NCBI GenBank assembly: GCA_963796285.1
Contig: CAWCKW010000012.1
Span: forward strand, 1,376,001-1,440,000
Source: Nitrospirota bacterium
Lineage (GTDB): Bacteria; Nitrospirota; UBA9217
DNA length: 64,000 nt
Reading direction: 5' to 3'
In this document: piece by piece, positions 1 to 64,000 of the stretch
Numbering within the stretch: the stretch's first letter is position 1
Layout of the letters: every line of letters starts with the position of its first letter
Position numbers and translations under genes: made by a program
Notes under the pieces: generated by a model
What the model was told of the DNA's origin: nothing
The model's input: the letters and a program-made list of their open reading frames with translations, nothing else
Databases searched by the model: none

Positions 1-116
1 TTCGTTTTAAAAAAGCGAAATTGATAATAAAACACTATGTATCTTTTGTCAATAAAAAATAGTTAGACAGCACGCTCCACAAAGACTTTTCAGCAAAGAA
101 GCTTCCAAGAAAAGGC

Positions 117-145
117 TTGATTTTTCAGCCAGTCTGTGATAATGT
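117..145 (+). promoter_or_regulatory. Putative sigma70 promoter of the rpsF operon
   Basis: TTGATT at 117-122 and TGATAATGT at 137-145, upstream of the rpsF leader. Confidence 0.5.
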
Positions 146-200
146 TCCCTCTCGCAAAACTGAGTAAGGTCGATTCCCGTACAGGACATGAAACGGGATT

Positions 201-248
201 ACTCCTTGCTCCCTGAGTAGCAGCAGGGGGCTATAACCCATGAGGAGA
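201..248 (+). ncRNA. S6:S18 ribosomal protein leader (rpsF autoregulatory RNA)
   Basis: CTCCTTG pairs with the SD-containing TGAGGAG, inner stem CTCCCTG/CAGGGGG, unpaired CCC before the SD; same layout as the known rpsF leader. Confidence 0.8.
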
Positions 249-256
249 CAAAGAAA

Positions 257-631
257 ATGCACATTTACGAATCAATATTCATCATCAACCCCAACCAGAC
301 CGACGAAGAGACGGCCAATGTGATCAAGAAAATGCAGGACGTGGTCACGAAACAGGGCGGCGAAATGACCAAGTTCGAGGACTGGGGCAAAAAGAAACTT
401 GCCTATGAGATCAAGAAGCAGAAGCGCGGCCACTATGTGTTCTTCCAGTTCAAGGCAGCGCCCAGCGTGGTAAGCGAACTCGAGCGTACGTACAAGATGA
501 CCGATTCGGTCATCAAGTTCTTGACGGTCAAGCTCGAAAAAGAACTGCGCGTTAGGCCGGCCCCCAAACCGAAGAAGAAAGACCTCGCCAAAGCAGCGGC
601 AGCTGCAGAGGCAGGACAGGCCACGGCGTAG
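257..631 (+). CDS. rpsF: 30S ribosomal protein S6
   Basis: YESIFIINP, WGKKKLAYEIKK, GHY motifs; GAGGAG SD; synteny with ssb and rpsR. Confidence 0.97.
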   Translation: MHIYESIFIINPNQTDEETANVIKKMQDVVTKQGGEMTKFEDWGKKKLAYEIKKQKRGHYVFFQFKAAPSVVSELERTYKMTDSVIKFLTVKLEKELRVRPAPKPKKKDLAKAAAAAEAGQATA

Positions 632-715
632 CCGCTGCCCGCTGTTCGTAATTTGTCCGACTCCCTCCTGCAACTGAACAGATGCATGAGGTCGTCGTTA
701 AAATCGAGGTAACCC

Positions 716-1140
716 ATGACAAGCTTTAATAAAGTGATCCTGCTGGGCAATCTCACCCGCGATCCCGAGGTGCGCTACACCCCGAACGGCAGCGCGGTCG
801 CGAGCTTTGCCATCGCAGTCAACCGCAAGTACAAGCAAGGCGAAGAGACCAAGGAAGAGGTCAGCTATCTCGACATCGTCGTGTTCGGCAAGCAGGCTGA
901 GAACTGCGGGCAATATCTCAACAAGGGAGATGCGGCACTGATCGAAGGCAGGTTGCAGCAGCGTCGATGGGAAGACAAAGATTCCGGCCAGAAGCGAAGC
1001 AAGGTCGAAGTGGCAGCGCAATCAGTGCACTTCATGCCGAAGCGTTCATCCGCGGGTCAGGGTGCAGGCCAGGGTGGCGGTCACAGCCAATCTGAGCCCG
1101 CTCCGAAACGCCCCTGGATGAGGGAGAGATCCCCTTCTAA
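716..1140 (+). CDS. ssb: Single-stranded DNA-binding protein (frameshift near 1108)
   Basis: FNKVILLGNLTRDPEVRYT OB-fold start; the canonical acidic tail LDEGEIPF* is in another frame ending TAA 1138-1140. Confidence 0.93.
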
Positions 1141-1190
1141 CGCAGGACAACTGAGTATTAAAAAAACTACTACACGAGGAGTTCAATATT

Positions 1191-1505
1191 ATGGCAGAGT
1201 ACCCAGCAAGATCATCGGCACCACGGTCTTCTGACTCGCGAGGCAGCAGAGGAGACAGCAGAGGCGGCAGCGGCCCGAACAAGAGACGTTTCCAGGTCCG
1301 GAAAAAGGTGTGCCGGTTCTGCGTCGACAAAACACCGTTCATCGATTACAAGGACATGAAGACACTCAGGTTCTTCATCACCGAGCGAGGCAAGATCCTT
1401 CCCCGCCGCATCTCCGGCAACTGCGCCCGGCATCAGCGCGAGGTCACCGTCTCGGTGCAGCGGTGCAGAAATATCGCGCTCCTTCCGTTCTCAGGAGAGA
1501 AGTAA
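1191..1505 (+). CDS. rpsR: 30S ribosomal protein S18 (Zn-binding type)
   Basis: [37 protein letters not shown]. Confidence 0.97.
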
Positions 1506-1554
1506 GTTCGCGCTGTGCGTTGGCAGGCAGCGCACGTTCATGACACACAAAACA

Positions 1555-1601
1555 GGGAAACGCAGCGGTTACGTACAGGTGACCCTGAGTTTCCTTTTTT
1601 T
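1555..1601 (+). terminator. Intrinsic terminator after rpsR
   Basis: Stem GGAAAC..CGGTTAC / GTGACC..GTTTCC followed by a T run. Confidence 0.6.
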
Positions 1602-1812
1602 ATTATAACGGCTTGAGCTGCAAAGCCATATCACCGTGGCGCCAGGACACAGAGAAATGTTTTTTGCACTGATGTACACTGATTACTTGAGATCTATCGG
1701 TGGAGCTCATACGCAATCGTTCTTTTTCAGAGTCAGGGTCATTGACCTTCCCCGCGTATCCACTGTGAGTCTTTGTCCTTATTTTTCGAATCGACCTTTT
1801 GGAGAGATCACC

Positions 1813-2743
1813 ATGAACTACCGTGCCATTCTTATCGCGACAGTACAGACCCTCGGGCTCTTTGTTGCCGGAATTATCCATCCGATCGGCCAGCTGCTCG
1901 CTCTTTTCACTCCCGTGCCGCTCATTCTCGTCTCTATCCGGAACAGGAGTGTGGATGGTCTTATGACGCTCGCCGCTGTCAAGCGTCATCATGGCCGCCC
2001 TCGGGGGATGGCAGGCAGCGGCCATTCTTGTTCTTAGTTTCGGCCTGATGGCGATCGGCACCTCGGAAGGCATGCGCAGAAAATGGAAACCCGAGCAAAC
2101 CTCGCTCCTGGGCGGACTCCTTCCGATCGCGGTTCTGGCGGTAATCGTCGTTTTCTACCTGGTCCGGGCAGGCAAAAACCCGATCATGGAGGTCGAGGCG
2201 TATCTCCGGGAAATCATTGCCAATGCAGCAAAAACCTATACGACCATGGGGTTCACTGAAATGGCGGCTACGATCTCATCGATCTCCGATCCCGTCATCT
2301 ATTACTTTGCCAGACTCCTCCCGGGCATTACCATCGCCACTTCGGTGGTTCAGGCGGCCTGCTGTTTTGTCATTGCCCGCGCCATGCTCATGCGAAAACC
2401 GGTAACGGAACCGGCACCAGCTCGGACCTCGCTCGTCTCATGGCATGCGCCGGACTCGTGGGTCTGGGGCCTCATCGCGGCCCTCGCCCTCATCGTACTC
2501 CCGCAGGAGACAGCACGACTCACGGGATGGAACATTGCGATCCTCTTTGCTGTGCTCTATCTCGCACAGGGCTCCGCTATCGTGGAGCATTACCTCAGAA
2601 AAGCGGGCATCAAGACCATTGGCCGGGGACTCCTCCTCGCGCTCATCCTGATCATGCCGTCCATCGTGTTCGTGGTCGCCCTCGGCATTGTCGACATCTG
2701 GGCGGACTTCCGAAAGGTGCGGGTGCCGGTACAAACGATGTAA
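1813..2743 (+). CDS. DUF2232/YybS family membrane protein (frameshift near 1980)
   Basis: GGAGAG SD then ATG 1813; hydrophobic ORFs 1636-2037 and 1991-2743 join; W..P motif and C-terminal LGIVDIWADFRK; usual position after rpsR. Confidence 0.8.
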
Positions 2744-2763
2744 GTCTTCCAGCCATTGAACCT

Positions 2764-2870
2764 GAAAAAAGAATTTGGACGCTGATGGGGTGGATTAACG
2801 TATGATAAAAGCGGATGAAGATCAAAGGGAACAACTTCACCCGATGGATAAAACACAATCCAAAAATAAT
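2764..2870 (+). repeat. Dispersed intergenic repeat family A, copy 1
   Basis: ATTTGGACGCTGATGGGGTGGATTAACGTATGATAAAAGCGGATGAAGATCAAAGGGAA aligns with the reverse complement of 16830-16950. Confidence 0.8.
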
Positions 2871-2979
2871 CCTGGAACAGCTTGTTACTGCCCTCTAACA
2901 ACCTAACATTTCTCTGTTGGTTTGATGCGCTGTATGGCAATTCTTGCTTTTCAACAGCAGGTATTGTATAAACGTTTCT

Positions 2980-3864
2980 ATGCGGACCACCTTGAACCCT
3001 ATTGACCGCCTCACCCTTTCCTTTATCGTGCTGCTCACGGCGGTCATCCTGTTCAACGTCTCCTTCATCTCATCCTGGCCGCAACTCATCTGCACCTACT
3101 TTGTGCTGGTGCTGGTCATTCTTTTACTCGCTGCGCTGGACAGAAGGACTCCCGGAAGAAAGCCTTTCAGTTTCCTGCATGCTTTTTTCCCGATCATCAT
3201 TGTCGCAATGATCTTTAACAGCCTCGGCGACATCATCCCCTTCATCCGGCATCAATACTACGACGACGTCTTGATCCGGATCGACCACATGCTCTTCGCC
3301 ACTCATCCGACCGTGTGGCTGGAACAGTTCAATAGCGCCCCGCTCACCGCAGTGCTCCAAATCGCGTATATCAGCTATTACGGTATGCCGATCGCGCTCG
3401 GCACGTTACTCTATCTCCGGGATAGACGGGTTGAATTCGAGACCGCGGTTTTCACTATCCTCCTCTGTTTTTATCTTTCCTACATCGGCTATATGCTTTT
3501 CCCCGCCGTCGGGCCCCGGTTCACGCTGAACTACCTGCAGACAACTGACCTTCAAGCAGGACCGATGACCCAGTGGATACAGCAGAGCCTCAACTCGCTG
3601 GAGCACAACAAAACCGATGCCTTCCCGAGCGGCCATACCGCCGTGGCGCTGGTGACGCTTTTTTTTGCATGGAAATACCGGCAGAGAGATCTCTTCCGTG
3701 TTCTGGTGCCGGCTGTATCGGCCCTGATCGTCTCAACGGTGTACCTCAGATACCACTATGTCATTGATGTCATCGCCGGCGTGCTGCTCGCCTTGCTGAC
3801 TATTTTCATTGCGCCGTGGATGCATCGGCTTTTCTCAGGAGCGGACCATCACTCGCGGGGCTAA
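2980..3864 (+). CDS. PAP2-superfamily membrane protein, AUR1/inositol-phosphorylceramide synthase-like
   Basis: Multi-TM; P..GPRF, DAFPSGH and STVYLRYHYVIDVIAG motifs match the AUR1-type catalytic His/His/Asp layout. Confidence 0.8.
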   Translation: MRTTLNPIDRLTLSFIVLLTAVILFNVSFISSWPQLICTYFVLVLVILLLAALDRRTPGRKPFSFLHAFFPIIIVAMIFNSLGDIIPFIRHQYYDDVLIRIDHMLFATHPTVWLEQFNSAPLTAVLQIAYISYYGMPIALGTLLYLRDRRVEFETAVFTILLCFYLSYIGYMLFPAVGPRFTLNYLQTTDLQAGPMTQWIQQSLNSLEHNKTDAFPSGHTAVALVTLFFAWKYRQRDLFRVLVPAVSALIVSTVYLRYHYVIDVIAGVLLALLTIFIAPWMHRLFSGADHHSRG

Positions 3865-3921
3865 TTCCCGCAGCCTGCAGACGCTCATGGTTATTGTAAT
3901 TCGTTATTTAACCTGAATAAT

Positions 3922-3960
3922 AAATTTGGACACTGAAGGGGCGGAATGAGCAGAATGATA
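3922..3960 (+). repeat. Repeat family A, partial copy 2
   Basis: ATTTGGACACTGAAGGGGCGGA core. Confidence 0.65.
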
Positions 3961-4097
3961 ATATGAAAAAAATGCACCATGACACGACTTGGACAGGAGT
4001 AACAGGATTGACAGAGATTTATTAAAAAGCATAAATCCGCTTTTATCCTGTAATCCTGGTTAAAAAAACATGTTCCGGATTGTCCGGGTAAAAGGAG

Positions 4098-5212
4098 TTA
4101 AAGGCTCTTTTCGTAAATCCGCCATTTTTTGTAGACGTTCCCGCCCATGAATTCGCAGCCCTTTTGCATAAGGGTGTTGTCTTCCAGGACCCAGGACATC
4201 TCTGCCCGTTCGATACCCTTTGCGTTTGGCCGCCTTGAACGACTCGAGGTAAAGCAGTCCCTCGATGCCTCTCTTCCGGTACTCTTCCTTCACGCCCATG
4301 GTCAGGACGCGGATATCCGATATCTGTTCTCGAATACCATAAGAACTTCATGATCTCAATGGGGCCAAGCCTGCCGTTGATCCTGCTGAGGACCTGGTTG
4401 TAGTCCGGCACGGCCATGTAAAATCCCGCCGGATTGCCGTCCACCTCGGCCATGATAAGCAATTCTGGCACGATGAGCGGCTTAAGCCTCTTTGCCATGG
4501 ATTCGATCTCTTTGTCGGTCATCGGCACAAAACCCCAGTTCTGGCCCCACGCCGAATTATAGATCTCCTTGACCGCGTCCAGCTCGCTCCTGAATTTTTT
4601 CATATTGGCGGGACGCACGACGAGACCCGGCATCTTTTGCCTGACCACTGCCGCCAGTCGTTCAAGCCTATCGCCGGCTGATACATCAGCGATCACCGAG
4701 ATGTATGCATAGAGGTCTTTGGCCTTTGTCAATCCGCATCGTTCCATGTAATCGAGGTAATACGCCGGCGTGTAGGTCATCATGATCATCGGCGGAGAAT
4801 CGAACCCTTCCAGGAGAAAACCGCACTCGTCATTTGTCGAAGGGTTCATGGGCCCGCGCATGACCCCGATGTCTCGCGCCTTGAGCCAATTCGACGCTGC
4901 CCGGACCAGGCTGTCGGCAATCTCCGGATCGGGCATGCATTCAAAAAAACCAAAGAAGCCCGCCCGCTCGTTGTGGAGAGCGATATGGTTCCGATCAATG
5001 ATCGCCGCGATCCTGCCGACGACCTCGCCATTCTTCCGCGCAAGGAAATACGCCGCCTCCGCGTGTTCGAAAAACGGGTTCTTGTGGCTCAGGATGAATT
5101 TGACCTCGCTCAGGAGGGGCGGCACCCAGTTGGGATTTCCCTTATAGACCTTCCAGGGGAATCGGATGAACCGGTCCAGGCCAGGCGCATCGGATATTTG
5201 CTCGATCTGCAT
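4098..5212 (-). CDS. GNAT-fold N-acyltransferase, bacterial ceramide synthase (bCerS)-like; frameshifts near 4325 and 4210
   Basis: FIRFPWKVY..PNWVPPL, GRIAA, GFFGFFE, RGPMN; C-terminus (GVKEEYRKRGI..., EMSWVLEDN..., KKWRIYEKSL*) recoverable in alternate frames; directly downstream of spt. Confidence 0.8.
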
Positions 5213-5222
5213 TATCGATCCC

Positions 5223-6404
5223 TTATGAAATCATCCCCAGCTTCTTCCCCGTCTTCTCGACTATCCCGAGCACGCGGTCAAGCATCTCATCGGTATGGGT
5301 CGCCATGTAACTGGTGCGGATCATACAGCGTCCCTGCGGCACTGCGGGTGGCACCACGGGGTTTACGAACACCCCCTCCTCGCCCAGGATCTTCCACATC
5401 ATGAACGCCCGTTCCATCTCTCCCATCATGAGCGGAATGATAGGCGTTTCGGCTACCCCGGTGTCAAAGCCCATCTGCTTGAACGCTTTTATCATCTTGT
5501 TCGTGTGGCGCCAGAGGCGTTCCCTGCGATCGGGCTCCTCGGCAATGATGTCCAGCGCCGCGATGACCGCGGCCACGGAAGCGGGCGGCGGACTCGCGCT
5601 GAAGATCAGGGGGCGGGCATGGTGCTTCATGTAATGGATAACCTCCTCGTCGGCAACGGCGAACCCGCCGATAGAAGCAAGTGACTTGCTGTACGTGCCC
5701 ATGATGACATCCACGTCCTTTTCGAGGCCGAAATGCTCGGCAGTACCGCGGCCGGTTTCACCCAGGACGCCGATGCCGTGGGCATCATCTACCATGAGCC
5801 GTGCGCCGTATTTTTTACAGACCTTCACGATGTCCGGGAGCGGCGCGATGTCGCCCTCCATGCTGTAGACGCCGTCCACCACCACCAGCTTGCCCCTGTC
5901 TCCGCACTCTTGCAGAACGAACTCGAGGCTGTTCATGTCGCTATGTTTGAACTTCTTGATTTCCGCAAATGAAAGCCTGCAGGCATCGATGATGCTGGCA
6001 TGGTCAAGCTTGTCGATCACGACGACGTCGTCCTTGCCCGCCAGGGAAGAGATAATACCGAGGTTCGTCATGTAACCGGTGGAAAAGGTAAGGGCAGCAT
6101 CCTTGCGAAAGAACTTCGCCAGCTTATCTTCGAGTTCCACGTGGATGTCAAGCGTGCCGTTCAAAAAGCGCGAACCCGCGCAACCGCTTCCGTACTTCCT
6201 AACGGCCTCGATCGCCGCTTCTTTTACCTTCGGGTGGTTGGTGAGCCCAAGATAGTTGTTCGATCCGAGCATGATCATCTTCTTGCCCCCAACGATCACC
6301 TCGGGGTCCTGGGCCGATTCCATGACGCGGAAGTAAGGATAGAATCCCGCGGCCATTATCTCTTTTGCCGTCGTAAATGATTTGCACTTGTCGAAGAAAT
6401 CCAC
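5223..6404 (-). CDS. spt: PLP-dependent alpha-oxoamine synthase, probable serine palmitoyltransferase
   Basis: [45 protein letters not shown] (PLP Lys); GTG start after GAGGGG; flanked by bCerS-like and CerR-like genes. Confidence 0.8.
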
Positions 6405-6447
6405 GGTTTTTCCCCTCTTAGCTTGAAGTTTGGCGTCTGCCTTTTTT

Positions 6448-7431
6448 TTATAGCCAGTTGTTATCACGGTACCACCTCCATGTGATGTCTAACCCTTGAT
6501 GTAAGGGGTACGCAGCTTTGAATCCGAGTTCCTTTTCCGTTTTGGCGATATCGCAGATCCAGTACGTTTGAGAGGCCTCGCACACCTTCTGCCTGTTCGT
6601 AAGTGCGGGCCTGGAGGTGAACAAGCTCCCCACCTCTGACACCAGGCCGATCAGGTATGCGGCCGAGTACGGAATTTTGATGGTGCGCGCCTTCACCGAC
6701 CCTGTGGACAGCAATGCCTGCCTGAATTCGGACCATGAGTATGGCCGGTCCTCGGCAACAAAATAGATACTTCCACTCGCTGTCTGCTGTTCCATGGCAA
6801 GGAACACGGCATTCACGAGGTCCCCGACATAACAGAAATTGAGAAACCGCTCCCTGCCCGCAATCTCCAGCGTCACGCCCCGGGCTGCCCATCGGAAGAG
6901 CTCAAACATATCACGGTCCCGTGGGCCATACACCGCAGACGGCCGGAGGATGACCACGGGGAATTTTTCTTTGTATGCGAGCGTTTCTGTTTCTGCTAAG
7001 AGCTTGCTCCTGCCGTAATCAGAGACCGGATGAGGGGGATCGCTGTCTTTGACCGGAGTCCCGTCCGTGCCCGGTCCTGCTGCTGCGAGGCTCGAAATCA
7101 GGATAAACTTTTCGATGCCCGGATTATGTCGCGCACATGCTTCCAGGATATTCCTGGTACCGATATGGTTTACCTTATAATATTCTCTTGCCCGTCTAGC
7201 CTTGGTCAATCCTGCCGCGTGGATGACAACGGAAGCCTGCTTCACAGCTTTGGCAAGAGTCTCCGGCAGCAAACAGTCTCCGGCCTTCACATCAACGTTC
7301 AATCCCGAAAGCCAGCGGAGATTTGCGGGGTCCCTTACCAGGCACGAAACTGAATACCCTTTCTTGAGCAGCAGTTCCGTCAGATGGCTGCCGATGAAAC
7401 CGGTGCCTCCGGTAATGAGAATCTTCTTCAC
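6448..7431 (-). CDS. NAD-dependent epimerase/dehydratase (extended SDR), ceramide reductase CerR-like
   Basis: TGGTGFIG Rossmann motif, SSLAA, YGRSK (YxxxK), RPSAVYGP; first gene of the spt operon. Confidence 0.75.
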
Positions 7432-7702
7432 GCTGAAGCCCTCCGCTCAGTTCTCTATCAGGCTGGACGTCCATTTGATTGTCAAACCATGATATGGACC
7501 AAAAAACTGTCCTGACGGAAAAGACTGCAGTAGTGTATCATAAAGACCGACGGAGGGCAATCATAAGTGGCAAAAGAAGTGAATTTACTTATACTGTCTT
7601 TGGATCGACAGTTTGGAGTATGGATGGGGCCCTACGGAACCATGAAATGCAGTCAATACTTATGTTCAAGTTCTCAATTCCTGATTGTAAAAGAATAATC
7701 CC

Positions 7703-8230
7703 TTAGGTAGCAGTTTTGATCGCCGCGACATACGGCAGATTCCGATATTGTTCAGCGCAGTCTACGCCGTAACCTACTACGAACAGGTCCGGGATTTCGA
7801 ATCCGCGATATTTAAGGTGCACTTCGGACGTGCGCCTTGGCTTCTTGTCCAGCAGCGCGACGGCTTCGAGGCTTGCCGGCCCTTTTTCCGAAAACAGCTT
7901 GAACAGGCATGCGAGGGTCTCTCCGGTGTCCACGATCGTATCGACGAGAAGCACATGCCTTCCTCGCACGTCAATCTCAATGTCTTTTTTAATCCGAATT
8001 TCTCTCGATGCCGTTGTTGACATGCCGTAGCTCGATGCACAGATGAAGTCGATCGTCACAGGGAACGGGATCCGTCGCATGAGGTCTGCTATGAACACGA
8101 CCCCGCCCTTCAGGACGCAGATAAGTACGAGGTCCTTGCCTGCGTAGTCGCTTGCTATCTGAGCAGCCAGGTCTCCGACCTTTGTCTGAATAGCCCGCTC
8201 GTCGAACAGTATCTCCTGAATTTCCATCAT
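7703..8230 (-). CDS. hpt: Hypoxanthine phosphoribosyltransferase
   Basis: VLKGG, SSYG, LLVDTIVDTGET PRPP loop, FVVGYGVD, YRNLPY. Confidence 0.92.
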   Translation of the reverse strand: MMEIQEILFDERAIQTKVGDLAAQIASDYAGKDLVLICVLKGGVVFIADLMRRIPFPVTIDFICASSYGMSTTASREIRIKKDIEIDVRGRHVLLVDTIVDTGETLACLFKLFSEKGPASLEAVALLDKKPRRTSEVHLKYRGFEIPDLFVVGYGVDCAEQYRNLPYVAAIKTAT

Positions 8231-8242
8231 CTGACATGCTTT

Positions 8243-8398
8243 CTTTGAGGTCGGCCTTTTAAACGTCTCGATATGGCTATACTGTGTTTGAGATCGTTTT
8301 TCACGGCAGGTATGGTCAATTGTTCCCGGTTTTTTTGCTGTCGGGTTTCAACTCGTTGGCCCCGACCTCTTTGACTGTATGATGGTTCAAGTATACCA
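8243..8398 (-). promoter_or_regulatory. Extended -10 promoter and structured 5' leader of hpt
   Basis: Minus-strand TGGTATACT (8390-8398); GAGGTCGG can pair locally with CCCGAC or distally with CCGACCTC. Confidence 0.4.
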
Positions 8399-8723
8399 CG
8401 AACAGAGAATACTGAGGGTTGAAGCGAAACGGTCGAAATGTCGAAATAGTAAAAAAGCACTGTCTAATATGTATTTCATTAAACTTCCGAAATTTATTTT
8501 ATTAACCTTGAACTCGCCACATGAAGCGGATATACTTTCACTACTGCAAACGAAATATTAGTTCTTGTATTCCTGCAGGACACCCCTTTCCAAGCCGGGG
8601 AGAGGACAAGGGTAAGGAGCAAAGCGCTATCAACATTTAATGCGTTTATATCAGTTACCTCAATGCTGCAATGAAAACGACTCATGATATAATGTAATGG
8701 TAATAAAAAGTCAGGAGCGTCCC

Positions 8724-10238
8724 GTGAAAGCACTTCTCATTTATCCTGAATTCCCTGATACCTTCTGGGGCTTCAAGTATGCACTGAAATTTATCAACAG
8801 AAAGGCGAGCAGTCCGCCCCTCGGATTGTTGACCATTGCCGCAATGCTTCCTGAAGCATGGGAGACAAAACTGGTCGACATGAACGTGGAAAGCCTGCAT
8901 GACGATGATCTCAGGTGGGCTGAGCTCGTCCTTGTGAGTGCAATGTCCGTCCAAAAAGAATCGGTGAAAACAGTTCTCGCGAGATGCAAAGAATTCGGCG
9001 TCAGGACCGTCGCCGGCGGTCCTCTTTTCTCGACCGAATACGAAGCGTTCGGGGAGGTAGACCATCTGGTGTTAAATGAGGCCGAGATCACCCTCCCCCG
9101 TTTCCTGGAAGATTTCCAGAAGGGCGTTGCCGGCCATCTCTATACCACAGATCAGTGGGCAGATATGGGTCAAACACCCATCCCGCTCTGGAGACTCATC
9201 ACTACGAAGCGTTATGCCTCGATCAATATCCAGTATTCCCGGGGGTGCCCCCGAAATTGTGAGTTTTGTGACATTGCCCTGCTCTGCGGTCACACACCAC
9301 GTACAAAAGATAAAGATCAAATTATCAGGGAGCTCGAGAGTGTTTATGCAAACGGTTTCAGGGGCCAGGTCTTCTTTGTTGACGACAATTTTATCGGAAA
9401 CAAGAAAAAGCTGAAGGAGGAGATTCTTCCCGCGATCATCGACTGGACGGAGAAGAGAAAGCACCCCTTTTCCTTCAATACTCAGGCATCCATAGAACTG
9501 GCCGACCATGAAAACCTGATGCAGCTGATGGTCAGGGCGGGCTTCGACGTCGTCTTTGTCGGTATCGAAACCCCGCATGACCAGAGCCTAGCGGAGTGCG
9601 GCAAATTCCAGAACAAGAACCGCGATCTCCTTGCCAGTATCAGGAAGATCCAGCAAGCCGGCATAGAGGTACAGGGAGGATTCATAGTCGGTTTTGACAG
9701 CGACCCCCCCACGATCTTCGACACACAGATCAGGTTCATCCAGGAGAGCGGGGTCGTCACCGCCATGGTCGGCATCCTCATTGCCCTTTCACGCACGAAG
9801 CTCTATGAGAGGCTCAAAAAAGAGCAGCGGCTGCTGAAAGTGACTTCGGGGAACAATACGGATTTCGCGACCAATTTTGTCCCCAAGATGGGCTATGACC
9901 CGTTGATCATCGGTTACAAAAAGGTCCTCAAAACCCTCTATTCGCCCAAATACTTTTATGAACGGGTCAGGACATTCCTGAGAAACTACAACCCCCCAAA
10001 GAAAACAACGAATGCCTTTTGGCTCCGACTAAACTACCTGGGAGCGTTCTTCAGGTCCGTCGTTGTCCTCGGCGTCATTGGAAAAGAACGCGTCCAGTAT
10101 TGGAAGCTCCTCTTCTGGACAATGTTCACCCGTCCCCACCTGATTCCACAGGCCATCACCTTTGCGATCTACGGTTATCATTTCCGAAAGACATTTGAGA
10201 AGCGCGTCAGTCAACTTGAAAAGGAAAATAGTAAATGA
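8724..10238 (+). CDS. B12-binding radical SAM protein with C-terminal DUF4070 (HpnP-like class B methyltransferase family)
   Basis: YPEFPDTFWGF, PPLGLLT, SRGCPRNCEFC (CxxxCxxC), FFVDDNF, GGFIVGFDSD; AGGAG SD and GTG at 8724. Confidence 0.88.
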   Translation: MKALLIYPEFPDTFWGFKYALKFINRKASSPPLGLLTIAAMLPEAWETKLVDMNVESLHDDDLRWAELVLVSAMSVQKESVKTVLARCKEFGVRTVAGGPLFSTEYEAFGEVDHLVLNEAEITLPRFLEDFQKGVAGHLYTTDQWADMGQTPIPLWRLITTKRYASINIQYSRGCPRNCEFCDIALLCGHTPRTKDKDQIIRELESVYANGFRGQVFFVDDNFIGNKKKLKEEILPAIIDWTEKRKHPFSFNTQASIELADHENLMQLMVRAGFDVVFVGIETPHDQSLAECGKFQNKNRDLLASIRKIQQAGIEVQGGFIVGFDSDPPTIFDTQIRFIQESGVVTAMVGILIALSRTKLYERLKKEQRLLKVTSGNNTDFATNFVPKMGYDPLIIGYKKVLKTLYSPKYFYERVRTFLRNYNPPKKTTNAFWLRLNYLGAFFRSVVVLGVIGKERVQYWKLLFWTMFTRPHLIPQAITFAIYGYHFRKTFEKRVSQLEKENSK

Positions 10239-10285
10239 AACAATACAGGCCTGTCCCAATGATTTTGGGGTGAGGTCCTTACATA

Positions 10286-10350
10286 TGATTTTCATCCGCA
10301 TTTATTATCCGTTAATCCGCCCCTTCAGTGTCCAAATGCTTTCTTCAGAT
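10286..10350 (-). repeat. Repeat family A, copy 3
   Basis: GTTAATCCGCCCCTTCAGTGTCCAAAT is the reverse complement of the family core. Confidence 0.75.
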
Positions 10351-10399
10351 TGCAACCACACGATGATAAAACCGCAGCCCGTTTTCCCTATCTCAAAAA

Positions 10400-10445
10400 G
10401 CAAAAAAAAGAGGCTGTCTTGTCGTTAGTACAACAAAACAGCCCC
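10400..10445 (-). terminator. Intrinsic terminator for the repeat lipoprotein gene
   Basis: Minus strand GGCTGTTTTGTTGT-loop-ACGACAAGACAGCC followed by TCTTTTTTTT. Confidence 0.65.
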
Positions 10446-10556
10446 ATCAGCATCTCACAATATGTCGATTGATCTATCCATCTCTGCATGTTGCACGTTC
10501 AGGCCCATAACGGGATCGCGCCCTGACCTGAGTGCGATTTTGTGTTTTCGCTGAAC

Positions 10557-12499
10557 CTATTGCCTTCCGCTTGCGCTGATGTCCTGGGCATAGATGTCAT
10601 AATTAGTCCCACTCCGGGGATCCTCCCAGATAATGATGGCCCCGCCTGAACCGTCGGAAATGAGTTGAGGATTGGATTGATAATTTGCCGCTGTAGATAT
10701 GCCGACTCCGTCGACTGTCCACTGTACTGCCCCGAACCTGTTCACGTGCTGGGCATAGATGTCATCAGTCCCGCTCCGTCCGTCCTCCCACGTAATGATG
10801 GCCCCGCCTGAATTGTCGGAAATGAGTTGAGGATAGATTTGCTCGCCTGCTGCCGTGGATATGGCAATGCCGTCGGTTGTCCACTGCACTGTTCCGGCGC
10901 TGTTGACCCGCTGGGCATAGATGTCCCAAGTCCCACTCCGATGATCCATCCAGGTGATGATCGCTCCGCCTGAACCGTCAACGGCGAGATGCGGAATGAT
11001 TTGCTCACCTGCTAGTGCGGATATGGCGACGCCGTCTGCTGTCCACTGCGCTGCCCCGGCGCTGTTTACCCGCTGAACATAGATGTCCGCATCACTACCG
11101 TTCCGGTAATCATGCCACGCGATGATCGCCCCGCCTGAATTGTCGGAGATGAGTTGAGCAACGTATTGGTCATTTATTGCTGTGGATATGGCGACGCCGT
11201 CCGCTGTCCACTGCACTGCCCCGGCGCTGTTTACCCTCTGGGCATAGACATCCGCATTAGTAATGTTCCGGTAATCCTGCCAGGTGATGATAGCCCCGCC
11301 TGAATTGTCGGAGATGAGTTGAGGATTTTCTTGGTCACCAGCTGCTGTGGATATGGCGACGCCGTCTGCTGTCCACTGCACTACTCCAGAGCCGTTTACT
11401 CGCTGGGCATAGATATCCCAAGTCCCGTTACGATGATCCCACCAGGTGATGATAGTCCCTCCAGAACCGTCGGGAATGAGTTGAGGATTGTTTTGGTCAT
11501 CAGGTGCCGTGGATATGGCGACGCCGTCTGCTGTCCACTGCACTGCCCCGGCGCCGTTCACTCTCTGGGCATAGATGTCAAAAGTACCGCTCCGTGTATC
11601 CTGCCAGGTGATGACAGCCCCGCCTGAACCGTCAGAAATGAGTTGAGGAAAGCTTTGCTCGCCTGCTGTTGTGGATATGGCAACGCCGTCTGCTGTCCAC
11701 TGCACTACTCCGGCGCCGTTCACTCTCTGGGCATAGATGTCAAAATTCCCATCCCGGAAATCCATCCAGGTGATGATAGCACCGCCTGAACCGTCGGAGA
11801 CGGGTTGAGGATAGCGTTGATCACCTGCTGCTGCAGATACGGCAACGTTTTCAGGATCTTCCTTTGTCCAGAGCACGACGATATAACCGGGGCTGCTGTT
11901 CACGCCGGCTTCCGTAATTAATACCGAACCATTGGCCGCTCCTGCGGGCACGGTTGTGGTGATCACCGTGTCGCTCCATGAAATGATCGATAACGCCGGC
12001 GTGCCGCCGATGCTGACACTGCTTGTTCCCTGAGTGCTGCCAAAGCCCGCACCGGTGATCCGAATCTGATCGCCTGCCTTCACCTCCGCGGGATTCACGC
12101 TCGTCACGATCGGACCTGCCGGGCTCACGGAGACCAGGATGCTCGCATATCCCTTGGCCTTGAGGCCGGCCGCGTTCGTCACCTCCACGTTCACCAGATA
12201 GCTCCCTACGCTCGCGGGTGCGGTCCAGGTAATGGAACTGGTGCTGGTCGAACTCAACGCGCCCGCATCAGCCTGCCATGAATAGGTCAGCGCGCTGTTC
12301 AAGCCATCGCCCGCGGAAACGCTCAGAATCGTGCTTGCCCCCGGTCTGACCACCGATGGATTGGCAATGATGCTGTATATCTCTACTCCGCCGGACCTTG
12401 CGCGCCGTCGGACCCGTTTGTGCTACAGCCCAGGAGTGTTAAAGAAAAAACCAGGACACATATCGCAACCAAGAAGAGTGTGTGCCTTAATGTACTCAT
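10557..12499 (-). CDS. Lipoprotein with Ig-like and IPT/TIG domains and 8 tandem ~54-aa repeats (probable beta-propeller); frameshift near 12385
   Basis: GGGAGG SD, ATG 12499, signal peptide with lipobox LLGC; ITGAGFG..SWSDT IPT motif; repeat DGSGGAIITW.D.R....DIYAQRVN..G.VQWTADGVAIS. Confidence 0.8.
10570..11850 (-). repeat. Intragenic tandem repeats, ~162-165 bp unit x8
   Basis: Near-identical blocks such as CCGCCTGAA(C/T)(C/T)GTCGGA and CTGGGCATAGATGTC recur at ~162 bp spacing. Confidence 0.9.
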
Positions 12500-12878
12500 G
12501 TGAACCTCCCTATGGCATGAGCAGGGCTTTACTTGTCTATAAACTCATAGCTCTGCTTCAAATGTGTTTTGTTCTACTAATGTTTAACTATATCATACCT
12601 GAGATGCAATGAGTGTTCATGTTTTGTTCAAACCTCGTAGGGTCAATGGGCCAGAGCTTGACAAAATATTCCTTGAGCAGATGCTCAGGGATGGACGCAG
12701 GCGGGACAGGAAGCTAACAAGTCACTAAAAAGATCCATCCATGGTTGTTGACACCGCCCTGAAACAGGCATATATTCTTCCCAGATAATTTCGTTTTAAA
12801 AGCAATTCCTACAGGCTTGACAAGAAACGACAGCCTTTCTACATCTCAATTAACGATCTTTAATGCCGAGAGATTGAA

Positions 12879-12934
12879 TAATAACTTGTCGTCCCACGCC
12901 GACCGCTTCGCGGCGTGTGAACTCGTCGTTGCGC
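12879..12934 (+). mobile_element. Integron attC-like recombination site (orphan, degenerate)
   Basis: TAAC-TTGTCGTCCCACGCC-GACCGCTTCGC-GGCGTGTGAACTCGTC-GTTGCGC: AAC/GTT ends, paired L boxes with an extra base, CCGCTTCGCGG core, 56 bp. Confidence 0.6.
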
Positions 12935-12957
12935 AGGGCGGGGTGGTCACAGAACAT

Positions 12958-14023
12958 ATGAAACTTATTTTCATCTTCCCTAGATTTTTTGCTTTTTCGG
13001 TCCGCTGTCCCTGACCTTTTTGGTCAGGGCCGCAATTTCCATTTTAGGAGGCCAGGTATTGTGACGACGCAAATAGACGGTGCACTGCATCAAATGGGAG
13101 ATTATGCGATCTATTTTCCGCCTTCGGAAGAGTTTTCAAAGTCGCTGCATATCTTCTCTGCGAATACTAAGCGTTGGGAAATACCGCCTGTTGTGACCCG
13201 AGACGGGTTCCTATCCAGCAGAAGCGCGCTCCAAGTAGATCCCGTCGAGTATTATGACTCACGGTTTTTTACGAAGACAATAATTGATTTTTTTTCGAGG
13301 AGGCACTTTGCTTCATGCGTTCAGCTGGATGTGGGAAGCTATTTGGGGACATTCTCGATCGAGCAGGCCCTTCTGGCGAAGTACAAGAATATGGACGTTA
13401 AAATATTTGCATTCGAGCCAGGTCCGCTACTGGCCTACTTGAAGGAAAATATTGAAGTGAATGGATTGAGTGCGGCGATTTCGGTGGTAAACGCCGCTGT
13501 CTCAGACAAAGTGGGCGAAACGATCTATGAGTACATGCCTGGCTGGGTGATTGGGGGAATGCTCAACGGTTATTCGGCTGAAAATAAGGGAAGGGTTTCG
13601 ATTCCCTGCAAGACGACAACAATTGATCACTTTCTGAAACAGACTTTCGGGGCGTTTCCTCGGGATAAGTCGTTCATAATAAAACTGGATTGTCAGGGGT
13701 TGGAGCCTAAGGTGTACCAAGGATGTCGAAAATTACTAGGTTCCGGAGTTCCCGTGGTCTTTCTCTCTGAATTCTTGTGCTGGTCGTACAAAAAGTTTGG
13801 GGATTTCTATGCCAAGTTCCTCGCTAACCATCATGTAATTGATATCAGGAACGTCTGCTATCGTCCGACCCAGAGCATGGTCTACGTGGAGAGCGCAGAC
13901 CTGGATGGTTATGTTCACGATCTTTCCGGCACCACGAACCCGTGGACAGATTTTATCTTGATCCCGAAGAAAATGAAATTCTCGGAGGAATTGGTTGCGG
14001 ATCTTTTGGGATCGCGTTGGTGA
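12958..14023 (+). CDS. FkbM family SAM-dependent methyltransferase (start uncertain; possible frameshift near 12990)
   Basis: LDVGSYLG, FAFEP, NAAVSD, TTIDHF, IKLDCQGLE motifs; visibly more AT-rich than neighbours. Confidence 0.8.
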
Positions 14024-14126
14024 TGTCACTGGGATCCATATCCCTGACCAAGAATGCTTTCTTGACGGGGCACGCCGACATTAGCATATGACGATCTAAA
14101 ACATCACAGCATCAGCGAGGTCACCT

Positions 14127-15251
14127 ATGTCCAATGTCTATTTTTCCACCGCACGCACCCTCAGATGGGATTATAGCCACAGTGTCCCGGGAAAGCTCGA
14201 AACGCTTCTCGAAAAGATGAATTTCTCCGAACGGTTCAAAGAGAAAGAATGGGTCGCGATCAAGACCCATTGGGGCTCCCAAGGCGCGTTCCGCATCGTC
14301 CCGCCGGTCATGATCCGCAAGGTAGTTAACGCCATTCAGGAAACCGGGGCAAAGCCATTTGTTACAGATACGGTCAGGATCATGGGTCTGGATTACCTCG
14401 AAGTAGCGAACCAGAACGGTCTGAACCATCTCTCCTGCGGCGCGCCGGTGGTCCTTGCTGACGGACTGTACGGCAAGGACAGCATCCTGGTCAAGGCGGG
14501 CCCGATCCTCGGGGAGATCGCTGTCGCCTCGGCAATTCATGACACATCTGCCATGGTCGTCTGCTCGCACGTCAAGGGCCACATCAACGCGGGCTATGCC
14601 GGGGCGCTCAAGAACCTGGCCATGGGCTGCGTCAGTTCGCAACACCGTGAGCACGGATGGAAAAAGGGCCGCGGCGGCATGCACTGCCATGGAGAGATGG
14701 GGCTCCAGTGGAATGCCGAGAACTGCACCTTCTGCGAACAGTGCAAGAATATCTGCCCGCTCCACGCGATAGATTTCAAGGAAGGCGCGTTTGTTGTTGA
14801 CGAGAACAACTGCTGGCACTGCGGCAGGTGCAGCCGGGTCTGCCAGGAAGGCGCGCTCACCCTTCCCCAGGACGACGTGACGTTCCAGCAGAGCCTTGCC
14901 GAGTCTGCTGCAGCCGTGCTCTCCACATTTAAGACGGGCAAGGTAGTGTATGTCAACTTCCTGTTCCAGATCCAGCCTGAGTGCGACTGCATGCCTGTTG
15001 CAGACGTGCCGGTGATCCAGGACCAGGGCATCATGATATCCGACGATATTGTTGCCATCGAACAGGCGTCGCTCGATATGCTGAAAGTTGCTCCTCCCCT
15101 TCCCCAATCAGCAAATGAAGAAGCCGGCATCAAGCCCGGCGATGACGTGATGTTCAAACTCAATCCCCGGCCCATGCAGATCCAGATCGATGAGGCGGAG
15201 AGGCTGGGACTGGGGACGAAGAAGTATGAGTTGGTGAAGATGGAACCATGA
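14127..15251 (+). CDS. DUF362 domain protein with 2x[4Fe-4S] ferredoxin insert
   Basis: VAIKTHWG, SHVKGH..AGYAGALKNLAMG, CTFCEQCKNICP, CWHCGRCSRVC, PECDC, DIVAIEQAS. Confidence 0.85.
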   Translation: MSNVYFSTARTLRWDYSHSVPGKLETLLEKMNFSERFKEKEWVAIKTHWGSQGAFRIVPPVMIRKVVNAIQETGAKPFVTDTVRIMGLDYLEVANQNGLNHLSCGAPVVLADGLYGKDSILVKAGPILGEIAVASAIHDTSAMVVCSHVKGHINAGYAGALKNLAMGCVSSQHREHGWKKGRGGMHCHGEMGLQWNAENCTFCEQCKNICPLHAIDFKEGAFVVDENNCWHCGRCSRVCQEGALTLPQDDVTFQQSLAESAAAVLSTFKTGKVVYVNFLFQIQPECDCMPVADVPVIQDQGIMISDDIVAIEQASLDMLKVAPPLPQSANEEAGIKPGDDVMFKLNPRPMQIQIDEAERLGLGTKKYELVKMEP

Positions 15252-15345
15252 TATAATGGAGGTCAGGAAATGGAAGCCGAAGAATATTTATTTGCCTCTC
15301 CTGACTCCTGAATACTAACTCCTGATCCCGAAAGAAGGTTATGCC

Positions 15346-16808
15346 ATGCCCAAACGCACCAAGATCATCGCCACCATCGGCCCGGCCTCCAGCTCACCTA
15401 CGATCATCGCTAGGCTCATCCGCGCGGGCATGGACGCAGCGAGGTTGAACTTCTCCCACGGCGATTGGAACGATCACACGAAGCGCATCAGGCTCATCCG
15501 ACAGGAGGCTGAAAAGGCGGGAAAACAGATCGCGATCATCCAGGACCTGCAGGGCCCGAAGCTGCGCGTCGGCGTGATGCAGAATGACGCGGTGACCCTC
15601 CGCCGCGGAGACGCCGTGACCGTCACGACGAAGAAGATCATCGGAACGAACTATCTCATCTCCGTGACCTATCCCCATCTCAAAAAAGACCTGAAGGTCG
15701 GCGCAACAATGCTCCTGGACGACGGCAGGCTTGAACTGAAAGTCATAAAAAAAAGCCCCGCCGGCCTCGTATGCAAGGTGGTACTGCGGCGGCGTTCTCA
15801 AAAGCCACAAGGGCGTGAACCTGCCCGGCACGCACATTTCGCTTTCATCGCTCTCAACGAAGGACAAGGCGGACCTCCGTTTCGGCATCGCGCGGGGCGT
15901 GGACTATATCGCCCTCTCGTTCGTGCGCACTGCTAAAGACATCAGCACCACGCGTGTATTCCTGAAAGCGCACGGCGCTGACATCCCGATCATCGCAAAG
16001 ATCGAAAAACCCGAGGCCATCCAGAATCTCGACTGAGATCATCGAGGCGGCCGACGGGATCATGGTGGCGCGCGGCGACCTGGGCGTCGAGATGTCGCCC
16101 GAGCAGGTGCCGCTGCTCCAGAAAAAGATCATCGAAGCCTGCCACTGGGCGGAAAAACCAGTGATCACGGCAACACAGATGCTCGAAAGCATGATCGAGA
16201 ACCCCCAGCCCACGCGTGCAGAGGCTTCGGATGTGGCAAACGCCATCCTGGACGGCACGGACTGCGTCATGCTCTCGGGCGAGACCGCAATGGGCAAGTA
16301 CCCGGTCCAGGCAGTTGAGGTCATGGCGAGGTTCGCCGTGCAGACCGAATCATCCCTGAACCCCTGGCCGCCCGATGTCCATATCTCCGGCCCTGACGAG
16401 AGCGTAGCCCATGCCGCCTGCCGCGCAGCAGGGGAACAGCAGGCGCAGGCGATCGTGACGTTCACCCAGTCCGGATCCACCGCGCTCCTGGTCTCGAAGC
16501 ACCGCCCCAGGATGAGCATAATTGCGCCGACACCGTTCGACCTGGTGGCCAGAAAGATGTCTCTCTACTGGGGCGTGACCCCCATCCTCCTCAAGACCAA
16601 ACGCACCACCGACGATATGATCGCGAGCGTGGAGCGCGCCATGATCTTTCGAAAGCTCGCAAAACAGCACGACCTCATCGTGATCACCGCGGGCGTACCG
16701 ATCGGCGTAGCGGGAAGCACGAACATGATGAAGATACATCGCGTGGGAGAGATCAAAGGACTTGAGCCGCGGAAAAAGGGCACTAAACTCGACAAACCGG
16801 ACCAATAA
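15346..16808 (+). CDS. pyk: Pyruvate kinase (frameshifts near 15790 and 16033)
   Basis: [58 protein letters not shown] spread over three frames. Confidence 0.93.
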
Positions 16809-16829
16809 TCCGGGAAACGGTCCATTGAC

Positions 16830-16950
16830 ACGGATATTATCGGATTTTTTTAGATTACAGTTCACCCATTGGTTGAAGTCCTTCCCTTTGATTCTCATCC
16901 GCTTGTATCATGCGCTAATCCGCTCTTTCAGTGTCCAAATGCTTTTTCCA
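16830..16950 (-). repeat. Repeat family A, copy 4
   Basis: Reverse complement CATTTGGACACTGAAAGAGCGGATTAGCGCATGATACAAGCGGATGAGAATCAAAGGGAA aligns with 2764-2870. Confidence 0.8.
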
Positions 16951-17166
16951 TAAAAATGGGGGCCAGGAATGAGTGATTGCCCCGGCATTCTTCGTTCAGG
17001 GCCGCGTTATGGCTTGTCCCCGCGCTATCGCAAGAGCAGCGGGCAACAGAAGGCTACGCCATCTCGGTATCTGTATTCCCCTGTTGGTGACCGCGTGCAC
17101 TGCATCCGAGATACGTCCTCCTTTTTTTCTGCATATTCCCGAACCGAGGTGTTATAATTAACCGGT

Positions 17167-19299
17167 ATGGAAAAGATTTCAACAACCTGTCCCTGGTGCG
17201 GCTGCGGCTGCGGCCTGTACCTTCATGTTGAAAACAATCTCATTACCGGTGTGTCCCCCAGCCGCAACCATCCAGTAAACCACGGAACACTGTGCGTCAA
17301 GGGCTGGAACTGCCACGAGTTCGTCCAGCACCCCGACCGCCTCACCACGCCGCTCATCAAGGAAGGCAAAACAACCTGGCGCCGCGCGACCTGGGACGAA
17401 GCCCTCGGAAAGACCGCATCGCGGCTCACGGAGATCAAACAGAAATACGGCCCCGACGCCATCGGCGTACTGGGCTCCGCCAAATGCACGAACGAGGAAA
17501 ACTTCGTGCTCATGAAGTTCGCCCGCGCCGCCGTCGGCACGAACAACGTGGACCACTGCGCGCGGCTCTGCCACTCCTCCACCGTCGGAGGCCTGGCCGC
17601 CGCCTTCGGCTCCGGCGCCATGACCAACTCCATCGACGAGATCAGGGACGCCCGGGTCATCATGGTGGTCGGTTCGAACACCACGGAGCAGCACCCCATG
17701 ATCGGGATGCACATGCTGGAGGCAAAGGACCGCGGCGCGACCATCATCGTGGCCGATCCCCGCCGCACTCAGATCGCCAAGTTCAGCCACCTCCACCTGA
17801 GGCACAAGAGCGGCACCGACGTGGCGCTCCTCAACGCCATGATGAACGTCATCATCACCGAGGGCCTGGTGGATGTTTCTTTTATCCGGCAGCGCACCGA
17901 GAATTTCGATGACTTCGAAAAGCGCGTTCTGACCTACACCCCGGAGGTTGCCGAACGCATCACCTCGGTCCCGGCCGACGATATCCGCAAGGCTGCCAGG
18001 ATTTACGCGTCGGAAAAACGCTCCATGCTCTTCTATTCCATGGGCATCACCCAGCACATCACGGGCGTGGACAACGTGCGCTCCTGCGCCAACCTCGTCA
18101 TGCTCACCGCCCATATCGGGCAGCCCATGACCGGTCTGAACCCGCTCCGCGGCCAGAACAACGTGCAGGGGGCCTGCGATGTGGGCGCGCTGCCGGACGT
18201 GTTCTCGGGCTACCAGAAGGTCGCCGACCCTGTTGCGAGAAAGAAGTTCGAGCTTGCCTGGTCGCGGCCCCTGCCCGACACGCGCGGACTGACGCTGACC
18301 GAGATGGTGGACGCCATCCACGAAGGGAAGATCAAGGCCTTGTACATCATGGGAGAGAACCCCGTGATCTCCGACCCTGACTCGACCCACGTGCGGGAGG
18401 CCTTTGCCAAGCTTGAATTCCTCGCGATCCAGGACATCTTTCTTTCCGACACCGCCGAGTACGCCCACGTGGTCCTGCCCGCGGCGACGTTCGCGGAAAA
18501 GGACGGGACCTATACCAATACCGAGCGCCGGGTCCAGAAGATCAGGAAGGCCGTGCAGCCCGCGGGCGAGTCACGGCCCGACTACGAGATCATCTGCAGT
18601 CTTTCCCGGCTCATGGGCTATCCCATGGATTACCGGGCGTCTCACGAGATCATGGAAGAGATCGCCATCCTGACGCCGTCCTACGGCGGCATCCTCCACC
18701 ACCGGCTCGACGCGAATTTCGGTCTCCAGTGGCCCTGCCTGGGCATGGACCATCCTGGAACGCCCTATTTGCACCGGAAGAAGTTCACCCGCGGTATGGG
18801 GGCATTCATCCCCGTGGAATTCATTCCGCCGTCGGAACCCACGGACAGCTCCTATCCGTTCATTTTAACGACAGGCCGAAGCTACTTTCATTACCACACC
18901 GGCACGATGTGCAGAAGGACCATTACGCTCGAACGCGAGGAGCCCGAGTGCATGGTCGAGATCAACCCCGCTGATGCGGCACGCCTCGAGGTCCGGCAGA
19001 ACGATCCGGTGCGCGTGAGCTCCCGGCGCGGCAGCATCGAAGTAAAGGCCCGGGTGACCGAAACAGTGCCTGAAGGCATCGTCTTCATCCCCTTCCACTT
19101 CCGCGAAGCGGCCGCGAACCTGCTCACGATCAACGCGGTCGACCCGAATGCGAAGATCCCCGAGTTCAAGGTCTGCGCAGTGGCCCTGGAACCCGTGCGG
19201 CGCAGACCCGGCGCGCGCCACGCCCCGCGGATCGGCTACTACGAGGGAATGAGGCTCGGCCTCGACCTGTACATTCCGCCGGAGGAGATGGAGCGGTAA
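17167..19299 (+). CDS. fdhF: Formate dehydrogenase alpha subunit (Mo/W-bisPGD, cytoplasmic, Cys-type)
   Basis: CPWCGCGC..LCVKG Fe-S motif, NNVDHCARLCH, LRGQNNVQGACD, HYHTGTM, KIPEFKVCAV; no Tat signal. Confidence 0.93.
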   Translation: MEKISTTCPWCGCGCGLYLHVENNLITGVSPSRNHPVNHGTLCVKGWNCHEFVQHPDRLTTPLIKEGKTTWRRATWDEALGKTASRLTEIKQKYGPDAIGVLGSAKCTNEENFVLMKFARAAVGTNNVDHCARLCHSSTVGGLAAAFGSGAMTNSIDEIRDARVIMVVGSNTTEQHPMIGMHMLEAKDRGATIIVADPRRTQIAKFSHLHLRHKSGTDVALLNAMMNVIITEGLVDVSFIRQRTENFDDFEKRVLTYTPEVAERITSVPADDIRKAARIYASEKRSMLFYSMGITQHITGVDNVRSCANLVMLTAHIGQPMTGLNPLRGQNNVQGACDVGALPDVFSGYQKVADPVARKKFELAWSRPLPDTRGLTLTEMVDAIHEGKIKALYIMGENPVISDPDSTHVREAFAKLEFLAIQDIFLSDTAEYAHVVLPAATFAEKDGTYTNTERRVQKIRKAVQPAGESRPDYEIICSLSRLMGYPMDYRASHEIMEEIAILTPSYGGILHHRLDANFGLQWPCLGMDHPGTPYLHRKKFTRGMGAFIPVEFIPPSEPTDSSYPFILTTGRSYFHYHTGTMCRRTITLEREEPECMVEINPADAARLEVRQNDPVRVSSRRGSIEVKARVTETVPEGIVFIPFHFREAAANLLTINAVDPNAKIPEFKVCAVALEPVRRRPGARHAPRIGYYEGMRLGLDLYIPPEEMER

Positions 19300-19463
19300 A
19301 GCAGCATTGCTTTTGTCCGCAGATTGCGTACCCTGCTGTTGCCATGGCGCGGGCACAGGCAGATGAACGCAGATTTTTAAAAACCTGATTCAGGCTTGTT
19401 TTTAATCTAGTGAAATCTGCGCAATCTGCGGATAATATACTGACCTTAGAATTACTAAATTCT

Positions 19464-20495
19464 ATGTTCATTTTAAACAAAAACCATTTGTCCTTCTGGC
19501 TCCGGCAGCTCAAGGCGGCGCACGAATTGATCGCGCCCATGAGGGACGTGTCCGGCGACATCGTGCTTACCGAGCTCCCGCGCATGCACGAAACAGCGCT
19601 CGACGGCCCCGCGCTCATGCCTTCACCCAAGGAGTTCCTGCTTCCCCAGATGGAACGGCTCTTCCGCTATTCCCCCGAGGGCATCGAGGATACCGTTGAT
19701 ACCCGTCCGCGCATCCTCTTCGGCATCAGGCCCTGCGACGTGTCGGCCATCAAGGTCCTCGACCTGTTCTATCTCGGAAATACAAAAGACGCCTACTACG
19801 AGGCCCGCCGCAGCAGGACCGTCCTGATCTCCCTTGCGTGCAATCAGCCCGATCCCACCTGTTTCTGTCTCGGACTCGGTACCGGCCCCTTCCTGAAATC
19901 CGGCTTCGACCTGCAGCTTACCGACCTCGGCGACCGTTTTCTGGTCGAGGCGGGTTCGGAGACCGGCACCTCGCTGGTCGGGAGCGTGCAGCATATCTTC
20001 ACGCAGCCCGCGCAGACGGACCTGGATGATCTCTACGAAGCCCGTCTCGCGTCCCAAAGCCGCTTCGAGAAGCGGGTCAACCTTGAACGGGTGCGCAAAA
20101 CCATACAGGCCGGCGGGGTGTCCGATCCCTTCTGGGAATCCGTGGCCCTGAGATGCTTCGAATGCGGCGGCTGCGTGTACAACTGCCCGGTCTGCACCTG
20201 CTTTAACGTCATTGACCGGCCTGCGTCCCCCGACACCGGGAAACGGATGCGGCTCTGGGATACCTGCATGTTCAAGGGATTTACGCGCACGGCCGGCGGC
20301 GTGGTGCCGGCTGAGGAAAAGAGACACCGGACCAAGCGCTGGTTCCATCACAAGCTCGTGCACTGGCCTCAGCAGTTCGGGACCTTCGGATGCGTCGGCT
20401 GCGGCCGCTGCGCTGTTTCCTGCCCCGGGAAGATCGACATGGCCACCGTAGCGCTTCAGATCAAGGGGTCGGACCGAACGGAAGCAAAAGGATAA
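19464..20495 (+). CDS. 4Fe-4S dicluster protein, AsrA/sulfhydrogenase beta-like
   Basis: SPKEFL, GIRPCD, CFC, CFECGGCVYNCPVCTCF, CVGCGRCAVSCP. Confidence 0.85.
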   Translation: MFILNKNHLSFWLRQLKAAHELIAPMRDVSGDIVLTELPRMHETALDGPALMPSPKEFLLPQMERLFRYSPEGIEDTVDTRPRILFGIRPCDVSAIKVLDLFYLGNTKDAYYEARRSRTVLISLACNQPDPTCFCLGLGTGPFLKSGFDLQLTDLGDRFLVEAGSETGTSLVGSVQHIFTQPAQTDLDDLYEARLASQSRFEKRVNLERVRKTIQAGGVSDPFWESVALRCFECGGCVYNCPVCTCFNVIDRPASPDTGKRMRLWDTCMFKGFTRTAGGVVPAEEKRHRTKRWFHHKLVHWPQQFGTFGCVGCGRCAVSCPGKIDMATVALQIKGSDRTEAKG

Positions 20496-20544
20496 AAGCT
20501 CGTTGCCACAGAGGGCACACAGGTATAACTGAATAAAGAAGACC

Positions 20545-21384
20545 ATGACGACAAAAAATATCTATCTGCCGATCAAAACATCCATAGCGAATGTCAAAGA
20601 GGTCGCGAAGGACGTGAAGCTGTTCTCCCTCGGCGTCCCCGATGACTTTACGTATCAGGCCGGCCAGTTCGTCATGGTATCGGTCATGGGCGCAGGCGAG
20701 ATACCGATTTCGATCACCTCCACGCCGGGGAAGAGCGCGTACCTCGAACTCTGCATACGCGCAGTCGGCCACGTTTCCGCTGCGCTGAATTCGCACAAAT
20801 CAGGCGACAGCATATGGGTCCGCGGCCCGTATGGCAAGCCCTTCCCGGTCAACGGCCGCCAGGACACCCTGTTCATCTGCGGCGGCATCGGCATTGTTCC
20901 CCTCCGCCCGCTCATCAACCTGATGTTGAACGACCGGAAGGCGACGGGCAGCAACAGGACCGTGACGGTCCTGTACGGTTCACGCACGCCTGCCGAGGTG
21001 CTGTTCATGGACGAGGTTGCTGCCTGGCAGGAACAGGGCGCGAACATCGTCATGACCGTGGACACCTGCAATATCGATAGTTGGAAGGGGTGTACCGGCC
21101 TGGTCACGGACCACTTCGGCCAGACCAAGGTCGAGTTCAAGGACAGCACGGCCTACATCTGCGGGCCCCATGTCATGATCCAGGCCGCGATGCGCGATCT
21201 TTCGCTCATGGGCATGCCTGACGACCATATCATCACGACGCTCGAAGCCCATATGAAGTGCGGAGTGGGAAAATGCGGTCACTGCTTTTGCGGGGGAAAG
21301 CTTATCTGCGAGGAAGGTCCCGTCTTTTCGTTCGAGGAGATCAAAAAGTACAACATCAAACCGGGGAGGGACAGCCTCGAATAA
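20545..21384 (+). CDS. FAD/NAD(P)-binding [2Fe-2S] oxidoreductase, AsrB/sulfhydrogenase gamma-like
   Basis: GQFVM, GEIPISI, RGPYG, GGIGIVP, CGP, MKCGVGKCGHC..C..GPVF. Confidence 0.88.
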   Translation: MTTKNIYLPIKTSIANVKEVAKDVKLFSLGVPDDFTYQAGQFVMVSVMGAGEIPISITSTPGKSAYLELCIRAVGHVSAALNSHKSGDSIWVRGPYGKPFPVNGRQDTLFICGGIGIVPLRPLINLMLNDRKATGSNRTVTVLYGSRTPAEVLFMDEVAAWQEQGANIVMTVDTCNIDSWKGCTGLVTDHFGQTKVEFKDSTAYICGPHVMIQAAMRDLSLMGMPDDHIITTLEAHMKCGVGKCGHCFCGGKLICEEGPVFSFEEIKKYNIKPGRDSLE

Positions 21385-21407
21385 AGGCTGCCTCTCTCCG
21401 GCCAAGC

Positions 21408-21710
21408 CTATTCGTCCGAGTAGTTCGGGTTCGCCGGTTTACCGTTCTTTGCAAGATAGTCGTTGCTGAAGGCCGGGATCACGCCTGCCGCACCATTCTG
21501 GGGATGGATCATGAACCGGTAGGATACGAGCTGTCCCACGCTCTCCATCATATGGTTCCAGCCCTTTTTGAACAGCATGCATTCGTTATTGTAGCAAACC
21601 CAGAGATAGGGCGAATCCCAGTCCAGGTAGCGTGAGTCCATCTGCTCCATTTCCGCTTTGCAGTGCGGACAGGTCGGGGCCTCAGTAACCTTCCACTCTT
21701 TTGTATCCAT
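21408..21710 (-). CDS. Small zinc-ribbon protein
   Basis: CPHC...CYNNEC; GGAGG SD before ATG. Confidence 0.7.
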   Translation of the reverse strand: MDTKEWKVTEAPTCPHCKAEMEQMDSRYLDWDSPYLWVCYNNECMLFKKGWNHMMESVGQLVSYRFMIHPQNGAAGVIPAFSNDYLAKNGKPANPNYSDE

Positions 21711-21781
21711 CAGAGGAACCTCCTTCAAACATAATTTATACTATACGACCCCGGCCCTCTGATTGCAATAGAGAATCCAGC

Positions 21782-22354
21782 TCAATAATTCTCTTCCCAG
21801 AGCTCAAAAAAGTTCCTGGGGTGCAGACACGTGGGACACTTCTCAGGCGGTTCCATACCTTCGTGATGATAGCCGCAGTTCCTGCAGATCCAGGTCGAGC
21901 TTGTGTCCTTTTTAAAAACCTTCCCCTTGTCTACATTTTCAAGCAGCTTCAGATACCGTTTTTCATGCTCTATTTCAACTTTTGAAATATACCGGAATGC
22001 TGCCGCCACATCGGGAAAGCCTTCCTGCTGGGCAACATCCGCGGCACCGGGATACAACTTCGTCCATTCCTCATGCTCCCCCGCCGCTGCGGCTTTCAGG
22101 TTCTCGGCCGTGGTGCCGATGCGGCCGGCTGGGAACGTCGCCGTGAATTCAGCCATCCCTCCTTCGAGGAACTTGAAGAACCGCTTGGCATGCTCCTTCT
22201 CGTTCTCAGCGGTCTCGAGAAAGATGGCGGCTATCTGCTCATACCCTTCCTTCTTCGCCGCGCTCGCAAAAAAAGTGTAGCGGTTCCTGGCCTGCGATTC
22301 TCCGGCAAAGGCCGCGAGCAGATTTTTTTCTGTTTTTGTCCCTTTGATCTTCAT
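21782..22354 (-). CDS. rbr: Rubrerythrin
   Basis: NLLAAFAGESQARNRY, NEKEHA, E..H di-iron ligands, C-terminal CRNC..CPTC rubredoxin domain. Confidence 0.95.
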   Translation of the reverse strand: MKIKGTKTEKNLLAAFAGESQARNRYTFFASAAKKEGYEQIAAIFLETAENEKEHAKRFFKFLEGGMAEFTATFPAGRIGTTAENLKAAAAGEHEEWTKLYPGAADVAQQEGFPDVAAAFRYISKVEIEHEKRYLKLLENVDKGKVFKKDTSSTWICRNCGYHHEGMEPPEKCPTCLHPRNFFELWEENY

Positions 22355-22490
22355 GACAACCTCCCGGGTAATGGTCTGCATAGAGTAATGATGACGCGGA
22401 TGAAAACAGCAGTTCACGCCGCAAGCCGTATTCCAGAATGAGATATCTGATCTTTCCGGCTATTCCTGTATGTCGCTGTGGCAAGAAGGC

Positions 22491-22964
22491 TTAGACGTTC
22501 TCAAACGTGTAATCGACCTTCATTTTCATGTCTTTTCTGAGCGTGTGATAGACGGAGCAATACTTTTCGTGTGAAAGGGAGATGGCACGTTCCAGCTTCT
22601 TGTCCGTGAGGCCGGTCCCGGTAACGGAAATGATCATCTCCATGGAGGTATAGTACTGGGGCGGCGTGGGGTTCCGCTCGCCCACAATTTCCATCTTGTA
22701 CGACTTGATCTCGACCTTCATCTTCTTAAGGAACGACACCATGTCGATCCCCATGCATCCGGCCACGCTCAGGAGGAGCGTTTCGGTCGGCGAGCAGCCC
22801 CATTGCTGCTGGGCGTCGTACTCCACCTCGTATCCCCGGTTCGTCCTGCCAACAAAGATCAGGTCCTTGTCCCAGGTGAGGGTCGCCTTGTTCACCTGCG
22901 AGACCTTGGTTTTGTACGCGTCGAGCGATTCTTCCAGTTCCTTTATTTCCTTTGATTCGGACAC
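22491..22964 (-). CDS. OsmC family protein
   Basis: SPTETLLLSVAGC and KYCSV cysteine motifs; GTG start after GGAAGGAG. Confidence 0.88.
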   Translation of the reverse strand: MSESKEIKELEESLDAYKTKVSQVNKATLTWDKDLIFVGRTNRGYEVEYDAQQQWGCSPTETLLLSVAGCMGIDMVSFLKKMKVEIKSYKMEIVGERNPTPPQYYTSMEMIISVTGTGLTDKKLERAISLSHEKYCSVYHTLRKDMKMKVDYTFENV

Positions 22965-23451
22965 GTGACAACTCCTTCCTCGTATTTTATAGTCTGTGTG
23001 AACTGTTAAATGACCCTGAACCGAACCTTGCTCTTTCTTTCTCTTAAAAACTCCTGCCTCTTCTTTTCCCGGCTTCCACCTTGAGAACATAGTCTTGATC
23101 GCTCGACTACTCGCAGGACTACGAATAAGAATCATACGTTGCCCTGATTCCCGCGTCCCAGATAGAGTCACATAGATCCAACATGATAGGAATCGTCTAT
23201 ACCCCGTACCATGTCTCGCTGCGGAAGATCTCAACGTACTCGAGATCATCTTCCGTTCTCCGGCTGATCCGGTGAGCCCTGCTTCCAGATATCGCCATAC
23301 TCCCATCCTTCATCATCAACAGGATCATTTTCAGTTTATGCCCATAGTGAATAGTAATTGAGAGACGCTATGCTGTCAAATAAAAAATCCTGACGTTCCT
23401 TCAGGGACGAGAGGGTTGACAGAAGGCCGGACTTTGAGTAGTATCCAGTTC

Positions 23452-23655
23452 ATGATCGAAACCATCAGCTTCCTTCTCGGACTGGGCTTCAGCCTTCTTG
23501 TCTATATCCTTTCCATCAGGCCACTCGACCACCCATGGCCAAAAAAAATGGGCTATTTCTTTTTTACGCTCATCGGGATAACCGGCACTATTTTCCTGGC
23601 CGGGGTCCTGATAGCCCACTTCCTCAGAAAAATGGGGGTCGTTTCATCAAATTAA
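23452..23655 (+). CDS. Small two-TM membrane protein
   Basis: Two hydrophobic segments in a 67-aa ORF. Confidence 0.5.
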   Translation: MIETISFLLGLGFSLLVYILSIRPLDHPWPKKMGYFFFTLIGITGTIFLAGVLIAHFLRKMGVVSSN

Positions 23656-23762
23656 AGAATTCGGGAGAGATACCGATATTGACCGTGGATCTCGGCTGGT
23701 AACATCTCAGGCGACCGGATCTATAACAGGCGTGCTCATCAGTTGAGCACGCCTTTTTCTTT

Positions 23763-24149
23763 TCAGTGCTCTATCTCTGATAGCGCATCGCGCGCGACCT
23801 CCCGAACGCCGGGATGGACGTCATGCAGGCACACCCGCAGTGCATTGATAGCCGCAGGGTCCTTAATAATCCCGAGTACGGAAGCGGCATCTCCCCTCAT
23901 CGTCGGGTTCTCATGCCTCAGAAGCTCGATGATCCCCGGGACCGCTTCCTTGAGCTCCTCACGGTGTTCAGCGACAAGCTCCTCCACCAGCGCAGTAGCA
24001 CCGAGCCTCACCCGAAGGTTGTCATCGCCCAGCATATCGGCAATGAACCGGTACAACGAGCGGTCCTGCTTGAACAGTGCAATGATATTTTCGAGAAAAC
24101 CGTTGCCCATATATTCGATGAGCATTGCCTTCATTTCGTGGTCTAGCAT
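23763..24149 (-). CDS. HEAT repeat protein
   Basis: LGDDNLRVRLGA, LRHENPTMRGDAASVLG, LHDVHPGVREVARDAL repeats. Confidence 0.8.
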   Translation of the reverse strand: MLDHEMKAMLIEYMGNGFLENIIALFKQDRSLYRFIADMLGDDNLRVRLGATALVEELVAEHREELKEAVPGIIELLRHENPTMRGDAASVLGIIKDPAAINALRVCLHDVHPGVREVARDALSEIEH

Positions 24150-24382
24150 TGGTATCGATTGGGTGTGCTTGATAATGCCTCATCAGGCACTCTGAGATAA
24201 ATTGACGTTATCACGACTCCTACTCCGCCTGTCAAATCACGAAAAACCGCCGATCAGGGTCATTTAGATGCGCTTCCCGACCTTTGGTATTTTTTCCCCG
24301 AACGTATTCATACTTGTCAGGTATCCAGAAGTAACCTCTATGAACCCTTCTCATTATAACAATCATGCCCGACCGTCTGCCG

Positions 24383-25477
24383 CTATGATGAATCCTTCAT
24401 CTCATGGCACGAGCATGTCCTGTTCCTTCCGCTTTCTTTTGCGGCATAGAGCGCCTTGTCGGCTTGCACGAGAACATCGGTGCCGGATCTGGCGTCATTG
24501 GGATAGGTGCAGATGCCTCCGCTGATCGTGATCCTGAGCGGGCCCTCGGCGATTCCGTTAAACTCCGTTTCCTCGATCTTCTTCCTGATGCGCTCGGCCA
24601 TTTCATGCTCCGCGCCCTTGCTGTCCGGCATCAGGACCACAAATTCCTCGCCGCCGTAGCGCGCCACCGTGTCCATCCCGCGCGCATTCATCGTGAGGAT
24701 CCCGGCAACAGCCTTCAACAGGACGTTCCCCTTCTCATGGCCGTAGGTGTCATTCACCTGTTTGAAGCGGTCGAGATCGAAAATGATCACGGAAAAATGC
24801 GAGTTGGTCCGGTCGGCCCGGAACTGTTCGTGTTTGAGCCTGTCCATAAAGAAGGCATAATTGTAGAGCCCGGTGAGATTGTCCATGATCGAGGCCATGC
24901 GAAAGTCCTCCATGACCTTCATCGTGAAGCGCTCGCCCTGGGAGTAGATCGTCCCGTACAGCGAAGCCGCAACCAATGAACCTACACCCAGAAGCAGCCG
25001 GTTGACGGGACCAGAGTCGGAGAAACAACCCATGTCCCGATTCACGAGATAAGCGTAGAATGCCGCCATGGGGACCAGGAGCAGGAGGGAGTATTTGAAC
25101 CCGAAACGGATACCTGTTGCAAAAAGGGTCAGATACCAGATAAAGAGGAAAGGACTGGTCACACCTCCGGTGTAGGACATGCCGATGGCGACGGCGATCA
25201 TGTCGAGATAGAGAAAAACCAGTATCAGCTTGATGGAAAAAAAATTCGTATTCCTGAGATACAGATCGATCCCGAGATTATACAGAGCGGCGAGCACAAG
25301 AAGCGAGTTGAACAGCCCGAGAGGCCAGTCCGTGAGACGCAGCACGTTCAGATACGGGAACAGGAATGCGATCACGAACCACCGGGACTTCGTGATCCAG
25401 CGCTCAGTGTTCAGGTAGTTCTGCGCTCTCACATATTTGATCCACGCAGTGTCCTTTTGTTCGGTCGTACTCTCCAT
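24383..25477 (-). CDS. Membrane-bound diguanylate cyclase (GGDEF)
   Basis: N-terminal TM helices; DNLTGLYN, DLDRFKQVNDTYGH, RGMD I-site, RYGGEEF. Confidence 0.93.
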   Translation of the reverse strand: MESTTEQKDTAWIKYVRAQNYLNTERWITKSRWFVIAFLFPYLNVLRLTDWPLGLFNSLLVLAALYNLGIDLYLRNTNFFSIKLILVFLYLDMIAVAIGMSYTGGVTSPFLFIWYLTLFATGIRFGFKYSLLLLVPMAAFYAYLVNRDMGCFSDSGPVNRLLLGVGSLVAASLYGTIYSQGERFTMKVMEDFRMASIMDNLTGLYNYAFFMDRLKHEQFRADRTNSHFSVIIFDLDRFKQVNDTYGHEKGNVLLKAVAGILTMNARGMDTVARYGGEEFVVLMPDSKGAEHEMAERIRKKIEETEFNGIAEGPLRITISGGICTYPNDARSGTDVLVQADKALYAAKESGRNRTCSCHEMKDSS

Positions 25478-25729
25478 ATAGCCTCCCAGTCCTGAAGCGG
25501 AACCGAAAAGCACAGTAACAGCGACCGGCAAATGCGCCAACCCTTCGAAGAAAAACCCCCGTTTTTAGGCTCGCCAACGCGCTTGCGGGCTCATAAAGTA
25601 TCAGCAATCGCCACTCTTATGTTAATCCTTCTCTCTACTAATATGATAGTATTATTTCTGATCAGTAATATGAAAGGAAAACAATATGGGAAAGGGTGGG
25701 GCGCAACCTTTGGCGACATTGGTTCTTAC

Positions 25730-25880
25730 GGTGAGTCGCGGCACAGGCGCGATTGACCATGCCTCGTGTACGGTCTTTGCGCCTGCCTCTCTGACGCGGC
25801 CCATGACCCAGTTGCGCAATCGATCCTGAAAGAACAGCAATCCGACGGCGAGCAGGATCAGGTACGGCACGAGTGCGTCG
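25730..25880 (-). pseudogene. Internal fragment resembling a TauE/SafE sulfite-exporter family gene
   Basis: ALVPYLILLAVGLLFFQDRLRNWV with no start context and no continuation. Confidence 0.45.
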
Positions 25881-25887
25881 CGAGCTG

Positions 25888-26214
25888 TTAAAAGTTCGAA
25901 ACCACATGCCTGTAGTCAATGAACTCCACAGGCGCCAGACACTCCGGATATAGTATCGACGCGAACTTCTTGACCGCCTGAGATTCCGAGTGGATCCGGT
26001 CCGCATCCGCATCACGGAAAACGAAAATATGGACGAATCGCGTGCGGTCCTTCTCCTCCTGCCAGACCTCGTACCGAAGAGTTCCCGGCTCGTTAGCGCG
26101 AACGTATGCGACAAATTCGTGAATCGCTGCAAGACATCGCTCCACGGCCTCGGGGCGAACTTGATACCGCGCAAGTTGCCGAATTTCCCGCTTTGCAACC
26201 TCAGATTTGTCCAT
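25888..26214 (-). CDS. Antibiotic biosynthesis monooxygenase (ABM) family protein, probable gene cassette
   Basis: EPGTLRYEV..FVHIFVF..H motif; begins just after the attC R' box; stop lies within TTTTAAC. Confidence 0.78.
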   Translation of the reverse strand: MDKSEVAKREIRQLARYQVRPEAVERCLAAIHEFVAYVRANEPGTLRYEVWQEEKDRTRFVHIFVFRDADADRIHSESQAVKKFASILYPECLAPVEFIDYRHVVSNF

Positions 26215-26263
26215 CTTCTCCCTCCCTCTTTTCGCGAGCTGCACGCGTTCGGGTCCAAGTTCA

Positions 26264-26321
26264 GCCTAACGATAAACATCAGGGACCGCTGTTTGGCCTT
26301 CGCTGGAGCGCCTGGTTAGAC
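26264..26321 (-). mobile_element. Integron attC site
   Basis: Minus strand GTCTAAC-CAGGCGCTCCAG...CTGATGTTTATC-GTTAGGC; fits RYYYAAC/GTTRRRY, 58 bp, upstream gene stop inside R''. Confidence 0.75.
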
Positions 26322-26672
26322 GGTTCCTTTCCTGATTGTCTGTTGTTGTTGTTTTGTCATGGTATCAGCATGGCCTTGTATTCCGATTGCCTTGATTTGC
26401 CTGATGCAAGCGATGCGATCGGAACGAAGCACAAATCCGACGATCTTGGAAATGAAATTATTGTATTTTCGGCATTGCTGTGGATCAGCCATATCTTTGC
26501 AATCAGCGCAAGAAGAATAACCACGCTCCATGCAACAAGCCCGGACCTTGCACCACGAAGCCTTCTGATTGTCATGACACCCGGAACAACGTCCTTTCAG
26601 GTAAGAACCGCAAGCACCACAGTAAAGGCCACAATATGCCACCATGGCTATGTTCGAAGTAATAGTCTTCAT
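26316..26672 (-). CDS. DUF3795 cysteine-rich protein, probable gene cassette
   Basis: YCGLYCGAC, CSGC, CKVRACC, CADC pattern; TAA overlaps attC. Confidence 0.8.
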   Translation of the reverse strand: MKTITSNIAMVAYCGLYCGACGSYLKGRCSGCHDNQKASWCKVRACCMERGYSSCADCKDMADPQQCRKYNNFISKIVGFVLRSDRIACIRQIKAIGIQGHADTMTKQQQQTIRKGTV

Positions 26673-26962
26673 CGTTTCCGCTATCCTATGCCCGATAGAT
26701 CTTAGGGAAGTTGATTCCTAAGTTGCGTTATGATATCGTCCTTTATTCCAAGCCAGGGCTATCGCTCTCGTTATGCACCGTAGGAAACGTCTTCACACCC
26801 CCTAGGCATGCCATTTAATCTCCGCCGTGGACAGCGCCAATCATCTAAACTTCTCCTCGCTTGTATCGCTTGTCTAGTCTGGTGTTCATTCTCTACGATA
26901 AATAGCGAAAACCTTACTACCAATAGTGCCTAATGAGACATACCGTTTCTCATCAATTTATT

Positions 26963-27367
26963 TCAGGTGACTTCTTGACCCGGTTCGGCCACGACCTGCT
27001 TGCGAATCTCGTCGCGTAGATAATCCAGCAACTCCTGAGGATTCAGACCTCGCCGTTGAGTCTCGATCCTGACCCAATCTAACAGCATCAGTCGCCGGGG
27101 AACCGGCATGCCCGTGGTGTCTAGGGCTAAGGTGGAGCCGCATGGACAGTTAGCCAGCGCCACGGAACCAATTGGCTGCAAGGTGTTCCAATGGCCCAAT
27201 TCTGAATCGTAGGACATGGGCGGGCCAAGACGTTTGGTGATAAGTATATATTCCCGGAGCGTGGTATAACAACGATTACAACTGGGGCAGACCTTGGGGA
27301 AAAGCCCTTCAAAGTGTCCGCGCAAAATATTGATAACTTCAGCTTCAGTCATCGTGGGGGAAGTCAT
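26963..27367 (-). CDS. Hypothetical protein with CxxC and CxC motifs
   Basis: FPKVCPSC...NCPCGSTL; clean 134-aa ORF. Confidence 0.65.
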   Translation of the reverse strand: MTSPTMTEAEVINILRGHFEGLFPKVCPSCNRCYTTLREYILITKRLGPPMSYDSELGHWNTLQPIGSVALANCPCGSTLALDTTGMPVPRRLMLLDWVRIETQRRGLNPQELLDYLRDEIRKQVVAEPGQEVT

Positions 27368-27483
27368 CGCTTCACCAGTGATTATCTAAACAGGATCCCA
27401 TTTATTTATTTTTTTGAATAATTTTGTAAAAATCGATTTATGTCACATCTGCTATCGATAAACGGAAACCGCCGTATCTACCT

Positions 27484-28110
27484 TCATCGTTCAGAGGTCA
27501 AAATGCTCTTCACCCGCTTCAGCCGGTAGAAGGACTCGCGCTCCCGTTCGCCGATATACTGGGTAATTGTCCGGACCTGCTGCTTGAGGCCGGGCAGGAC
27601 CATCTCCTCAAGCACCTTGACCCTTCTGGTCGTGCGCATGATCTCATCGCCCAGCCGCTTGAGTTTGCTCTCGTACTGGGCTATGTGCAGCATTGACTCA
27701 AGCAGCTTTTCAAAGAGCGCGGTCCCCTCTTCAAGGTGGGGGGTTGTAGCGAATTCGTCGTATCCGCGCTTGTCAGGGTCCCTGAGAGGGACATCGTGGA
27801 AAAGAATATCTTTATACCGCAGGCCCCATATGCTTTTTTCTATCACGTCTACACCGAAATCCCGCTCCGTCGCAATAACGATCGACTCAATGTTCTCCCT
27901 GCCCTCATGCCCAAGCGACAGGGCAAGTTCGCGGAGCGCCTTGCCGTAGGACTCTCTGATGTCTTCCCGGGACCGGAGGAACGGCAGCGTCGCTGCAAGG
28001 AACTCCTTGATCAGCGCCTGCTTCCGCGCCTTCAGGATGCCGATACTGTTCACGACGGAACGGGACTTTTCTTTTAACAGCAGCAGATTCGTGCGGGTAG
28101 GATGTATCAT
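27484..28110 (-). CDS. ntpD: A/V-type ATP synthase subunit D
   Basis: PTRTNLL, LKARKQAL, TTRRVKVLE, ERERESFYRLK. Confidence 0.93.
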   Translation of the reverse strand: MIHPTRTNLLLLKEKSRSVVNSIGILKARKQALIKEFLAATLPFLRSREDIRESYGKALRELALSLGHEGRENIESIVIATERDFGVDVIEKSIWGLRYKDILFHDVPLRDPDKRGYDEFATTPHLEEGTALFEKLLESMLHIAQYESKLKRLGDEIMRTTRRVKVLEEMVLPGLKQQVRTITQYIGERERESFYRLKRVKSILTSER

Positions 28111-28200
28111 CTTCTACTCCTGCTCTCAAGTCTCAATCCATGTTTCAAGTCTCATGTGGCCTGAAACTTGAAACTTGGAACTTGAAACCGATCTGTACTT

Positions 28201-29526
28201 CTACACCTCCAGCGAAAACTTCCTCATCAGCGCGAGTCCGGCATCAAGGGTTTCCGCCACCGTTCGCCTTGTTCTGCCCTGACCCACGAACTCTTTTTCA
28301 AACGTGTCGGCGAAGTCCAGCATCAGGATATCCGCTTTGGTCATTCCGTCACGGCCAACAATGGCTTCAAGTCTGCGCAGGTCCCGTCCTTTTGCGTAGT
28401 ATTTATAGAGATGGTTCGAGACTTGCCGATGATCGGCCCGTGTCCGGCCTTCGCCGATGCCTTTCTGCATGAGCCGCGACAGGCTCGGCAGAACATCCAC
28501 GGGCGGGAAGATCCCCTTCTGGTGCAGCTCGCGGGAGAGCACGATCTGGCCTTCGGTGATATACCCCGTCAGGTCCGGGATGGGATGGGTGATGTCGTCC
28601 TCGGGCATGGTCACGACCGGCAGCATGGTCACCGATCCCTCGCGGCCGTAGATCCGTCCCGCGCGCTCGTACAGCGACGCCAGGTCCGAGTACATGTAGC
28701 CGGGATACCCGCGCCTGCCCGGAAGTTCCTCCCGAGCGGTCGAGATCTCACGCAGGGCATCGCAGTAGTTCGTCATGTCGGTGATGATCACGAGGATGTC
28801 CATGCCCTTTTCAAAGGCGAGGTACTCCGCCACGGTCAGCGCGAACCGCGGCGCCAGCAGCCGCTCCATCACCGGCTCGTCAGCCATGTTCACGAAGGCA
28901 ACGAATCCCGTCCGCATCTCCTCAAGCGTCTTCAGGTAGAAGGAATATTCGTGAAAGGTGAGGCCCAGGGCGGCAAAAACCACAATGAACTTTTTTGAAC
29001 TGTCGGCCAGGCGCGCGTTCCTCAGGATGGACGCGACAACCTCTTTGGACGGCAGTCCTGCGCAAGAGAAGACAGGAAGCTTCTGACCGCGCACGAGCGT
29101 ATTCAAACCGTCTATGGTGGAGAAGCCGGTCTCAATGAAATCCTGCGGCCGGGCCCGGGCAGCGGGATTGATCGGCGCACCGGTGATCGGCATGCGTTTC
29201 TCCGGGTTGAACATCGGCGCGCCATCCTTGGGCTCACACGATCCGTTGAAGATCCTTCCCACGATGTCCGGAGAGAGCGGAACTTTCTTGACCGCGTCGA
29301 CAAAAGAAACCGTTGTGTGCGCTATATCCAGGCCCTGCGTAGCGCCGTACACTTCGATCAACGCCGTATCACCGTCGATCTCAAGAACCTCGGCCTCCAG
29401 ATGCCTGTTGTCGGGAGTATGAATAGTGACCATTTCACCGATCCTGGCGCTCTGGACGTTCTGCACGAACAAGAGCGGGCCGGCTATGGTGGAAATGGTG
29501 CGGTATATGTGCTCGGAAAGACGCAT
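28201..29526 (-). CDS. ntpB: A/V-type ATP synthase subunit B
   Basis: GPLLFV, GQKLPVFS, PGRRGYPGYMYSDLASLYERAG, HPIPDLTGYITEGQI. Confidence 0.96.
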   Translation of the reverse strand: MRLSEHIYRTISTIAGPLLFVQNVQSARIGEMVTIHTPDNRHLEAEVLEIDGDTALIEVYGATQGLDIAHTTVSFVDAVKKVPLSPDIVGRIFNGSCEPKDGAPMFNPEKRMPITGAPINPAARARPQDFIETGFSTIDGLNTLVRGQKLPVFSCAGLPSKEVVASILRNARLADSSKKFIVVFAALGLTFHEYSFYLKTLEEMRTGFVAFVNMADEPVMERLLAPRFALTVAEYLAFEKGMDILVIITDMTNYCDALREISTAREELPGRRGYPGYMYSDLASLYERAGRIYGREGSVTMLPVVTMPEDDITHPIPDLTGYITEGQIVLSRELHQKGIFPPVDVLPSLSRLMQKGIGEGRTRADHRQVSNHLYKYYAKGRDLRRLEAIVGRDGMTKADILMLDFADTFEKEFVGQGRTRRTVAETLDAGLALMRKFSLEV

Positions 29527-29664
29527 ATTCGAAGACTCCGTAAAAGGAATGGCCTACCGCGGAGGCGCGGAGAAATACAAATTTAAATAATCACGATTTT
29601 CTCTGCGCCTCTGCGTCTCTGCGGTTACATTTGCTTTGTTGCACGTTCATTATTGGTAACATGA

Positions 29665-31284
29665 TTATTGTGATTTTAATACTTCCTCCAGAGAGCTCCC
29701 CTGTTTCAATTTCTCCACTGCCTGATCATGGAACTCAAGGATGCTCTTCATGAGCGCAAGTGTCTTCTCGGGCAGGGAGAAGGCATCGTCGCTGTAGGCG
29801 TTCTGCTGGAGAAACTCGGTCCGGATCCGTTCGGCCGTACGCATCAGCAGGCGGTCGGTATCCTGCAGCCCCTCCGCGCCCACGATCTCGGCGACCTCGC
29901 GGAGTGATTCCTCATCCTGCAGGATCTGCCTGCTTCGCCGGAGCAGTTCCTCCCACTCCGGTGATATCTTGGTCCGATAGTGCTCCGCCACGTCCCCCGC
30001 GTAGAGGGAATAGCTCTGGAACCAGTTTATCGCGGGATAGTGTCTCCTGTGCGCAAGCGAGGTATCGAGCATGAGAAAGGAACCAGTCGTCCTGAGACAG
30101 GCCTGCGTGACCGGCTCGGTGAAGTCGCCGCCTGGAGGCGATACGGAAAGGATCATGCTGAGCGAGCCTATCTTGCCGGACAGCGTTTCGACCACACCCG
30201 CGCGCTCGAGAAAGCCCGACAAGCGCGACGCAAGGTAGGTCGGATATCCTTCCTCGCCGGGCATCTCCTCGAGCGACGCCGATATCTCCCGCAGGGCCTC
30301 TGCCCAGCGCGACAGGCTGTCGGCGAGGAACAGCACGTGATAGCCCATGTCCCGGTAGTACTCGGCCATGGTAACGGCGGTGTAGATCGAGGCCTCCCTC
30401 GCCGCCACGGGCATGTTCGAGGTATTGACCACCAGGACCGTCCGTTCCCGCAGCGGCCGCTTGGTCCAGGGATCGCGCAGTTCTTCGAATTCGGCGATCA
30501 TGTCCGCCATCTCGTTCCCGCGCTCGCCGCACCCCACGTATACCACGATGTCCACATCGGCAAACTTTGCGATCGACTGCTCGAGGATCGTCTTTCCGGT
30601 GCCGAACCCGCCCGGAAAGATCGCCGTGCCTCCGCGCGCGAGCGGGAAGAGAAAGTCAATGCTTCGTTGACCGGTTATGAGCGGCTCGGCAGGCGCGAAC
30701 TTTTTCCGGTACGGCCTCGCGGTCCGCACCGGCCATTCATGACAGCCGGGGATCTCCTTGCCGTCTTCAAATTCCCCGAGCGGCTCGTTCAAACTTACGT
30801 CGCCTTCAACCACGGAAGAGACCGTTCCTCCCGCCTCCGAGCCGCACAGGATATAGTGCTTGAAAGTCCCCTCATCGACGTATCCCATGACGGTCCCGAG
30901 GGAGGGCACGTCACCTTTCTTTATGAAGGGGGTGAACCTCCAGCGCTTCATGTAATCCAGCGCGTACATTTCCCTGCCGCCGGTGATAAACGGCCCCATT
31001 TCTTCCCTGAGCCGTTCCAGGGGGCGCTGCAGCCCGTCGAACATGCCGCCGAGGAGGCCGGGCCCCAGGCGCACCGTGAGCGGCATGCCCACACCTTTTA
31101 TCGGCTCGCCCACTGCGAGTCCGCGGGTGTCTTCGTAAACCTGGATCACGGCTTTTTCGCGCTCCAGCCGCACCACTTCGCCGGTAAGCATGACATGGCC
31201 CACGTAAACGCGCTCGTAGAGTTTGAGCCCCTTGAGGTCTACGCTCACGGTCGGTCCTGATATTCGCTGGATCTTTCCGTTCAT
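29665..31284 (-). CDS. ntpA: A/V-type ATP synthase subunit A
   Basis: PGGFGTGKT P-loop, GCGERGNE, NTSNMPVAAREAS, PGEEGYP. Confidence 0.96.
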   Translation of the reverse strand: MNGKIQRISGPTVSVDLKGLKLYERVYVGHVMLTGEVVRLEREKAVIQVYEDTRGLAVGEPIKGVGMPLTVRLGPGLLGGMFDGLQRPLERLREEMGPFITGGREMYALDYMKRWRFTPFIKKGDVPSLGTVMGYVDEGTFKHYILCGSEAGGTVSSVVEGDVSLNEPLGEFEDGKEIPGCHEWPVRTARPYRKKFAPAEPLITGQRSIDFLFPLARGGTAIFPGGFGTGKTILEQSIAKFADVDIVVYVGCGERGNEMADMIAEFEELRDPWTKRPLRERTVLVVNTSNMPVAAREASIYTAVTMAEYYRDMGYHVLFLADSLSRWAEALREISASLEEMPGEEGYPTYLASRLSGFLERAGVVETLSGKIGSLSMILSVSPPGGDFTEPVTQACLRTTGSFLMLDTSLAHRRHYPAINWFQSYSLYAGDVAEHYRTKISPEWEELLRRSRQILQDEESLREVAEIVGAEGLQDTDRLLMRTAERIRTEFLQQNAYSDDAFSLPEKTLALMKSILEFHDQAVEKLKQGSSLEEVLKSQ

Positions 31285-31601
31285 ATTTTCAATCTCACAT
31301 GATACCCGATCGCCCGTCTGATCAGCCGCGCGGCATAATCCTCGACCTCCGGCGGCGGTTTTTCTGGTGACGGGAGCACCAGCAAGATACCGTGCCACCC
31401 CTGCTCTAGCTCCCGCAGCCGTTCTTCAGGCATACCTTGCAGCAGGCGTTCATCGATGATGATGAGCCCGGTGTCGGTCTCTGTCATGGTCTTTTTGAGC
31501 GTTTCTTCCGCTTCACCCGCTTTCACGGCATACTGGGGTACACCGCTCAGGCTGAACCCGTACGACGCATCCGGCGGAGTTATGAATGAGATCGTTTTCA
31601 T
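31281..31601 (-). CDS. ntpF: A/V-type ATP synthase subunit F
   Basis: GFSLSGV, GLIIIDE, LIRRAIG; overlaps subunit A start. Confidence 0.88.
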   Translation of the reverse strand: MKTISFITPPDASYGFSLSGVPQYAVKAGEAEETLKKTMTETDTGLIIIDERLLQGMPEERLRELEQGWHGILLVLPSPEKPPPEVEDYAARLIRRAIGYHVRLKI

Positions 31602-31824
31602 AAGAAACACCTGACCTGGACAAACCAAAACCAGGTAAATCATTTTCGCGCAAAGCCGCAAAGCGCGCAAAGGAAAGCTTGTAAGTCTCGAATTAAAACA
31701 CTAATCCCTTTTATTTTTGCCGTTCTTTGCGGCCTTTGCGGCTTTGCGCGAGAAAAGTTTTACGTTTTCTTCTTAATATTCTTTCCCTGTTGCGAAGAAT
31801 TTGATTTATACATAATTGACAGCC

Positions 31825-32790
31825 TCATTGCACCAGTTCAGCCGCGACCGTCTCCCGTTCGAGATCTTTGGTATGATGCAGCACGCTCAGGTTCATCGCC
31901 TCGATCGAACACCGCCACAGATAATCCAGAATAGGTGCGATGCCAAAAGGGTCTCGCCCCTCTTTTCTCAGCCATCGCGTCATGCCGCGATACAGAGCAC
32001 GCTCGATGGATGTCGAGTCCGGCCGTTCCACGGTAATACCGGTACATTCACGTACCAGCAAAGCCACGCCAGGGAGATCGTCCTTCTTCATGATATCTTT
32101 CAACTTCATTTCAGGTATGGCGCCGCCGGCAATGAACTCCGGCTGGACCTTCATTCCAAGCCGCAGGTATTTATACAGCCCCAGAATGTTCCGCGCATCG
32201 ATAAGCCGAGAAAAGTACGTCTTCAGGAGCCGATGAAGATCGGATTCTATCGTTACAGATAGAAAGGTCCCAATAAGGCGTTGCTCGACGGCGCGAAGTC
32301 CGCCCGATTCAAGCGTCGTGCCGAGCCCAAGAAATTGACCCGAAAGAGATGAAAAAAGACGCTCTATTCCTCTCACCGCTGCCGGAAGGTCGGTGCTGAA
32401 CAAGAGCTCTTTTTTGATCTCGTCGGAAAGAAGACTCCTGTCCAGAAGGTCATCGATCGCGCCTGCCTTTTTGTCAATTAGATGCCTGAGACAGATAAAG
32501 ATCGTCCGGAGCTCTGCATACAGGAAAAAGGAAAAGAAGATATCGCGGAGCTGCTGGTTCATCTGCGAATACACCCACTGGTATTCAGCCATGAGATTTC
32601 TCCATACCGCATCTGCGTTTTTGCCTTTTTGAAAACCTCCTGCCCCGCCTGTCGGCAGCGACTCGTACAGCGCAGGATCGAAGAGAAGCTGCTTCCAGTC
32701 CCGTATCAGCCATGACCGTCTGCCCTTGATCCTCGACAACAGATACTCAATGGGATATCCGGGGTCAGGACTTTTTCTGAGAAGCTCCAT
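31825..32790 (-). CDS. ntpC: A/V-type ATP synthase subunit C (d)
   Basis: YLLSRIKG..S, IDARNI, DPFGIAPILDYL..E.MNL; operon position. Confidence 0.82.
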   Translation of the reverse strand: MELLRKSPDPGYPIEYLLSRIKGRRSWLIRDWKQLLFDPALYESLPTGGAGGFQKGKNADAVWRNLMAEYQWVYSQMNQQLRDIFFSFFLYAELRTIFICLRHLIDKKAGAIDDLLDRSLLSDEIKKELLFSTDLPAAVRGIERLFSSLSGQFLGLGTTLESGGLRAVEQRLIGTFLSVTIESDLHRLLKTYFSRLIDARNILGLYKYLRLGMKVQPEFIAGGAIPEMKLKDIMKKDDLPGVALLVRECTGITVERPDSTSIERALYRGMTRWLRKEGRDPFGIAPILDYLWRCSIEAMNLSVLHHTKDLERETVAAELVQ

Positions 32791-33355
32791 CGGATACCTC
32801 CTGGTAAACATCGCTTATCAGCAGCGGCAGCAGGTCGGCCCATGCCAGCTCAAGCCGCTTCTCGAAGGTGTTGATCACCCTGATCGTTCCGTTCTCCATC
32901 GCCGCATCCATGCCTCCCGTGATCGTTTCCACCGGCACGACCTCTGCATCGGAAAGATGCTTTCGGGCAAGATCGATGTCCGAAGGATGTACCTGCACGA
33001 GCTTCCACGGGAGAGAGGGGAGTTCCCTCGCCAGTTTTTCAAAGTTTGCCGGGTAACCGTCACCCCTCAACTGTGCAAGCGACGCACGCGCGATCGAGAA
33101 CAGGCGGTCCGAGAGCGTCTTTTCCGCGGCAAGTTTGATCGCCCGCACCCGGCTGCCTGCCTCCGCACGGGCCCGTCGGGATTCCTCCTTTTCGGCGGCA
33201 GCAAGCTCATCAGCATAGTGCTTGCGCAATTCCGCGATCCGTTTGGCCAGCGAAGCCTGCGCAGCCTCCACTTCCTGCTCCGCTTCCTTCCGGTGAAGAC
33301 GAATACTCTCTTCGCTCGCTCTTCGCAGCGACTCGATCAGCTCCCGGGCACCCAT
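32765..33355 (-). CDS. ntpE: A/V-type ATP synthase subunit E
   Basis: Coiled-coil N-terminus, GGMD..NGTIRVINTFEKRL. Confidence 0.85.
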   Translation of the reverse strand: MGARELIESLRRASEESIRLHRKEAEQEVEAAQASLAKRIAELRKHYADELAAAEKEESRRARAEAGSRVRAIKLAAEKTLSDRLFSIARASLAQLRGDGYPANFEKLARELPSLPWKLVQVHPSDIDLARKHLSDAEVVPVETITGGMDAAMENGTIRVINTFEKRLELAWADLLPLLISDVYQEVSDGASQKKS

Positions 33356-33356
33356 T

Positions 33357-33581
33357 CTATTTCACCGTGAAGAGGATCATGGTCGACACCACGAAACCGA
33401 GGATTACCATGGTCTCGGGAATGGCCACCAGGATCACGATGGTACCGGTAAGCTCCGGCTTTTCCGCGAGCGCCCCGGCCCCTGCCGCCCCGATCTTCGA
33501 CTGCGCCCAGGCCGTGGCAAGGGCCGTGAGGCCGATGGCAAGCGCAGCGCACAACGCGATAAGAACTTTTTCGAGATTCAT
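33357..33581 (-). CDS. ntpK: A/V-type ATP synthase proteolipid subunit K/c (single hairpin)
   Basis: 74 aa, two TM helices, AQSKIG and AIPETMVILG ion-binding motif. Confidence 0.92.
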   Translation of the reverse strand: MNLEKVLIALCAALAIGLTALATAWAQSKIGAAGAGALAEKPELTGTIVILVAIPETMVILGFVVSTMILFTVK

Positions 33582-33935
33582 AAGTACCTCCTTGTCTGTA
33601 ATTCGTAATGTCAAAACCTGACCACAGAGAACTCTGAGGAAACCTTAAAGATCAGCAAGGTATAGTTATTTAAGTTCCCTCCCCTCTTTGACCGCCCAAA
33701 TTATAAACGTCTGATGACGTCTTTCAATCTTTCAACAGGGAACCTCTTTTATTGAATTCATAAAAACCATCAACCATTGAGTTCACACAAATAATTTTAA
33801 TCAAAAATTATATTCTCTGTGTTCTCTGTGGTCTGCCTTTTTGTGGTTTCATTTTTCGTACCGGAATATACGTATTTATTCGTGATTTTCATATTCTCAT
33901 TTGCTTCGTGACTCCCTGCCTCCGTGGTGAAGCCT

Positions 33936-35813
33936 TCACTTCTTCAGCGGTTCGAACTTTCTCCCCCCGTGTTCCATGAATTTGCTGAAAAATTCCACGT
34001 AGTGGAGCCTGAGCGAGTGTATGGTCGGCGAGAACACGCCGAGAATGATATTGAGCACATGGATCAGGCTGGCCACGAAAATTCCAGTCACGATGTCCCC
34101 GGTCAGGCCACCCAGATTGTTCGCGACAAAGGCGAGCAGCACTGACGTGAGCCCGATCGCCATAATACGGACATAGGAAACAATGTTGCCGATGCTTTTT
34201 AAAAGCTCGAGCGGCGCCAACAGTCCGCCCGTAAAGAACAGGAGCGGCGTAAGGAACAGGATGGCGATAATGACCGGCCGCGAAAGATATGCGGGGAAGA
34301 CCCCGAAGAAGGATGCGAGAATCACGATCAACCCCAGGATCATGACAATGCTCAAGAGCTTGTAAAATGCCTCTTTTTTTTCCTTCTTCTGGAAACCCGT
34401 GATAACGCCGAAAACAAGCCCGAGGAGCACGTGACCGACGCCCACGGCAAGGGCAAAGAAGATCATGGGGACGATCGCGGTCCGGCGTTCGACGCAGAGC
34501 GGCTGAATATGAAAAATCCGTTCCGGGAGGTCGCCGAAGAATTCTCCAAACAGGACGCCGAAGAACATCGAATACAGAGATGCGACCAGTAGGATCCTGG
34601 CGCCATCCCTGATATATTTCCGCTGTCTGAATTTTCTTATCAGGAAGAATGATAGCGCGGCGAGAAACAGACCATATCCTGCATCGCCGAGGATCATCCC
34701 GAAGAAAACCGGAAAAAAGATTCCGATGAACGGGGTCGGATCGTACGAGGTATAGGCCGGCAGCGGCAGCATGCTCGTGAGGATCTCAAATGGTTTGAAG
34801 TACGGAGGATTTTTCATGATGATCGGGACGCGGTCCAGGTCTTCTTCGCGAAGCTCCTTCTCCGCCAGTATGACATCCCCGTGAAATGCTTCCGTCAGAT
34901 CCGCTCTTACCTTCTTTACATTCTGTGCGGCCATCCAGCCGTTGATGAAGAAACACATCCGTGTTTCAAACGCCGCCGCCGTCGTGAACAGTACGGACAA
35001 ACGGTCATCGATCCATTCCCGTACACTGCGGTAGATCGGCGTCCATCGCCGCGCAAATTGGGAAAGCTCGGCATCGATCCGCCCCAGCTCTGCCGAGACT
35101 TCCGCGATCTTTTTCCTGACGTAAGCGCCCTTTTCCGTGAAACTGAGACCGGCAAACGAGGGAGGGAAAATAAGCTCCGGCACCTGCTCATCGCTCAGGG
35201 TCTTTTTCACCTTGTCGGCATGTTCCTTTTCCACCGTAATGAGTCCCACAAGCGTGCCATCCCCGGCGGTCTCGGTCACGAGCTCATATTTCCAATCGGT
35301 GATGCGCGAGAGCGCTTCCTTGAGATGGACCACCATGTCGGGTTCCCGTATGGTCAGGCCGATGAAATCAATGTCCGGCGTTTCTTTAACGCTCTCGATG
35401 AGCGGCGCAAGCGTGCCGAGAAACGCGGCATATCGCTCTAGTTCCTGTTGCTCTTTCTGGAGTGATTCCTTCCGCTTGTTCTTGTCCGTGATCAGGACAC
35501 GATGCCGCTCGATGATCGCTGCCACGGTATCGATGACCGGACGCGGATCGAGGTAACTGTTCCTGACCTGCAGTTTGGGAAGCTGCGACAACAGTTCTCC
35601 GATCTTGGCGCGAAGCTCCTCGAGAAACATCCGTTCGAATACCGACTTTTCATCAAGCATGAACGAACGGATATCGTCCTCATGGCCTTCTTCGATAAAA
35701 CCGACGGTTGCCGGTTCGATCTGAAAGATCCCGAGCTCCCGGAGGCTTGTCAACACCTCCTGAAGAAGTTCTTTCGCCCCAACGATCTCGACCTTTGCCA
35801 TGCGGACGATCAT
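33936..35813 (-). CDS. ntpI: A/V-type ATP synthase subunit I (a)
   Basis: DPTP, FFGMILGDAGYG, SYVRIMA (essential Arg), HSLRLHYVEFF. Confidence 0.95.
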   Translation of the reverse strand: MIVRMAKVEIVGAKELLQEVLTSLRELGIFQIEPATVGFIEEGHEDDIRSFMLDEKSVFERMFLEELRAKIGELLSQLPKLQVRNSYLDPRPVIDTVAAIIERHRVLITDKNKRKESLQKEQQELERYAAFLGTLAPLIESVKETPDIDFIGLTIREPDMVVHLKEALSRITDWKYELVTETAGDGTLVGLITVEKEHADKVKKTLSDEQVPELIFPPSFAGLSFTEKGAYVRKKIAEVSAELGRIDAELSQFARRWTPIYRSVREWIDDRLSVLFTTAAAFETRMCFFINGWMAAQNVKKVRADLTEAFHGDVILAEKELREEDLDRVPIIMKNPPYFKPFEILTSMLPLPAYTSYDPTPFIGIFFPVFFGMILGDAGYGLFLAALSFFLIRKFRQRKYIRDGARILLVASLYSMFFGVLFGEFFGDLPERIFHIQPLCVERRTAIVPMIFFALAVGVGHVLLGLVFGVITGFQKKEKKEAFYKLLSIVMILGLIVILASFFGVFPAYLSRPVIIAILFLTPLLFFTGGLLAPLELLKSIGNIVSYVRIMAIGLTSVLLAFVANNLGGLTGDIVTGIFVASLIHVLNIILGVFSPTIHSLRLHYVEFFSKFMEHGGRKFEPLKK

Positions 35814-36130
35814 GGGTCACCCGGCAGGATCATATGGATATGGTCCGCCACAATTCGTGCTAACGCTTCGTCTTTGAGTTGATTGATATGATCGGCCAGA
35901 AGTTCCGCCTGCTTCACCAGGTCTTCGGCCCCGTTCACCGCTTCTCGCTGCAACATCTCCCGAGATTGACGGAAGGAGTCAACAATCTCTTTTTCTTCAT
36001 TTGCCAAACGTACATCCATTTCTTTTTTGCGGGTCTCAAGCCAGACACGCGCCGTCTCTTTTGCCTGCTCAATGGATTGCTGGATCTCTTTTTCCACGCC
36101 GATGATGTCCCGAAGGATATTGTTTTCCAT
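35810..36130 (-). CDS. A/V-type ATP synthase subunit H/G
   Basis: Charged helical 106-aa ORF at the head of the operon, overlapping subunit I start. Confidence 0.7.
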   Translation of the reverse strand: MENNILRDIIGVEKEIQQSIEQAKETARVWLETRKKEMDVRLANEEKEIVDSFRQSREMLQREAVNGAEDLVKQAELLADHINQLKDEALARIVADHIHMILPGDP

Positions 36131-36369
36131 ACTTACATTCTATCAAATAAATTACGCCTTAGTGCTCCTTCCTCCACTTGGCATTTTTATGTTAATTTAT
36201 GCAATTCTCTGTCGCAGTAAAATGCATATCTTTCCCCGGTTCACATACTAGAACCGCAAGAATATTGCGATGCAGAACCATACATGCTGTATGAAAAATT
36301 CAATATCTTTAAAAATGGTTGTCCGATGGGGTACTATTGTGATAGGTTGTTTATGCAAGGGGGTGTTTC

Positions 36370-36957
36370 ATGGTGACCTATAATGGAGTGAACCATCTGG
36401 CCCTCGCGACGGGAGACATGGACGGGACCATCCGTTTCTGGAGAGACCTGCTCGGCATGCGCCTGATCGCCGGTCTTGGCCAGCCGGGCTACCGCCAGTA
36501 CTTCTTTGAGATCTCCAGCAGGGACATGATCACGTTCTTCGAATGGCCGGAGATCACACCTGTTGCGGAAAAAGAGCACGGGAGACCGGTACGCGGACCT
36601 TTCATCTTCGACCATGTCTCGATCGGGCTGGAGAACGAAGATGGCCTTTGGCAGCTCAAGGACAGGATCGACGCGGCCGGGATCTGGGTGTCAGAGGTCA
36701 TCGACCACGGCTTCATCCATTCTATCTATTCATATGATCCGAACGGCATCCCCGTTGAATTCAGCTACCATGTGATCGGAACAGACGTGCGCAACGAACC
36801 GTTAATGGCTGACCGGCAGCCTACTCCGGCCGCACAGGAAGGACCGGAACCGCAATTCGAGAAATGGCCGTGTGTTCAGAATCCGACACCAAAAATGGAA
36901 CGAAAGGTCTATCCTGGGGCGGGAAGTGAGCTGTTCCATGGGAAGAAAAAAGCGTAA
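36370..36957 (+). CDS. VOC/glyoxalase family protein
   Basis: GVNHLAL, FDHVSI, SIYSYDPNGIPVEF. Confidence 0.88.
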   Translation: MVTYNGVNHLALATGDMDGTIRFWRDLLGMRLIAGLGQPGYRQYFFEISSRDMITFFEWPEITPVAEKEHGRPVRGPFIFDHVSIGLENEDGLWQLKDRIDAAGIWVSEVIDHGFIHSIYSYDPNGIPVEFSYHVIGTDVRNEPLMADRQPTPAAQEGPEPQFEKWPCVQNPTPKMERKVYPGAGSELFHGKKKA

Positions 36958-37019
36958 TAATCGCTTCACCCTTCCCTAACTTGCCCTTCAGGTGTGTGGC
37001 TATCGCAGGGGAACGAGTC

Positions 37020-38177
37020 ATGTACGACGTCATCATAGCCGGCGCAGGACCAGCTGGATCCACCTGCGCCCGTGAATGTGCTCAACAGGGGCTCAAGACC
37101 CTTCTCCTTGACAAGGACATCTTCCCCCGGTCCAAACCCTGCGGAGGCGCGGTCTCCGGTCATGCCCTCTCCCTCCTTGACTTCCCTCTCCCGGAGAATA
37201 TTATCGAAAAAGAATGTTTCAACGCACGCGTGCATTATGGCGGTAGAAGTATTGAAGCGAATAGGCAGTACCGTATCGCGGTTTTCGTGAGCCGGATCCG
37301 CTTCGATGCCTTTCTGGCAGAAAAAGCGGTTGAGTGCAACGCACGGTTCTTGCCCGGAGAGAAGGTCGTTGCTGTGCATACCAGTGGCGATGGGATGACC
37401 GTCGTCACTGAGAAGGCGTCCTACCAGACCCGTTTCCTCATCGGCGCGGACGGCATTCACAGCCGCGTGGCGAATGCGGTCAGGCAGCCCCTGGGTAAGG
37501 ACGAGATGATACTGGGCCTGGTCTCAAACGTTCCAACAAACGATGAAACGATAGACAGACGTCAACACAGGACCGTTGACATGCATTTCGGCATCGCGCC
37601 GCAGGGATATGGGTGGCTCTTCCCGCACGGGGGATATCACTCGCTGGGCATCATGGGTCTTGCGTCAAAAATGAAAGAGCCGAAAAAGGTGCTGTCCGGC
37701 TTTGCCCATTCACTGGGGATGGAACTCTCCGCCGTGCAGGGCCACGTTATTCCGCTGGGGGGATTAAAAAGGCATATTGCGTCAGGCGGCATTTTGCTGG
37801 TCGGCGACGCTGCAGGATTTGCGGACGCATTTCATGGCGAGGGGATCGCCTATGCCATCCTCTCCGGCAAGCTGGCTGCCCGGGCGATCATCGACAGCAT
37901 ACAGGGGAAGAGCGGTCCCGCTTCAGCAGCCGTCCGTTATTGCCGGGAAAGCGAACAGCTCATCAGAAAAAACCTTTTGGTCGCGCTGCGCCTCGCACAG
38001 TTGCTTGACAGATATCCCGACCTCTTCCTTCGCATCTTCTTCGATCATCCAAAGGCGCTTGAGCAGTATCTCGACGTCGTAGGAGGCAAGACCGACTACC
38101 GGCACTTTCAGCGATGGCTGCTCCTTCGAACACCCTGGTATCTGCTTTCAAGCTTTATCCCGAAGATAAGAAAATAA
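37020..38177 (+). CDS. Geranylgeranyl reductase family flavoprotein
   Basis: GAGPAG, KPCGG, GADG, GYGWLFP, LVGDAAG, GEGI. Confidence 0.9.
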   Translation: MYDVIIAGAGPAGSTCARECAQQGLKTLLLDKDIFPRSKPCGGAVSGHALSLLDFPLPENIIEKECFNARVHYGGRSIEANRQYRIAVFVSRIRFDAFLAEKAVECNARFLPGEKVVAVHTSGDGMTVVTEKASYQTRFLIGADGIHSRVANAVRQPLGKDEMILGLVSNVPTNDETIDRRQHRTVDMHFGIAPQGYGWLFPHGGYHSLGIMGLASKMKEPKKVLSGFAHSLGMELSAVQGHVIPLGGLKRHIASGGILLVGDAAGFADAFHGEGIAYAILSGKLAARAIIDSIQGKSGPASAAVRYCRESEQLIRKNLLVALRLAQLLDRYPDLFLRIFFDHPKALEQYLDVVGGKTDYRHFQRWLLLRTPWYLLSSFIPKIRK

Positions 38178-38272
38178 TTTTTGTTTTAACTCCAGGGAAT
38201 CTGACCGGAATGCATGAACGGATCCTCATCTCATTGCGGGCGTTTGCGATGAAGAGAGAGATCATCCTGCTT

Positions 38273-38611
38273 TCAGGGTTTGGAGACTTCTTTTATCTCA
38301 AACAGCGGCGCGTAGATCGACTCTCCCTTGCATACCGGGCACTTGCCGGGCTTCTTCAGACGCTCCCGCTTTGCAAACGCAAATCCGCACTTTTTACATT
38401 CAGCAGGCGTGACAACCAGATGCCTCCCGGATAGCGTGATCGTTTTTCTGATATGTTCAAGATGGCCGTAGACCTCCTTTTCGGAGATCCTGACAGCCGC
38501 GGACAGCTCCTTGGCGGACCGTGGTCCCTCTCCCAGCTCCGATATGATCTCGTGACGGACCGTATCATGCATCTCCATGGGAACAAATGGTTCTTTCGGT
38601 TTCTCTTTCAT
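38273..38611 (-). CDS. HTH plus zinc-ribbon transcriptional regulator
   Basis: SAKELS..EKEVYGHLEHI, CKKCGF, KCPVC. Confidence 0.82.
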   Translation of the reverse strand: MKEKPKEPFVPMEMHDTVRHEIISELGEGPRSAKELSAAVRISEKEVYGHLEHIRKTITLSGRHLVVTPAECKKCGFAFAKRERLKKPGKCPVCKGESIYAPLFEIKEVSKP

Positions 38612-38780
38612 TATTGCCCTGAGATTACAGTATATCGTAAATCGAATGCGCCTTTTGTCTAATTACACATTGTCCAAAATTGTGCTATATTATTACAATC
38701 GACGGTTGTACTATCCCCCGAACGTTGCGCTAATTTTCCACCAGCCTTGACAGCATCCTGTTCTTTGCTACAATTACACT

Positions 38781-39749
38781 ATGATACGCTTCTACCTTCT
38801 GCTTGTGTTCGCAATCATCCTGTTCCCCTTCCATGCCGTTTCCGGCGAGAATTGCCGCGACTGCCATGGGCAGAAAGGCATGACGGGATTCATAGACCCA
38901 AAGGCCTTTTCGGAATCAGTGCACGGGGTTTTCGCCTGCACCAATTGTCACATCAGCATCACCTCATACCCGCATGGCAAGGTCGCAAAGGTCAACTGCG
39001 GCATCTGCCACCTCCTTGGCACGAACGGCGCTCCAACGGAACAAGCGCGGGCATTCAAGATGAGCGTCCATAACCGCGTCTCACCGGTTGGACAGACCGT
39101 GGTGCCGACATGCCAGACGTGCCACGGCTCGCATTTCATCTATCCATCCAGCGACAGTCGATCAGCGACCCGGCGGCAGAATATCCCGGCACTCTGTTCG
39201 CAGTGCCATGCACGGGAGTACAAGGAGTACAGTACAAGCATTCACGGCATCGAGGCCATTGACCGGAACAATGCGCAAGCGCCCACCTGCTTCAATTGCC
39301 ATCAGGAACACCTGATCCCGCCGACCGGGGATGCGAAGTGGATGCTGTCCCTGGTCCAAGAGTGCGGAAGCTGCCATAGCAAACAGATGACGACCTATCG
39401 AAAGACCTACCACGGCAAGGTGACGCAGCTCGGCTACACCACCATAGCAAAGTGTTCCGACTGCCACGGGTCGCACCGTATTACCCGGGTCACGGACAAC
39501 ACCTCCGTGCTTTCGGAGCAAAATATCCTGAATACATGCAAAAAATGCCATCCCGGGGCAACCCGGGGGTTCACCAAATTCTATGCCCATGCCGACGAGA
39601 CGAACCGGGCGAAATATCCTGTTATGTTCTATACCTATCTTTTCATGACAACGCTCCTGATCGGTGTCTTTGCCTTTTTCTTCACTCACACCTTCCTGTG
39701 GGCCTACCGCTCGCTGAAAGAGCGGATGAACAAGAAGGGAGGCGGGTAA
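38781..39749 (+). CDS. Nonaheme cytochrome c, exported with C-terminal TM anchor
   Basis: Signal peptide; nine CxxCH motifs (CRDCH, CTNCH, CGICH, CQTCH, CSQCH, CFNCH, CGSCH, CSDCH, CKKCH). Confidence 0.93.
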   Translation: MIRFYLLLVFAIILFPFHAVSGENCRDCHGQKGMTGFIDPKAFSESVHGVFACTNCHISITSYPHGKVAKVNCGICHLLGTNGAPTEQARAFKMSVHNRVSPVGQTVVPTCQTCHGSHFIYPSSDSRSATRRQNIPALCSQCHAREYKEYSTSIHGIEAIDRNNAQAPTCFNCHQEHLIPPTGDAKWMLSLVQECGSCHSKQMTTYRKTYHGKVTQLGYTTIAKCSDCHGSHRITRVTDNTSVLSEQNILNTCKKCHPGATRGFTKFYAHADETNRAKYPVMFYTYLFMTTLLIGVFAFFFTHTFLWAYRSLKERMNKKGGG

Positions 39750-39750
39750 C

Positions 39751-40566
39751 GTGTCACAGGTAAAACGCTTTACCGCGTTCCACCGGGTCCTTCATGTCGT
39801 CATGGCCATAAGCTTCATCGGCCTCGTCGCATCCGGCATGCCGATCAAGTATTCCCAGTCACCCTGGGCCGCATGGCTCATGAGCCTCCTGGGAGGGTAT
39901 CAGGGCGCGGCCCTCGTCCACCGCATCTGCGCGGTCCTCACCTTTGGTTATTTCGCTGCCCACATCGGATACGTGATCTACGACATCGCTGTGGTCAGGA
40001 AGTTCAAGTTCAACCCCCTTGGACCGGAATCCATGGTGCCGTGGTTCAAGGACGTCGAGGACATGTACGGTAATTTCAAATGGTTCCTCGGAAAAGGACC
40101 GCGCCCGCAGTTCGACCGCTGGGCGTACTGGGAAAAGTTCGATTACTGGGCGGTGTTCTGGGGAGTCGGGATGATCGGGGTGTCGGGGCTCTTCTTGTGG
40201 TTCCCGGCGTTCTTCGGACGGTTCTTTCCCGGATGGGCATTCAACGTGGCAACGGTCATCCACAGCGACGAGGCGCTCCTCGCCGCCGGTTTCATCTTTA
40301 CGATCCACTACTTTAACACGCACCTGAGGCCGGAAAAATTCCCCATGGACCCGGTCATCTTCACCGGGCGCGTCACCCTTCACGAACTGCAGCAGGAGCG
40401 GCCCCTCGAATATCAGCGTCTGGTCGCGGAAGAACAACTTGAGCGCTATCTGGTCGAACCACAGAAGAACTGGATCACGGATGCCGGGATCTTTTTCGGG
40501 TTCGCGGCAGTATTCATCGGCTTCCTGCTGCTTATGCTGATCATTCTGGGGCAGTTCGTGTACTGA
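39751..40566 (+). CDS. Di-heme cytochrome b membrane subunit (FdnI/HydC-like)
   Basis: HRVLH, VHRICA, WEKFDYWAVFWG, IHSDEALLA, HYFNTH. Confidence 0.88.
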   Translation: MSQVKRFTAFHRVLHVVMAISFIGLVASGMPIKYSQSPWAAWLMSLLGGYQGAALVHRICAVLTFGYFAAHIGYVIYDIAVVRKFKFNPLGPESMVPWFKDVEDMYGNFKWFLGKGPRPQFDRWAYWEKFDYWAVFWGVGMIGVSGLFLWFPAFFGRFFPGWAFNVATVIHSDEALLAAGFIFTIHYFNTHLRPEKFPMDPVIFTGRVTLHELQQERPLEYQRLVAEEQLERYLVEPQKNWITDAGIFFGFAAVFIGFLLLMLIILGQFVY

Positions 40567-40851
40567 TCCAAATACTCTCTTTGCTGAAGGTGAGATCATA
40601 AATTTTTTTATGAAAACGGCAAATAAAAAATGAGGACGCAAAAAGACAAACCACAGAGAACACGGAGAAAAGAATTTCGGACTAACAAAATATCTGTGAG
40701 CTCTGTGGTCAAAGGTTTTTTGTGAATTCACTTAGTTAGAGTCCATTTAAGATGGTTTTTTTACAGAAGCTTCAGGATGGTAAAGGATTTAATGAGAGGT
40801 TCTCCATTCATCCTGTATAATTTGGTTCCGCCTTATCAGGGGTAATAATCC

Positions 40852-41560
40852 ATGTCATTAGAACAAAGAGACCTTTTCATCAAACATATTTTCTCGACAG
40901 TTGCGCCTCATGTCGATCTCCTGAGCAGCGGATTCAGTTTTGGTTTCGACCACTTCTGGCGCAAGCAGGCGGTTTCCAGGTCCGGCATCCATGAGGGCGA
41001 GCAGGTGCTCGATGTCTGTACCGGCACCGGTGAGCTCGCCTTTCTGCTCGCCCAGCGGGTGGGCCCGCGGGGCCTGGTCACGGGAGCCGATTTCTGCCAG
41101 GAAATGCTCGACCGTGCAAAGACCAAGTCCGGACACCAATATCAGAATCTGGCCTTTATCCTCTCAGACGCAAAACGGCTCCCTTTTCCGGATAAGACCT
41201 TTGATGCCGTCACCGTGGCTTTCGGCATGCGGAACATCCCCGATACCTCGCTGGCCCTTCTGGAGATCAATCGGGTGCTTAAGCCCGGCGGAAAGTTCAT
41301 CTGTCTTGAGCTGACGAAACCGCATGCGTCCTGGTTCCGTGCGCTCTATGAGTGGTACGTATTCAGGATCATGCCGTTTATCGGGAATCTGGTCGTTAAA
41401 ACCGCTGCGCCCTATTTGTATCTCCCCCGCTCCATCAATGCATTTTACCCGCCTGATGAGTTCAAGCGCATCATTGCCAACAACGGATTTGCCGAGCGTC
41501 ACCGTCGATTCCCTGACCATGGGGATTGCAACGCTTTACCGGGCGGAAAAACGTGGATAA
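40852..41560 (+). CDS. menG: UbiE/MenG quinone C-methyltransferase (frameshift near 41495)
   Basis: LDVCTGTG, AFGMRNI, RVLKPGG, YLYLPRSI; canonical end LTMGIATLYRAEK in alternate frame. Confidence 0.87.
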
Positions 41561-42206
41561 GATCGGCATCCTGTGCGAGAAGGACAGGATCATGATGGAG
41601 GAGTTCTCAAGCCGGAGCCTGGGCCACATCAGAGGCAATTCCCTGGTCCTCGCATCCCTGCCGTTCTTTTCGTCATACGTTGCAGCGAATGTGAAAAAAG
41701 AAGTGGACAAGGACCGGCTCATCATCGAGGAAGCCGGTCAAGCGTTCCAGGCGGGCAAACCCGTATGCGATCTCGATCTCGAAGATATCTTCGAAAAAAC
41801 AAAGGCTGTGGACAAGCAGTTCATCCAGAGCCTCAGGATCCCGTCCTTTAGCCTGTCCGTGCGGTACGGCGATATCGCGGATATCCGGATCCAGAGGATC
41901 TGGAGGATATCAAGGGCCGTCTACGAGCTGCTGCGCGAGTGGCCGGACGCCGCATCGTTCGCTGATATCGTACGGAAGGTGTATACCGGGAAGGAGTTCA
42001 AGGACATCCTCATGGACATCCTCCGCCTGTATAACCAGGAGACCCGCATGCTGAGCCACTCCATCAGGCTAATCCCGCCGTTCAACAGCGCGATGAGCTC
42101 CCTTGCCGAGACACTTTTTCAGGCCATGGAAAGCGTGACTGAAGGCATGGCCGATACCTACACCACTCAACTGTTCGGAGACAAGGCCTTCTATGCCGAA
42201 ACCTGA
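41553..42206 (+). CDS. Hypothetical protein, translationally coupled to both neighbours
   Basis: GTG start overlaps menG stop; end overlaps radical SAM start. Confidence 0.7.
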   Translation: MDKIGILCEKDRIMMEEFSSRSLGHIRGNSLVLASLPFFSSYVAANVKKEVDKDRLIIEEAGQAFQAGKPVCDLDLEDIFEKTKAVDKQFIQSLRIPSFSLSVRYGDIADIRIQRIWRISRAVYELLREWPDAASFADIVRKVYTGKEFKDILMDILRLYNQETRMLSHSIRLIPPFNSAMSSLAETLFQAMESVTEGMADTYTTQLFGDKAFYAET

Positions 42207-43941
42207 CCTGATCCTTCTTCATCCGCCGAGCGTTTTCAAATTCCGGGAAATGCCCCTTTTTTTCGGCCCGGTCAGCGATGTGGTGCCGTCATCGTCCATA
42301 TTCGAGATCTATCCCATCGGGTTCCTCACCATATCCGACTACCTCACCAGACACGGCATCTCGGTGCGGATCATCAACCTCGCCCTGAAAATGCTCCAAA
42401 GCGCGTCGTTCGACCCTGAACCCTATGTCAAAGGACTTGATGCCGCGGCTTTCGGCATCGACCTTCACTGGCTTCCGCATGTGGACGGCAGTCTGAGCCT
42501 TGCCGAGCTCGTCAAAAAGTACCATCCCGATACACCGGTCATACTCGGCGGTCTCAGCGCGACCTATTATCACGAAGAGATCATGCGCGACTATCCCTTT
42601 GTGGATTTCATCGTCCGCGGCGACTCCACCGAAGAACCACTCCGGCAGCTCATGAACGCGATCAAGACGGGTTCGGGATATGAGAACGTGCCGAACCTCG
42701 CATGGCGCGACAGGGAGGGCCGCACAAAGACCAATGAGCCCACGTTTCAGCCTGAGAATCTCGATTACGTCAGCTTCAACTACCCTCATCTCCTGAAGAT
42801 GGCGGTCAAATATCTCGACCCGTCTGGATACATCCCCTTCAAGTACTGGCTCAGCTACCCCGTCACCGCCATTTTTACGGTCCGGGGATGCAACCACAAC
42901 TGCGGGACCTGCGGAGGCTCGATCTCTGCCTTCAACAAGGTCTGCATGAGAAAAAGGCCCTGTTTCCGGTCTCCTGAGCTCGTGGCGGAGGACATGCGCA
43001 CCATTGCGGAATATACCGGCGCACCGATGATGGTGCTGGGTGACCTGCTCCAGGCAGGGCGGGAGTACAGCGAGCGGTTCCTGAATGCGGTGAAGAAACA
43101 TCGCATCAGGAACGAGGTCTGCATCGAGTTCTTCAGTCCGCCCCCCGCTGCCTTTCTCGAAAAGGTCGCTGAATCCTTCTCGAACTTCAATATTGAGATA
43201 TCCCCGGAATCGCATGACATCAATGTCAGGAAAATATTCGGGAAGGATTACAGCAATGCCGCGCTGGAAGACATGATCGATACGCTCATCCGCATCGGAT
43301 GCAAACGGATCGACCTTTTTTTCATGGTCGGCCTCCCCCACCAGGACTACGCCTCGGTCATGGAGACGGTGCGCTACTGCGGGTCTCTCCTCGCCCGGTA
43401 CGGAAACAACGGGAACGCGGGCAGGGTCCTGCCCCTGCTCGCGCCGCTCGCGCCGTTTATCGACCCCGGTAGCGGCATCTTCGAGGATCCGGAAGCGTAC
43501 GGATACAGGTTCTTTTACCGGACGCTCAGGGAGCATCGGCAGGCCATGCTCATGCCGAGTTGGAAATACACGCTGAACTATGAAACGAATTGGATGACGC
43601 GGGACGAGATCGTGAAGGCCACCTATGACGGGGCGCTTGCGCTCATCGAGATCAAGGAACGATATGGCGTGATCGGGGAACGGAACGCGGTAATGGTGAG
43701 GGACCATCTTCAGCGGGCGATGCGATTGAACGAGAAGATCACTGATCCGGAGAATATTGACGATACCTTGCGCGAAGAGATCTTCAACCTGAACACCCTG
43801 GACTCGGTGTGCGGCAAGCACGAACTCGACTGGACCATCGAGGGGTGGAAGGTGAAGGTGCCGGGGCTGCTCAAGCTGCTGTTTAAGCCTGAGAGGTCTA
43901 AGCTGCGCAAAGCGGAAAAAATAAATCCTTTCCTAACCTGA
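42193..43941 (+). CDS. B12-binding radical SAM protein (Ta0216/TIGR04190-like family)
   Basis: DLILLHPPSV, GPVSDVVPS..FEIYPIGF, GIDLHWLPH, RGCNHNCGTCGGS, ISPESHD, PFIDPGS. Confidence 0.85.
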   Translation: MPKPDLILLHPPSVFKFREMPLFFGPVSDVVPSSSIFEIYPIGFLTISDYLTRHGISVRIINLALKMLQSASFDPEPYVKGLDAAAFGIDLHWLPHVDGSLSLAELVKKYHPDTPVILGGLSATYYHEEIMRDYPFVDFIVRGDSTEEPLRQLMNAIKTGSGYENVPNLAWRDREGRTKTNEPTFQPENLDYVSFNYPHLLKMAVKYLDPSGYIPFKYWLSYPVTAIFTVRGCNHNCGTCGGSISAFNKVCMRKRPCFRSPELVAEDMRTIAEYTGAPMMVLGDLLQAGREYSERFLNAVKKHRIRNEVCIEFFSPPPAAFLEKVAESFSNFNIEISPESHDINVRKIFGKDYSNAALEDMIDTLIRIGCKRIDLFFMVGLPHQDYASVMETVRYCGSLLARYGNNGNAGRVLPLLAPLAPFIDPGSGIFEDPEAYGYRFFYRTLREHRQAMLMPSWKYTLNYETNWMTRDEIVKATYDGALALIEIKERYGVIGERNAVMVRDHLQRAMRLNEKITDPENIDDTLREEIFNLNTLDSVCGKHELDWTIEGWKVKVPGLLKLLFKPERSKLRKAEKINPFLT

Positions 43942-44110
43942 CCATGCCGGTATGGCATATCACACGTTTTGCAATCATCTGCTCGGCGGGCCCACCTCTG
44001 CGAACCTTCACGTGCATCAAGGTACTGAACCCTCTAAGTAACAACGGCCTGCTATCCATTTCAAACAACAGTAGTCCGGGCTCGTCCGGATCGATTTTCA
44101 GAACTATCCC

Positions 44111-44410
44111 CTATAACTTGAGCACGCTCTTGAAAAACCTGTTCATCATAAGACCACCGGCGGCGCCGAGCAGGGCGCCAAAACCGGCCAGGAACCCCAT
44201 CACCAGAACCAGAACCAGCGCGATCGCGAAAGAGTTCTTTCCGCATGACGGGCCGAACATCCTGGTCACGTCCTTGGCAGCCGCGTCCCACCAGGTCCCC
44301 TGGATCGAGCCGGAGAGAAAGAGGTCCATGGACAGGGCCGCACCCAGACTGGCCAGCGCGCCGATCGCCGCACCGATAATGACAGCTTTTTTGAGACCCT
44401 TGTCACTCAT
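44111..44410 (-). CDS. Small membrane protein
   Basis: Two Gly/Ala-rich TM segments; follows the hydrolase-fold gene. Confidence 0.7.
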   Translation of the reverse strand: MSDKGLKKAVIIGAAIGALASLGAALSMDLFLSGSIQGTWWDAAAKDVTRMFGPSCGKNSFAIALVLVLVMGFLAGFGALLGAAGGLMMNRFFKSVLKL

Positions 44411-44527
44411 AGCATTGTTTTCTGTAGATGGTAACCAGGTGACGGCAAAAAGAGCGTAATTTTTCTCGCCTGAATGAATGAGACCCCGCCCTCTCCTGCT
44501 TACAATGTACGGCCTCCTCCCTGTTGA

Positions 44528-45670
44528 TTACTTTATTCCGCCCTTCTCCAGCAGCCCGTAGATCGCCATAAACAGGCGCCAGCCTCCCAGGACATACCGT
44601 TGATACCGGTCTCCGACCGAAGGCTCGATCGGCTCGCTCTGCATGAACTGCGGCAGAAGTACGAGGTAAACCCGGTCCTTGTCGCCAACCGCCTCGGCAA
44701 GCTTCACGCTCTCCGTATAGGGAACGAATTGATCATCCATGCCGTGGATGATGATGAATGATGCCGTGATATAAGGTATCGCACGTGACGGTGACAGCTG
44801 ATACACATACTCCCTTACCTGCAAGGGAAGGTTCTCATAGAGCGGCGCGAATCGTTCCTGGCGGGTATTGACGAGTAAAGCGTGGACCGCCCTGCCCTCC
44901 GGACCAAGGGCTCTTGCGAGCGACTCGGCCGCCGCAGTATCGTATCGGTTTCGCGTTTCGATGATCTTCCTGAGCTTCTCCCGGTCATCGGATGAACGCA
45001 GGAGGTCAAGATTCCTGTATGCAACCATCCACCGGAGCGAAGCTTCGGGCCTGACGTATCCCCGGAGTCCACCATACTCAATGGCGCCGGTCAGTGCGAA
45101 GGACATCACCGTGCGGAGGTCGTAATACCCGCCGAAGGTCGTAACCACGCCGACCTTGTCCCGTATCCGCGGGTCAGCCGCGGCAAGCAGCATGGGCCCT
45201 GCGCCATAGCCGATACCGAGCATGCCCCCGCGTGGTCCGGCATGCTCCGTCCTGCTCAGGTACAGGAAGCTTTGAAGAATGTCCTCGGCATCGGAGACCC
45301 TGATCCGAAGGGTCTTCATCCCTTCGAAATCGGGGACCAGGACAAGGAACCCTGCCCGCGCCAGGTCTTCGGCCAGGAGCACGAGCTGCTCATCATCCTT
45401 TCCCGCGGGGTTCACGCCGTGCACAAGGAGCAGAGGGAACTGCCTGCCTTGCCGGAGAGGACGATAGAGATCAGCGTGAATGACCCGGCCCCTGCCCGGG
45501 ACCGTCACCTTCGTCATCGCCGGCCCATCGATGAGCTTCCCCATCATCGCCTTCTCCGGCGACCGCACACTGTCGATAAGGATGAGCAGGCTCAGGCATC
45601 CCCGCTTGATTTGGGCGGGAAACAGGGCGCCGATGATGACCAGTGCGGAAAGGAAGATGATCTTTTTCAT
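44528..45670 (-). CDS. Alpha/beta hydrolase fold protein with atypical active site
   Basis: ADLYRP, LLVHG, GFLVLVPD, IIHGMDD.FVP; elbow reads GIGYG. Confidence 0.8.
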   Translation of the reverse strand: MKKIIFLSALVIIGALFPAQIKRGCLSLLILIDSVRSPEKAMMGKLIDGPAMTKVTVPGRGRVIHADLYRPLRQGRQFPLLLVHGVNPAGKDDEQLVLLAEDLARAGFLVLVPDFEGMKTLRIRVSDAEDILQSFLYLSRTEHAGPRGGMLGIGYGAGPMLLAAADPRIRDKVGVVTTFGGYYDLRTVMSFALTGAIEYGGLRGYVRPEASLRWMVAYRNLDLLRSSDDREKLRKIIETRNRYDTAAAESLARALGPEGRAVHALLVNTRQERFAPLYENLPLQVREYVYQLSPSRAIPYITASFIIIHGMDDQFVPYTESVKLAEAVGDKDRVYLVLLPQFMQSEPIEPSVGDRYQRYVLGGWRLFMAIYGLLEKGGIK

Positions 45671-45753
45671 GGTAAAAAGCCTTCAGCCATCACCGGCCTT
45701 ATTCTGACGCCTGTCTTCCTGCTCCGGATGTTGAACCCCGGACCCCGGATGTT

Positions 45754-46408
45754 TTATTTCAATATCTCCCCGGTCTTTCGGGACCACAGGAGCAGGTCCA
45801 GGTGGTCCATGTCGATGCCGATCTCTTTCGCGAATTGCTCGAGCTTCATCTCGATCGCGAGGTAACCCGCGCGCGTCGTTGAACGCATCCGTGGGCCGAT
45901 CACTCCCATCTCGCGGAGACTGTTCAGAATGTGCTTGTCCAGGATGGCATAGCCGGGGAAGCCGATGTTGCGGAGAAAATGGCTCGCCTCTTTATACCCT
46001 AATCCTTTTACCCCTTTGTTCTTCGCGAAAAAATCGCGCCGAGCATGGCGGCCATCAAAAGATCCGATCAACCGTTTAAGCTTCAGCCCGCATAAATCAT
46101 CGAGATATTCCCTCGTATGGTGAATGTAGGACGGCCGCAGGCGCCAGAACCGCACACGGTGTGCTTGCGCGCGCTGCTGGAGCTCCTTCTCACTGCCGGT
46201 CCGGAGGATGTCCTTGAGACGCGTCTACGGTGCGCATGCCCATTTTCGCGCTGCTGCCCGCGGTCAGGATGCAGTAGCAGAGTTCTTCGAAGATCGCCCG
46301 GTCGCCCTTCTCGTACACTGTTCTGAACTCGGCGAGCCGTTTAACGATCAGCGGCTTTTTCGCGCGATAGTCCCGCCTCAGCTCGTCAATGAGTTCTTTT
46401 CCAGGCAC
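45754..46408 (-). CDS. ogg: 8-oxoguanine DNA glycosylase/AP lyase, archaeal-type Ogg (frameshifted near 46130-46220)
   Basis: FEELCYCILTA; VKGLGYKEASHFLRNIG, AILDKHIL, LDLLLWS..TG.ILK. Confidence 0.88.
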
Positions 46409-46754
46409 TATAGCCGCCCTTCAGGTTGAAAAGGTTTTTGTAACCCATGCCCATCAGCCGCTTGATGGCCCAGATGCTCCGGTTGCCGTTCTGGCAGTAT
46501 ACCACCAGCTCCTTGTCCTTCTTGAGCTTCTTGATCTTGTCGCCGATGTCCGAAAGCGGCACATGGATCGCGCCGGGAATATGGCCTCTTTCGTAGTCCT
46601 TGTTCGTGCGTACATCGAGGATCATCATGCCCTTTTTCTGGTCAAGCTCCTTCGGGGAAATCTGTTTGATCCCCAGACGCCCCAGAAGACCGAAGAGTTT
46701 GAAAATAAGATAGATCGCTATAACGCTTACCAGTATCGTTGATGCTGTATCCAA
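46386..46754 (-). CDS. Rhodanese-like domain protein with N-terminal TM
   Basis: LDVRT, GHIPGA, YCQNGNRS, LKGG..AW. Confidence 0.9.
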   Translation of the reverse strand: MDTASTILVSVIAIYLIFKLFGLLGRLGIKQISPKELDQKKGMMILDVRTNKDYERGHIPGAIHVPLSDIGDKIKKLKKDKELVVYCQNGNRSIWAIKRLMGMGYKNLFNLKGGYSAWKRTH

Positions 46755-46896
46755 GGTGCCCCCTTTAAAGTAAGTTCCGAGTAGCGAGTTCAGAGTGCGG
46801 CCAAGTCAACGTCGAAGGTGGTGCTCCGAATTATGAATCAGCCCTCACTATTTTGTTCTGTGACGTCTTACGAACTCCGAACTCCAAAACTCCGAA

Positions 46897-49050
46897 CTAT
46901 GAATTATGAACCTCTCCACTTTTCACCGACGCCGGCAGTTCTATAATGAACCGCGCTCCATGGGGATCATTCTTTGACACGCTGATCGTGCCGCGATGGT
47001 CCTTGATGATCCTGAGCACGATGGCGAGTCCCAGGCCGCTCTTCTTTTTTTTTCGGGAGAACTCCGGCTCGAACAGCTTCGGCACATCCTCTGCCGCGAT
47101 CCCCGGCCCTTCATCGGCAACATCGATCTGCGCCATGCCTGAAGAGGTCATCTTCGCCGCAACCAGTATCCTGCCCTTGCCGCCCATGGCCTCGACCGCG
47201 TTTTCGAAGAGATTGATGAAAACCCGTTTGATCTGCTCACGGTCAATGAACACGTCGGGCAGGTCCGGCATGATATCCTTTACAAACACAATGTCCTTAT
47301 GCGCGCCGCTGTAAAGCTGGACCACGCTCTCGATCACCGGCGCGAGGGGCTGCAGCATGGGGTTCGAGCTCGGCATGCGCGCGAAGTTCGCAAACTCGTC
47401 CACGAGCTTTCGCAGACCGTCAGCCTCCTGAACGATCGTCAGGCTGCACTCATCGAAGACAGCATCGAAGTCCGGCGCGCCTTCCGCGTGTTTCTTGCGC
47501 AGCCGCTCGGCGGAAAGCTTGATGGGCGTGAGCGGGTTCTTGAACTCATGCGCGATCCTTCTCGCCACATCCTGCCAGGTTTCGGCCTTCTTTGCGCGCA
47601 GCAGTTCAGTAAGGTCGTCGAAGGTAATGACCGACCCGATGATGCGTGCCGATGCCGTCCCTGAGTGCGGAGATACGCATCCTGAGCGTCAGCATCCTGC
47701 CCCGCACATTGAGCGACATTTCCTCCTCGGCCCGTCCCTGCCCCTGCTCGAGCCTGCGAAACAGGCCGCGGATCGGGTCCAACTCGAGGAACCCGAAAGC
47801 CTCATCATACCGTTTGCCGAGCACGTCCTGCTCCTGGATGCCAAGGATCTCCGAGGCCGACTGGTTGACCGTCGTGATCCTGCCCGTACGGTCGATGGAA
47901 ACGACGCCCGTTTCGATGTTCGAGAGGATCGTCTTCTTGTAGCTGACCTCCTGCTCGACCTGCTCCCGCGACTGCTGGAGGTCTTGGGTCATCTTGTTGA
48001 ACGAGTCGATCAGCACCCCCACCTCGTCGTCGGACGTTTCGTCGATCCGGTAATCGAACCTGCCCGCCGCTACCGCAGCGGTCCCTTCCGCCAGCTTCCT
48101 GATCGGCACCGTGATGCCGGCGGCCACCCGGAGCGCCACCCAGATAGCCGCAAGGAGGAGCGCCAGCGTGACTGAAAGGAACCCGAGCCGGTATGACAGC
48201 TTGATCGGCTCCTTGCCGCTGAACGCGGACCGGTACTGTGCGTACCCTTCGCGGATGACAACTGACTTTGCGGCCAGGCTCTGAGGAATATAAAAACTGA
48301 CGGCGACCGCCGCAATGACACTGTTTCCTTCACGAGATCTGAACGTTCATAGAGCGGCACGACTGCCCGCATGATGTCGCCCTTTTTTGCTGAACCTGCT
48401 ACATCTGCCGCCTCCTGCCCTGCAAAGGCCTTGGCCACGAGGTCGGACGGTGTCTGTGTGAATGTTTTCGCCGGGTATTGACTCGTAACAACGGCCACGG
48501 ACCGCTCGCGGGGGGAGGTGAAGAGTTCAACCGATCCTAGGCCGTACTCTTCAGCCTTCTTGGCCAGATACTCCTTGAGCACCTGCTTCTCGAACTGGGG
48601 CAGGAGCCGGGCATCGGTCATCTGACTGCTGATCTGTTTGCCGAAAACAAAGGCCTCTTTCTGGAGACGGTCGTAGTACTCCTGGGAAACCGAGACCGCG
48701 TCCTTGAGCGAATTCTCGATCCTGAGGCTGAAGAGCCGCTCGATGCTTCTGGTGAACATTCCGCTCCCGATCAAAAAAAGGAGCACAGGAGGAATGAATG
48801 ACAGGCTGACAAAAGCAAAGACCAGTTTGGTCCTGAACCGCGCCCCCAACACGCCCTGTCTCCGCTCCATCGAGAGTTTCCAGAGGCTCCTGGCCATCAT
48901 GAAGATGACCGCAGCCAGGAGCAGGAAATTCGCATTGATGAGGATGAGGATCAGGATATTGTCGGACAGCGGCCCTTCAAACCCCCGGTATTGGAGCTGA
49001 AGCACGATGGCGAGCGCCGTCAGGAGGAGAAAAGAAGCGAGATAGATCAC
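46897..49050 (-). CDS. NtrY-like HAMP/PAS sensor histidine kinase (several frameshifts)
   Basis: GARFRTKLV..F N-terminus, HAMP, PAS, ARRIAHEFKNPLTPI H-box, NAVEA, DEGPGI, GLGL across ORFs 48070-49050, 47606-48139, 46897-47568. Confidence 0.87.
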
Positions 49051-49442
49051 GCCTTTCCACCCGCCCTTGGCCTCTGGAGTGTCAGGTCCTCATGGTCTCG
49101 GCAGAATACCAAAAAGACCCATCAAAAGCAAGGTCTGCTTTAGATCCTGCCTGATTAATTCTCTTGACAAACAAGAGGTTTCTCGATATCTTTAGGAAAA
49201 TCTACCACGGAAAACCCCTCTCGTGTTGCGCCATTGAGGGGCACTGGATCGAGTCGACGGGAAGCTCAGAATCGAGACAGTCACCGCAAAACTCAATGCC
49301 CTTGCAGTAAGACAGCTTGCTTTGAGCAAACCGCAGAGCGAGACATGATGAATGGACATGGCACAGGAAGCTTCGGAGAAAAAGTACCCCCGGGATAGAA
49401 AAGTAACTGGTAATAAACGAAGAAAAAAATCAGGAGGCAGGA

Positions 49443-50732
49443 ATGACCACACGGTTGAAACACATCATGCAATCACTTTGTATCGTTCTTATCCCCATTC
49501 TCTTTTCCTGCACATCTCATCTCCAGCAACAAAAAGAAGAACCCATACCGCCTCCGGCGGCAGAGCCGCAGGCTGAGGCTCCTGTTCCTGCTGCAGAAAC
49601 CGCGGCAGTCGAGCCCGCTCCCGCAACACCGGAATCCGAGCCGGCCGCGCCAACACCGGCAGTAATAGAAACCGCGGTAGTCGAGCCCGCACCTGCAACT
49701 GAAGAACTTCACCCCTATATCATCAAACAGGGAGACACCCTCTGGGACATCTCAAATACGTTCTTTAAAGACCCCTTCCTCTGGCCGTTCATATGGAAGG
49801 CAAACCCGTCAATCACCAATCCGGACTTGATATTCACCGGGAACAAGCTGGTGATCCCCAGCCTCACTCCGGTCGAACGGGCCTTGAAGGCCGAAGCGGT
49901 GCCGAAAGAACCGCTTGGTGAGAAGCGAGCTGCTGCTGAAGAGCCGATCCCGCCGCAGGCAGCGACTCAGCAAGAAGGGATCTCGGCAGCCCCTATTACC
50001 ACCCCGCAACCGACCGGAGAGAAGACAGCGGAAGTGGGGAGCAGGGTCATCATGCCCGAGGAGCAGATCTATCCTATTATTGATAAATACGCCATGATCA
50101 GCGCGGGGTTTGTGAATGAAGAAGAAACGCGGGATACTATCACGGGAGCACCGGAGGAAGGCAAGTCCATATTCGGATATGATGATATCGTGTATGTCTC
50201 GATGCACGACGCTGACAGTGTAAAGATTGGGGACAAATATCTCATTTATACCACCTTGCACAAGGTCAAACACCCGATAACAAACAAGTCCTTCGGCAGG
50301 CTGATAAAGGGCCTCGGCCTTCTCCAGATCATCGCCAAAGACCCGGATGCCAAGATGCTCACTGCCCGTATCACTCTTTCCTTCGCTGAGATCGAAAAAG
50401 ACAACATGCTGATCCCCTATCAGGAGCCCATGCCGATCTATAATTCATCTCAAAAGAAGTCCAAGGACATCTCGGGATACATCCTCGAAGTAACGGACAG
50501 GCGCACCATCAATGCGCAGTCGGACGTCGTGTACCTTGACAAAGGCAGCGCGGATGGCGTCGAGCCAGGGGATAGTTTTCTCGTGTATGAAGAACCGGCC
50601 GAAAAGGGTTTCCCGAAGAAGGTGGTCGGTGAAGTACAGGTATTTCTTGTAAAGGAGCATACTTCGACTGCAATAGTGAAAAAGAGTACCGAGCCCATGG
50701 GCAAAGGCAATGGCGTTGATTTCAAGAAATAA
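49443..50732 (+). CDS. LysM peptidoglycan-binding lipoprotein
   Basis: Lipobox LFSC, Pro/Ala/Glu linker, YIIKQGDTLWDIS..WPFIW.ANP.I.NPDLI LysM, YLDKG..DGV..GD. Confidence 0.88.
   Translation: MTTRLKHIMQSLCIVLIPILFSCTSHLQQQKEEPIPPPAAEPQAEAPVPAAETAAVEPAPATPESEPAAPTPAVIETAVVEPAPATEELHPYIIKQGDTLWDISNTFFKDPFLWPFIWKANPSITNPDLIFTGNKLVIPSLTPVERALKAEAVPKEPLGEKRAAAEEPIPPQAATQQEGISAAPITTPQPTGEKTAEVGSRVIMPEEQIYPIIDKYAMISAGFVNEEETRDTITGAPEEGKSIFGYDDIVYVSMHDADSVKIGDKYLIYTTLHKVKHPITNKSFGRLIKGLGLLQIIAKDPDAKMLTARITLSFAEIEKDNMLIPYQEPMPIYNSSQKKSKDISGYILEVTDRRTINAQSDVVYLDKGSADGVEPGDSFLVYEEPAEKGFPKKVVGEVQVFLVKEHTSTAIVKKSTEPMGKGNGVDFKK
49596..49700 (+). repeat. Duplicated linker unit ETA(A/V)VEPAPAT
   Basis: GAAACCGCGG(C/T)AGTCGAGCCCGC occurs twice ~72 bp apart. 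Confidence 0.75.
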
Positions 50733-50751
50733 GCCGCGCAGGTAGTCTCGT

Positions 50752-51493
50752 CTATTGTATAGTGGGTGACGCGTTCGGATCGAAGGGATTCATCCGCACG
50801 GCGAACGAGAACAGATAAGGGTAATCGTGTTTCAGATGTTTCATGTAGGCAAGCCACTCAACGATGAGAATGGTATATGCCCGCCTGATGTCGCCGGCGA
50901 TGTGATTGCCATCCGAAGGCGGCAGATGGTGCAGGTCCTCGCGTACAGCAAGTTCCTCGGACAGATGGAAAACCGCCCACAGAAGTTCGGTAAATGACTC
51001 GTGTTCGAGCAGATTGGGATTCTCGAGCAATCCAAGAAGAAATTTCCGTTTCCCCATTAAAAAGGTCTTGAGCGCTTCCAGGTCACTCTCTGTATAGTGT
51101 ATCTGGTAATCATAGCTGCGGACCTGCTTGGCAACTGCGGCAAACTGCTGGTCCGACCACTCGCCTTTTACCAAGAGTTCCCCCCTGATTTTTCCCGTGT
51201 TTTGATCAAACGCTGCGAATGACTTGAGAAGCGTGGCCCCGACCTCGCTGAAGAACGTACCGATGACCATGTTCAGCTTGTTCAGCATCGAGAGCTTCTC
51301 GCGCACATTCAGAAGTTGGTTCAGGATCAGGGTGACCAGCAGCACCTGAATGGGGATAAAAGCGAGGTCTTGAAATAAATAAAAGAAAGTATCACGCGTT
51401 GAATGAAAGATCATTGATCTGTACATCGTACAAGATGACCGATATGGCTACCAGCAGTACTCCTAATGCGATCTGCCACTTGACGCGATTCAT
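50752..51493 (-). CDS. Conserved hypothetical membrane protein (frameshift near 51420)
   Basis: ATG 51493 after GGGAGG; DLAFIPIQVLLVT, KLNMVIGTFFSEVG, LLENPNLLEHESFT, YPYLFS. Confidence 0.75.
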
Positions 51494-51583
51494 CTCCGGC
51501 CTCCCTCATTGTACGTGAACGAAGTTTCTGCCGCATTCTATCAGAAAACAACGCGCGGAGCGGTCTTCAAACCACTCCGCTGT

Positions 51584-52132
51584 TTATTTATCACTTACTT
51601 CACTATAGAGAAAAAAACCATTGAAAAAATACACCAGGCCGAATACACCGGCCCCCATGCCGATGAACCAGAAAAGCTTCCTCTTCATTAACGCTGCAAT
51701 GGAAGAGAGCAGGATGGCGATCTGGAGGAACATGGCAGCCAGGCCGAATGCCCCGGAGTGCGTTTGAGCGTCGTCACGCCGCTTTTCCAGCTCCTCCGCC
51801 TTTTTCTTGATATCGTCCTTTTCCTTTTCGTAGCGGTCTATCTTTTCCCGGTACGCCGCGATCCGCTTCTCATAATCAGCCGCCAGTGCGCGGGGCATGC
51901 CCTTGATCGTCTTGAGGTCCATCTCGAACTTCTCCTTTTGAAGTTCGTAGACATAGCCTTTGATGCTCTTGGACTGATAATAGGCCCACTGGTCCGAGGC
52001 CTGCGCCTGGGACATCACCGACCGTGTCGAGAATCCGCCGCCTTTGAGCGTCGAGAGCGTGGCGCATACGGCGAAGATCACCGTGGTGAGCGCGAGATAG
52101 TTGAGCCATGGTTCTTTTTTTTCTTCTGCCAT
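51584..52132 (-). CDS. DUF4337 family membrane protein
   Basis: ASDQWAYYQSKSIK, coiled coil, LQIAILLSSI. Confidence 0.85.
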   Translation of the reverse strand: MAEEKKEPWLNYLALTTVIFAVCATLSTLKGGGFSTRSVMSQAQASDQWAYYQSKSIKGYVYELQKEKFEMDLKTIKGMPRALAADYEKRIAAYREKIDRYEKEKDDIKKKAEELEKRRDDAQTHSGAFGLAAMFLQIAILLSSIAALMKRKLFWFIGMGAGVFGLVYFFNGFFLYSEVSDK

Positions 52133-52279
52133 ATGAATTCTTCCTCCTTATACTCAATGTTATTGAAAGCCCATACTACCGAAAAGCGGCGGATTAGTCA
52201 ACACGACCCTGGTACGAGCGCGCAGCTTCCTTGAAATCCCCCGAAGAACATGATACATTTTACACAGGAGAGCAAGGCC

Positions 52280-53372
52280 ATGATCATTGGCGTACCCAGG
52301 GAGATCAAGATCGAGGAATTCCGCGTAGGACTCACGCCCGTCGGCGCGCGGGAGCTGGCGCACGGCGGCCATACGGTCCTGGTGGAGACGGACGCCGGAG
52401 CAGGGAGCGGATTCCTCAATGATGCATACTGCAAGGCGGGCGCGGAAACCGTGCCAGAGGGAGACGGTCTTCAGTCGTGCGGAACTGATCGTAAAAGTGA
52501 AGGAACCCGTTTCGTCGGAATATCCCCTGCTTCGTGAAGGCGTCGCCCTCTTCACCTATCTCCACCTCGCGCCAAACCCGGAACTGACAAAGCTGCTGCT
52601 CGCCAAACAAGTGACCGGCCTCGCGTATGAAACCCTTGAACGCGATGGAAAACTCCCGCTCCTTGCCCCCATGAGCGAGATCGCCGGCAGAATGGCGCCG
52701 ATCATGGCCGCGTTCTATCTCCAGAAGTTCAAAGGCGGATCCGGCGTCCTCCCCACCGGTGTCTCCGGGGTGCGGCCGGGAAAGATCGTGATCCTGGGCG
52801 CTGGCGTGGTGGGGAGCAACGCTGCCCGGGTTGCGTATGGGGCTGGGGATGGAGACCGTTGTCATCAACAAGGACGCCGGCCGGCTGCAGAGGATCGACG
52901 AACTGTTCAAAGGCCGCGTAAGAACGCTGCCGATGACCACCCACGCAATCGAAGAGGAGATCGTCGATGCCGACATCATCGTCGGCGCGGTGCTCGTCCC
53001 CGGGGGCAGGACGCCGGTTTTGATCACGCGGGAAATGTTGGGTGCCATGAACAAGGGAGCTCGGTGATCGTGGACGTGTCCGTGGACCAGGGCGGGTGCG
53101 TCGAGACCTCGCACCCAACGACCCATGACGATCCCGTATTCGTCGTTGACGGCATCGTGCACTACTGCGTGGCCAACATGCCCGGCGCCTATCCGCGCAC
53201 GTCAACCCTGGCGCTCACGAACGCAACTCTTCCTTACGTCAAATTGCTGGCAACCAAAGGGATTGTTAATGCCATCGCGGAGAGTGCGGAGATACGAAGC
53301 AGCTTGAATACCTACCAGGGAAGAGTCACCAATAAGGCCCTCTCTGAGACAATGGGGATCAGGACGATGTAA
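52280..53372 (+). CDS. ald: Alanine dehydrogenase (frameshifts near 52455, 52845, 53060)
   Basis: [56 protein letters not shown]. Confidence 0.93.
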
Positions 53373-53519
53373 TATAACATGAACGTCTGTTATGTTGACA
53401 AAATGGGCAGACCCGCAATCACATACCGGTGTGCGATTAAAATGCTAAGAAATTCCGATTGAAACATGATAATTGCAGCAATTAAGTCACAGCACCGTTG
53501 TTAATGAGAGGATATGCCA

Positions 53520-53879
53520 TCACTTAATTGAGGCAACCTTCTTTTCGACCGCCGTCAGCAGGTCTACGACCTCATCGGAGATCGGTCCGATCTTCAGATA
53601 CTCGGCTTCGGCATCGGCGACCTTCCCCTGATTTTTAAGCGACACGATGCGCTTCACGGTATCGTGCAGATTGATATGCACCTTCTCCAGGGTCTTCATC
53701 TCCGGTATGGTCCCGCACTGGACGATCCCCTCGGCGTACATCCACTTGCCCAGGTCGCAGTCCTTGTGCGAGACGGCCTGCGCTTCGGTAAGGCCGCCCT
53801 TCCCTTCTAGAAAGTCCTTGAGCCTCGTCTTCCATGCCCGGTGCTTGATTTTAAAGGTCCTGAATGTCATTGCATTCAT
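53520..53879 (-). CDS. Stand-alone CZB (chemoreceptor zinc-binding) domain protein
   Basis: H..WK, SH..C.LGKW, H..LH zinc ligands. Confidence 0.88.
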   Translation of the reverse strand: MNAMTFRTFKIKHRAWKTRLKDFLEGKGGLTEAQAVSHKDCDLGKWMYAEGIVQCGTIPEMKTLEKVHINLHDTVKRIVSLKNQGKVADAEAEYLKIGPISDEVVDLLTAVEKKVASIK

Positions 53880-54132
53880 CGTTTCACCCTCCAAATAATA
53901 AATATAATGGTTTTCTGGTTAATCACTGTATCATAAATCCGCGTCTTTCGAAAGATGTTTTTTATAAGTGGTAATGTTACAACTTCTCCAGGATATTCGA
54001 TATACAGGGAGCAAATCATTTAGTCTACAAACTATGATGGGCCGTTAATTTCAGATCATAGTCTTCCCTTTAGAAAAAAGCACCAATCCGGGCTAAAAAA
54101 AAGTCCTTACTTGCGATCCGGGTCAACCACGT

Positions 54133-55678
54133 TCATGTCAGCAGCAACTGGTTCTCCTTCGACCTGCTCTCCCCTACACTCGAAACAGTGATCGCGGGCT
54201 TGCCGAGCACAGGACACTTTGTTTCGCAGATACCGCAGCCGATGCAGAGCTCGAGGTCGACGCGGGGCTGCTGCAGCGTCAGGACCCTTCCCTTCCGGTC
54301 GCGCACCTGCGCCTTCTCGAACCACACGGCCTTCTTCGGCGTGGGGCAGACCTCTTCGCACATGATGCACGGGGTCGCATGCGCCCAGGGCAGGCACCTT
54401 CCCTTATCGATCATCGCGAGACCGAGTTTGACCTTGGCCTTTTCCTCGAGCGTAAGCTTTTTGATCGCGCCCGTGGGGCAGACCTGTCCGCAGAGCGTGC
54501 AGCGATATTCGCAATACCCAATGCGCGGAATGAGCATGGGAGACCAGATGCCTTCTAGCCCTGCCTCGAGGAGCGCGGGCTGAAGACCGTTCGTGGTGCA
54601 GACCTTCATGCACTCCCCGCACTTCACGCACCGTTTGAGAAATTCTTTTTCCTCGAGCGACCCCGGCGGCCGGATAAGCCCGGGATTCTGGGAATTCGTT
54701 TTGGCAAGCGGCGTGATACGCAGAAGCGGCACCGCGGCAACCCCACCCAACACCGACGCGATGACCCTTCTTCTGCCGAGGTCCATGCCTGCAGCAGCGT
54801 GTTTTGGTCCGAACCCGAAGCGCACTGCATTCTCCGGACAGATATCGTCGCAGTTCCAGCACATGAGACATTCCGTATCTCTCCAGTGCTCCCTGGTGTC
54901 GGGCTGGGCATTCCCCTGGCAAACGGTAGCGCACGCCCCGCAGGACGTACAACCTTCGCTCACCGACCGTTTGAGAAGTGAATAACGCGAAATGACCCCG
55001 AGGAACGCGCCGAGAGGGCAGAGGTACTTGCACCAGAACCGCTTTTCGATAAAATTGAGCCCGAGGACCACGAAGAAGAGCACCCCGATGAACACGCTCT
55101 GATTGTAAAACGGCTGCACGAACGTGAGCACGGTCTTCTTAAGAAAAGCATAAACAGGCTCGCTCAATGACAGCGATGCCGATGGGGTTCGCTGTGTAGA
55201 TAGTATCAAAAACAGACCGGACCGAGTAGTTGAACAAGGGGGAAACGCTCACCGAGAACGACCGTATCAGGAGCGAGAGCGGGTCCATGATCCCCACGGG
55301 CTGGAGCGTAAAGAGCGCCGACGCCAGGATGCCGATGAGCAGGTAGTATTTCACCCGATACCATTTCTCATACATTCCCACGGGACGCCTTCTCCTGATC
55401 GAGCCGACAATGTTGTTCAGCGTGCCGAGCGGACAGGCCCAGCCGCAGAATACCCTGCCAAAAAAGACCGTAATGATGATGGTGATGATGGAAAAGTAGA
55501 ATGCCTTGGCAACAGCATGGGCGGACAGGAGGGTTGAAACGAGGATAAGCGGGTCGAAATCGAGGAAAAGACGCACGGGATAGCCAAGCTCATCATTGCC
55601 CTTGGACTCGGTCTGGATGAACAGAAAGAGGAAAAAGAGCAGGAACAGCCCCTGGACAAGCCTGCGCATGTTCTTCAT
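54133..55678 (-). CDS. Membrane polyferredoxin, NapH/MauN-like fused to NapG/MauM-like (frameshift near 55170)
   Basis: GRVFCGWACPLG, RFWCKYLCPLG, IRPPG, multiple CxxCxxCxxxCP. Confidence 0.85.
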
Positions 55679-55839
55679 AGTAAAGGATCGCATGATCTCT
55701 CGTGGCTCCGACGCTTTTCCTAACCACCTAACGAACCTCCCCTTAGAAAGAGAGGAAGTTTAAAACTCCCCACCCTTGTCAAAGAGGGGTTGGGGGAGGT
55801 CAATTATTACTCACCTGAGACAACTTATTGTATCCGCGG

Positions 55840-56742
55840 CTAAACCTGTAGGTTTTTAATATGCAGTTTGCTCAGATCCATCTGCCCGAGCCCGATTTTA
55901 TGACCGAGCGTCACGTACCCGAGGTCGCTCCCCTTCATGCCAAAGAGCGTGGCGCCATACGAGTCAATGGCCACCTGGTCCACACCGACGATGATCGTGT
56001 CGAGTTTCTTCACGTCAGCGAGACTGCCTCCCTGCGGCCCGTTCGCGGTAAGAATGCGTACCGCATCGAGGATCGTGAGGGTAGGTTTGATCTTCGTCGA
56101 GAGATCAACGAGGCTTTCATCCAGTTTCTGATGGATCTGGCGCCTTGATCCGCCCATCACCCCCATCCAGTTCTTCATGGACATGGTAAGTTTCGCAAGA
56201 CCGTGATGCTTCGCGATCGGGATGTTGATCACCTTGTCCGCTTCAAATATATCGGTATAGAGCGGCCATGACTTGAGGGCCTGTCCATTGATGGCCATGT
56301 CCTTGAACTTGCGGTCATCAACATAGTCCGCCTCCGCGCCCAGCGCGCTTACCGCCGGGGCGATCCCGCTCTGGACATAGCACCGCCGGGGATCGTTCAC
56401 CGGCCGGTCAAAGACCTTCACCTTCTTGGCCCCTGCTTCGAAGCAGAGCTTGACCACGGCCGCGACCACCTCGGGGTTCGTGTTCCCCGCCTGCTCCGGC
56501 GTCCGGTCCCAGCCGATGTTCGGCTTGATCACCACGATATCGCCGCGGGCGATGAACTTCCTGATGCCGCCCAAGGCGTCAAGGGCCGCCTTCACGATCT
56601 TCTCAGGAGAAGCGCCATGCGCCACGACAAGATCCGGCCTGGTCGATGATTCAACTGCCTCAGCGACACGATGTAAGCCCTGTGGCATTGATAATACAGC
56701 GCCGCTCAATGCCGCAAGTTTTATGAAAGTTCGTCTGTCCAT
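55840..56742 (-). CDS. DUF362 domain protein with Tat signal
   Basis: MDRRTFIK twin-arginine; VVIKPNI, TNPEVV, PIAKHH, MKNWMG, DQVAID. Confidence 0.88.
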   Translation of the reverse strand: MDRRTFIKLAALSGAVLSMPQGLHRVAEAVESSTRPDLVVAHGASPEKIVKAALDALGGIRKFIARGDIVVIKPNIGWDRTPEQAGNTNPEVVAAVVKLCFEAGAKKVKVFDRPVNDPRRCYVQSGIAPAVSALGAEADYVDDRKFKDMAINGQALKSWPLYTDIFEADKVINIPIAKHHGLAKLTMSMKNWMGVMGGSRRQIHQKLDESLVDLSTKIKPTLTILDAVRILTANGPQGGSLADVKKLDTIIVGVDQVAIDSYGATLFGMKGSDLGYVTLGHKIGLGQMDLSKLHIKNLQV

Positions 56743-56745
56743 CGG

Positions 56746-57060
56746 TCACCTCACCTTTCCCCACACGAGCGATGCGAACATGCCGCCGACACAGAAAGGA
56801 GCAAAGACGATGAATGCAAAATCCGGCAACATCAGGCCGGGATGACGGATCCAAGGTGGGTGTCCGGGTCAATGAACGTGAACAGGAACACGCCCACAGC
56901 AGAAAAACCCCATACCGATGGAAACAACGACCCTTGTTTCTATTTTATCAGAAAGTCCGCCGGTAAGCGGGGAAAAGAATGTCATCCACATAGACTGGGC
57001 GATCAGGACAATGCCCGCGTGCCGGGCCGAGTAACTTCTTAAACATAGTTGGATATTCAT
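56746..57060 (-). pseudogene. MFS transporter C-terminal remnant
   Basis: AGIVLIAQ..FSPLTGGLSDKIETR..SIGM motif, frameshifts, internally deleted tail ending FASLVWGKVR*. Confidence 0.6.
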
Positions 57061-57073
57061 CGCAGTGAACATC

Positions 57074-57292
57074 CTACCTGAACTTATTGATGAGGTACAG
57101 GATCAGACTGATGATAATGCTGATGACGATGCTCGTGGCCAGGGGAAAGTAAAAGGTGAGATTTTCTTTTTTGATCAGGATGTCTCCTGGCAGCCTTCCC
57201 AAAAAAGGGAACCGCGGGAGGACCAGCATCACGAGGCCGATCACGATCAGGACAACCCCGATGATGATCATGACCCTGGCCAGCTCTCCCAT
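57074..57292 (-). CDS. DUF2905 small membrane protein
   Basis: LGRLPGDI..FYFPLATSIVIS. Confidence 0.88.
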   Translation of the reverse strand: MGELARVMIIIGVVLIVIGLVMLVLPRFPFLGRLPGDILIKKENLTFYFPLATSIVISIIISLILYLINKFR

Positions 57293-57302
57293 GGCAACGC
57301 TC

Positions 57303-58145
57303 CTACTCAGCGAAGAAGTCGAGTATTTTCCCGAGCACGACGCGCATCTCCCGCCGCGGCACGATCGCATCGATCATGCCATGCTCCTGGAGAAACTCGG
57401 CCCGCTGGAACCCTGCCGGAAGCTGCTGCTTGATCGTCTGCTCGATCACGCGGGGGCCGGCGAAGCCGATGAGGCTCTTCGGTTCTGCGATGATGATGTC
57501 GCCGAGCATGGCAAAACTTGCGGTGACCCCGCCGAAGGTCGGATCGGTCAGCACCGAGATGAAGGGAAGGCCGGCCTCGCCCAGCCGCGCCGCAGCAGCA
57601 GAGGTCTTCGCCATCTGCATGAGCGAAAGGATCCCTTCCTGCATTCGCGCGCCGCCTGATGACGCCACCGACACAAAAGGCGTCCTCTTCTCGATGGCCC
57701 GCTCGATGGCCCGTGCGATTTTCTCACCCACCACCGAGCCCATGCTGCCGCCCATGAAGTCGAAGTCCATGACCACGATCGACACGGGCTTTCCGCCGAT
57801 CTTTGCCTCGCCGGAGATGACCGCGTCCTTGAGCCCCGTCTTCTTGCGGCTGCTCTTCAGCTTGTCCTTGTAGTCCTTGAAGTTCAGGAAATCCTTGGGC
57901 GAAAGGCCGTCCTCCACTTCGACGAAACTGCCCTCGTCCACAAGGTAGGGGAGGCGCTCCGATGCCGAGATGCGAAAGTGGTAATCGCACTTGGGGCAGA
58001 CCTTGAAGTTCTTCTCAACCTCTTTGCGGTAGATGATTTCCTTGCAGTTGTCGCATTTGACCCAGAGCCCCTCGGGGATCTTCACCTTTTTGGGCGCTGC
58101 CTCCGGCGCGGCGCTCTCGGGTCGTTCTTTCTTAAACCAAGCCAT
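57303..58145 (-). CDS. accD: Acetyl-CoA carboxylase carboxyltransferase beta subunit
   Basis: [13 protein letters not shown] zinc finger, [27 protein letters not shown]. Confidence 0.96.
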
Positions 58146-58232
58146 GACTCTCCTATGAAAACAATGTCAAATGACAAAACTCAACGTTCAAGCACTTCAT
58201 GTTAATATTTGGATGTCTAACATTGAGTTTGC

Positions 58233-59000
58233 TTAAAAATGATACGTCTTCCCTTCCTGCAATATCTTCACGTTCTTCCGTCCCAAGGCCTTTAATTCCC
58301 TGATCACCGCCTTTTCATGGAGCGGCTTTATATGGTAAATGTAGAGCGGCACGCCAGAATCGACCCGCGCCTTCTGGAGGTCCTGATGCAGCTTGTCCGG
58401 CGTGAAGTGGCCGCTCAGGCCGGCTACGATCTTCATGCTGTTGGGGAACGACGTGTCGACAATGATCGCGCTGAGGTTATTTGCTTTGGCCGCTTCCTTC
58501 CACAGTCCTTCGTTGGGGCCGGTGTCGGCGCTGTAGATGAATGACGACGTGCCGTCGCTCACGAGGAAACCGACGGCGGGGACCGGATGGTTCATGGGGA
58601 TCGCCTTTACCTTCAGCCCGGCGATGGTCACCGTCTTTCCGAGCAACAGCGGCGCATAGGTCAGCACCGGATTTTTGGCGGTCGGTATCCTGGTGAAATC
58701 CGGCCAGATGAGGCCATTCATCACGTGTTTTTTGATAGCGTCAAGTACCTTGGGGATCGACCGGATGTTCACCGGCTTTTTGATGCGGCCGACGATGTTG
58801 TCGGCCAGGAACAAAAGGGACTTGATATGATCGAGATGGGTATGGCTGATCAGGATGTCGGTGATCCTGCTCTGCGCATCGATGCCGAGCGCAGCGGTAA
58901 TGGTCCCCGCATCCAGCATCATGACATCGTTTACGAGCAAGCCCGGCGGATTATGTCCTCTTGCTTCGGATCCGGAGCAGCCCAGTATCTTTACCTTCAC
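58233..59000 (-). CDS. Class II cyclic-nucleotide phosphodiesterase (MBL fold)
   Basis: LGCSG, DAGT, SHTHLDHI, IWPDF, HPVP, ADTG, SFPN, H.TP, YHIKP. Confidence 0.85.
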   Translation of the reverse strand: MKVKILGCSGSEARGHNPPGLLVNDVMMLDAGTITAALGIDAQSRITDILISHTHLDHIKSLLFLADNIVGRIKKPVNIRSIPKVLDAIKKHVMNGLIWPDFTRIPTAKNPVLTYAPLLLGKTVTIAGLKVKAIPMNHPVPAVGFLVSDGTSSFIYSADTGPNEGLWKEAAKANNLSAIIVDTSFPNSMKIVAGLSGHFTPDKLHQDLQKARVDSGVPLYIYHIKPLHEKAVIRELKALGRKNVKILQEGKTYHF

Positions 59001-59135
59001 GCACCCTCCCTGGTCCGACATATCCAAAATCCCAATTACCAAATCTCAAGCCCGCTCAAAAAAACGATCTCCGGAGTCTCATATTGAACTTTGATCATTG
59101 AAATTTACTCGGTACTTGAGATCTGGTGCATTGTA

Positions 59136-59270
59136 TCATCCTTTCAACCCTGCCAGATCATAGATAATCACTGGCCGCTATTTACCCTTGATGGCCACTG
59201 AACCAAGTTCGTTCACCGTTGTTATATTCTTCGCCTTACTGTAGGTAAATTCCGATATGATGTTACGATT
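59136..59270 (-). pseudogene. Class III adenylate/guanylate cyclase C-terminal remnant
   Basis: Minus frame reads NIISEFTYSKAKNITTVNELGSVAIKGK*RPVIIYDLAGLKG*. Confidence 0.65.
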
Positions 59271-59331
59271 ATTATAGCAGCCTCGGGACAACGTTGATAG
59301 TGTAATGCGTTATGACTCTCTTTCCATAGGA

Positions 59332-59404
59332 TGTCATTCCGAGAGCAGCCAGGAATCCTGTATTTCTTGGCCGTTACAAGACCCTTTCTTCGTTCAGGGT
59401 GACA
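59332..59404. repeat. REP/MITE-like palindromic element
   Basis: TGTCATTCCGAG...GGAATC...TTCGTTCAGGGTGACA with TGTCA/TGACA ends. Confidence 0.55.
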
Positions 59405-59436
59405 GCATTAAGTCAAGAAGTGTTGGACTCACTATA

Positions 59437-60258
59437 CTAGCTTTGCCGTCCGCCCTGTCCTGCAAGCACTCCTTGCTTCAGGGATTTTACAAAAGTCACC
59501 GCATGGTGCACGAGTTCAGGGCTCCCGATGCTCTCCTCGATCACCTTCACGAGAGCGCTGCCCACGATCACCCCATCAGCGCCCCACATGGCCACCTGTG
59601 CCGCCTGATCGGGCGAGGAGATACCGAACCCGACGGAGACCGGCTTGTCCGTCACGGCCTTGATCCGCACAAGGGCGTCCTTGATGGAATTCTGGACAGC
59701 CAGTTTTGCACCGGTGACCCCGGTGAGCGATACATAATAAACAAAACCCTGGGATACCTTCGAGACAAGCTTGATCCGGCTGTCAGTGCTGGTCGGAGCG
59801 AGCAGGAAGATGGTATCAAGGCCGGCCTTCTTCGCGAGCGGCATCAGTGTCCCTGCTTCTTCGGGCGGAAGGTCCGGCAGGATGAGCCCGTCCAGGCCCG
59901 CTGCAACAGCGTCGTGAACAAAGCGTTCTTCCCCATATTTGAAGATCAGGTTGTAGTAGGTCATGAGAATGAGCGGGACCTTGCTCGTCTTCCGCACATC
60001 AGCCACCAGGCCGAGGACATCGGCGACGCTGGTGCGGTTCCTGAGCGACCGGATGGCGGCCTTCTGGATGGTGGGACCGTCAGCCAGGGGATCGGAGAAC
60101 GGCGCGCCGAGCTCGATGATGTCACAGCCCGCCTTTTCCATTTCGAGGATCAGGGTCTTTGTCGTGGCAAGGTCCGGGTCTCCCGCCATGATATACGGGA
60201 TGAGCGCGGTCTCGTTCTTTTTCTTCAACCGGTTGAATGTGTTTTTGATCCTGGACAT
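59437..60258 (-). CDS. trpA: Tryptophan synthase alpha subunit
   Basis: AGDP, ELGAPFSDPLADGPTIQ, MTYYN, GVTG, VGFGI, VGSA. Confidence 0.96.
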   Translation of the reverse strand: MSRIKNTFNRLKKKNETALIPYIMAGDPDLATTKTLILEMEKAGCDIIELGAPFSDPLADGPTIQKAAIRSLRNRTSVADVLGLVADVRKTSKVPLILMTYYNLIFKYGEERFVHDAVAAGLDGLILPDLPPEEAGTLMPLAKKAGLDTIFLLAPTSTDSRIKLVSKVSQGFVYYVSLTGVTGAKLAVQNSIKDALVRIKAVTDKPVSVGFGISSPDQAAQVAMWGADGVIVGSALVKVIEESIGSPELVHHAVTFVKSLKQGVLAGQGGRQS

Positions 60259-60303
60259 AGGCCTCTACGTTTTAATTTTGAATATTGAATTTTGAATATG
60301 TCG

Positions 60304-61496
60304 TTACAGTTCCACACCCTTGATCTTGGCCACCTGCATCACGTCCTTGTCACCGCGGCCCGACAGGTTCACGATGATCACCTGGTCTTTTCGGAGCGTG
60401 GGGGCAAGTTTGAGGCAGTAGGCGACCGCATGGGCGCTCTCAAGCGCCGGAATGATGCCTTCAAGGCGTGCGAGCAGGTCAAAGGCCTCCATGGCCTCCT
60501 CATCGACGGCATAGGTGTACTCGATGCGGCCGGTGTCATGATAGAACGAATGCTCCGGCCCTATGGCCGCGTAATCAAGACCGGCGGAAACAGAATGGGT
60601 CATCTCGATCTGGCCATGCTCATCCTGGAGCACGAAGGTCTTGCAGCCCTGGAGAACGCCGAGGGAGCCGCCGGCAAAGCGTGCCGCGTGCTTGCCGCGC
60701 TCGATCCCGAGGCCGCCTGCCTCGACACCGTACATCTTTATAGAGGCATCTTCAAGAAACTCATGGAACAGGCCCATCGCGTTCGAACCGCCGCCGACGC
60801 ACGCTACGAGGGCGTCAGGAAGCCGGTTCTTCGAATTTCATTATCTGCTTCTTTGCCTCGCGGCCGATCACGGACTGAAAGTCGCGCACCATCATGGGAA
60901 AAGGATGGGGACCGTAGACCGTGCCGAGCACATAATGGGTAGTCGGCCACGTTCGTGATCCAGTCGCGCATGGCCTCGTTGATCGCGTCCTTCAGCGTCT
61001 TGCTGCCGCTGTCCACGGGCCGGACGACGGTCCCGAGGAGCTTCATGCGGAAGACGTTCAAGGACTGGCGCGCCACATCTTCAGTGCCCATATACACTTC
61101 GCAGTCAAGACCGAACATGGCGGCGGCCGTTGCCGTCGCCACGCCGTGCTGGCCTGCGCCGGTCTCGGCAACCACGCGGGTCTTGCCCATGCGCTTCGCG
61201 AGAAGGACCTGGGCAAGGGAGTTGTTGATCTTGTGCGCGCCGGTGTGGCAGAGGTCCTCGCGCTTGAGATAGACCTTCGCTCCGCCGAGATGCTCCGTCA
61301 GTCTCTTCGCAAAATAAAGCGGCGTGGGCCGGCCGATGAATTCCCGGTTATAGAACTCAAGCTCGGCCAGGAATGCCTTGTCCTTCTTTGCAGCAAGATA
61401 GGCCGTTTCGAGCTCGGCAAGCGCGGGCATCAGCGTTTCAGGCGCGAACTTCCCGCCGTAGATGCCGAAGTGTCCTTTTTTGTCCGGAATGCTCAT
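60304..61496 (-). CDS. trpB: Tryptophan synthase beta subunit (frameshifts near 60950 and 60810)
   Basis: [55 protein letters not shown]. Confidence 0.95.
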
Positions 61497-62112
61497 GGCC
61501 GCGACGCCCTCCGGACCTCGGCAATGAACTTTTTGACCTTCGCATGGTCCTTTATCCCTTTTTCCTTTTCCACGCCGCCCGCGACATCTACGGCATAAGG
61601 CTGAACAAGCTTCACTGCCTCGGCCACGTTCTCGGGCGTGAGCCCGCCGGCAAGAATGATCTTGCCGAAAGTCTTTGCCACGACTGCGAGATGCCAGTCG
61701 AAGCTCACCCCTGTTCCGCCCCGCATTCCATCGCGGTAGCTGTCGAGCAGGAAGGCGCCGACACGGTAGTGTGCCATGGCCTTGAGGCTTTCCTTGTCCT
61801 TTATCTGGAACGCCTTGATCACGCGGCCTCCGAACCGCTGGCAGAACTCCGGACTTTCGTCGCCGTGGAACTGGATCGCCTGCATGCAGGTCATGTGCTG
61901 GATCTCCCGGATCCTGTCCTCGTGCTCGTTCACGAAAATGCCGACAGGCATGACAAAGGGCGGCAGTTGGACGATGATGTCAGCCGCCTTCTGGGGATCG
62001 ATATAGCGCGGGCTCTTCTTGTAAAAGTTAAAGCCCAGCGATCTGCCCCGCACTCCGTCGCGTCCAGCGCGTCGTCCAGATTGGTAATGCCGCAGATTTT
62101 TATTTTTATCAT
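61493..62112 (-). CDS. trpF: Phosphoribosylanthranilate isomerase (frameshift near 62045)
   Basis: [39 protein letters not shown]. Confidence 0.93.
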
Positions 62113-62217
62113 AGTTATACCCCTGTTTCTCGCAGAGGCGCAGAGAGCGCAAGTTTTGAATCCTGAATTATAAATCTTGAATTTCTTTCTTTGCGTTCTT
62201 TGCGTCCAAGCGTGAAA

Positions 62218-62995
62218 TTATCTTTCCAAAAGTTCCTTCACTTTCTTTCCGATATCCTTCTCCCGCATCAGGCTCTCACCCACCAGGACCGCGTCCACAC
62301 CAGCCTGACTGGAGCTTCACCACGTCGTCCCGTGTCCTGATGCCGCTCTCGCTCACCACCATACGGTCATCGGGAATGTCGTTCAGAAGATCAAGCGTCG
62401 TTTGCAGGCTCACCGTGAAGGTCGTCAGGTCCCGGTTGTTGATCCCCACGAGCGTTGCCCCCGCCCGCAAGGACCTGTCCAGTTCCTTGTAGGTATGCGA
62501 CTCGACCAGCACATCGAGGCCGAGTTGGTGTGCGATCGCGAGATAGTCCTCGATCTGCTGTTTCTCCAGGCACGCCGCGATCAGCAGAATGGCGTCCGCT
62601 CCGGCAGCCCGCGCCTCATGGATCTGATACTCGTCGATGATAAAATCCTTGCGCAGGAGCGGAAGCTTGACGGCCTTCCTGATCAGACCCAGATACTCGA
62701 GCTTGCCCTGAAAGAACTTGCTTCTCCGTCAGGACCGAGAGGCACGATGCGCCGGACTCCTCATAGATCTGTGCGATCTTGACCGGATCAAATTCTCGCG
62801 GATCACGCCTTTCGACGGTGATGCCTTCTTTACCTCGGCGATCAGCCGGATATCACCCGGGCCAATAAGCGATTTGCCGAATCCCCGGGCCGGTTCCGCA
62901 TGTGATGCCTTTGTCTTGATGTCAGGAAACGGCACTTGACGTTTCGTCTCCGCCAGTTCCTCTTTTTTATTTGCGATAATCGCGTCTAAAATCAT
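62218..62995 (-). CDS. trpC: Indole-3-glycerol phosphate synthase (several frameshifts)
   Basis: IAEVKKASPSKG, LRKDF, GINNRDL, VSESGI, VGESLM across frames. Confidence 0.93.
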
Positions 62996-63053
62996 AGGCA
63001 ATGCTTTTTACGAGATGTTCCTCGACCCCTGACCCTGCGTCTTGATTTTGATT

Positions 63054-64000
63054 CTAGGGCTTATTCGTAAACGCCTTCAATTGTTCCACTTTCTTCAACG
63101 CAGCACCGGAATCTATCGATGCCGCCGCTAGCCTGAGGCCTTCCTTGAAATCCATCGCCTTGCCCGAAGCAACGAGTCCTGCCGCGGCATTCAGCAGTGT
63201 TACATCGCGGCGAGAGCCTTTCTGACCATTCAATACTTCAAGGGTGATGGCGGCATTCTCTTTTGCATCCCCTCCCCTGAGATCTTCGGCCTTTCCGACG
63301 GGCAGGCCGAAATCCGATGGATGGATGAAGTAGTCCTTCACCTTCCCGTCCTTGAACTCCGAAACCCCGGTCTTGTCCGTGATCGTGATCTCGTCCAGCC
63401 CATCCATTCCGTGCACAACAAAAGCATGCGTGGCGCCGAGATTGCCGAGCACCTGAGCAAGAGGAGCCGTCAAAGCCGCCGCATACACCCCCATGATCTG
63501 CGACGTCACCATCGCCGGGTTGGTGAGCGGGCCAAGGACATTGAAAATGGTGCGGATGCCGATCTCCCGGCGCGGGCCGATCGCGTACTTCATGGCCTGG
63601 TGCATCAGGGGCGCGAACAGAAAGGCGATGCCCACCTCTTTCAGGCACTCTTCCACGCGATGTGACGGGATCTCGATATTGACTCCCAGGGCCTGGAGCA
63701 CATCGGCGCTGCCGCTCTTGCTCGAGACCGAACGGTTCCCGTGCTTGGCAACCGTAACACCCGCGCCGGCGACCACGAAGGCGACCGTTGTCGAAATATT
63801 GAACGTATGCGCCATGTCGCCGCCCGTGCCGCAGGTATCGACATGATATTTGGCATCCAGTTTGATCGGCACGGCCTTCTCGCGCATGACCCGCGCGGAG
63901 CCGGTGATCTCTTCAACGGTCTCGCCCTTCATGCGGAGCGCGGTGATGTAGGACGCGATCTGGGCGTCCGTGGCCTCGCCCTGCATGATCTCGCGCATCA
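63054..64000 (-). CDS. trpD: Anthranilate phosphoribosyltransferase (5' end outside the window)
   Basis: [38 protein letters not shown]. Confidence 0.96.

Follow-up and report, generated by a model that had tools for sequence, protein, structure and literature searches.

From our analysis of a 64,000-nucleotide stretch of DNA from an uncultured Nitrospirota bacterium (hereafter the window), we consider it probable that four adjacent genes form a module that makes a phosphosphingolipid, its chemistry, donor lipid and product being predictions from the encoded proteins. Direct support for this comes from homology, fold similarity, conserved synteny and co-occurrence in related genomes, and these bear out the phosphosphingolipid pathway proposed for the locus in a preliminary description made from the DNA letters. 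The pathway itself is known and this locus is a good new example of it. Since Spt-like gene clusters have already been predicted in 40 phyla, according to the available portion of a recent survey (PMC11334938), the novelty for Nitrospirota is modest.

Gene arrangement in the window and in related genomes

The preliminary description envisaged a minus-strand operon of SDR, Spt-like and GNAT genes converging on a PAP2 gene on the plus strand, and all four genes are found where it placed them, as follows.

6448-7431, minus strand: CerR-like extended SDR, 327 aa, first gene of the operon (Pfam Epimerase, motifs, BL21 match)
5223-6467, minus strand: Spt-like PLP enzyme/alpha-oxoamine synthase (AOS), 414 aa from a GTG at 6467 (HMM, PDB, tree)
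4098-5212, minus strand: bCerS-like GNAT N-acyltransferase, 370 aa as read against intact relatives (YghO homology)
4075..4087, minus strand: terminator-like hairpin followed by a T run (consensus scan)
2980-3864, plus strand: Aur1/IPC-synthase-like PAP2_3 membrane enzyme, 294 aa from an ATG at 2980 (Pfam, predicted fold, synteny)

With the GTG at 6467 as its start, the Spt frame would overlap the stop of the SDR gene by its first 20 nt; many Spt relatives match the 414-aa frame only beyond about residue 20, so the true start may lie near 6404. The GNAT gene starts at 5212, 10 nt past the Spt stop. The hairpin is 11 nt past the corrected GNAT stop, a position that fits a stop at 4098-4100, and it is a weak feature because the consensus scan found six terminator-like sites in comparison with 6.4 expected.

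Does the PAP2 gene belong with the other three? An Spt orthologue is present in 24 of 41 related genomes. PAP2 and GNAT each occur in 23 of these and in none of the 17 genomes that lack Spt, although the genomes are kin and the counts are not independent events. The convergent layout, SDR-Spt-GNAT facing PAP2, recurs in 16 of 20 loci retrieved from related genomes by way of their Spt orthologues, and two of the other four lie at contig ends; the four-gene arrangement is far above chance. In most members of the family the genes occur in the order CDF-SDR-Spt-GNAT-m194 facing PAP2-TolC. In the genome studied here CDF, m194 and TolC are contiguous elsewhere, and SDR, Spt, GNAT and PAP2 are together at a new place. 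The PAP2 gene accompanies the ceramide genes across several phyla and in two different genomic settings: half of 80 loci of PAP2 relatives in public genomes (40/80) adjoin ceramide genes, including loci on contigs labelled Geobacterales, Methylomirabilota and Binatia. The remaining 40 are unlinked; they come from 39 genomes, 34 of which have an Spt orthologue at another location. None was found in the other five, for which no completeness was given and one of which is only 0.9 Mb. Linkage of PAP2 to the operon in relatives had been put forward as a means of checking the proposal, and in relatives the gene is indeed either linked to the operon or co-occurs with it.

The PAP2 enzyme and its probable donor lipid

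We propose that the PAP2 enzyme is a ceramide phospho-head-group transferase. The protein contains the sequences DAFPSGHTAV and VYLRYHYVIDV, within which are the FPSGH and YLRYHYVID motifs that had been remarked upon earlier, and it matches Pfam PAP2_3 at 89.1 bits, PAP2 at 52.6 bits and PAP2_C at 34.3 bits (PAP2_C cut-off 27). Residues H219, H259 and D263 do not vary among 21 relatives and correspond in the alignment to the PSLH and HHYFVD motifs of Aur1. The C3 motif is S-T-x5-H-x3-D (S-T-V-Y-L-R-Y-H-Y-V-I-D), as in Aur1, and Thr253 within it is found in at least 90% of the 21 relatives, whereas the matching site of B. subtilis PgpB reads S-R.

The AF2 model of the enzyme (pLDDT 88.2) has yeast Aur1 as its closest structural match, in agreement with the Aur1-like character originally suggested for it. 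The top hit, 9ivc_A, has a Z of 18.7 with an rmsd of 4.3 and 260 of 294 residues aligned (model range 1-283), and is followed by a second Aur1 structure, 9vj4_A (Z 18.6, 254 residues aligned), with Foldseek E values of 6.4e-5 and 3.9e-4, respectively. The two proteins share near-whole-protein similarity and the motifs PS(G/L)H and S-T-x5-H-H/Y-x2-D, but differ in that identity is 18-19%, the PAP2 protein is shorter (294 versus 401 aa) and no Kei1 partner is known for it.

The fold is common to transferases and phosphatases, and the His/His/Asp centre is found in both enzyme classes. Could the ceramide trio be real and the PAP2 protein simply be a lipid phosphate phosphatase, acting on ceramide-1-phosphate, a sphingoid-base phosphate, PGP, C55-PP or lipid A, and traveling with sphingolipid genes since both remodel the envelope? 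Its core (approximately residues 92-290) aligns well with LpxE (Z 15.8), B. subtilis PgpB (Z 14.4) and G6PC1 (Z 14.1), and its profile-to-PDB sequence score is marginally higher for B. subtilis PgpB than for Aur1 (26.5 versus 24.3 bits). Yet the phosphatase motif K-x6-RP is absent throughout the sequence, C3 has the Thr of Aur1 instead of Arg, PAP2_3 outscores the generic PAP2 model, and Aur1 alone also covers the three N-terminal helices, the phosphatases aligning over just 162-178 residues. Additionally, the genome holds four other PAP2 genes, short and generic, that could fill housekeeping phosphatase roles. We consequently regard a phosphatase as unlikely and the transferase as the better reading.

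Which head group would such a transferase move? No match to inositol-phosphate synthase (MIPS, PF07994) was found in this 96.2%-complete genome in a search that was positive for the Bacteroides thetaiotaomicron control, and the PIP synthase models scored at most 24.7 bits across five CDP-alcohol transferases (cut-offs 170 and 350); these absences were judged in an incomplete MAG, so they are not proof. PgsA, PssA and Psd are all encoded, each over its model cut-off. These observations make an inositol head group unlikely, and ceramide phosphoethanolamine or ceramide phosphoglycerol would be a likelier product than IPC, with PE or PG, unlike in yeast, the probable donor. The IPC-synthase-like transferase of the preliminary description thus stands as to its Aur1-like fold and gives way as to inositol, for which we found no PI route.

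BT_1522 of B. thetaiotaomicron, a bacterial Aur1-like enzyme with genetic proof, is a phosphoinositol dihydroceramide synthase, as described in the part of its report available (PMC9246714). Its equivalog model, PhinosDhcerSyn (NF052609), is the best-scoring NCBIfam model for the window enzyme (46.7 bits, residues 110-289), but that score is far under the cut-off of 480 bits, so the window enzyme is not an equivalog of BT_1522. Unlike our genome, in which neither gene was found, the inositol-lipid cluster of BT_1522 has both MIPS and PIP synthase. Deletion of BT_1522 leaves PE-dihydroceramide intact, so the phosphoethanolamine enzyme of Bacteroides must be a different protein, for which the same portion of that report gives no gene (PMC9246714). 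The reaction we propose, in which ceramide would receive the phospho-head group of a glycerophospholipid and DAG would be released, is like that of animal SMS1/2 and SMSr, and the PAP2_C score above its cut-off is a further likeness, but the structural match to that family (8ijq) is weaker than that to Aur1 (Z 11.3, 204 residues aligned, Foldseek TM 0.40).

The ceramide genes

For comparison we used the ceramide genes of Caulobacter crescentus, CC_1162 (Spt), CC_1154 (bCerS) and CC_1164 (CerR), and their counterparts in E. coli BL21(DE3), spt (ECD_02854), yghO (ECD_02850) and an epimerase gene (ECD_02852). As in both, the window has all three enzyme families encoded in a cluster (with identities to E. 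coli B of 44% for Spt, 36% for GNAT and 26% for SDR). It differs from both in that SDR, Spt and GNAT form one tight operon with a PAP2_3 gene attached and no gene for an ACP (AcpR) or an acyl-ACP synthetase (AasR) in the cluster. Only weak generic PAP2 matches (E ~1e-3) were found in the BL21 chromosome.

The GNAT frame is broken twice in the window, each time by one surplus base (4326 and approximately 4211), as the mention of frame-corrected genes in the preliminary description had hinted. As a result, the 389-aa open reading frame listed for the gene (4043-5212) has a nonsense C-terminus. The real end, at 4098, was read against P0005, an intact relative of 370 aa to which window residues 1-296 are 98% identical. 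P0005 has an Acetyltransf_1 match of 35.3 bits and is 36% identical to E. coli BL21 YghO over 370/380 residues (E 3e-85), and yghO sits in the BL21 spt cluster. YghO is aca, listed as the orthologue of CC_1154 in the portion of that study available (PMC9386255, Fig. 9 legend). This full-length homology to a bCerS orthologue agrees with the bCerS role first suggested for the gene.

A consequence of the broken frame is that the pathway might be dead in this strain, the locus being a decaying remnant in which both frameshifts are real mutations. Broken GNAT copies also occur in three relatives (G001, G005 and G020) and as the second copy in a fourth (G013), and the sequence as given does carry two +1 frameshifts. 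However, near-identical contigs from four runs in four other studies, which come from samples other than the source sample, lack the extra letter at both 4326 and 4209/4211 wherever they cover these positions, and some of them differ elsewhere by only 0-1 letters; a third extra letter, in the spacer at 3916, is likewise missing from contigs of other studies. The two frameshifts are therefore likely assembly errors. Moreover, the GNAT is otherwise 97-98% identical to intact copies and has no damage beyond the two indels, its three neighbors SDR, Spt and PAP2 are intact, and the assemblies of the window and of its closest relative have few contigs and broken genes at different places, scattered over different genes in the pattern expected of indel errors. 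A decayed pathway is, in our estimation, improbable.

The SDR protein contains [11 protein letters not shown] and YGRSK, in which the TGxxGxxG and YxxxK motifs can be read, and matches Pfam Epimerase at 138.9 bits. Full-length homology (26-27% identity, E 1e-33) links it to ECD_02852, the BL21 epimerase and CerR/CC_1164 orthologue, which is its best match in the BL21 chromosome (90.4 bits versus 62.0 and 34.2 for the next two). The reverse search from ECD_02852 gave a near tie, with 91.3 bits for the window SDR and 90.4 bits for a second SDR, on contig C3. The SDR gene overlaps or abuts Spt in the window and adjoins the Spt orthologue in all 20 loci fetched from related genomes. The homology assumed in the preliminary description is thus sound, but the orthology to CerR is weak.

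The PLP enzyme, which contains [13 protein letters not shown] and matches Pfam Aminotran_1_2 at 205.9 bits, is predicted from several lines of comparison to be serine-palmitoyltransferase-like. Among NCBIfam models SerpalmtaseCFB is the best (565.8 bits), ahead of the non-SPT models gly_Cac_T_rel (439.4), Kbl (406.4) and BioF (405.3), although every curated SPT equivalog cut-off is missed (565.8 < 640 for CFB, 434.3 < 500 for BetaP and 377.9 < 670 for AlphaP); these SPT models are built on lineages other than that of the window enzyme. Similarly, the solved structures closest to it are those of Sphingobacterium SPT (8guh/3a2b, 426 bits), followed by a BioF/Kbl hybrid (341), Kbl (270.7) and cysteate acyltransferase (246.8), and in the HMM and PDB rankings together SPT is above Kbl, BioF, HemA, CqsA and cysteate acyltransferase. 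The enzyme is 44% identical to E. coli BL21 Spt, which makes 3-oxo-sphinganine according to the portion of that study available (PMC9386255). In a tree of 37 rows, with three named references, no HemA and a long branch to E. coli Spt, a 100/100 branch unites the window protein with E. coli BL21 Spt and 17 orthologues from Nitrospirota, leaving Kbl and BioF of E. coli on the other side with 15 Nitrospirota paralogues. The enzyme is thus placed beside a validated Spt and away from BioF and Kbl, as its original identification supposed. We think it very improbable that the operon makes an N-acylated amino-ketone or amino-alcohol lipid from an amino acid other than serine (1-deoxy bases if it is alanine or glycine, a sulfonolipid if it is cysteate) or serves biotin or threonine metabolism: the HMM score is under the curated cut-off and AOS enzymes vary in their amino-acid substrate, with alanine and others discussed in the available part of Ding et al. 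(PMC11334938), but cysteate acyltransferase is far behind SPT among the structures, BioF and Kbl lie across the 100/100 branch with a separate AOS paralogue encoded elsewhere in the genome for those roles, and the head-group transferase whose gene co-occurs with Spt would need a C1 hydroxyl, which only serine supplies.

Proposed pathway and possible spread of the module

In the pathway we propose, Spt would form 3-ketosphinganine by condensing L-serine and a fatty acyl thioester. The acyl donor is probably acyl-CoA, because the cluster has no dedicated ACP or acyl-ACP synthetase gene, and the window Spt resembles the acyl-CoA-using Sphingobacterium/Bacteroidota type, the source of its best HMM. 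The YghO/bCerS-type GNAT would then N-acylate 3-ketosphinganine to an oxo-ceramide, of which the CerR-like SDR would reduce the 3-oxo group to yield dihydroceramide; this order, with N-acylation before reduction, is adopted by analogy with the Caulobacter model. Finally the PAP2_3 enzyme, with H219, H259 and D263 serving as its predicted catalytic centre, would take a phospho-alcohol off a glycerophospholipid and place it on the C1 hydroxyl of the ceramide in the manner of Aur1 or sphingomyelin synthase, and DAG would be freed.

How far has the module traveled? Spt identity between the Nitrospirota and Geobacterales contigs is 77-81%, which suggests that the four genes may have moved between phyla as well as within genomes. 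We would go further, though tentatively and with somewhat less than an even expectation of being right, in suggesting that this PAP2_3 subfamily is the missing bacterial ceramide phosphoethanolamine (or phosphoglycerol) synthase, with PE or PG as donor, and that it travels with Spt, bCerS and CerR as a mobile four-gene module. If this is true, these bacteria would have a transferase of Aur1-like shape whose donor is a common bacterial lipid, PE or PG.

Architecture of the locus and state of the GNAT gene

The extended SDR, alpha-oxoamine synthase and GNAT genes form a tight minus-strand operon on which a PAP2 gene converges. Gene positions, motifs and Pfam domains agree with the four-gene layout and PAP2 motifs of the preliminary description.

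Features of the locus (window coordinates)
2980-3864, plus strand: PAP2 gene; motifs DAFPSGHTAV and VYLRYHYVIDV; Pfam PAP2_3/PAP2/PAP2_C
4087-4075, minus strand: terminator-like hairpin and T run, 11 nt past the corrected GNAT stop (weak evidence)
Start 5212, corrected end 4098-4100, minus strand: GNAT gene, read against P0005, the intact 370-aa GNAT of a close relative
5223-6467, minus strand: alpha-oxoamine synthase (Spt-like), 414 aa from GTG; PLP-lysine motif [13 protein letters not shown]; Pfam Aminotran_1_2
6448-7431, minus strand: extended SDR, 327 aa; Rossmann motif [11 protein letters not shown], catalytic YGRSK; Pfam Epimerase

The GTG start of the Spt-like gene overlaps the SDR stop, GNAT starts 10 nt beyond the Spt stop, and for PAP2 relatives use the ATG at 2980 (MRT...), not the upstream TTG at 2944. 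Pfam matched nothing in the 77-aa ORF at 8227-8460. The four-gene cluster contains neither an ACP gene nor one for an acyl-ACP synthetase, which agrees with the acyl-CoA-using, non-'Rhodobacteria' type of Spt. Window positions 257-2743 hold an rpsF-ssb-(rpsR)-DUF2232 ribosomal-protein neighbourhood, and the PAP2 gene comes next after DUF2232, in the usual place of rplI; this arrangement fits insertion of the four-gene block at the DUF2232 site, in the window lineage and its 98%-identical relative G004 only.

The listed GNAT ORF (389 aa) ends in a nonsense C-terminus, while its residues 1-296 are 98% identical to P0005, relative to which the gene has one excess base at 4326 and another at about 4211. 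Is the gene decayed, or misassembled? Logan contigs from four metagenome runs (four studies) were compared over window positions 3900-5400. One letter at 4326 is absent from every covering contig of the four runs (depth with the omission/total depth: 14.8/14.8, 8.96/8.96, 9.05/9.05 and 10.3/10.3), at 4209/4211 each covering contig is one letter short in one or other place, and several contigs without the extra bases differ from the window in just 0-1 other letters. The window has a third single-base excess in the PAP2-GNAT spacer, at 3916, and G004, with an intact GNAT, has breaks in its SDR gene and in a radical-SAM gene. Because breaks are scattered over various genes, assembly indel errors would fit the GNAT frameshifts better than decay. 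Less probably, they mark a pseudogene private to the window strain, the four compared runs being samples other than the source.

The second alpha-oxoamine synthase gene of this genome (G000:C12:817726-818613; loci L002-L004), 39-48% identical to Spt and probably BioF/Kbl-like, is likewise split over two reading frames, a probable further assembly indel error. The PAP2-GNAT spacer itself varies among near-identical populations: contigs of two runs join 3943/3945 straight to 4098, omitting about 153 bases (window 3944-4097), and the corrected GNAT stop, 4098, is precisely where contigs of several runs part from the window.

The probable ceramide enzymes

The preliminary description took the PLP enzyme to be Spt-like and held that grouping with BioF or Kbl would count against it; both rankings and phylogeny favour Spt. 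Its first-ranked NCBIfam model was SerpalmtaseCFB (565.8 bits, under the cut-off of 640), ahead of gly_Cac_T_rel (439.4), SerpalmtaseBetaP (434.3), Kbl (406.4) and BioF (405.3). Among solved structures the Sphingobacterium SPT came top at 426 bits, followed by Sphingomonas-type SPTs at about 320-329, Kbl at 270.7 and a cysteate-C-fatty acyltransferase of sulfonolipid synthesis at 246.8. In a maximum-likelihood tree of 37 proteins (the window enzyme, 17 orthologues and 15 paralogues from Nitrospirota genomes, and a few named references, namely E. coli BL21 Spt and K-12 Kbl and BioF, without HemA), a 100/100 branch separated the window enzyme, its orthologues and the long-branched E. coli Spt from Kbl, BioF and the paralogues. 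Model scores and this branch place the enzyme with Spt rather than with BioF or Kbl. The E. coli BL21 Spt has been shown to form 3-oxo-sphinganine (PMC9386255).

The other two enzymes were compared with the ceramide genes of BL21(DE3), whose segment 2975001-3006000 contains yghO, a fatty acyl-AMP ligase, an NAD-dependent epimerase, an ACP and spt. There yghO (ECD_02850) is listed as orthologous to Caulobacter CC_1154, an acyl-CoA N-acyltransferase, and ECD_02852 as orthologous to the epimerase/reductase CC_1164, N-acylation preceding reduction in the current model (PMC9386255). P0005 aligned end to end with YghO (36% identity, E 3e-85), so that the proposed likeness of the GNAT to bCerS holds over its full length. 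The SDR, proposed to be CerR-like, aligned with ECD_02852 over its full length (26%, E 1e-33) and found it as best match in the BL21 chromosome (90.4 bits versus 62.0 and 34.2), but the reverse search in the window's own genome was a near tie (91.3 bits for the window SDR, 90.4 for an SDR on contig C3). With a sequence match this weak and nearly tied, the case for CerR orthology comes mainly from synteny. The competing extended SDR, at G000:C3:205685-206455, matches the E. coli CerR orthologue equally well. A PDB sequence search with GNAT yielded nothing closer than remote GNAT tails (E 0.005 or higher), and a distant search of the operon DNA against E. coli genomes only a 157-base bioF patch. 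We consider it very likely that the locus encodes a ceramide core, its trio being the known pathway of Caulobacter and E. coli B.

Fold and predicted head group of the PAP2 protein

Pfam scored the PAP2 protein higher with PAP2_3 (89.1 bits) than with generic PAP2 (52.6 bits), and PAP2_C, the C-terminal domain of sphingomyelin synthase, was above its cut-off at 34.3 bits. The NCBIfam model that scored best, that of the Bacteroides phosphoinositol dihydroceramide synthase, reached 46.7 bits where the cut-off is 480; the protein thus differs from BT_1522, with which the preliminary description had suggested comparison, in not being its equivalog. Across 21 aligned relatives (24-88% identity) H219, H259 and D263 are invariant and a PAVGPR segment is conserved. 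By sequence the PAP2 profile barely separates PgpB (26.5 bits) from Aur1 (24.3 bits), a protein atlas search gave only generic 'PAP2 family' clusters, and PF14378 was unspecific as a whole-genome probe, matching in 11 of 14 control genomes.

The AlphaFold2 model was of high confidence (pLDDT 88.2, pTM 0.88). At E <=0.001 Foldseek returned the yeast Aur1 entries 9vj4_A and 9ivc_A and no others, and VIA-align extended the Aur1 match through the N-terminal part, whereas with phosphatases only the core from about residue 92 aligned.

VIA-align comparison of the PAP2 model
Yeast Aur1: Z 18.7 / 18.6; 260 / 254 residues, from residue 1 or 9 to 283
LpxE (phosphatase): Z 15.8; 162 aligned
B. subtilis PgpB (phosphatase): Z 14.4; 165 aligned
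G6PC1 (phosphatase): Z 14.1
SMSr: Z 11.3

Aur1, suggested from the outset as a relative, is therefore the best fold match. The PAP2 family also shares with Aur1 the S-T that opens motif C3, where PgpB carries a phosphate-binding S-R, and the K-x6-RP motif is absent from the PAP2 protein sequence. Fold and motif C3 point to an Aur1/SMS-type phosphotransferase in build and working, and we would put its being a head-group transferase at somewhat better than an even chance. A divergent second pair occurs in one relative, at L034 (G012:C1:673-3296), where a PAP2 paralogue (34%) directly adjoins an SDR paralogue (29%) on the same strand.

Which head group might be transferred? The inositol-phosphate synthase family PF07994 had no match in the 96.2%-complete genome, with control matches in Bacteroides thetaiotaomicron, and PIP-synthase models reached at most 24.7 bits on the five CDP-alcohol phosphatidyltransferases. 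These comprise two PgsA (173.7 and 114.3 bits, cut-off 109.1), one PssA (134.6, cut-off 107), whose gene adjoins that of Psd, and two below cut-off. Since PgsA, PssA and Psd were found and inositol enzymes were not, PE and PG are the available donors, and the predicted product would not be IPC but ceramide phosphoethanolamine or phosphoglycerol. Of the proposed IPC-synthase-like enzyme, then, the Aur1-like fold stands and an inositol head group is unlikely. Deletion of Bacteroides BT_1522 abolished PI-dihydroceramide and left PE-dihydroceramide, so that PMC9246714 assigns the phosphoethanolamine step no gene.

Association of PAP2 with ceramide genes and its significance

Among 41 genomes (the window genome and 40 relatives), 24 have an Spt orthologue (at least 64% identity) and 17 do not. 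PAP2 accompanies the orthologue in 23 genomes and is in none of the 17, a split that GNAT shows too, although the 41 are kin and the counts thus represent fewer independent events than they suggest. The single PAP2 miss, G007, is 86% complete and its contig stops inside GNAT; the GNAT miss, G017, is 85% complete. The genomes without Spt orthologue, GNAT and PAP2 include G008, of the same genus and 100% complete. Around Spt orthologues, PAP2 lies convergent beside the operon in 16 of 20 fetched loci, the exceptions being two contig ends and two genomes (G027 and G036) with PAP2 elsewhere. Linkage of PAP2 to the operon, as first proposed, therefore extends to relatives in both position and co-occurrence.

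The usual family layout is CDF transporter, SDR, Spt, GNAT, a 194-aa membrane protein, facing PAP2, then TolC. In the window genome the genes for CDF, the 194-aa protein and TolC adjoin one another some 435 kb from the four genes, which are flanked by a DUF2232 gene on one side and a phosphoribosyltransferase gene on the other. PAP2 and the three operon genes were thus kept together through rearrangement. The conserved 194-aa protein (MKxIGRKLYHL...), which most relatives encode between the GNAT and PAP2 genes, stays in the window genome with CDF and TolC and is left out of the module. Neither Pfam nor NCBIfam matched it, even at E 10, and a role as DAG-recycling kinase was considered and set aside for want of evidence.

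Positions of the 194-aa protein gene
L006:7215-7808 (equivalents in L007-L016 and L019-L022), minus strand: 3' end overlaps PAP2 3' end
G000:C12:942958-943530 (L031:1489-2073), minus strand: own genome, between CDF transporter and TolC genes

A PAP2-alignment scan with one genome per species kept 80 loci. At least one ceramide gene adjoins the PAP2 relative in 40, under labels including Geobacterales, Desulfuromonadales, Geobacter, Oryzomonas, Methylomirabilota, Binatia and Thermodesulfobacteriota. The other 40, mostly labelled Thermodesulfovibrionales or Nitrospiraceae (41-51% identity), have no ceramide gene within the examined flank, some contigs being short; an Spt orthologue (67-83% identity) is elsewhere in 34 of the 39 genomes behind them, and for the remaining five completeness is not given, one being a 0.9-Mb bin.

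Clusters labelled Geobacterales, Desulfuromonadales, 'delta proteobacterium', Geobacter or Oryzomonas (L072-L074, L078, L080-L082, L087, L089, L090, L093, L098) are about as close to the window (Spt 77-81%, GNAT 71-76%, SDR 59-68%, PAP2 49-61%) as clusters inside its own family. These identities suggest that the whole four-gene module may have been transferred between phyla. A second GNAT paralogue (39-43% identical) lies on the far side of PAP2 in 11 of the 13 loci on such contigs; none was seen in L073 or in L078, and L098 reaches a contig end on that side.

Sphingolipids were long considered rare in bacteria. Definition of the core genes came as late as 2021-22, and metagenomic predictions now cover dozens of phyla. 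Ding et al. (2024, PMC11334938) predicted Spt-like proteins in MAGs of 38 phyla, for a total of 40, often with bCerS and CerR nearby; Nitrospirota are not mentioned in the main text. A non-exhaustive literature search found, in keeping with the preliminary description, no account of sphingolipid synthesis in Nitrospirota (the best match concerned Nitrospirillum), and a literature search found no characterised bacterial PAP2-type ceramide head-group enzyme besides BT_1522.

We regard it as fairly probable that the ceramide trio and a PAP2 head-group enzyme together form a phosphosphingolipid module, of which the PAP2_3 enzyme is the single part that would have a new function, if shown. The locus puts anaerobic, sediment- and peat-dwelling Nitrospirota on the list of predicted sphingolipid makers, and for the step that follows ceramide it offers a candidate both compact and open to test, an Aur1-like PAP2_3 gene gained, lost and moved along with the ceramide genes. 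Were the transferred group shown, a widespread, unnamed bacterial enzyme family would gain a function, and the reading of environmental ceramide-phospholipid biomarkers would be aided.
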